Shown: piece by piece, positions 1 through 23,499 of the stretch | Layout of the letters: every line of letters begins with the position of its first letter | Numbering within the stretch: position 1 is the stretch's first letter | Source of the DNA: Thermoplasmata archaeon | GTDB taxonomy: Archaea; Thermoplasmatota; SW-10-69-26; JACQPN01; JAJPHT01 | Assembly (NCBI GenBank): GCA_034667685.1 | Contig: JAXDQU010000111.1 | Location: 1-23,499, forward strand | Reading direction: 5' to 3' | DNA length: 23,499 nt | Translations under genes and position numbers: made by a program | Notes under the pieces: generated by a model | What the model saw: the letters and a program-made list of their open reading frames with translations, nothing else | What the model was told of the DNA's origin: nothing | Databases searched by the model: none

Positions 1-35
1 AGCCCTGAGTCCGGAGTCCAGAGCCCCGAGCCCGG
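1..35. repeat. Degenerate heptamer tandem repeat (5 units, may extend left of the window)
   Basis: AGCCCTG AGTCCGG AGTCCAG AGCCCCG AGCCCGG, consensus AGYCCNG. Confidence 0.7.
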
Positions 36-81
36 CGGGGCGGGCAAAATCCTCTTCCCTCCCGCGCCGGCTGCCGCGCCC

Positions 82-834
82 ATGACCAAGTGGGCCATGA
101 TCACGGGCGCGTCCAGCGGCATCGGCGAGGCGACGGCGCGCGCCCTGGCGGCCCGGGGGTACGCGCTCAAGCTCGTCGCCCGGCGCGGGGAACGGCTCGA
201 CGCGCTCGCGGACAGCCTCGCGGGCGCCAAGACGCAGGTCGTGCCCCTGGACATCCGGGACGCCGCCGCGCTGCGCCTGCTGGACGCCTCGCACCCCGAC
301 CTCTTCGGGGAGGTGGACGTGCTGGTCAACAACGCCGGCCTCGCCCGCGGCACCGAGCCGCTCCACGAGGGCAACCCGGACGAGTGGGACGAGGTCATCG
401 ACACCAACGTCAAGGCGCTCCTGCGTGTGACGCGGCTGGCCGTGCCGCACATGGTCAAGCGCGGCCGCGGCCACGTGGTCATGCTGGGCAGCACGGCGGG
501 CCACTGGGTCTACCCCGGCGGCGCGGTCTACTGCGCCAGCAAGCACGCCGTGAAGGCGATCACCGAAGGCCTGCGGATGGACCTGCACGGGAGCGGCGTG
601 CGCGTCACGAGCGTCGACCCGGGGCTCGTCACCGGCACCGAGTTCAGCGACGTGCGCTTTCGGGGCGACCACGAGCGCGCGCGGACGGTCTACAAGGGGC
701 TGGAGCCGCTGACGCCCCAGGACGTCGCCGAGACGATCGCGTGGTGCGTCGAGCGCCCGCCGCACGTCAACGTCCAGGACGTCGTGCTCACGCCCACGGC
801 CCAGGCCTCGGTGACGATGGTGAAGCGCGCATGA
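82..834 (+). CDS. Short-chain dehydrogenase/reductase, YdfG-like NADP-dependent
   Basis: TGASSGIG Rossmann motif, NNAG, catalytic YCASK, C-terminal PPHVNVQ typical of the YdfG clade. Confidence 0.93.
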   Translation: MTKWAMITGASSGIGEATARALAARGYALKLVARRGERLDALADSLAGAKTQVVPLDIRDAAALRLLDASHPDLFGEVDVLVNNAGLARGTEPLHEGNPDEWDEVIDTNVKALLRVTRLAVPHMVKRGRGHVVMLGSTAGHWVYPGGAVYCASKHAVKAITEGLRMDLHGSGVRVTSVDPGLVTGTEFSDVRFRGDHERARTVYKGLEPLTPQDVAETIAWCVERPPHVNVQDVVLTPTAQASVTMVKRA

Positions 835-1379
835 TCGACTTCACGAACGGCCCCACGGGCATTCCGTCGGCGGTCCTCTTCCTTCTCGTCGGATTGGTCG
901 TCACGTTCTCGGGCTTCCGCCTCGCGCAGGGGCTCGCGGGCCTCGCGGGCTTCCTCTCCGGCTTCGCGGTGGGGCTGCTCCTGGGCGCCCTGCTGGCCGG
1001 GCCCGTGGGCGCGCTCGTCGTGGGCGTGATCGCCGGCATCGCCTTCGCGATCCTCTTCGTCATGGCGTTCCGTCTCGTGGGCGGGCTGCTCGCGGCCATG
1101 CTGGGCGTCTCCCTGGCGCTCGCGCTCGGCCTGCCCGTGTGGGCCGTGATCCTCGTCGCCCTCGTCGCGGGCGTGATCGGTCTGATGGCGAACAAGGTCG
1201 TGCTGATCGTCGCCACCGCGGCCATCGGCGCCTCCATCGCCTCCGCGGGCGGCGTCTACCTTCTCGGGCGCATGGGCGTCGCGTTCCCCAAGGCGGACCT
1301 CGCGTTCCTTCTCGGGGCATTGGGCCTGGCTGTGCTGGGCATCGCCTCGCAGGTGCGCGCGCTCCGCGAGTCGAGATGA
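831..1379 (+). CDS. Multi-pass membrane protein (DUF4203/TMEM198-like), 182 aa
   Basis: Start MIDFTNG at 831 overlaps the SDR stop (ATGA); Gly-rich hydrophobic helices; the listed ORF 90..1379 is over-extended. Confidence 0.8.
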   Translation: MIDFTNGPTGIPSAVLFLLVGLVVTFSGFRLAQGLAGLAGFLSGFAVGLLLGALLAGPVGALVVGVIAGIAFAILFVMAFRLVGGLLAAMLGVSLALALGLPVWAVILVALVAGVIGLMANKVVLIVATAAIGASIASAGGVYLLGRMGVAFPKADLAFLLGALGLAVLGIASQVRALRESR

Positions 1380-1437
1380 TTGCGAAACTTTCCATCTAGA
1401 GTAAGATGATGCATCGCACGTCCGTTCGGGCCCGCGC

Positions 1438-2316
1438 ATGGCTCGGTCCATCACCCTGTCAATCGGAATCGTCCTGCTTGCATTGCTCGGAACCGCCGCC
1501 GCCTCGGCGGGCCTCGTGGGCGCCACGTCCGCGCCGGTGAAGCACTTCATGCCCACGCAGCTCAACGCGCCCCAGCCCCTCGGCTCCGCGTCGCCCGCCG
1601 TGAGCAACATGGTCTACGGCGGCGGCCCCGTCCAGACCGCCCCCAAGGTCTACCTCGTCTTCTGGGGCTGGACCTCGGGCGACCCCTCGGGCGAGGCGCC
1701 CGTCCTCGCGAAGTTCTTCGCGGGCGTCGGCGGCTCGAGCTGGGCCAACATCCAGACCCAGTACTCCAGCATCGGCAACCCCTCGGGCCAGCTCGCGGGC
1801 ACCTGGTGGGACAACAGCAGCGGCTTCCAGACCATCCCCGACCTCTACGTCGGCAACGAGGCGCTGCGCGCGGAGGCCCACTTCGGGTACAATGCGAACG
1901 CGGACTACATCATCGCGACGCCTCACCTGCACAACGACGCCGAGTTCGGCGCCCAGTACTGCGCCTGGCACAGCAACATCGCGGACTCCGCGGGCAAGCA
2001 GGTCGCGTACACCGACCTCCCCTACATTCCCGACGCGCAGCTGGGCACCTGCGGCCAGAACTTCGTGAACGCGGGCGCCGCGGGCAACCTCGACGGCGTG
2101 ACCATCGTGGGCGGCCACGAGTACGCCGAGGCCGTCACCGACCCCATCCCCACGACGGGCTGGGCCGACACCTCGGGCCAGGAGAACGGCGACAAGTGCG
2201 CCTGGAACAGCGGCCCCGGCGCCACCGCCCAGAACATCGTCCTGAGCACGGGCACGTTCGCGGTCCAGTCGCTCTGGAGCAACGCGGCGTCCGCGTGCGC
2301 GATCCACTACCCGTAG
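1438..2316 (+). CDS. Secreted EXORDIUM/phosphate-induced protein 1 (Phi-1)-like protein
   Basis: Signal peptide; motifs YGGGPV..VYLVFWG, YCAWH, HEYAEAVTDP, ENGDKCAW, VQSLWSN. Confidence 0.75.
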   Translation: MARSITLSIGIVLLALLGTAAASAGLVGATSAPVKHFMPTQLNAPQPLGSASPAVSNMVYGGGPVQTAPKVYLVFWGWTSGDPSGEAPVLAKFFAGVGGSSWANIQTQYSSIGNPSGQLAGTWWDNSSGFQTIPDLYVGNEALRAEAHFGYNANADYIIATPHLHNDAEFGAQYCAWHSNIADSAGKQVAYTDLPYIPDAQLGTCGQNFVNAGAAGNLDGVTIVGGHEYAEAVTDPIPTTGWADTSGQENGDKCAWNSGPGATAQNIVLSTGTFAVQSLWSNAASACAIHYP

Positions 2317-2329
2317 GCTCTCCGAGCCG

Positions 2330-2364
2330 GGGCCCCCGCGTGGGGGCCCTTTCCTTCTTTTCTT
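2330..2364 (+). terminator. Hairpin plus T-rich tract, probable terminator
   Basis: GGGCCCCC-GCGT-GGGGGCCC followed by TTTCCTTCTTTTCTT just after the stop at 2316. Confidence 0.8.
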
Positions 2365-2463
2365 GTTACCCTTCCACGCGAGACGTGGCTTCATTCCTCC
2401 ACAAAGTGGTTCCCATCCGCGGGGCCTCGGCGCTGCTGGCTTTCGAAGCCGGGAGTTCCAATC

Positions 2464-3876
2464 ATGAACGTGCGAGTCATCGGCATCGCCGCGCTGCTTC
2501 TCACCGTCCTGCTATCTCCGCTCGCGTCGGCGGATCCAAGCTACCGCATCTCCGCGGGGACGGACACGCTGAACACCACGAGCGCGGACATCGGCGTCAG
2601 CGCGGACGGCTCGACCGAGGCCGCCGTCGTCTTCGTGGGCTGCGGGGGAGGCGACACGGTCGTCTCGCGCCTCGACGACGTCGTCGGCGTGCCCGGCGTC
2701 GAGGGCGTCCCCTCGGTGGGCCAGACGCGCCTCTCGATGACGCACCTCTGCATGTTCACGAACGGCATCCCGGGCCACGGCACGGTCTACCTGAGCCTCC
2801 AGAGCGAGCGCATCCCCGCGGACGGCGAGCTCTTCGGCGCGGGCGCCCCCAGCGGCGGCGAGATGGAGGTCACGTTCGAATCCGGCGACTCGGGCACGTT
2901 CACCTCGACGCTGGTCGTGAACTACGACCTGCGCGACGGGCAGGACGGCCCGATCTTCACGTCCAGCTCCACCGGCCCGATCACGGCGACCGCCGCGCCC
3001 TGGGAGCGCGAGGCGGGCGGCGACCCCGTCCGGGCCTTCTGCCACACCAGCGACCCGAAGCTCGCCGCGATGTGGCTCGCCGAGCACCACTGCGTCATCG
3101 CCGGGGGATCGACCGCGGGCGACTTCGTCCCCGGCAAGGGCCCGAACGCGGACGAGCCTCACAGCGCCTCGCGCCTGATCCTGCCGGCGCACGGCCCCAA
3201 CCTCGCCGGCGGCTTGTGCGACGTCGCCACCAACCCGAACTACGTCCCGCAGCAGGCGGTCCACGTCTTCGCCCACGGGGCGACCTCCGCGCGCAACCGC
3301 GGCCTGATCGTGACGTCGTTCGACACGAGCGGCTGCCTGGCGGGCGACGGCGATCGCGAGACCGCCTACGGCGGCGCCGAGTTCCCCGAGTATCCGCAGG
3401 GCACGGCGTGCGACTCGCCCACCGGCCACCACAACGGCGGCCCGGGCGCGACGGTCACCGTCCAGAGCAACACGCTGGCCCTCCCCGTGGTCTACGTGGC
3501 GGGCACCGACGGCCAGCAGCCGGGCGTCGATGTGGTCACCTCGCCCTGCACGGGGAACCACGTCATCTCGGACAGCTACGACGTCGATCCCTTCGACTGC
3601 GGCCAGGGCGCCATCGGAGTGTATCTCGTCGCGACCGCCACGTCCGCCACGCTGGAGCCCAACGTCAACCCGCACACGGGCTCGACGACGGACCCGGACC
3701 CGTGGGCCGCGCTCTACGGCGCGATCCCGACCGGCTCCGCCCGCGGGGACCCCAACGGCGGCGAGTGCCAGGGCGTCGACGGCAGCGCGTGGGCTGCGCT
3801 CGACTTCGGGCCCGTCGACATGGGGGGAGGCGTCCTCCAGAGCACGCCGATCTCGGGCACCATCACCGCCCCGTGA
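2464..3876 (+). CDS. Secreted Cys/Gly/Thr-rich hypothetical protein, 470 aa
   Basis: Signal peptide ending LASA-D, strong GC3 bias, 10 Cys; no family recognised. Confidence 0.8.
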   Translation: MNVRVIGIAALLLTVLLSPLASADPSYRISAGTDTLNTTSADIGVSADGSTEAAVVFVGCGGGDTVVSRLDDVVGVPGVEGVPSVGQTRLSMTHLCMFTNGIPGHGTVYLSLQSERIPADGELFGAGAPSGGEMEVTFESGDSGTFTSTLVVNYDLRDGQDGPIFTSSSTGPITATAAPWEREAGGDPVRAFCHTSDPKLAAMWLAEHHCVIAGGSTAGDFVPGKGPNADEPHSASRLILPAHGPNLAGGLCDVATNPNYVPQQAVHVFAHGATSARNRGLIVTSFDTSGCLAGDGDRETAYGGAEFPEYPQGTACDSPTGHHNGGPGATVTVQSNTLALPVVYVAGTDGQQPGVDVVTSPCTGNHVISDSYDVDPFDCGQGAIGVYLVATATSATLEPNVNPHTGSTTDPDPWAALYGAIPTGSARGDPNGGECQGVDGSAWAALDFGPVDMGGGVLQSTPISGTITAP

Positions 3877-3883
3877 GCCGCGC

Positions 3884-4609
3884 TCAGGGGTTCCCCTTCG
3901 CCCGCATCTGGGCCTGCGGCTCCGGGTGCGGGCGGTCCTCCAAGAGGACGTAGGCCCACAGCGCGCCGGCGACGATGGCGCCCAGCACGGGGCCGATGAG
4001 GTAGACGGCGGCGTTGCCGTAAGCGCCCTCGGCGATCGCGGGGCCCAGCCAGCGCGCGGTGTTCATCGCGGCGCCCGTGAGGGGGCCCACGGCCATGATG
4101 TCGGCCGCGACCGTGAAGCCGATGGCGAGGCCGCCCAGGCGGCCGCCGAAGCGCGGGTCGACGCCCGTGCCGAAGACGACCGAGACGAGCAGGAACGTCG
4201 CGATGGCCTCGATGAGGATGCCCGTGCCCATGCTCACGGAGCCGTCCGCGGGCAGGTTGGGGATGCCGCCCGCGATGCTCGCGCCACCGAGGCTCGCCTT
4301 CGCGAGGAAGCCGGCCAGCACGCCGCCCAGGATCTGGCAGACGATGTTGACGAGCGCCTGCATGACGCCGATCTTGCGGCCCACGAGGAGGCCCACGGTG
4401 ACGGCCGGGTTGAGCTGGCCGCCCGAGATGCTCATCGTCGCGGAGACGAGGCAAGCCAGGATGAGGCCGTGCGCCAGGGCGATGGCCACGAGGTCGCCCT
4501 TGCTGCCGAAGCCACCAAGGATGACGAGCACGCCGATGTAGATGAGCGCGAACGTCCCGATCAGCTCGGCGACGCCTTTCTTCCAGCTTGCAGGCTCCAT
4601 GTCGGCCAT
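3884..4609 (-). CDS. MIP/aquaporin family channel, TIP-like selectivity filter
   Basis: AELIGTF, SGGQLNPAVT, GAAMNTARWLGPA; six hydrophobic helices. Confidence 0.95.
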   Translation of the reverse strand: MADMEPASWKKGVAELIGTFALIYIGVLVILGGFGSKGDLVAIALAHGLILACLVSATMSISGGQLNPAVTVGLLVGRKIGVMQALVNIVCQILGGVLAGFLAKASLGGASIAGGIPNLPADGSVSMGTGILIEAIATFLLVSVVFGTGVDPRFGGRLGGLAIGFTVAADIMAVGPLTGAAMNTARWLGPAIAEGAYGNAAVYLIGPVLGAIVAGALWAYVLLEDRPHPEPQAQMRAKGNP

Positions 4610-4686
4610 GCGCGCCGGACTCCGGTTCCATGCTATGGATTTGTCGCGGCGCGTAGGTATCGTTTCCAGTGGAGCGCCCCTTGCCT

Positions 4687-4763
4687 CCAGCCACAGAGGA
4701 CACAGAGGTCACGGAGGACGGCTGTGAGAACCGCCCCGTGAGCTCTGTGTCCTCTGTGGCTGG
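4687..4763. repeat. 28-bp inverted repeat (REP/MITE-like hairpin)
   Basis: CCAGCCACAGAGGACACAGAGGTCACGG (4687-4714) and its reverse complement at 4736-4763, 1 mismatch, 21-nt spacer. Confidence 0.9.
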
Positions 4764-4812
4764 GACCGAAAAACCGGAAACGCTCAAGCCTGAAGCCGGA
4801 CGTGCGCCAAGC

Positions 4813-5019
4813 ATGGCGATCAAGTACTGCGAGTTCGAGCCCACGACGCACCGCAACAAGCGCGTGGCGCAGTTCGTCTTCCTGGACGAGCCCAACGACC
4901 CGCACCCGCTCGCCATCTGCGACGTCTGCACGGCCAAGCTGAAGCAGATGCGGCCCGGCGCGATCGTCATGGAGCGCAAGGAGTTCGAGAAGCAGAAGAA
5001 GGAGAAGGCGAAGGGCTAG
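4813..5019 (+). CDS. Small basic protein, possible zinc-binding, 68 aa
   Basis: MAIKYCEFEPTTH...ICDVC...; typical codon usage begins at ATG 4813; the upstream extension is only the translated inverted repeat. Confidence 0.72.
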   Translation: MAIKYCEFEPTTHRNKRVAQFVFLDEPNDPHPLAICDVCTAKLKQMRPGAIVMERKEFEKQKKEKAKG

Positions 5020-5086
5020 CGCCGCTCCTCTCGCTGCGTCGCGCTGATGCGCTCCTCGCTCGGGGCGGCGAGCGCGCGGCGCGAAA

Positions 5087-5168
5087 CGCGAGCTTCGCTC
5101 GCGGTCTTCGCTGCGGCCCTTCGGGCCTTGCTGCGACACCGCGCCCTCGCACCCGCTCGCTTCGCTCG
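5087..5168. repeat. Cluster of triloop mini-hairpins between convergent genes
   Basis: CGCGAGC-TTC-GCTCGCG (5087-5103), GGCCC-TTC-GGGCC (5115-5127) and a further GCTTCGC at 5159-5165. Confidence 0.65.
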
Positions 5169-5175
5169 CTCCTTC

Positions 5176-5502
5176 CTACTCGTCCGGCTCGTACTCCGCG
5201 TTCTCGTCGAACACGTCGTAGGCCCTGTCCATCTCCGCCTCGGTGGGCTCCGCGTCGGTCTTGATCGCCGGGAACTTCTCCACCGCGGCGAGCGGCACGT
5301 CGAGGATCAGGTCGCCGTCGCCCACGCCGAGCACGGCCTCGAAGGGCACGAGGCGGTCCGCGCTGCCCGCCTTGAGCAGCAGGAACTCGGCCTCCTCCTC
5401 GTCGTCCGCGACGAGCAGCGCCGCGAGCGTGCCCAGCGACTCGCCGGCCTCGTTGGTCACGGGCATTCCCTCGCGCAGGTCGACGTCCTCCTCTTCGGGC
5501 AT
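5176..5502 (-). CDS. PRC-barrel-like acidic protein
   Basis: LREGMPVTNEAGESLGTL...RLVPFEAV pattern; alternative start at 5529. Confidence 0.78.
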   Translation of the reverse strand: MPEEEDVDLREGMPVTNEAGESLGTLAALLVADDEEEAEFLLLKAGSADRLVPFEAVLGVGDGDLILDVPLAAVEKFPAIKTDAEPTEAEMDRAYDVFDENAEYEPDE

Positions 5503-5540
5503 CGAAGGTTGGAAGCGGCGCCGAGGCATGAGCGTTCCGT

Positions 5541-5963
5541 GTGAAGGTGAGCGAAGCGCTCGCGCGTCTGCGTCCGCTGCTGCCCGCGGGCGTCCACGCC
5601 GAGGAGGACGACCTGGGGCACCTGCTGCTCTTCGTGCGCCGCGACATGCTGCACCTGGACGCGGACGCGCTCAACGACCGCCTCGCGGCGTGGACGCGCG
5701 GCGAGCTGGCGCGGGAGATCCCGGCCGCGATCGCGACGATCTCGTTCCGCCACGCGAGGCCGGTCGATCCGCACGACGCCTCGACGCTCGACCTCCAGGA
5801 GGGGTGGCGCGACCTGGAGCCGTGCCTGTGGCTCGAAGGTCCGGAGATCACCGAGGCCCAGGTCGCCGCCCTGCCGCGCGTGCTGCCGCACTTCCTCCGG
5901 CTGCTCGAAGGGCGCGGCCGGCCCTCGGGCTACCGCCGCGTGGACGAGGGCAACGCCGAGTGA
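5541..5963 (+). CDS. Hypothetical protein, 140 aa
   Basis: GTG start, GC3-biased codons, protein-like composition; 3' end overlaps the convergent gene by 34 nt. Confidence 0.68.
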   Translation: MKVSEALARLRPLLPAGVHAEEDDLGHLLLFVRRDMLHLDADALNDRLAAWTRGELAREIPAAIATISFRHARPVDPHDASTLDLQEGWRDLEPCLWLEGPEITEAQVAALPRVLPHFLRLLEGRGRPSGYRRVDEGNAE

Positions 5964-6850
5964 GCGCCGCGGCGCGCCTTCTCCCAGCGCGCGATCTCGG
6001 CGTCGACCCAGCCTTCGAGGCGGTCGCGTGCGACGAGGGTGCCCTGCGGCACGGAGAAGGTGACGTCGCGCACGCCGGGCATCGCGCGCAGGCGCTCCTC
6101 GGCGACGTGGGCCTCCGCGTAGGTCCGCACGTAGCCCACGAGGAACGTGCCCGGCGGGTCGTGGTGCGTCACGATGCGGTGCGCGTTGCCGAAGCGGAAG
6201 CCCTTGATCGCCTCCGCGTCCTGCGCGCCCACGTAGGCGTTGTAGAGGATGGCGCCTTCCTCGCGCGTCGCGTCGACGGAGGGGAAGGCCATGAGGTCGC
6301 CGCGCGCGAACATGGCGTCTCGGCGCTCGCGCACCACGCGCGCGGAGAGCCCGCACGCCTCGGCGAGCGCGCGGACGCTGGCGCGGGGCTCGCGGGCGAC
6401 CGCGCGCATGACGCGCCAATCCAGCGGTGATAGCACTTCGCGCGCCGCGACCTCGCGCGGGTCGTGGGGCACGACGACGGCCTCGGGCGCGCGTCCCGCC
6501 AGGCGGCCCAGCTCCTCGGGGAGCGGCGCCTTCGGGTCCTCGCGGTAGAGCATCGCGACCGTCGCGGTCGGGTACGCGCTGGCGGCCCACGCGACCTCGG
6601 GAGCGGCGAGCAGGTCGCGCGGCCCGGCGCGGGGAGCGGGCGCGCCCCAGACGACGAGGCGGCCTTCGCGGCCGAGCGCCTTCGGCGATGGACCGCACGC
6701 GAGGCCCAGCCAGATGCCCTCCGCCTCCAGGCGGTCGAGGCGCTTCTTGACGGCCGTCCCGGTGATATCAAGCCGGCGCCCCAGCGCCTCGTAGGAGTCG
6801 AACGGCGCGCGCGTCAGCTCGACGAGGAGCCGGCAATCCCGTTCGTCCAT
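5930..6850 (-). CDS. Lrp/AsnC-type regulator with two HTH modules
   Basis: MDERDCRLLVEL...SYEALGRRLDITGTAVKKRLDRL and a second module LSPLDWRVMRAVAREPRASVRALAEACGLS. Confidence 0.85.
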   Translation of the reverse strand: MDERDCRLLVELTRAPFDSYEALGRRLDITGTAVKKRLDRLEAEGIWLGLACGPSPKALGREGRLVVWGAPAPRAGPRDLLAAPEVAWAASAYPTATVAMLYREDPKAPLPEELGRLAGRAPEAVVVPHDPREVAAREVLSPLDWRVMRAVAREPRASVRALAEACGLSARVVRERRDAMFARGDLMAFPSVDATREEGAILYNAYVGAQDAEAIKGFRFGNAHRIVTHHDPPGTFLVGYVRTYAEAHVAEERLRAMPGVRDVTFSVPQGTLVARDRLEGWVDAEIARWEKARRGAHSALPSSTRR

Positions 6851-6917
6851 CCGCCGCGCTTATCAAGACGCCGCTATTTCAACCAGTGCGCGGGGTGGGC
6901 TCAAGCCTGCGCGCCCG

Positions 6918-7559
6918 TTGAAGGCGCACGTGGACGCGACGACGGGGTGGACGCACACGTTCCCCCGCGAAGGGCGCGCGAAGGCGCGGCTCGCGTTCGC
7001 GTCGGGCGTCGCGCCGCGGCTGGAGGTGCGCAGCGCGCCGTTGGGCGACGTCCTCGCGCGCGCGAGCTTCCCCGACCCGGCGCCCCGCGTGGAGATGCGC
7101 GGCGACGACCTCGCCATCGACTACCACGGCTTCTTCCGCTTCTTCTTCCTGGGGCGTTACCCGCCCGGGACGCTGGAGCTCAACGACGCCGTCGCGTGGG
7201 AGATCGACGTGCGCGGCGGCGTGGCGAAGGCGGACTTCGACCTGCGGGGAGCGGCGCTCCAGCGCATCGAGATCGGCGGCGGCGTCGCGAAGGTCGAGGT
7301 GCGGCTCGGGGCGCCCACGGGCATCGTGCCGCTGCGCGTCTCGGGCGGCGCGGCGCGCGTGCGCGTGACCCACCCTCGCGGCGTGGCGGCGCGGCTGCGC
7401 GTGAGCGGCGGCGCGGCGCACGTCGAGCTTGGCGAGCAGCGCCTCGGCGCGGTGGGGGGCGGGCTCACGCTCGCCTCGCCGGGCTGGAGCGACGCGGGCG
7501 ACGGCTACGACGTCAAGATCAGCGGCGGCGCGGCGCGCATCAGCGTCGAGCCTGAGTAA
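6918..7559 (+). CDS. Beta-repeat protein (LiaF/DUF4097-like), first gene of the ABC operon
   Basis: Repeated [IV]xGG[VA]AxVxV units and FDLRGAAL; TTG start uncertain. Confidence 0.7.
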   Translation: MKAHVDATTGWTHTFPREGRAKARLAFASGVAPRLEVRSAPLGDVLARASFPDPAPRVEMRGDDLAIDYHGFFRFFFLGRYPPGTLELNDAVAWEIDVRGGVAKADFDLRGAALQRIEIGGGVAKVEVRLGAPTGIVPLRVSGGAARVRVTHPRGVAARLRVSGGAAHVELGEQRLGAVGGGLTLASPGWSDAGDGYDVKISGGAARISVEPE

Positions 7560-7574
7560 CAGAGGAATGACATC

Positions 7575-8591
7575 ATGGACCACACGATCGACGCGCGCGG
7601 CCTGCGCCTCACGTACCCCGGCGGCAAGGAGGCCGTCAAGGGCGTGACGTTCCAGGTGCGCGAAGGGGAGTTCTTCGGCTTCCTGGGGCCCAACGGCGCA
7701 GGCAAGTCGACCACGATCAAGATGCTCGCGACGCTGCTGCGCCCCAACGAGGGGACGCTCGTCGTCAACGGCCACGACGCGGTGAAGGAGCCCGTCGCGG
7801 TGCGGCGCAGCATCGGCTACACGGCGCAGGACACGAGCGTCGACGAGGAGCTGACGGCGCGCGAGAACGTCCGCTTCGCGTGCGAGGCGTACGGCGTCCC
7901 GCGGGCGGAGCGCGAGGCGCGCATCGACGAGCTTCTCGGGCTCGTGGACCTCGTGGACGTCGCGGACAAGCGCGCGAGCACGTTCTCCGGCGGCATGAAG
8001 AAGCGGCTCGACATCGCGACGTGCCTCGTGCACGGCCCGCCGCTGCTCTTCCTCGACGAGCCCACGACGGGCCTCGACCCGAAGGCGCGCCTGAGCCTGT
8101 GGGCCTACTTCCGCGAGCTGAACAAGCGCGGCACGACCATCTTCCTCACGACGCAATACCTCGAGGAGGCGGACCAGCTCTGCGAGCGCATCGCCATCGT
8201 CAACGACGGGCAGATCGTCGCGGTGGGCAGCCCCCAGGAGCTGAAGGCGCAGGTGGGCGGCGACGCGCTCGACCTGCACCTGGAGAAGACCACGCCCGAC
8301 GTGGGCGAGCGCGCGAAGGCGGCGCTCCAGAAGTCGGGCATCCTCCAGGCGGGCGACGTCCTCGGCGTCGTGGGCGACGTCATCACGATCACGAGCCCGC
8401 GCGCCAAGCGCATCGGCCCCGACCTCATGCTCGCGCTCAAGCAGGCCGGCATGACCGTCGTGTCGTTCAACGTGCGCTCGCCCACGCTCGACGACGTGTT
8501 CCTCAAGCTCACGGGCGCCACGCTCGAAGAGGCGCAGGAGAAGGCGAAGGCGGCGCAGCCCCCGATGCGGCGCGGCCGGGGAGGTCGGTGA
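7575..8591 (+). CDS. ABC exporter ATP-binding subunit, DrrA family
   Basis: GPNGAGKST, FSGGMKKRLDIA, LFLDEPTTGLDP, TTQYLEEAD, PTLDDVFLKLTG; AGAGGA upstream. Confidence 0.95.
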   Translation: MDHTIDARGLRLTYPGGKEAVKGVTFQVREGEFFGFLGPNGAGKSTTIKMLATLLRPNEGTLVVNGHDAVKEPVAVRRSIGYTAQDTSVDEELTARENVRFACEAYGVPRAEREARIDELLGLVDLVDVADKRASTFSGGMKKRLDIATCLVHGPPLLFLDEPTTGLDPKARLSLWAYFRELNKRGTTIFLTTQYLEEADQLCERIAIVNDGQIVAVGSPQELKAQVGGDALDLHLEKTTPDVGERAKAALQKSGILQAGDVLGVVGDVITITSPRAKRIGPDLMLALKQAGMTVVSFNVRSPTLDDVFLKLTGATLEEAQEKAKAAQPPMRRGRGGR

Positions 8592-8595
8592 TATC

Positions 8596-9420
8596 ATGAG
8601 CAGCTACGCGGCGGAAGTCTGGTACAACTTCAAGCGATGGATGATCAAGACGGTGCGCAACCCGTTCGTGATCGGCTTCGGCCTGATCCAGCCCATCATC
8701 TGGCTGCTGCTCTTCCCGAACGCGATGAAGGGCGCGTCGAGCCTCCCGCTCGACTACGTGGTGTGGTTCGCGCCGGTGGTGGCGATCCAGACCGCGCTCT
8801 TCGCGGGCAACGGCAGCGGCATCGGCCTCGTGGAGGACATGCGCATCGGCGTGTTCAACAAGCTCCTGGCGACGCCGATGGACCGCAGCGCGATGTTCGT
8901 GGGCAAGACGCTCGCCGGCGCGGCGACGGTCGCGGTGCAGGTGCTGCTCATCGAGATCCTCGCGGCGATCGTCACGAAGGGCGCCTCGGCGCCCACGGGC
9001 GTGCTCGGGGCGCTGGGCGTCATCGCCATCGGCATCCTGTTCAGCCTCGGCTTCGCGGGGCTCTCGAACATCATCGCGCTGGCGACGAAGAGCACCGAGG
9101 CGACGATCATCATCGGGAACTTCATCCTGCTCCCGCTGCTCTTCGCGTCCGGCGCCTTCGCGCCCCCCGACGTGCTGCCCGGCTGGCTGAAGTTCATCTC
9201 CAGCATCAACCCGGTGAACTACGGCATCGAGGCCGCGCGCCACCTGATGCTGCCGCAGAGCGCGCTCGACTCCGGCATCCCGCTGCCCGGCGGCGGCACG
9301 GGCCACCTCGTGACGCACAGCCTCGCGTTCGACCTCGCGGTCATCGTGGTCTTCGACGCGATCCTCGTGCTGATCGCGGCGATGATGCTGCGGCGCGCGA
9401 CCGCGTCGAAGCCCCGCTAA
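8596..9420 (+). CDS. ABC-2 type permease, DrrB-like
   Basis: QPIIWLLLF, LLATPMDRSAMFVGK, PGWLKFISSINPVNY; follows the ATPase. Confidence 0.93.
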   Translation: MSSYAAEVWYNFKRWMIKTVRNPFVIGFGLIQPIIWLLLFPNAMKGASSLPLDYVVWFAPVVAIQTALFAGNGSGIGLVEDMRIGVFNKLLATPMDRSAMFVGKTLAGAATVAVQVLLIEILAAIVTKGASAPTGVLGALGVIAIGILFSLGFAGLSNIIALATKSTEATIIIGNFILLPLLFASGAFAPPDVLPGWLKFISSINPVNYGIEAARHLMLPQSALDSGIPLPGGGTGHLVTHSLAFDLAVIVVFDAILVLIAAMMLRRATASKPR

Positions 9421-10205
9421 CGCAGCAGGTTGCGCACCATGTTGGCGTGGCTGAACTCCCCGAGGCTGATCCACGTGAGACCGGCCTCGGGGCCGAGCAG
9501 CTCGCGCGCGATGCGGCGCACGCGCAGCCCCTTCTCGCGCAGGGCAAGGGCGCGGCGGCGCAGGTCGTCGAAGTGGTCCGCCGTCTCCAGGAGGCGCTTG
9601 CGCGGCCGCTCCACGATCGGGCCGTGCGCAGGATAGAGCACCGCCGGATCGAGGTCGGCCATGCGGCGCAGGGAGGCGACCTCGGTCACGACGTCCTCTG
9701 CGAGGCGTGCGGCGCGGAACTTGCCCATGTACGCGTCGCCGCTGAAGAGCGCGCCCGTGGCCTCGTCGTGGTACGCGACGTGGTCCGCGCTGTGGCCCGG
9801 CGTGGGCACGACGCGGAAGCCCTCGACGATCCCCTTCGCGGGCTTCGCCTCGATGGCCTTGGCGCGCGGGTAGCCCCAGAAGAACTGGCGGTAGAGCGGA
9901 AAGGGCGGCGTGCCGGAGGCGAGCAGGCGCGCCGCGATCGGGGGCGCGTAGACGACCGCGGCGCGCGGCAGCAGCTCGTGGTTGCCGACGTGGTCCTCGT
10001 GCTCGTGCGTCGTGAGGCACGCGCGGACCGGCGCGCGGGCGAGCCAGCGCGCGAACGCGGCGCGCGCCAGGGGCATCGAGGTGTCGATGATCACGTCACC
10101 GATGCGATAGGCGGAGACCCACGTCTGGAGCTTGCCGGGGACGACGCGCGCGACGTGGTGGCGCTCCACCCCGCCGTGCGTCTCCACGCGCTCCGCGATG
10201 CGCAT
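9417..10205 (-). CDS. Metallo-beta-lactamase fold hydrolase
   Basis: IIDT, THEHEDHVG, TPGHSADH, LFSGD, PAHG. Confidence 0.92.
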   Translation of the reverse strand: MRIAERVETHGGVERHHVARVVPGKLQTWVSAYRIGDVIIDTSMPLARAAFARWLARAPVRACLTTHEHEDHVGNHELLPRAAVVYAPPIAARLLASGTPPFPLYRQFFWGYPRAKAIEAKPAKGIVEGFRVVPTPGHSADHVAYHDEATGALFSGDAYMGKFRAARLAEDVVTEVASLRRMADLDPAVLYPAHGPIVERPRKRLLETADHFDDLRRRALALREKGLRVRRIARELLGPEAGLTWISLGEFSHANMVRNLLR

Positions 10206-10267
10206 CAAGGCACGATGGCAGGTCCCTCCACAAAGGTATTTGTCGCTCCGCCGGGAGACGAAGGCGG

Positions 10268-10651
10268 GTGAAGATCGGCGAGCTCGTCAAGACCTACCGG
10301 CTGATCAACGACCCCGAGGCGCCCAACTGGTCGATCAAGTTCGTGGGCGCGCTCGTCATCGTCGCGGGCATCGTGGCCGTGGTCGCCGGGAGCGTCTGGC
10401 TCTCGCACGGCTCCTCCGCGCCGCATGCCAACGCCGCCTTCGCGAGCACGCAGGCGAACGGCGACGGAAGCCACACAGACTATGTGGGCTACGCGGCCGC
10501 GACGTTCGACCCCAAGCTCGGCTACGCGGCCGGCACGCCCGACGCGCTGCTCAAGGCTTGGAAGGCGCAGCACCCCGGCGCGACGATCCTCGCCGCCGAG
10601 CCGATGATGGCCCAGGGGACGCTCGTGGGCCATCAGGTGACTTGGCGCTGA
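10268..10651 (+). CDS. Single-pass membrane hypothetical protein, 127 aa
   Basis: GTG start with TATTT at 10237-10241; one TM segment FVGALVIVAGIVAVVAGSVWL. Confidence 0.7.
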   Translation: MKIGELVKTYRLINDPEAPNWSIKFVGALVIVAGIVAVVAGSVWLSHGSSAPHANAAFASTQANGDGSHTDYVGYAAATFDPKLGYAAGTPDALLKAWKAQHPGATILAAEPMMAQGTLVGHQVTWR

Positions 10652-11196
10652 GCCCGCATGTGGCGGAGGATCGCGGCATAGCGCTGCGCGAGGTCCGCCG
10701 AGAGCACCACGAACGCGAGGACGAAGAGCCACACGTTCGGGCCCCAGAGGATGCCGTAGAACGTGACGACGACGCCCACGGTCCCCGACGTGCGCGAGAG
10801 GCGGTTGTGCACGCCCAGCGCGCCGAAGACCTTCTGCGAAGTGAAGTTCGCCGCGACGTAGAGGATGCCGAACGTGAGGATGAGCGGGAGGTACGCGAGC
10901 ACCAGATCGGGGCGGAAGAGCCACGCCCAGATCGGCAGGCTCGCGTAGAAGAGCAGGTCGGCCGCGCTGTCGACGTTGGCGCCGAAGCGCGACGCAGTGC
11001 CCAGGTGGCGCGCGAGCGGGCCGTCGAGGATGTCCGTCAGGACGGCGAGCAGGACGAGGATCGCGAAGAGCGGCGCGTCGCGCTTGATCGCGGCGCCGTA
11101 GGTGACGATGACGAAGGCCACGCGCAGCAGCGAGAGCGCGTGCGGGAGATAGCCCACCCAGGCGGCGCGCGCCGGGCGGGCGGGGCTCGTCTCCAC
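10633..11196 (-). CDS. CDP-alcohol phosphatidyltransferase family protein
   Basis: Signature DILDGPLARHLGTASRFGANVDSAAD. Confidence 0.92.
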   Translation of the reverse strand: METSPARPARAAWVGYLPHALSLLRVAFVIVTYGAAIKRDAPLFAILVLLAVLTDILDGPLARHLGTASRFGANVDSAADLLFYASLPIWAWLFRPDLVLAYLPLILTFGILYVAANFTSQKVFGALGVHNRLSRTSGTVGVVVTFYGILWGPNVWLFVLAFVVLSADLAQRYAAILRHMRAQRQVT

Positions 11197-11247
11197 GAGC
11201 GGGGAGGGCGGGGCCCGCTACTTAGCCGCTGCGCTACGCCGCGCGAA

Positions 11248-12393
11248 CTATGGCTCCAGCGTGTACCCCTCGCGGATCGGGAAGTCGGTGGACATCCGGC
11301 CCGCGAAACGGCCCGGATCGAACGCGCTGATATCAACGAGCGGCTGCTTGCGCAGGAGCTTCGCCGCCAGCGCTTCGCCCGCCGCCGGCGCTCGCATGAA
11401 GCCGTGGCCGTTGCCGCCCGCGAGCAGCCAGACCTCGGGCGCATCCGGGTGCGGGCCCGCGAGCAGGAGGCGATCGGGCGTCGCGGCGTCCACGCCGGCC
11501 CATGCGTCGGTCGCCTTCGCCTCGGCGAACGCGGGCAGCCGGCGCGCGAGGCGGCGGCGCGACGCAGCCACGAACGTGGCGTCCGCGTCCTGCTGATATC
11601 GATCCGGGTCCTCGGGCGTCGTCGTCGTGCCGTCGCCCACGAGGAGCTGGCCGGGCCAGTGCGGCCGGAGGTAGAAGCCCTGCACGGCGTCGTGGAGGAT
11701 CGGGACCTCGTGCGCGGCCGGCGCCGCGAAGCGCTGCGCCTGCGTGCGGTACGCCTGGAGCGGCGCGTCGAGCCCGACCTCGCGGAGCAGCGCGCGCGTC
11801 CAGACGCCCGCCGCGAGCACGACCGCGTCGGCGTCCACCCCATCGAGCGCGACGCGCCCCGCGCTCCGGACGAGACGCGCGGGGCGCGCGACCTGCTCGC
11901 GGCCCATCATCTCCAGCGTCATCGCGCGGATCTCGCAGTACATCCGCGGCAGCGCCCACAGGTCGCGCGGATAGTGGACCGCGAGCGCCACGTCGTCGAG
12001 CCGCACCCCTTGATGACGCGGAAGCTTCGCGACGTCCTCCGGCGTCATCACCCGCGCGTCGGCGCCATGCGCGCGCTGGAAGGCCGCCATGCGCTCCGCG
12101 GCGCCGGCGAGACGCTCCGGCACGAGCGTCGTCGAGCCCACGTGGTGGACGTCGTACGCCCAGCCCGCCTCCTTCGTCTCGCGCTCCAGCTCGTCGAGCA
12201 GGGCCATGCTGCGGCGCACCAGCGCCAGGCTCCCGGCGTGCCACATCCCCTCGCACACGAGCCCCGCCCCGCGGCTGCTCGTGCCGGACCCGGCGGAGCG
12301 CTCCTCCACGAGCACGACCTCCGCGCCGCCCTTGGCGAGGTGGTACGCCACCGACGTCCCCATGACGCCCGCTCCGACCACGGCGACCCGCAT
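11248..12393 (-). CDS. FAD-dependent oxidoreductase, DAO/sarcosine oxidase beta family
   Basis: MRVAVVGAGVMG, GTSSRGAG, VVLAAGVWT, WAGVDAATPD, GNGHGFMRAPAAG. Confidence 0.92.
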   Translation of the reverse strand: MRVAVVGAGVMGTSVAYHLAKGGAEVVLVEERSAGSGTSSRGAGLVCEGMWHAGSLALVRRSMALLDELERETKEAGWAYDVHHVGSTTLVPERLAGAAERMAAFQRAHGADARVMTPEDVAKLPRHQGVRLDDVALAVHYPRDLWALPRMYCEIRAMTLEMMGREQVARPARLVRSAGRVALDGVDADAVVLAAGVWTRALLREVGLDAPLQAYRTQAQRFAAPAAHEVPILHDAVQGFYLRPHWPGQLLVGDGTTTTPEDPDRYQQDADATFVAASRRRLARRLPAFAEAKATDAWAGVDAATPDRLLLAGPHPDAPEVWLLAGGNGHGFMRAPAAGEALAAKLLRKQPLVDISAFDPGRFAGRMSTDFPIREGYTLEP

Positions 12394-12419
12394 CGCCCCG
12401 GCCAGCCCGCGGAAACGCC

Positions 12420-12454
12420 AAATAACCGTCCAAAGCCGCTCCAGACTCTTTATA
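12420..12454. promoter_or_regulatory. Divergent archaeal-type promoter region
   Basis: TTATTT on the minus strand (12420-12425) 27-32 nt before ATG 12393; TTTATA on the plus strand at 12449-12454. Confidence 0.6.
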
Positions 12455-12477
12455 CCAGTCCGAATCGGCTGGAGCCC

Positions 12478-12583
12478 GAAGAGCGGCCGGGAAGCCGGCC
12501 CTCTTGGAGCCGTTGCCTCCACAACCCCGGGCGGGTCGCCTCCCACCCCCCATCCCGTTTTCCCGCCCGGGATGACTTTTCTT
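12478..12583 (+). ncRNA. Candidate small structured RNA of unknown family
   Basis: TTTATA about 25 nt upstream, three stem-loops, T-tract at 12577-12583, no credible ORF downstream of the promoter. Confidence 0.5.
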
Positions 12584-12602
12584 GGCGCACTCCGCCAGGT
12601 CC

Positions 12603-12653
12603 GGCCGAACTCCGGTTCGGCCTCGCCGCGCCCTTGCGCGGCGGGCTGCGGCC
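12603..12653. repeat. Hairpin scaffold, copy 1
   Basis: GGCCGAAC-TCCG-GTTCGGCCTC + 19 nt + GGCTGCGGCC; same frame as 12924-12978. Confidence 0.75.
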
Positions 12654-12682
12654 CCTGACGTTGACCATGCTGGGCTGGTCGC

Positions 12683-12773
12683 GGTCAGGTGACTAGACAC
12701 CTGGGAATCCGACGCCACGTCACCTGTCTAGTCACCTGACCCGCCGTGCTCCGACAAGGTGTCTAGTCACCTG
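12683..12773. repeat. Three copies of the REP-like motif CAGGTGACTAGACA
   Basis: Forward at 12686-12699, reverse at 12725-12738 and 12760-12773; 12683-12699 and 12725-12741 form a perfect 17-bp inverted repeat. Confidence 0.88.
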
Positions 12774-12897
12774 CACCACGGCCCCGCCCCGGCGCCTGCC
12801 GAGAGCCAAGGCTCCGCCCGCGCCAGAAACGGATGCAAGAAAAGGGATTGCCGCGCCGGCGCGGAGCATCCGCGCCGACGTGGTTCGAGCGGGCGGA

Positions 12898-13001
12898 TTA
12901 CGCCTGCTTCTTCTTCATCATTCGGCCGAACTGCGGTTCGGCCTCTCATGAAGAAGCGGCAGGCGTTCGGCTGCGGCCTCACGCCTGCTTCTTCTTCATC
13001 A
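12898..13001. repeat. Direct-inverted-direct copy of the PGF-pre-PGF gene 3' end around hairpin scaffold copy 2
   Basis: 12898-12920 matches 12979-13001 at 22/23; inverted 17/19 copy at 12948-12966; hairpin at 12924-12943. Confidence 0.88.
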
Positions 13002-14295
13002 CGACCACGACCGCGATCGCGATCACGGCGAGGACGCCGAGGATCAGGAGCGCGATGCCGAGGCCCGCGAAGCCCGTGCTCGTCGACTGGACGGGCTGGG
13101 CGGCCGCGATGGCGAAGTAGGAGAAGCTGGGCGTCTGGGCGCTGAACGTGTACAGGCCGTTGGCGTCGGGGCCGCCCACGAGCGTCGTCGTGATGGGGAC
13201 CCACTGGCCGTTGACCTGGTGGAGCAGCGTGATGTCCGAGGCGCTCTTGCCCATGGCGAGGAGCTCGGCCTGCGTCACGTGGAAGGTGACGGTGGCGCTC
13301 TGGACGCCGCCGGCGCCGAGGCTCGTCGAGATCTGGAGGATCTTGAGCGCGTTGAAGCTCGTGGCGCCGCTGGACGAGGGGGTGGTGACCTGGAGCGTGA
13401 TCTGCGAGAGCTGCGAGCCCTCGGGGACGTTGATGGCGCTCTGGGTCGCGTCGGTGGGCAGGTACTCCTGGACGCTGACCTGGACGTTGCTGCCGTCCGC
13501 GCCGGGGACGATGCTGACGGAGCCGACGTGGCGCTGCGCCTCGGCGTTCGCGAGCACCGTGTTGAGGAGCTGCGGGTTCGAGGTGATCGCCTGGCGGGCC
13601 TGGTCGTTCTGGAGCAGGTTGCCCATGGCGGCCGCGTTGTGCGACATCGCGTCGAGGACGCTCGGGTTGTTGACGACGGCGTTGATCAGCGCGGTGGCGC
13701 TGCCGCTCTCCTGGAGCATGCTGGTGACGGCGGTCGGGTTGGACGCGATGGTCGCCGCGAACGCGTTGTCGCTGCCCATCTGGCTCGTGACGGCCGCGCG
13801 GACGTCCGCGTTGGAGAGCGCAGCGCCGGCGCCGAGGCCGGAGGAGAGGATGGCGTTGAGCGCGGTCGGGTTGCCCAGGATCGCGGCGCGGCTGCTGGCG
13901 TCCGCGAGCAGGGTGTTGAGGGCTGCGGGGGCCGAGGCGAGCTGCTGGAGCTGCGTGGGGTCGCTGAGCGCGGCGCTGAGGGACGCGTGGTCGCTGACCA
14001 GGTTCGCCACGACGCTGTCGGGGATGACCGACGCGGTCTCGAGGGGCGTGGAGCTGGGGGTGTCGAAGTTCAGCGTCACGGGCTGGCCCTGGTGGACGTT
14101 GCCCACGGGGAGGGTGACGGTGACGGGGCCGGAGACGGGCGTGCTGGGCACCTGGATGGTGTAGCCGGTCCCGGCGCCGCCGACCTGGCCGAGCACGCCG
14201 CTCGCGACCAGGATGGTGGGCACGATGAGAAGGAACGCCAGCGCCGCGGTGGCGGTCGTGGCGAGCGCGAAAGTCTTGGTGGGAACCTGGGCCAT
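12979..14295 (-). CDS. Cell-surface protein with PGF-pre-PGF domain, helical NP repeats and C-terminal TM anchor
   Basis: N-terminal hydrophobic segment; ATVTFHV...GQWVPITT...FSAQTPSFSYFAI; TGF-TM-KKK tail. Confidence 0.85.
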   Translation of the reverse strand: MAQVPTKTFALATTATAALAFLLIVPTILVASGVLGQVGGAGTGYTIQVPSTPVSGPVTVTLPVGNVHQGQPVTLNFDTPSSTPLETASVIPDSVVANLVSDHASLSAALSDPTQLQQLASAPAALNTLLADASSRAAILGNPTALNAILSSGLGAGAALSNADVRAAVTSQMGSDNAFAATIASNPTAVTSMLQESGSATALINAVVNNPSVLDAMSHNAAAMGNLLQNDQARQAITSNPQLLNTVLANAEAQRHVGSVSIVPGADGSNVQVSVQEYLPTDATQSAINVPEGSQLSQITLQVTTPSSSGATSFNALKILQISTSLGAGGVQSATVTFHVTQAELLAMGKSASDITLLHQVNGQWVPITTTLVGGPDANGLYTFSAQTPSFSYFAIAAAQPVQSTSTGFAGLGIALLILGVLAVIAIAVVVVMKKKQA

Positions 14296-14356
14296 GCTCC
14301 AGCCTCTACGGGCCGGTCGACCCACTCAGCCATGATAAGCGTTCTGGAGGACAGCT

Positions 14357-15331
14357 TCAGACGTGGAAGCGCGCCGCCAACAGGGGCATCACGAGGAACA
14401 GCATCGAGTTCGTGATGCCGTGGCTGATGGAGACGCCCACCAGGCTTCCCGTCCGGCGGACGGTGAAGCTGTAGAGGAAGCCGACGGAGCCGACGAAGAG
14501 GACGTCGAGCCAGCTCTCCCAGCCGGTGTGGAGCACGGCGAAGAGGAGGCTGACGAAGACGATGCCCGGGAGCCAGCCCATCGCCTCGCCGGCGTAGCGC
14601 TGGAGCATGCCGCGGAAGAGCAGCTCCTCCATGAGGCCGGTGGAGACGAACAGGATCACGATGGGCGCCGCGAGGCTGCGCAGCCCGAGCTGCTGGACCA
14701 GCGCGCCCGGGTGGAGGATGTGCCACTCGGCGTAGCCCAGGACGAAGCCGAAGAGCGCGATGCCGGCCTCCAGGGGCCAGTGGCGGCGCTCCGGAAGGCG
14801 GAGGCCGAGGCTCTTCAGCTCGGGCTTCAGTAGACGGATCGACGCCACGATGCCGGCGTACAGGATGATCGCCAGGATGGAGAACCACTGGATGTAGGAG
14901 AACTCCGCGAGCGGGCTCGTGAGCGAGACGATGCGGATCAGCGGAACGGGCAGCATCGCCACCTCCAGGCGCGCGAGGGGCGCGTTGAGGCGGCGCACGA
15001 GCGGCGCGTGGGTGCCCAGGACCACGAGCGCGAGGCCATGGAACCCGATGGAGAGGCCCGCGGCCGTGTGCGCGGACATCGAGAGGCGCAGGAAGGGGAG
15101 GGCGAGCGGGAGGACCTGGCTGACCTCGCCGCAGGCGATCACCGCGAAGATGACGGCGATGGTGGGCCAGGTGCGGGAGAAGGGCGTCTGGGCGAGGCGG
15201 CCTTCGAGCGTCGGCGCCTTGCTGCGGCCCAGGACCGTCATGGACGCCAGCGGGCGCTGGTCCTTGACCCCCACCACGTCGAACTGGGTCGTCGTGACCA
15301 TTCGGATCCCGGGAGCGTCCTGGGGGGGCAT
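14357..15331 (-). CDS. CPBP family (CAAX/Abi) intramembrane glutamic endopeptidase
   Basis: EELLFRG, FAVLH, HGITN; the start may instead be 15301 or a later Met. Confidence 0.9.
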   Translation of the reverse strand: MPPQDAPGIRMVTTTQFDVVGVKDQRPLASMTVLGRSKAPTLEGRLAQTPFSRTWPTIAVIFAVIACGEVSQVLPLALPFLRLSMSAHTAAGLSIGFHGLALVVLGTHAPLVRRLNAPLARLEVAMLPVPLIRIVSLTSPLAEFSYIQWFSILAIILYAGIVASIRLLKPELKSLGLRLPERRHWPLEAGIALFGFVLGYAEWHILHPGALVQQLGLRSLAAPIVILFVSTGLMEELLFRGMLQRYAGEAMGWLPGIVFVSLLFAVLHTGWESWLDVLFVGSVGFLYSFTVRRTGSLVGVSISHGITNSMLFLVMPLLAARFHV

Positions 15332-15370
15332 GGATATCGGGAGTTGGGGTACGCGCCTTGGCCGGGGGCG

Positions 15371-15658
15371 CTACATGCGCACGTTGAGGACGGGCTCTTC
15401 GCGCTCCGCCGGGTCGAAGTGGCGGTGGACACGCTCCAGGTCGGCGACCAGCATGCCGCCGCGCTCGGTGATCTTGTAGCCGCCGCGGACCGCGTCGGCC
15501 TCGATGAAGCTGCGCTCCAGGAGGAAGTCCAGGTACCGGGTCAGCATCTCGTACGACAGGTTGGCGCCGTACATGATGCGGGTCTTCTTCTCGCCCTTCC
15601 GGACCAGGCGGAGGATGTCGAGGGTGATGGCCACGTCGCTTCGCTTTCCGCCCAACAT
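15371..15658 (-). CDS. ArnR1-like winged-helix transcription regulator
   Basis: KRSDVAITLDIL...KKTRIMYGANLSYEMLTRYLDFLLE...YKITERG. Confidence 0.9.
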   Translation of the reverse strand: MLGGKRSDVAITLDILRLVRKGEKKTRIMYGANLSYEMLTRYLDFLLERSFIEADAVRGGYKITERGGMLVADLERVHRHFDPAEREEPVLNVRM

Positions 15659-15769
15659 GGAGGTCCGCTCTAGAACACTCCAACGACCGTCCGACAATAA
15701 GTGTTTCTCACGTTGCGTCGAGACAACGCCGTCGTTTTGTGGTGCGCGGCTGAATCTGGACGTTGAACC

Positions 15770-16300
15770 TTAGCGCAGACCCAGCGGCGCGTTGCAGCCG
15801 GTGCATCGGGTGCGGAGGGGGCGCTGGCCGGTGTCCTCGACCGCGTTCACCGTCTGGCAACGGGGGCACCGGAGCTTGACAATCCGGACGGGTTGGGGCT
15901 TGGGCTGAGGCTGGGGGCTGGCGGCTGGCGCCGCCAGCGGCACGATCCCCTCCGCGCCGCAGACCGGGCAGTGGGCCATCAGCGGGCGGACGAGCGTGTC
16001 GGCGACGCGGAACTGCGTGCCGCAGGTCCCGCACCGGATCTCGTAGACGTCCTCGTCGAGCACCGGCGCCTCGTCCGCGAGCAGGTACTCCTCCGTCTCG
16101 CGCCCGGGCCGCGCGGCGCGACCCCCGAAGACCAGGTACGCCTCGGCCGTGCCCAGCAGCAGGACGACCACGATCAGGCCGAGGAAGGCGTTGCGGTCCT
16201 GGCCGCCGCGCAGCGCGAAGAGCGCGACGCCCGCGACGAGGACGAGCGCGGAAAGGCCGAGCACGACCAGCGAGAGCGTCCGCCGCGTGTCGCCTTCCAT
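15770..16300 (-). CDS. Membrane-anchored double zinc-ribbon protein
   Basis: Two N-terminal TM helices; CGTC/CPVC and CPRC/CTGC pairs joined by a Pro/Gln linker. Confidence 0.85.
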   Translation of the reverse strand: MEGDTRRTLSLVVLGLSALVLVAGVALFALRGGQDRNAFLGLIVVVLLLGTAEAYLVFGGRAARPGRETEEYLLADEAPVLDEDVYEIRCGTCGTQFRVADTLVRPLMAHCPVCGAEGIVPLAAPAASPQPQPKPQPVRIVKLRCPRCQTVNAVEDTGQRPLRTRCTGCNAPLGLR

Positions 16301-16308
16301 CGGGGACC

Positions 16309-16668
16309 TCAGAGGTTGATGCCGACGATCCAGACCGCCAGGCCCGTGAAGAGGATCATGAACAGCGAGCCGAAGGTCGCGCGCACCGAGGTGACGTCCT
16401 CGGGATATTTGAGCGCCTGGAGCACGGGGCGGAAGCCCAGGACCGCGGCCAGGATCGGGATCCAGCCCAGCGCCCAGTTGGCGCCGCCCATCACGAGCCA
16501 GAGCACCGCGGCCAGCGCGCCGCCCACCGCCCCGAGGCCGAGCGCCACGAAGGCCGCGCGCGCCCCGAGCACCTCGCGGCGGACGAAGGCGCCCTCGTCG
16601 AACTCGGGGAGCTGGAACTCGTAGCCCGCTTCGCCCGGCTCGGCCTCTTCGCGCTTCGACTTCGACAT
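16309..16668 (-). CDS. Small membrane protein, 119 aa
   Basis: MSKSKREE...YEFQLPEFDEGAFVRRE followed by three hydrophobic helices; 8 nt from the next gene. Confidence 0.8.
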   Translation of the reverse strand: MSKSKREEAEPGEAGYEFQLPEFDEGAFVRREVLGARAAFVALGLGAVGGALAAVLWLVMGGANWALGWIPILAAVLGFRPVLQALKYPEDVTSVRATFGSLFMILFTGLAVWIVGINL

Positions 16669-16772
16669 GGGGATGGGTCGCGCAAGCTGGGGGGCGTAGA
16701 AGAGGGTTTCGGGGTGGTGCCGGAGGGCGAGGGCGAGGAAGAGGGCGCGGCGCGATCGCGAGGACGTTTGCC

Positions 16773-16847
16773 GGCGCTCCCTTCCCAACACCGAGAATCC
16801 CGGAATCCGCGGATGCCTCGGATACGAGGTGTCAGGAAAGGAGCGCC
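16773..16847. repeat. 20-bp imperfect inverted repeat in a divergent intergenic region
   Basis: GGCGCTCCCTTCCCAACACC (16773-16792) and GGTGTCAGGAAAGGAGCGCC (16828-16847), 17/20 Watson-Crick. Confidence 0.75.
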
Positions 16848-16904
16848 ACGACGACGAGCATGGTCGGCGGCACACCCTCGCCCTCCATGCAGAAGCCCCC
16901 AATC

Positions 16905-16909
16905 TTTAT
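16905..16909 (+). promoter_or_regulatory. TATA-like box of the biotin carboxylase operon
   Basis: TTTAT 27-31 nt before ATG 16936 and no SD motif; consistent with leaderless archaeal mRNA. Confidence 0.55.
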
Positions 16910-16935
16910 CCCCCACCGCCCGGCTGCGCCGACCC

Positions 16936-18465
16936 ATGTTCAAGAAGGTCCTCGTGGCGAACCGCGGCGAGATCGCGGTGCGGGTGTTCCGCGCCTGCCG
17001 CGAGATGGGGATCAAGACCGTCGCGGTCTACTCCGAGGCGGACGCCGACGCGCCCCACGTCAAGATGGCCGACGAGGCCGTGCTGCTGGGCCCCGCGCCT
17101 TCGCTCCAGAGCTACCTGGTCAAGGAGAAGATCATCAAGGCCGCGCAGGACACGGGCGCCGACGCCATCCACCCGGGCTACGGCTTCCTCTCCGAGAAGA
17201 GCGACTTCGTGCGCCTCTGCGAGAAGGCCGGGATCAAGTTCATCGGCCCCACCTCGAAGGCGATGGATGCGATGGGCGACAAGGTGTCGGCCAAGCGCAA
17301 CGCGATCAAGGCCGGCGTGCCCGTGGCGCCCGCGTCCGACGGCGCGGTGCACGCGGGCGACGCGAAGAAGGTCGTCGAGAAGATCGGCCTCCCGGTCATC
17401 GTCAAGGCGGTGCACGGCGGCGGCGGCATGGGCATGCGCGTCGTGCGCAGCATGGACGAGCTCGACAAGGCCGTCCGCGACGCGAGCGCGCAGGCCGCGA
17501 GCGCCTTCGGCAGCGAAGAGGTCTTCATCGAGAAGTTCATCGAGGACCCGCACCACATCGAGTTCCAGATCCTGGGCGACGAGCACGGCCACGTGATCTA
17601 CCTGGGCGAGCGCGAGTGCAGCATCCAGCGCCGCAACCAGAAGCTCCTCGAGGAGGCGCCCTCGCCTTCCATCACGCCGGAGCAGCGCAAGGAGATCGGG
17701 GACCGCTGCGTGAAGCTCGCGAAGAGCGTCGGCTACTCGTGCGCCGGCACGATGGAGTTCCTCTACAAGGACGGCCAGTTCTACTTCATGGAGATGAACA
17801 CGCGCCTCCAGGTCGAGCACCCGGTCACGGAGCTCGTCACCGGCGTGGACCTCGTGAAGTGGCAGCTCCGCGTCGCGAGCGGCGAGAAGCTCACCATCAA
17901 GCAGGATGACGTCAAGATGCGCGGCCACGCGCTGGAGCTGCGCATCAACGCCGAGGACGCCTACAACGGCTTCGCGCCCGCGCCCGGCCTCGTCACGAAG
18001 CTCGTGCGCCCCGCGGGCCCGGGCGTGCGCGTGGACGACGGCATCGCGGAGGGCTTCACCATCCCCAGCACGTATGATAGCATGGTGATGAAGCTCATCA
18101 CGCACGCCGAGACGCGCCACGACAACCTGGAGCGGATGGACCGCGCGCTCAACGAGCTCGTCCTGGAAGGCCAGCTCAAGACCAACGTCCCCTTCCACCG
18201 GATGGTGCTCCACAACAAGGCGTTCGTCGCCGGCCAGCTCGACACGGGCTTCATCGCGAAGCAGAAGATCATGGAGGCGCTGGAGGCCGAGGCCAAGGTC
18301 GCGGCCCGCGCCCGCGCGGAGCGCGCCGCCGTGCTCGTCGCGGCCCTCACCCGCGCGCCGGGCGGGGGGATCCGCGGCGTCCACCACCGACAGACGGCGC
18401 CGAAGCCGCTCGCGGGCCCCGAGGCGGCGACCCCTGCCTGGGCGATGCGCCACAGGAGGATCTGA
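16936..18465 (+). CDS. accC: Biotin carboxylase subunit of an acyl-CoA (acetyl/propionyl/methylcrotonyl) carboxylase
   Basis: MFKKVLVANRGEIA, IHPGYGFLSE, GGGGMGMR, ERECSIQRRNQK, EMNTRLQVEHPVTE, RINAED. Confidence 0.95.
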   Translation: MFKKVLVANRGEIAVRVFRACREMGIKTVAVYSEADADAPHVKMADEAVLLGPAPSLQSYLVKEKIIKAAQDTGADAIHPGYGFLSEKSDFVRLCEKAGIKFIGPTSKAMDAMGDKVSAKRNAIKAGVPVAPASDGAVHAGDAKKVVEKIGLPVIVKAVHGGGGMGMRVVRSMDELDKAVRDASAQAASAFGSEEVFIEKFIEDPHHIEFQILGDEHGHVIYLGERECSIQRRNQKLLEEAPSPSITPEQRKEIGDRCVKLAKSVGYSCAGTMEFLYKDGQFYFMEMNTRLQVEHPVTELVTGVDLVKWQLRVASGEKLTIKQDDVKMRGHALELRINAEDAYNGFAPAPGLVTKLVRPAGPGVRVDDGIAEGFTIPSTYDSMVMKLITHAETRHDNLERMDRALNELVLEGQLKTNVPFHRMVLHNKAFVAGQLDTGFIAKQKIMEALEAEAKVAARARAERAAVLVAALTRAPGGGIRGVHHRQTAPKPLAGPEAATPAWAMRHRRI

Positions 18466-18469
18466 TATC

Positions 18470-18934
18470 ATGCGCGTCCTCATTGAAATCGAAGGCGAGG
18501 AGTACGAGTGCGTGCTCCAGCGCGAGGGCGAGGTCGTCAAGGTCGACGTCGGCGGCACGCCCTTCGAGGTCAAGCTCGGCGAGGGCGGCCAGGTCACGTT
18601 GGGCGGCAAGCGCCACGTGGTCGAGCTGCGCGAGAAGGACGCCCGCATCGACGGCCAGGACGTGCGCTTCCGCATCGCCGACCTGCGCGCGGGCGGCGCG
18701 GGCGAGAAGGGCGGCGCGCGCGGAGCCCGCATCCGCCCCCCCATGCCCGGCAAGATCGTCAACGTCGCCGTGCAGGAGGGCCAGGAGGTCGCCGCCGGCC
18801 ACGTCCTGCTCATCCTCGAAGCGATGAAGATGCAGAACGAGATCGTGGCTCCTTCTGCGGGAACGATCAAGAAGATCCACGTCAAGCCCGGACAGAACGT
18901 CGAAGGCAAGGACGTGCTCCTCGAGATCGAGTGA
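18470..18934 (+). CDS. accB: Biotin carboxyl carrier protein
   Basis: PMPGKI...LEAMKMQNEI biotinylation motif. Confidence 0.93.
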   Translation: MRVLIEIEGEEYECVLQREGEVVKVDVGGTPFEVKLGEGGQVTLGGKRHVVELREKDARIDGQDVRFRIADLRAGGAGEKGGARGARIRPPMPGKIVNVAVQEGQEVAAGHVLLILEAMKMQNEIVAPSAGTIKKIHVKPGQNVEGKDVLLEIE

Positions 18935-19021
18935 TCGGCTTATCGCCCCCGCAGCGGCGCTTCAGCGCCGCGGAGCGGGGCGTGTAGGGCGCGTTGCCGG
19001 CTGGCGCGCCAGCCGATGTCT

Positions 19022-19145
19022 GAACGAGATCGTTGCGCCCTCCGCGGGCACGATCAAGAAGATCCACGTCAAGCCCGGACAGAACGTCGAAGGGAAGGAC
19101 GTGCTCCTCGAGATCGAGTGATGGGCTTATCGCCCCCGCAGCGGC
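19022..19145 (+). repeat. 124-bp direct duplicate of the BCCP 3' end and downstream flank (18835-18958)
   Basis: 117/124 identical; retains NEIVAPSAGTIKKIHVKPGQNVEGKDVLLEIE-stop but lacks the biotinylated Lys. Confidence 0.95.
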
Positions 19146-19154
19146 CTTTTGGGA

Positions 19155-21224
19155 TCACCCCGCCACGCGCGCGTCGCCGTGGTTCGCGCCGTCGCCCACG
19201 TGCGCCGCCGCGGTCCAGCCGTGCGCGAGCGCGGCGTCGAGGGGCAGCTCGAAGCGGAGCACGCCCGCCGCGTCCGTCGTGCCCGTGACCGTCTGGGGCG
19301 GAAGGAGCGGCGCGTTCCGCTGGAACGCGATCGTCACCGTGGCGCCGGCGACGGGCGCGCCATCGAGGTAGGTCGCGACGAGCGTCCCCTTCGGGCCGTG
19401 GCCCAGCGCGGGCATGCCGGCGTCCATCGTCATCGAGACGGGGAACGCGTCGCGCACGTCGACGAAGCCGTAGCCGCCGACCGCGCCGTCGGTCGCGTAG
19501 ACCGCCTGCGTGCCCACCTGGCTCCCGACGAAGACGCCCGTGGCGTTGACGGCGCCGCCGTACACCGGGGACCACGTGATCGGGCCGGCGTCCACGTCGT
19601 TGCCGAACGCGTCGTGGCCCTGCGCGCGGAACGCGACCGGGCGCCCAAGGTTCACCGGCGAGCGCGCGGGGCTCACCGCGAGCGAGGCGATCGGGCCGGG
19701 CGTGACCGTGACGTCGCGCGCGAGGTCGTGGTACGCGCCCTGCGCGTAGACGCGCGCATGGATCGTCTGCGGCCCGGGGCGCGTGAGGTACACGCTCCAG
19801 GTGGACGGGCTCGTGGGCACGAGATTCTCGTACTGGTCGAGCGCGACGACCTCGTACGTCGCGCGCCCGCCCGCCTGGACCGTGTCGGGCCCGTCGAGGC
19901 GGAGCACGGTCGCCGCGTCGGGCACGACCTGGACGTCGAGCGATCCGGTCACGCCGTCGCGCGTGTAGGTCATGGTCGCGGGGCCCGCGAGGGTCGGCGC
20001 GGTCCACGAGACGAGGTCGTCGAACACGACGTTGCCGTAGGCGTCGCGGCCCCAGGCGCGAAGCGCGAGGTCGTGGCCGGCGGGGACGCTGGTCCCGGGC
20101 GGGGCCAGCAGCTCGATCCGCTCGAGCGGCGCGGGGACCACCGTGAAGGGGTGGCACAGGTCGCCGCTGCAGAAGCGGAGGTCGCGCGGCGCCTGCGTGA
20201 ACGTGTACGTGAAGTCGTTCGCGTACGCGACGTTGCCGTAGGCGTCGAAGTTGTCGACGTGGAAGGTGATCGGCTCGCCCGCGACGACGCTGTCGGGGCC
20301 CGTGATGGTGGTGTTTGTGACCGGGCCCGCGACGACGTGGTAGACGCTCTCCGCGTGGAGGCCGTTGCCGTCGGCCGTCACGGTGCAGTCCTGCGTCGTC
20401 GTGGGCAGCGTCCAGGACGCTCCGTCCAGCGTGCCGCAGCTCACGGCGAGCGCGTACCCCTCGAACGTCGCGAGGTTGCCCCACGCGTCGTAGCCCCACG
20501 CGCCAAGCTGGACCGTGGTCCCGACCGTGAGCCGGTCGTACCAGTCCGGCATGACGTGCACCGACGCGACGGGCCCCGGATACACGCCGAGGTGCTGCGT
20601 GTCGGTCGTCGAGGAGCCCAGCGCGTCCGTGACCGTGAGCGCGACGGCGTGCACGTCGTTGGCGTGCGTGTCGTTGATCGTGAGCGTGGGCCCGTCGCCG
20701 GCCGGCGCGCCGTCGAGCGTCCAGTGGTACGCGACGATCCCGCCGTCGTCCGTCGAGCCGCTCCCGTCCAGCGTGGTGGCGACGCCCGCGATGAGCTGCT
20801 GGTAGGCGAACGTGGCCCAGGGCGCGTAGTTGACGACGTCGAAGCGCGCGGTCTGGGAGTCGGAGATGCCGCACGCGCCCGAGACGGAGAACGTCGCGTC
20901 GTAGCTGCCCATCTCGAAATGCCGGGCGAAGTCCTGGCCGTCGACGTGGAGGCGGAAGGGCGAGCCGTCGGCGAGCGTGCCCGTGACGTCCCAGCCCCAC
21001 GCCTGGACGTTGCAGTCGGCGCCGGGCGCGTTGCCCATGAAGCGGATCTCGTCCTGCGTGTAGGACCACGTTTCGCCGGGCGCGGGCGAGTTGATCTGCG
21101 CGGTAAGCCAGGGCGCCTCGGCGATGGCGGCGGGGGGGAGAAGGGCGGCGCTGAGCACAAGGAGCGCCAGGATGGTACGGAACAGATGGAAGCCTCCAGC
21201 GCCGCGAAGCCCATGGCGCGTCAT
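19155..21224 (-). CDS. Secreted PKD/Ig-like repeat protein
   Basis: Signal peptide ([20 protein letters not shown]); PKD-like [21 protein letters not shown]; five DA[WYF]GN-type motifs; start approximate. Confidence 0.82.
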
Positions 21225-21300
21225 AAGCAGGATGGCAGAAGTTTGTCGCGCCGGTGGGCGACGGCAAACGCTGAAATGCCTCCTGTCGCCTCGCGCCGCC

Positions 21301-22455
21301 ATGCCCTCGTTCGACCTCCCCGAGGACGACCGCCTGATCCTCAAGACGGTCCGCGAGTACGGCGAGTCCACGCTGGGCCCGCGCGCGAAGGAGCGCGACG
21401 AGAAGATGATCTTCCCGCGCAAGGAGATGGACGAGATGGCGAAGCTCGGCCTCCTGGGCGCGAACATCCCCGAGGCGTACGGCGGCGCCAACCTCCCCAC
21501 GCGCACGTTCGTGCTCATCATGGAGGAGCTGGCGCGCTGGGACGCGGCGGTCGCGGTGACGTACGGCGTGCACGCCAGCGTCGCGGTCTACCCGCTGCTG
21601 GAGAAGGGCTCCGAGGCGCAGAAGGCCGAGGCGCTGCCCAAGCTCGCGGCCGGCGAGCGCATCGGGTGCTTTTCGCTATCAGAGCCAAGCGCCGGCTCCG
21701 ACCCGGGGGGCCTCCAGGCCACTGCCGTGAAGGACGGGGACGGCTACCGCATCAACGGCACGAAGGTGTGGGTCACGAACGGCCACGAGGCGGGCCACGT
21801 CATCCTCATCGCGCGCACCGACCCGGCGGCCGGCAACCGCGGCCTGAGCGCGTTCCTGCTCACCGACCCGTTCCCCAAGGGTTTCAAGCTCGGCGCCAAG
21901 GAGCACAAGATGGGCATCCGCGGCAGCGTCACGAGCACGTTCCACCTGGAGGACATGTGGGTCCCGGCCACCGCGCGCATCGGCGCGGAGGGCGACGGCT
22001 TCAAGCTCGCGATGAAGGCGCTCGACCCCTCGCGCATCGGCATCGGCGCGCAGGGCCTGGGCATCGCGCGCGCCGCCTACGAGGCGAGCCTCGCGTACGC
22101 CAACGAGCGCGAGCAGTTCGGCAGGAAGATCGGCTCGTTCCAGGCCGTGCAGTGGAAGCTCGCCGACATGGCGACGCGCATCGAGGCGGGGCGCCTGCTC
22201 ATCGCGCGCGCCGCCGAGCTGAAGGACGCGGGCCTGCCGTTCACCAAGGAGGCCGCGCAGGCGAAGTGGTTCTGCACCGAGCTTGCGCAGTGGGCCGCCA
22301 TCGAGGCCGTGCAGATCCACGGCGGCAACGGCTACACGACGGACTATCCCGTCGAGCGCTACATGCGCGACGCCAAGATCACGACGATCTACGAGGGCAC
22401 CAGCGAGATCCAGCAATTGGTGATCGCGCGGAACCTCGGGCTGCCGCCCAGCTAG
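21301..22455 (+). CDS. Acyl-CoA dehydrogenase
   Basis: [58 protein letters not shown]. Confidence 0.96.
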
Positions 22456-22895
22456 CCACCGCGCCGCGCCCAGAGCCCGTAGGCGTTCTGCAGCTCCGCG
22501 TCGCGGAAGAGCAGGATGATATCAGGCAGGCACGCCGCGCCCAGCACGATGCCAAGCGCCAGCGTGACGTACGTCGCGAGGTCGCGCTCCGCGACGAAGA
22601 GCAGGCGCAGCGGCACGAGGATCGCGAGCAGCGCGACCAGCGCCGCGGCGACGACCGCGCCCAGCCGCTGCGCGCGGACGCCCCACGCGCACGCGAGCGC
22701 GGCCGCGGCGCCCAGGCCCCACCCGACGCTGCGGTCGGCGACCGCGTTCACGGCCATCAGCAGCGCGCCGATCGCGAGCAGGCCAGCGAGGCGGCGGCGG
22801 GCGGCGGGCGCGGCGCGGGCGATGCGCGTCTCCGCGTAGGGGATCTCCGCCTCGGCGTCCACCTCGACGTCGAGCACGTTCGCGCGCTTGACCAC
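22452..22895 (-). CDS. Membrane hypothetical protein
   Basis: Four hydrophobic segments; GTG start at 22895 is inferred; the listed longer ORF overlaps the next gene. Confidence 0.62.
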
Positions 22896-22997
22896 GGGCG
22901 GCGAGAGAGGCCCCCGCTCTTGAGGGTGACGCCGGGCGTCACGCGCGCACCCGGGGCAGGCAGCACGCTTATGGAGGGTCGCCGCCCCCCTCTCCGC

Positions 22998-23156
22998 ATG
23001 GATTGCGAGTTCTGCCACTCCGAGCTGCCTGACGTCGAGCCCGAGAACCTGGCGCTCCTGGAGCACGTGCAGGCGAGCGAGGCGTGCAACGAGCAGTTCG
23101 GCTACCTCATCGAGAACCTGAACACGTCCTGGACGGCCTCGATGTCGGGCGGCTGA
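22998..23156 (+). CDS. Small C2HC zinc-finger-like protein, 52 aa
   Basis: MDCEFCHSELPDVEPENLALLEHVQASEACNEQFGYLIENLNTSWTASMSGG; CTTAT at 22968-22972; strong GC3. Confidence 0.78.
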   Translation: MDCEFCHSELPDVEPENLALLEHVQASEACNEQFGYLIENLNTSWTASMSGG

Positions 23157-23440
23157 GGTCGAGCCGCGTCTCCCAGGTCCGCTCGAAGCCGAGCCGCGCG
23201 TCGAGCCTGCGTCCCATCGGCGCGTGCAACACCATCTTTTGATAGCCCCGAGCGCGCGACCACCTGATCGTCTCCTTCACGCTCCGCGCCGCGCCCGTCG
23301 TGCTCCGGCTCGGTGTCGAGGAGAGCACGTAGGCGCGAGGAGCAGGTCGTCCGGCGGCTGGACGTCTTGGAGCCAGGCGCACCCGCTCGCGATTGGCTGG
23401 CTCGCCCGATCCACGACGAACGCGGCGAGGTGTGCCCTGC
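23150..23440 (-). pseudogene. Frameshifted GNAT acetyltransferase remnant
   Basis: Collinear GNAT pieces in three frames: AFVVDRASQPIASGCAWLQ / RAYVLS / DTEPEHDGRG / ETIRWSRARGYQKMVLHA.MGRRLDARLGFERTWE. Confidence 0.75.
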
Positions 23441-23461
23441 TCGGGCCGCGGCTTCGCTTTC

Positions 23462-23499
23462 CGCCATCACGCCAAGACGCCAACACGCCGCGTGTTGGC
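23462..23499. repeat. Octamer tandem repeat ending in a hairpin, cut by the window edge
   Basis: CGCCATCA CGCCAAGA CGCCAACA; GCCAACACG-CCG-CGTGTTGGC at 23479-23499. Confidence 0.6.

Follow-up and report, generated by a model that had tools for sequence, protein, structure and literature searches.

An 81-nt hairpin-delimited 3'-end displacement cassette behind a Thermoplasmata surface protein gene, with relatives at protein-gene and tRNA ends

An 81-nt unit at the end of the PGF-pre-PGF surface protein gene of a Thermoplasmata archaeon is a member of a lineage-wide set of hairpin-delimited 3'-end displacement cassettes found at the ends of protein-coding and tRNA genes. The unit lies in the window, the whole stretch of 23,499 nucleotides that was analyzed (contig JAXDQU010000111.1, here C111), which belongs to a genome of 3.48 Mb, 71% GC and 124 contigs that is 99% complete (GCA_034667685.1, here G000). 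The reading preferred here, to which the comparative analysis lends a little less than an even chance, is that an 81-nt insertion moved the gene's native 3' end downstream and was joined at the foot of a hairpin, through pairing of an inverted copy of the gene end with its target.

The 448-aa product matches the TIGR04213 PGF_pre_PGF profile (E 1e-9, 38.6 bits versus a cut-off of 28). Its open reading frame is intact, and the protein is unaltered by the 81-nt unit. On the gene strand, the gene body is followed by the working end X1, a mini-hairpin, an inverted copy of the gene end (X'), a core hairpin, the displaced end X2 and the native flank (Table 1). A first-pass annotation made from the sequence had noted three of these features, and all of them hold. 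The last 23 nt of the gene (12979-13001) recur at 12898-12920 with a single swap of the stop codon (TTA versus TCA on the plus strand, that is, TAA versus TGA), the hairpin GGCCGAAC-TGCG-GTTCGGCC stands between the repeats at 12924-12943, and the inverted 17/19 copy of the gene end at 12948-12966 was recovered by the repeat search. The same search found the direct repeat to be exact over 21 nt (12900-12920 versus 12981-13001, spacing 81) and the 19-nt inverted arms 12900-12918 and 12948-12966 to be 89% complementary; the 21-nt extent of X' (12946-12966) was read by eye. By our own arithmetic, at 71% GC and with about 1.4e9 position pairs within 400 nt, chance would give about 0.01 exact 21-mers of such kind per genome. 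The mini-hairpin at 12967-12980 is the counterpart of GAGCGAAGCGA-type loops elsewhere. Because the oxidoreductase gene downstream is on the same strand, the cassette sits in a co-directional intergenic region.

Table 1. Coordinates of the features described in the window
Feature	Position	Strand	Remarks
PGF-pre-PGF surface protein gene	12979..14325	minus	448 aa, hydrophobic basic tail ...VVVVMKKKQA-stop
X1, working gene end, TGATGAAGAAGAAGCAGGCGT on the gene strand	12981..13001	minus	Final T opens the stop TGA (12979-12981)
Mini-hairpin GAGGCCGCAGCCGA (GGC-CGCA-GCC between GA..GA)	12967..12980	minus	Contributes the GA of the stop
X', inverted gene-end copy, ACGCCTGCCGCTTCTTCATGA on the gene strand	12946..12966	minus	18/21 complementary to X1 and X2
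Core hairpin GA-GGCCGAAC-CGCA-GTTCGGCC-GAA	12921..12945		Stem-loop 12924-12943; repeat-family member
X2, displaced silent old end with old stop TAA, then native flank	12898..12920	minus	21 nt identical to X1
81-nt present/absent unit	12900..12980		Placement ambiguous inside the 21-nt repeat
FAD-dependent oxidoreductase, next gene downstream	11248..12546	minus	PF01266, E 5e-53
Second hairpin pair: GGCCGCAGCC box, self-complementary 20-mer CGCCGCGCAAGGGCGCGGCG replacing X', core hairpin	12600..12653	minus	No target copy
BCCP case: X1 18835-18935, type-B element 18936-19021, X2 19022-19122	18835..19145	plus	101-nt copies, 86-nt element
Partial second type-B start behind the displaced BCCP copy	19123-19145	plus

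The stop-codon swap needs no special cause, because the repeat stops at the T, after which the insert gives GA and the old flank AA. TGA is the commonest stop codon in G000 (1610 of 2750 ORFs, 59%). That share, together with proximal copies in the gene-end census that also carry TAG and TAA, led us to reject as a rule the idea that the insert always supplies TGA. Two other candidates were rejected by eye. A C/D-box sRNA was discarded since the TGATGA in X represents the codons V-M-K and the D box is absent, and an archaeal bulge-helix-bulge intron since the GA/GAA internal loop is not 4-bp staggered. A promoter and terminator scan gave nothing useful; its promoter model is for sigma-70 and the host is archaeal.

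Filled and empty forms of the PGF-pre-PGF locus both occur. Contigs from run X1, the possible source of the assembly, and run X2, which comes from a different sample and a different study, match the filled form letter for letter over 12680/12712-13500. Since these independent contigs, one of them from a second sample, span the unit unchanged, it is not the assembly artefact that the first-pass annotation had considered. A contig from run X3, of a third study, joins 12899 to 12981 and so skips the 81 nt, with 21 letters that fit both sides and the TAA kept. This empty allele is one 192-nt contig at depth 3.9, which agrees with the gene part throughout and deviates at six letters of the downstream flank. 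For runs X3 and X4, the interpretation covers only those stretches for which contigs were available. A genome of the same genus, G003 (84% identity over the gene), is without the unit, and its gene stops in TAA. So does the G003-like metagenome locus L054, also without the unit, which was the single homologous locus among 33 obtained by a 19-nt pattern scan of metagenome contigs; the PGF protein as query returned no related loci from the genome contigs and metagenome contigs. It is more parsimonious to assume that the unit was inserted in the lineage of G000. Alternatively, it may have been lost precisely between the 21-nt repeats. Both G003 and L054 carry GCCGAACGC immediately 3' of the stop, and if this is a remnant in G003, the presence of the cassette could be older than assumed. 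In the G003-like loci L002 and L054, GCCGAACGCTTC stands directly behind TAA and resembles the cassette stretch GCCGAACGCC..CTTC; in these cassette-free relatives it could be a remnant or due to chance.

A recurring process had been suspected from two cases in the window. It is strongly supported by the genome-wide search for stop-spanning repeats, which turned up many further loci. A downstream copy of the last 30 nt (at least 22/30 matching, 5-405 nt downstream) was found at 21 of 2674 ORF ends, versus 0 with the flank reversed and 1 with another gene's flank, and inverted downstream copies were found at 8 of the 2674, versus 0-1 in controls. A direct-repeat scan of 2750 high-GC3 ORFs yielded 14 matches at stop codons, six of which have the full design (C111, C76, C68, C84, C82 and C118). 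Displacement is also seen at 10 of the 48 tRNA genes predicted by Aragorn, each with a direct copy of its last 18 nt (up to 3 mismatches) located 44-125 nt downstream. All ten copies start at (A)ATCC of the T-loop, and four of the tRNAs (Leu-taa, Gln-ttg, Ile and Val) show the full design, in the order tRNA end, GAGCG(A/C)AGCGA-type loop hairpin, inverted copy, core hairpin and copy. At tRNA-Leu(caa) on C108, the tRNA end is followed by a GAGCGAAGCGA loop and an X' with 21 perfect pairs, and the second direct copy is absent. An eleventh case is doubtful, as the tRNA-Gly called at C106 79328-79410, probably a false prediction, falls within collagen-like GGN/CCN repeat sequence. Beyond 312 nt from each tRNA, its contig yielded no att-like copy of the tRNA end.

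The full design is present at twelve loci, namely the six G000 gene ends, the four G000 tRNAs and the C68-orthologous gene end in the relatives G004 and G002. At 12/12 of these, with boundaries read by eye and C79 weak (9/15), the inverted copy stops precisely where the core hairpin starts, and it is a mirror image of the bases with which the distal copy opens. Across loci, the proximal repeat ends about -2 to +4 nt from the stop, or on the last base of the tRNA, the direct repeats measure 12 to 113 nt, and the inserts are non-coding and 44-134 nt long. Elsewhere in the window (5100-5180, minus strand), a gene end ..GAGTAG has GAGCGAAGCGA and more GCGAAGC-type loops behind it, possibly another hairpin cluster of the cassette kind.

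Comparison with relatives revealed occupied and unoccupied forms at the same targets. The C68 gene end is empty in G003 and G001 and filled in G004 and G002, where X1, X' and X2 alike have the genome's own allele; in G008, which belongs to another genus, the orthologous end has undergone two tandem rounds and shows three ends. tRNA-Gln(ttg) is empty in G003, G004 and G002 and is filled in G008 by a cassette of the same design. For a gene on contig C36 of G003 (G003:C36), G003 has the occupied form with an X of 60 nt and G001 has it with an X of 26 nt, and the site is unoccupied in G000, G002, G004 and G008. In G003, 130 nt of ordinary terminator-like flank separate X1 from the core hairpin. 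This incoming flank resembles that of G000, with a match that extends 49 nt beyond the stop. Upstream of X1, G003 is 92, 91 and 90% identical to G000, G002 and G004, values too alike to assign this region as foreign or native.

At other loci, proximal and distal copies differ in the way that alleles do. X1 and X2 differ only synonymously in the C68 orthologue of G002 (5/5), at C76 (2/2) and at G003:C36 (5/5), the copies at C68 of G000 show the synonymous switches ACG/ACC and AGG/CGC, and the census list adds Ser AGT/TCG, Ser AGC/TCG and Arg AGA/CGC switches between copies. At G003:C36, X1 is of a GTC-GCG-GCC class found in G000 and G002, and X2 of a GTG-GCC-GCG class found in G004, G001 and G008. 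Because the differences are synonymous, unlike those of a silent copy decaying in place, the distal copy is a former working allele, and recombination has brought together DNA of different lineages. At variant sites, X' follows X1 and not X2 (4/4 in G002, and in both rounds in G008). At the PGF-pre-PGF locus X1 equals X2; there is hence no allele signal, and by itself this locus does not decide among the readings.

The first-pass annotation had paired the PGF-pre-PGF locus with a duplicated end of the BCCP gene as two cases of one process. The BCCP end is a related displacement, as had been claimed, but it contains a different, multi-copy insert (type B) that lacks an inverted copy. The two copies of the gene end, each of 101 nt, are alleles that have diverged at 6 positions, 6/6 of them synonymous. 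The working copy has A/T-ending codons (GCT CCT TCT GGA); those of the displaced copy and of relatives end in G/C. The type-B element is 86 nt long, forms two hairpins and includes no inverted target copy. It is present in 12 copies in G000, where one of 13 BLAST rows is weak, and in no fewer than 9 in G003, and it also parts the duplicated ends at C81, tRNA-Leu(tag) and tRNA-Thr. X' is thus not required for duplication as such, because displacement occurs without it both here and at G003:C36. Type B was also seen at a gene start (G000:C122 8502-8646), where the opening 23 nt of the ORF occur twice with a synonymous CGC/CGG difference; the old upstream region has stayed with the displaced start, and a new GGAGGTGATCTG leader precedes the working start. 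At G000:C35 6858-6939, it lies between very diverged ends that encode a near-same peptide (NKVFARLRR-stop versus DKVFQRLRRQ).

The core hairpin belongs to a family of limited distribution. Among 41 related genomes, exact GGCCGAAC-N3-6-GTTCGGCC copies number 9 in G000, 7 in G008, 4 in G003 and 1 in each of two genomes, with none in 36 and 0 in the reversed control. The second hairpin pair of the window (12600-12653) has a near-identical copy at G000:C11, about 51680-51745. A related pair lies without duplication inside a displaced tRNA-Ser copy in G008 (L081), and at L082 and L084 the T-loops of displaced tRNA copies are interrupted by hairpin pairs. L082 (G008:C167 2120-2660) holds three tandem tRNA-Arg(cct). 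Core hairpins break up the first two, in the anticodon region of one and the T-loop of the other, and the third alone is intact. Next to the second hairpin pair, window positions 12652-12784 form a MITE-like palindromic element that contains TGTCTAGTCACCTG three times, spaced 35 nt apart. These three copies double as perfect inverted repeats of 17 nt, and at least 10 related copies are present on other contigs. The contigs of runs X1 and X2 carry a variant of this element that skips 62 nt (12655 to 12718).

For the preferred reading, insertion with joining at the hairpin foot, we infer the following steps of pairing and joining, and the kind of enzymes involved. Donor DNA, either a strand from a related cell or the folded single strand of a cassette, would run from a gene end through the mini-hairpin and the inverted copy to the core hairpin, and would encounter an unoccupied allele. 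Its gene-end part would pair with one strand of the target, and its inverted copy with the other, displaced strand, which would bring the 3' foot of the core hairpin up to the base at which the resident gene end begins. The ends would then be trimmed and ligated, or one strand exchanged, and replication would yield X1-hairpin-X'-hairpin-X2. As single-stranded DNA, the locus folds at -31.2 kcal/mol (z = -7.35; 0/200 shuffles as good), and in the minimum-energy fold X', the core and X2 make one long hairpin. The first-pass annotation had proposed an element carrying a sequence complementary to its own insertion site, and the recurrent flush hairpin of X', core and old end favors that proposal. 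The pairing model accounts for the X'/core joint, the filled and empty sites, the synonymous alleles, the agreement of X' with X1 and the tandem rounds, and it leaves displacements that lack an inverted copy (type B, G003:C36) unexplained.

A search for Y1/RAYT transposases (PF01797) gave 0 matches in G000, with a control search positive in 6/14 reference genomes, and no reverse transcriptase gene was matched in this 99% complete genome. The five tyrosine recombinase genes (PF00589) are ordinary and all on other contigs, none near the locus; four of them (C1, C25, C78 and C79) have a tRNA gene no more than about 2 kb away. On C79 this neighbor is tRNA-Arg(tct), which has two successive displaced 3' ends.

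The arm complementary to the target suggests that a folded single strand may find its site through base pairing alone. A bolder version, which we consider unlikely, is that the gene-less cassettes (about 60-135 nt) constitute a new class of tiny mobile DNA, folded to mimic its own target duplex. Each cassette would contain a replacement 3' end and its reverse complement, and general host enzymes would splice it in at the hairpin foot. Integration of such a folded single strand or dumbbell would be 'self-guided', with one cassette lineage per target, and cassettes would spread between soil Thermoplasmata species.

The strongest rival, though still rather improbable, is template switching in situ, in which two palindromes were inserted after the stop and their arms grew by hairpin-primed copying of the nascent strand. 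A first round would give X-hairpin-X' and a second X'-core-X, the same final anatomy as observed, and later recombination between lineages, with the right crossover in X2, would add the allele differences. The available portions of two reports describe template switching as making reverse-complement copies and perfect stems (10.1101/2021.04.15.439925, PMC10710096). tRNA-Leu(caa) on C108 would be a one-step intermediate, X' and X2 would be of equal length as a matter of course, hairpin pairs without a target copy exist (12600-12653; L081 in G008), and the excess of inverted copies downstream of ORF ends speaks in its favor. Hairpin-triggered switching had also been put forward in the first-pass annotation and, like the self-complementary element proposed there, is still a candidate at the PGF-pre-PGF locus; it cannot, however, supply the 39 nt of hairpin-family sequence (14 + 2 + 20 + 3) among the 60 nt between the repeats, X' making up the other 21. 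An extra insertion step is needed, each time within -2 to +4 nt of a stop or tRNA end, and extension must begin from the non-Watson-Crick GA/GAA flanks. Direct duplications without X' (type B; G003:C36) are beyond its reach, and in its purely local form it fails on the synonymous-only differences between direct copies at other loci. Where testable (G002, G008), X2 is not the complement of X', and a second process would therefore be needed.

We find it quite unlikely that the loci are plain recombination scars, left when a relative's gene end and flank entered through a homologous left joint and an illegitimate right joint before the resident end, with the hairpins as bystanders or as exonuclease stops that define the donor end. 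The ortholog-type divergence of proximal and distal copies would be expected of such scars, as would the variable length of X (12 to 113 nt) and the G000-like incoming flank at G003:C36, matching 49 nt past the stop. Against this stand a joint that coincides, in each type-A case, with the 3' edge of a family-type hairpin, a proximal repeat that ends so close to the stop or on the last tRNA base, a distal copy that starts exactly at the end of the inverted copy in 12/12, the T-loop start of 10/10 tRNA cases, and the repeated use of one target in tandem rounds.

Very doubtful is a miniature integrative element, served in trans by a tyrosine integrase, with the repeats as attL/attR and the target 3' end carried along. 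The insert is indeed flanked by direct repeats of the target 3' end, the tRNA copies begin in the T-loop (10/10) or, at two relatives' loci, in the anticodon loop, and four of the five tyrosine recombinase genes stand beside tRNA genes. Williams is said to have named the T-loop and anticodon loop in 2002 as the classic crossover sublocations. A double-stranded circle of 44-134 nt is implausible, however, no integrase is near the PGF-pre-PGF locus, and one hairpin family serving many unrelated targets with repeats of 12-113 nt is unlike a sequence-specific att core. In the accessible text of PMC9897764, partial tRNA copies normally flank integrated elements of 9-23 kb.

Folded as RNA, the gene strand reaches -65.9 kcal/mol (z = -8.1; 0/200 shuffles as good), and X' takes different partners, X1 or X2, in the minimum-energy and centroid structures. 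Despite this strong fold, the alternative partners and a hairpin that begins at the stop codon, selection for X':X1 and X':X2 pairings as a terminator or mRNA 3'-end stability switch is hardly credible, given that Rfam held no family at gathering score in the whole window (with just sub-threshold matches at 12500-13100, 23.3 vs 74 bits and 21.2 vs 128), the same design stands behind tRNA genes, the unit is present or absent among close relatives, and X' decays fast.

If the preferred reading is true, the 3' ends of about 1% of the protein genes and a fifth of the tRNA genes of this archaeon have been silently replaced, by a so far undescribed route through which DNA of related lineages enters compact archaeal genomes and leaves the genes unharmed. 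It would also give an origin for the dense hairpins behind genes of this clade and provide natural recombination markers between uncultured species. The cassettes would set annotation traps in the form of pseudo gene ends and pseudo-tRNA fragments.

In the literature searched, in which subscription journals are thinly covered, no archaeal hairpin cassettes with direct and inverted gene-end copies are described. In the DUP-TRP/INV-DUP pattern, a segment is triplicated with the middle copy inverted. The cassette target is likewise triplicated with the middle copy inverted and, as far as the available accounts of template switching go, there are hairpins at the turn-around points; the cassette junctions differ in having conserved family-type sequence, and the copies elsewhere are diverged alleles and not local ones. 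Homology-facilitated illegitimate recombination would place a donor allele on one side and the resident allele on the other of a joint that lacks homology; other loci show allele-type divergence, X1 equals X2 here, and the joint always lies at a hairpin foot. In rhs/CDI displacement, going by partial accounts of those systems, a new 3' end likewise arrives via upstream homology and the old end is stacked downstream, with arrays as in G008. The cassettes differ from it in being without a toxin/immunity context, leaving the protein unchanged, having hairpin-marked joints and including tRNAs. They also depart from MITEs, since their outer inverted arms are locus-specific and their direct repeats vary from 12 to 113 nt and are not of fixed length.

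REP and REPIN elements, in the excerpted descriptions of PMC3116915 and PMC3337134, share with the cassettes short GC-rich extragenic palindromes that are multi-copy and patchy in relatives, and a long hairpin of two inverted arms around a spacer. Here, in contrast, the arms (X' and X2) copy the local target and differ at every locus instead of being the element's own REP, no Y1/RAYT gene is present in G000, and long direct duplications accompany the cassettes. Integrase-borne islands resemble them in that an incoming copy regenerates the intact gene and a silent partial copy stays downstream, according to the sections available of PMC9897764. A direct repeat of the target 3' end, as at att sites, is present (X1/X2 21/21; 10 tRNAs), but the 60 nt between the repeats are too short to encode an integrase. 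Set beside the 9-23 kb with integrase given in those sections (PMC9897764), the cassettes are 44-134 nt of hairpins, contain an inverted target copy and target protein-gene ends as often as tRNAs.

The CTX-phi system is described, in the accessible part of PMC3089051, as one in which two opposed dif-like sites fold into the attachment site and one strand pair is exchanged; integration leaves three dif-like sites (PMC3089051; also PMC3442271 and PMC4792948, each in part). On these partial accounts, CTX-phi/IMEX and attC sites are like the cassettes in that opposed site copies with a short spacer fold into a hairpin that mimics the target, and in that the inserts are non-coding and have no recombinase of their own (PMC3089051; PMC4792948). 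For CTX-phi/IMEX the likeness extends to the three copies that remain, two direct and one inverted, which correspond to X1, X2 and X' here (PMC3089051, same part). The target is the fixed dif or attI in those systems, whereas each cassette described here has its own gene or tRNA end, in a unit of just about 60-135 nt and in an archaeal host.

Follow-up and report, generated by a model that had tools for sequence, protein, structure and literature searches.

Site-specific mobile elements are known to replace the 3' or the 5' end of the gene in which they reside: examples are phage 21 and e14 in icd, and SXT in prfC. In Escherichia coli icd, e14 (and likewise phage 21) supplies a replacement end, and the native end, icdC, lies orphaned behind the element. 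The two icd ends at e14 differ at 12 sites over 165 nt, 11 of them in third codon positions; nine codon differences are synonymous and two nonsynonymous, and the similarity of the ends stops at the stop codon. e14 measures ~15 kb and brings its own integrase and excisionase. CIMEs, such as the one in fda of Streptococcus thermophilus, are att-flanked, recombinase-less derivatives of integrative elements: kilobase-sized, non-autonomous deletion derivatives with one att site, situated in a gene end between direct repeats and presumed to use functions supplied in trans.

Smaller sequences and homology-driven processes offer further points of comparison. The REP, BIME, and REPIN sequences of bacteria are short, G+C-rich, hairpin-forming, multi-copy, and noncoding; they lie just 3' of genes and show genome-specific concerted evolution. 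Campbell-type laboratory integration and "recoded rescue" knock-ins, both man-made, produce a fixed order of parts: the gene with its incoming end, the insert, and the resident end. Gene integrity is preserved, and the differences between the ends are silent. In homology-facilitated illegitimate recombination, a process of naturally transformable bacteria that is usually reported with deletions or replacements, one-sided homology anchors foreign DNA and an illegitimate joint forms at nearby microhomology. We know of no reports of this process in which gene ends are systematically duplicated or a hairpin recurrently defines the end, nor of its occurrence in archaea.

Here, we analyze a stretch of 23,499 nucleotides (the window) from an archaeon, in which the 3' end of the gene for the biotin carboxyl carrier protein (BCCP) occurs twice, around a short hairpin-forming repeat that we call E. 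The window's own genome, G000, is a metagenome bin of 124 contigs that is 99% complete; G003 is a congeneric genome. Approximately 20 loci in these two related soil archaea point to an undescribed route by which tiny pieces of mobile DNA get into genes without disrupting them.

The E loci resemble icd in that a replacement end appears to be supplied and the native end orphaned behind the insert. Unlike e14, the E inserts are 63-120 nt long and without coding capacity; one arm sequence is found at ~17 targets, including 5' ends and tRNAs, no clean identical core seems to open the repeat, and the host belongs to the archaea. CIMEs share with E the non-autonomous state, the position, and the presumed dependence on functions in trans, but for E we see neither a parent element nor an integrase that would match. 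All the features listed for REP, BIME, and REPIN sequences are found in E as well, yet those sequences come without gene-end duplications, and E has neither a free GTAG beside a stem nor a RAYT transposase. The man-made insertion-duplications show the same order of parts, the same intact gene, and the same silent differences as the E loci; the portion of the literature that we searched holds no description of a natural small element using insertion-duplication. Homology-facilitated illegitimate recombination, with its one-sided anchor and nearby illegitimate joint, is a further natural parallel.

Duplicated end of the BCCP gene

The BCCP gene (18470..18934, + strand; 154 aa; Pfam Biotin_lipoyl, E = 1.3e-20) follows the biotin carboxylase gene of the same operon (16936..18465, + strand; Pfam CPSase_L_D2, Biotin_carb_N, and Biotin_carb_C; GC3 0.978). 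Its stop codon is at the identical position in the orthologues of genomes G001-G004 and G007. GC3 is 0.959 in the BCCP gene body and 0.967-0.978 in the neighboring genes.

A preliminary description of the window, made from its letters, had claimed that the 3' end of this gene is duplicated with synonymous coding differences only, and the claim is borne out. There is a single direct pair, 18835-18958 and 19022-19145, with 94% identity over 124 nt and 7 mismatches in a gapless alignment. The left, in-gene copy (18835..18958, + strand) comprises 100 nt of the BCCP 3' end, including the stop codon at 18932-18934, the letters TC, and the first 22 nt of E. The right copy is an orphan BCCP 3' end (19022..19121, + strand) with its own stop codon at 19119-19121, joined to no gene body. 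After it come TG and a second E, cut off after 22 nt (19122..19145, + strand), which gives a weak match to the E profile at 19119-19149 and has the locus-specific variant CGCAGCGGC, a variant missing from the 16 other aligned copies.

Both copies of the BCCP end translate to NEIVAPSAGTIKKIHVKPGQNVEGKDVLLEIE*. All six coding differences are synonymous and in third positions (GTG/GTT, GCT/GCG, CCT/CCC, TCT/TCC, GGA/GGC, and GGC/GGG), and the seventh mismatch is the second base past the stop codon (TGATC vs TGATG). The codon usage attributed to the two copies holds as well: codons ending in G or C make up 26/32 in the in-gene copy and 29/32 in the orphan, against a host GC3 of 0.959-0.978, and the in-gene copy has GCT, CCT, TCT, and GGA where the orphan codons end in G or C. 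Of the two, it is the in-gene copy that is atypical and richer in A/T, the orphan being host-typical; in 18 comparisons with relatives, the orphan codons match in 10 and the in-gene codons in 3.

Downstream, a 788-aa open reading frame (19155..21224, - strand; length from the longest start, ~690 aa from the likely start) sits between the orphan and an acyl-CoA dehydrogenase gene (21301..22455, + strand; Pfam Acyl-CoA_dh_N/M/1). It has a signal peptide, a weak PKD-like match (PF22352, E = 4e-4, below the cut-off), and a native-like GC3 of 0.967. The frame is missing at that position in G003, where the BCCP stop codon overlaps the dehydrogenase start and the sequence past the stop matches the start of the 21301..22455 gene.

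Sequencing support

Logan unitigs of run X1, which may be the source sample of the window assembly, match the window without differences at 18600-18892, 18906-19013, 18986-19079, and 19095-19400. The third of these runs from E into the orphan and carries the orphan-specific letters. Run X2 supports 18877-19013 and 19064-19400, and its depth is zero at 19032-19058. Mapping of reads across the junctions, proposed in the preliminary description, succeeds in part: each E junction is matched by X1 unitigs at the depth of the flanks, but no piece among the X1, X2, and X3 records (X3 being only a part) spans both copies, the longest piece being 137 nt. The contigs of the three runs contain no excised or circular form, empty-site allele, or joints; such contigs drop rare variants and were given no weight for or against excision or empty sites.

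These data bear on the most prosaic explanation: that the assembler, led by a repeated element, put alleles of the BCCP end from two strains in tandem. The source is a metagenome bin in 124 contigs, and the copies differ as strain alleles do. E has a stretch of ~29 nt in common with the copy on contig C35, where the unitigs branch (loose ends at 19015 and 18931); the lack of a record across both copies and the gap in X2 depth would also fit. However, the letters from the right end of E through ATGTCT into the orphan form one exact 94-nt unitig with a depth of 7.9, against 8.8-9.1 in the flanks, and the alternative path, which joins BCCP to the C35 flank, ruins both homologous pairings. The architecture moreover recurs at 17 of 19 E copies; a second genome, which comes from a different project, has it too, as does a separate assembly of that genome's metagenome. 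We consider it highly improbable that the duplicated BCCP end was created in assembly by the tandem placement of two strain alleles.

Element E

The 63-nt spacer between the copies is not unique to the window, as a genome search shows, but makes up most of E: a noncoding, multi-copy repeat of ~80 nt. The outcome that would have refuted the preliminary interpretation, a spacer found once and without similar loci elsewhere, did not occur, and the core of that interpretation stands. In the window, the core of E occupies 18937..19015 (+ strand; GGCTTATCGCCCC ... CAGCCG), with a BLAST-defined extent of 18935-19018. Hairpin 1 (18939..18988, + strand) consists of an outer stem that includes CTTATC/GTAGG, a purine-rich 3x3 internal loop, and the inner stem GCGGCGC-TTCA-GCGCCGC at 18954-18971. 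Hairpin 2 (18998..19015, + strand), a perfect 18-nt palindrome in the window copy that matches itself, forms the right end of E, beside the orphan. The palindromic motifs and the GTAG at 18984-18987 are thus located as first reported. Between E and the orphan lies a filler, ATGTCT (19016..19021, + strand), which bears only a loose likeness to GATGCA at 18829-18834 of the gene.

An RNAalifold consensus of 17 E copies has three compensatory pairs in hairpin 1 (A-U/G-C, 12:5; G-C/C-G, 6:11 and 12:5). In hairpin 2, a 7-bp stem is present in 17/17 copies, with one G-C/C-G compensatory pair (13:4). A single-sequence fold of E is no better than shuffles (z = -1.5), and it is covariation that supports the structure. 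The consensus also disposes of the suggestion, prompted by the GTAG, of a REP-type sequence. The GTAG is the 3' strand at the base of the long hairpin, paired with CTTATC, and in 5/17 copies it becomes GCAG together with its partner (A-U to G-C); no Y1/RAYT transposase was found. A REP or BIME identity was rejected on these grounds.

In this archaeal genus, E adjoins gene ends. A profile search of G000 found 12 full-length copies, a fragment on contig C5, and the 22-nt remnant at 19124-19145; G003 has seven full-length copies. The copies on contigs C88, C41, C68, and C105 are identical to each other, and at one orthologous site the family predates the split of G000 and G003. Scans of GTDB species and metagenomes returned only G003 and G003-matching contigs, the other 5 and 23 pattern matches failing the E profile. 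IMG/VR scans found no family member, their single pattern match not being one. Rfam 15 has no family for E; the best scores in 18400-19400 (23 bits against a cut-off of 35, for Rubella_3, and 16 against 36) are at chance level. The distribution of integrases does not follow that of E: seven are present in G002, which has no E.

Layout of the E loci

Further duplicated gene ends, for which the preliminary description had suggested a search, are present: 17 of 19 full-length E copies in the two genomes share one layout, made up of an intact gene or tRNA end, a stretch x of 2-36 unique nt, E, 0-8 nt, and the orphan end. G003 contributes 7/7, the seventh read from metagenome contig L045, and G000 10/12, of which eight were recognized at the nucleotide level and two, C31 and C35, at the codon level. 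The duplications measure 18-124 nt. The targets include tRNA-Leu, tRNA-Thr, tRNA-Ser, and tRNA-His, the 3' ends of protein genes, and 5' ends (C58, C122, and C75).

The similarity of the two copies ends at the stop codon or the tRNA end, and x is unrelated to the sequence past the orphan, even at locus L014, where the pair is identical (32/32). No conserved motif lies beside either end of E. The window pair starts with 12 identical nt; at least six other pairs have mismatches within the first 2-6 nt of the repeat, which tends to favor exchange based on homology over strand exchange within a fixed junction core. At C81, the flanks of the insertion are adjacent in G001, G002, and G004, which indicates a local event; synteny in these three relatives led us to reject, for C81, the idea of E as the edge of large rearrangements or imported islands. 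At L011, where the right flank maps to a different G000 contig, E may be such an edge.

The layout is not confined to E. Other hairpin spacers show it at C72 (161 nt; 7 synonymous and 0 nonsynonymous differences), C84 (146 nt; 20:1), C13 (4:1), and C79 (3:0), and it occurs with unique, non-repeated hairpin spacers as well. Conversely, E is a simple insertion with no duplication at C105 and C110, so E must have another way of moving or persisting. Two candidates from the genome-wide scan, C34:9762-10180 and C40:1821-2198, are tandem paralogous genes and were set aside.

Differences between paired gene ends

Eleven coding pairs, with 191 codons, contain 35 synonymous and 9 nonsynonymous codon differences and five switches from one stop codon to another. 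Their nucleotide differences fall 9/7/39 on the three codon positions (p = 1.4e-8). An in-frame stop is kept in 7/8 orphan 3' ends, with five stop-to-stop changes vs one stop-to-sense change. The C88 pair is identical at 51/63 positions, vs 50-51/63 for a congeneric orthologue, and 20/21 residues are unchanged. These substitutions mean that both copies were once working gene ends, in separate lineages. Such a history rejects drift after target-site duplication, as do the unrelated x, the switching between stop codons, and the silent-only pattern of change; the preliminary description had doubted, and rightly so, that neutral drift in a nonfunctional duplicate would leave only silent differences at BCCP. 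Divergence forms a continuum from identical pairs (L014, 32/32; L045, 18/18; C84, 38/38) through pairs with 1-3 differences to ~20%.

The preliminary description had spoken of a "recoded" end, which is too strong: the differences resemble the ordinary divergence of functional alleles, as in orthologues and in e14/icd. Orthologues within the genus show 838 synonymous vs 616 nonsynonymous differences. Serine TCN/AGY switches account for 60/838 of the synonymous ones, so the serine switches in the pairs, which have about the same share, are part of ordinary allele divergence, and "deliberate" recoding was rejected. One-step error-prone copying was rejected too: G/C transversions are frequent, and serine codons switch between TCG and AGC and arginine codons between CGN and AGR, all of which has the look of long-term substitution. 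A retro-copy of a mature tRNA does not apply, as the in-gene tRNA copies have a genomic trailer and no CCA.

GC3 is 0.831 in the in-gene copies, 0.880 in the orphans, 0.971 in the adjacent gene bodies, and 0.924 in gene ends genome-wide. Where the two copies differ silently, A or T is in the in-gene copy 17 times vs 4 (p = 0.007). By composition, the in-gene copy is a small piece distinct from the rest of its own gene. A counter-case is C88, whose unusual states (GAA, TAT, and AGC) are in the orphan while its in-gene copy is genus-typical; at C81, ancestral and derived states are mixed in each copy.

We also considered that E transposes with long, variable, initially perfect target duplications, and that the copies at a polymorphic insertion are later overwritten from the alleles of insertion-free strains. 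The continuum of divergence suits this idea, the four identical E copies in G000 suggest recent spread, and the family is older than the split of the two genomes at one site. A target duplication should, however, abut E on both sides, whereas 2-36 unrelated nt intervene and the copies cease to be similar at the stop codon or tRNA end. An unselected orphan should hold most of the differences, ~70% of them nonsynonymous, which the observed 35:9 and the stop-codon counts contradict. At C88, E is identical to other copies, yet the two gene ends there have diverged by 19%. Searches of the genome for Y1 and TnpB genes were negative, and we know of no transposase family that makes duplications of 18-124 nt. 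Transposition of this kind is improbable.

Proposed mode of entry

The reading that we favor, at a probability of roughly 45%, is that a small unit consisting of a foreign gene end and E recombined into the resident gene by insertion-duplication. At BCCP, three parts would have come in together: the 3' end of the gene as carried by a different lineage within the population (~6% silent divergence), 2 nt, and E. The right boundary of the unit would be at the foot of the terminal hairpin of E. One recombination with the resident gene, within the common homology, would suffice. The route may have been Campbell-type integration of a small circle or capture of a hairpin-ended strand that is homologous only at the gene end. 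The incoming end would now close the BCCP gene, and the resident end would have been displaced behind E as the orphan, 6 nt past it. Such an insertion would be tolerated because the gene is never broken.

We infer that the in-gene copy is the incoming one and that entry was by a single crossover. The unit probably contains no dedicated enzyme; catalysis could come from the host recombination system or from an integrase or nuclease acting in trans. Directly after the orphan comes the start (22 nt) of the same E variant, which means that E was there before the duplication event. The event at BCCP therefore took place between two E-bearing alleles and does not mark the first arrival of E. The identity of the E copies at C88, C41, C68, and C105, next to a gene-end pair at C88 that is 19% diverged, speaks against a unit with a long independent history; it fits a long-lived unit only if E is homogenized or the copies arrived together.

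Insertion-duplication by a small unit can be extended, tentatively and with considerable doubt, to a new class of archaeal miniature mobile element, addressed by a copy of the target gene's own end. Its members would be noncoding units of ~110-190 bp (gene end, a few nucleotides, and a hairpin module) that shuttle between lineages and enter by a single homology-guided exchange, always leaving a working gene and an orphan end. They would be active at 3' ends, 5' ends, and tRNAs, with several hairpin families per genome.

An alternative makes E passive. Imported chromosomal DNA would recombine on one side only, as in homology-facilitated illegitimate recombination, and E would be a hairpin that protects the DNA end: a non-homologous 3' tail would be trimmed to the E hairpin and joined by microhomology to the displaced resident strand, and a joint tens of nucleotides upstream would create the duplication. 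The joint is in every case at the base of a G+C-rich hairpin; the filler is 0-8 nt long, short similarities to the target, such as CCG or CCGG, are seen, and the duplications are short (18-166 nt), as expected inside a D-loop. Unrelated and unique hairpin spacers share the layout, and allele-like divergence requires imported DNA anyway. On the other hand, were the imported tract to reach into the gene, the adjacent gene body should be A/T-enriched like the in-gene copy, which the GC3 values (0.971 vs 0.831) deny, and near-identical donor and recipient predict an x homologous to the sequence past the orphan, which is not so at L014. The process is, to our knowledge, documented in bacteria only, and in the portion of the literature searched it was not found together with duplication. 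We consider this alternative unlikely.

If entry by units of gene end and hairpin is correct, a gene-less module of 80 nt can colonize ~20 essential archaeal loci (tRNAs, TBP, an aconitase-family gene, and BCCP), and it does so harmlessly because every E copy comes with a gene end of its own. A trick of large prophages would thereby be extended to the smallest scale and to 5' ends, and the engineered insertion-duplications and "recoded rescue" knock-ins would have a natural counterpart. The loci would be a visible footprint of frequent DNA exchange among diverged soil archaea: gene-end exchange would be recorded between lineages 0-20% apart in an uncultured soil genus, making cross-species recombination directly countable. 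Other genomes could be searched for the signature of such events: gene ends that have diverged silently, with a short hairpin spacer between them. For annotation, orphan ends resemble pseudogenes or misassemblies and are neither.

Recombinases and rejected element classes

The genome has five tyrosine recombinase genes, none of them on the 13 E-bearing contigs, and the 12 integrase loci of G002-G004 contain no match to the E profile at E<=0.1. These findings bear on a further explanation: that a gene-end-replacing virus or plasmid with a tyrosine recombinase lost its cargo between two E-like repeats, leaving a solo E in the manner of a solo LTR. The silent-difference signature equals that of e14/icd, recombinase genes are present, site-specific elements replace both kinds of gene end, and repeat-by-repeat deletion would give E its uniform left and right boundaries. 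But no locus in G000 or G003 has two E copies around cargo, and the absence of E from the integrase loci and IMG/VR, and of tyrosine recombinases from E-bearing contigs, goes against such a parent. One arm sequence would have to serve ~17 targets, a fixed overlap region sits uneasily with the mismatches that many repeats show within their first 2-6 nt, and unique spacers have the same layout. We regard a relic of this kind as distinctly unlikely.

Searches for transposases gave 0 matches to Y1 (RAYT/TnpA; PF01797) in the 99% complete genome, against a control that was found in 6/14 reference genomes; transposase genes often go unassembled in bins. TnpB (PF07282) likewise gave 0 matches in the window's own genome. 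With neither TnpA nor TnpB genes found, and no conserved motif at the ends of E, an IS200/IS605-derived PATE was rejected. So was a MITE: the ends of E (GGCTTATCGCC on the left, CGCCAGCCG on the right) lack complementarity to each other, and the inverted repeats are internal hairpins. MITE-type target duplication is rejected as well, the repeats here being 18-124 nt long, imperfect, and 2-36 unrelated nt away from the left end of E.

Finally, a diversity-generating retroelement was rejected because the downstream letters at the seven differing sites are T, G, C, C, C, G, and G, with no adenine among them. The tRNA and 5'-end targets of E are also unlike those of a diversity-generating retroelement.

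Duplicated gene end at the BCCP locus

The window holds a single long direct repeat, 18835-18958 and 19022-19145 (124 nt, 7 mismatches). The left, in-gene copy consists of the final 100 nt of a biotin carboxyl carrier protein (BCCP) gene (18470-18934; 154 aa, Biotin_lipoyl domain) and 24 nt beyond its stop codon; the right, orphan copy encodes the identical 32 residues and stop codon but is joined to no gene body. All 6 coding differences are silent and in third positions, as the preliminary description had claimed, and the seventh lies two bases past the stop codon. The palindromes and GTAG that it reported are likewise present where it placed them. Its view that the in-gene copy is atypical in codons also holds: G/C-ending codons number 26 of 32 there and 29 of 32 in the orphan, against a fraction of 0.96-0.98 in surrounding genes. 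In 18 codon comparisons with the relatives G003 (a congener), G004, or G001, the orphan agrees 10 times and the in-gene copy 3 times.

Between the two gene ends lies E, a repeat of about 80 nt with two hairpins. In G003, the BCCP stop codon overlaps the start of an acyl-CoA dehydrogenase gene (TGATG), and E is absent there. In the window's own genome, G000, BCCP is followed by TC, E, ATGTCT, the orphan end, and 22 nt from a second E; a 2.1-kb stretch then leads to the acyl-CoA dehydrogenase gene. The orphan retains the TGATG ending. The 2.1-kb stretch that parts the two genes (19146-21300) begins at the cut-down second E and bears a convergent gene of native codon usage for a secreted protein with weak PKD-like resemblance. 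Variant CGCAGCGGC is common to the window's E and the truncated E and is found in no other copy, so the two are sisters, and E therefore already stood behind BCCP before the duplication. Two alleles, each bearing E and 6 silent sites apart, were joined in the event, and the distal E was shortened afterwards, possibly upon arrival of the 2.1-kb stretch. Read backwards through E, the orphan's frame is open to 18828 (18828-19121); it spans 97 codons, differs from the BCCP frame, and is probably open by chance in sequence of 71% G+C.

That the tandem is an assembly artefact is highly improbable. Unitigs from run X1, which may be the window's source sample, match the window exactly from gene into left copy (18600-18892), from left copy into E (18906-19013), from E into right copy, carrying that copy's letters (18986-19079), and from right copy into downstream DNA (19095-19400), at depths of 6-9. 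In run X2, which comes from another study, two of these four pieces are supported and depth is zero at 19032-19058. Each junction is thus covered by X1 unitigs, but nothing from X1 or X2 covers both copies. Unitigs branch within the window's E because the copy on contig C35 has about 29 nt in common with it; an alternative path through that stretch would disrupt both the BCCP and the C35 pairings. The strongest argument for a real locus is that the layout recurs in an independent genome, as it also does in a separate assembly of that genome's metagenome.

Family and structure of element E

When 18800-19200 was searched against G000 (3.48 Mb, 124 contigs, 99% complete), eleven further places matched, by 18935-19018 only; the spacer, for which the preliminary description had proposed a genome search, is multi-copy. 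A ten-copy profile locates 12 full-length E loci in G000 as well as a C5 fragment and the 22 nt behind the window's right copy. The core spans 18937-19015 in the window (GGCTTATCGCCCC...CAGCCG, 77-84 nt). E is a modular repeat, since the copies on C88, C105, and C110 are directly preceded on the left by a 36-nt G+C-rich module (GGGAGCGCCCGGCGCGCAGCGCCG.GGCGCG.GTC). The C110 copy has a 48-nt internal insert. A weak match to the module lies at G003:C37:58373-58426.

In the RNAalifold consensus of 17 copies, hairpin 1 (18939-18988) is long: a 3x3 purine-rich internal loop separates its outer stem from an inner stem that ends in a TTCA-type loop. Hairpin 2 (18998-19015) is short and terminal. Compensatory changes affect four base pairs. 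GTAG, read earlier as the lead of a REP, makes up the 3' side of the outer stem and becomes GCAG where its partner TTATC becomes TTGTC; being paired and covarying, it is not a REP-type free tetranucleotide. A single-sequence fold of E is no better than those of shuffled sequences (z=-1.5), and an Rfam search returned no matching family.

Among 40 relatives searched, only G003 carries the family, in 7 full-length copies; none was found in three other congeneric genomes (86-88% complete) or in 36 more distant ones. When GTDB species genomes, JGI metagenomes, and IMG/VR were scanned by pattern, only the G003 record and contigs matching it were recovered, with no viral contig bearing E in IMG/VR. 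Both species have a simple E insertion at the orthologous C110 site, which makes the family older than the G000/G003 split. Four G000 copies are identical, among them that on C88, whose flanking ends are 19% apart.

A recurring layout at genes and tRNAs

With G000 copies placed in like orientation, direct flank duplication is evident at nucleotide level in 8 of 12: C111 (the window's locus, 124 nt), C88 (63), C58 (65), C75 (55), C81 (53-55), C41 (27), C68 (27), and C122 (23-31). At codon level, C31 has MTGSIG* in both copies and C35 has KVF-RLRR in both; the C105 and C110 copies are simple insertions. In G003, all seven copies show duplication (18-82 nt), the seventh being read from metagenome contig L045, beside tRNA-His like G003:C6:17934-18008.

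Duplication-bearing loci follow a constant order: intact gene or tRNA end, a stretch x of 2-36 unique nt, E, 0-8 nt of filler, orphan, and other DNA. The two copies are alike as far as the stop codon or, for tRNAs, a few bases beyond the end, and x is unrelated to the sequence after the orphan, even for a pair identical at 32 of 32 positions. Targets include tRNA-Leu(TAG) and tRNA-Thr(CGT) in G000, tRNA-Ser(GCT) and tRNA-His in G003, and protein 3' ends such as those of BCCP and, in G003, a TBP gene. Three clear 5'-end targets (C58, C122, C75) lie on the opposite strand, where the intact gene retains its own start codon beside E's left end, and at C122 also its ribosome-binding site GGAGGTGA. 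The flanks of C81 are syntenic in three relatives, so that event was a small local insertion.

Several loci add detail. In both species E sits immediately 3' of tRNA-His, in opposite orientation (G000:C105:20627-20780; L045/G003:C6:17773-18008): the G000 copy abuts the tRNA and has no duplication, and in G003 there are a 26-nt spacer and an 18-nt duplication. This is a target hit twice independently. At G000:C8:82749-83822, two TBP genes stand in tandem; the orthologous G003 region has a TBP gene, then E, then a 35-nt TBP-end orphan, which could be a remnant of the second paralogue and not a duplication. At G003:C12:109447-112239, two inverted copies (L017, L013), right ends inward, enclose 2.6 kb of ordinary genes (SRPBCC-like, redoxin-like) with no counterpart between the orthologous flanking genes in G000 (C10:2231-4318).

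Silent divergence and the atypical copy

In the 191 codons of 11 coding pairs, silent codon differences number 35 and replacements 9, and stop-to-stop switches occur 5 times; the first, second, and third codon positions hold 9, 7, and 39 nucleotide differences (p=1.4e-8). Several replacements fall in the junction codon. The stop codon is in place in 7 of 8 orphan 3' ends, and five of these differ from the in-gene stop. Of the nine single-base changes that a stop codon can undergo, only one or two yield another stop. A pair identical at birth predicts changes mostly in the unselected orphan, about 70% of them protein-altering, which is not observed; the excess of silent differences and the stops mostly kept bear out the preliminary claim that a dead, drifting duplicate is incompatible with the data. 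We consider very unlikely the reading that long target duplications were overwritten later through allele exchange.

The C88 pair is as distant as G000 is from G003 (51 versus 50-51 identical of 63), with agreement at 20 of 21 residues. It includes a Ser TCG/AGC switch, as does C31. Congeneric orthologues (4213 codons) differ by 838 silent and 616 replacement changes; 60 of the 838 are Ser switches, so those in the pairs are not exotic. Judged by these patterns, the pairs look like two alleles, each a real gene end in its own lineage until recently; the lineages range from near-identical up to species-level divergence.

At silent third positions, in-gene A/T faces orphan G/C 17 times and the reverse occurs 4 times (p=0.007). 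GC3 is 0.831 in in-gene copies, 0.880 in orphans, and 0.971 in the adjacent 100 codons of gene body. Across 1409 long ORFs of G000, GC3 is 0.97 in gene bodies and 0.924 in the last 25 codons, and it declines steadily across the last 15 to reach 0.86 in the last five; orphans are therefore about normal and in-gene copies depleted. The in-gene copy thus behaves as a short piece with a history separate from the gene it completes. Exceptions are C88, with unusual states in the orphan, and C81, with one derived feature in each copy.

Mechanism and comparison with known systems

Such loci require DNA from another lineage, the product being gene plus one allele's end, x, E, and the other allele's end. 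We favor, at a probability of roughly 45%, a natural insertion-duplication by a small unit of gene end, x, and E. By the simplest route, a single reciprocal exchange would occur between the resident gene and this unit, whose right boundary would be the foot of E's terminal hairpin. Such an exchange would explain why the right junction is constant with few filler bases and the duplication start variable, why x is unrelated and the gene intact, why both 3' and 5' ends are used, and why only events including a gene's end survive. Many duplications have mismatches in their first 2-6 nt, which favors homology-based exchange over strand exchange in a fixed core. One-sided recombination of an imported hairpin-ended fragment is a close rival, if a rather unlikely one.

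Gene-end replacement by integrating elements is known for large prophages and islands, including phage 21, SXT in prfC, and CIMEs; hairpin repeats 3' of genes are known as REP/BIME. In Escherichia coli, prophage e14 provides the final 165 nt of icd; these and the orphan icdC differ at 12 sites, 11 of them third-position (9 silent and 2 replacement codon differences), a mostly silent divergence like that at E loci. E could accordingly be what is left of full-size integrative elements reduced to solo repeats, a second close rival that we regard as unlikely. Five tyrosine recombinase genes occur in G000, none on an E-bearing contig, and no Y1 transposase or TnpB nuclease domain was found there. 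The E profile matched none of 12 integrase loci of three relatives, and integrase content does not track E, which the relative G002, with 7 integrases, lacks.

A literature search at the level of abstracts, among them those on the pTN3 integrase (PMC5495485) and tycheposons (10.1101/2020.12.28.424599), gave no description of the combination of gene-less 110-190-bp units in several hairpin families in archaea, with about twenty targets per genome, tRNAs and 5' ends included. The host is an archaeon, since G000 has TBP genes and lacks sigma-70 region 2, with controls as expected. The record of its congener G003 is titled 'Proteobacteria bacterium', a public label that looks wrong.

Other hairpin spacers in the same genome

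Self-comparison of G000 for direct repeats 30-400 nt apart recovered the E loci and further hairpin-spacer cases, so other duplicated gene ends, which the preliminary description had suggested looking for, do exist. A second small hairpin family, CACGGCCGRATC...GCTCGCTTCGCTCGC...CGGCCTRTCG (G000:C72:14778-15187, G000:C84:15556-15951, G000:C76:7073-7315), lies between silently diverged gene ends at C72 and C84. The C72 duplication (161 nt) has 7 silent and 0 replacement differences; that at C84 (146 nt, the C-terminus of an aconitase/LeuC-like protein) has 20 silent, 1 replacement, and two Ser switches, and its in-gene copy is richer in A/T, 10 versus 4. The family's terminal hairpin occurs alone at five other sites.

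Two further self-comparison matches were plain tandem paralogues. At five G000 loci, imperfect gene-end duplications surround a spacer of 61-111 nt that is single-copy and resembles a hairpin or terminator. These are C13:12659-12887 (4 silent to 1 replacement, with a hairpin like E's hairpin 1 in design), C79:66417-66587 (3 silent to 0 replacement), C54:61733-62040 (a 5' end), C84:8765-8903 (38 of 38 identical), and C79:17573-17716, a 42-nt duplication that has a tyrosine recombinase gene (C79:16563-17093) about 480 nt away.
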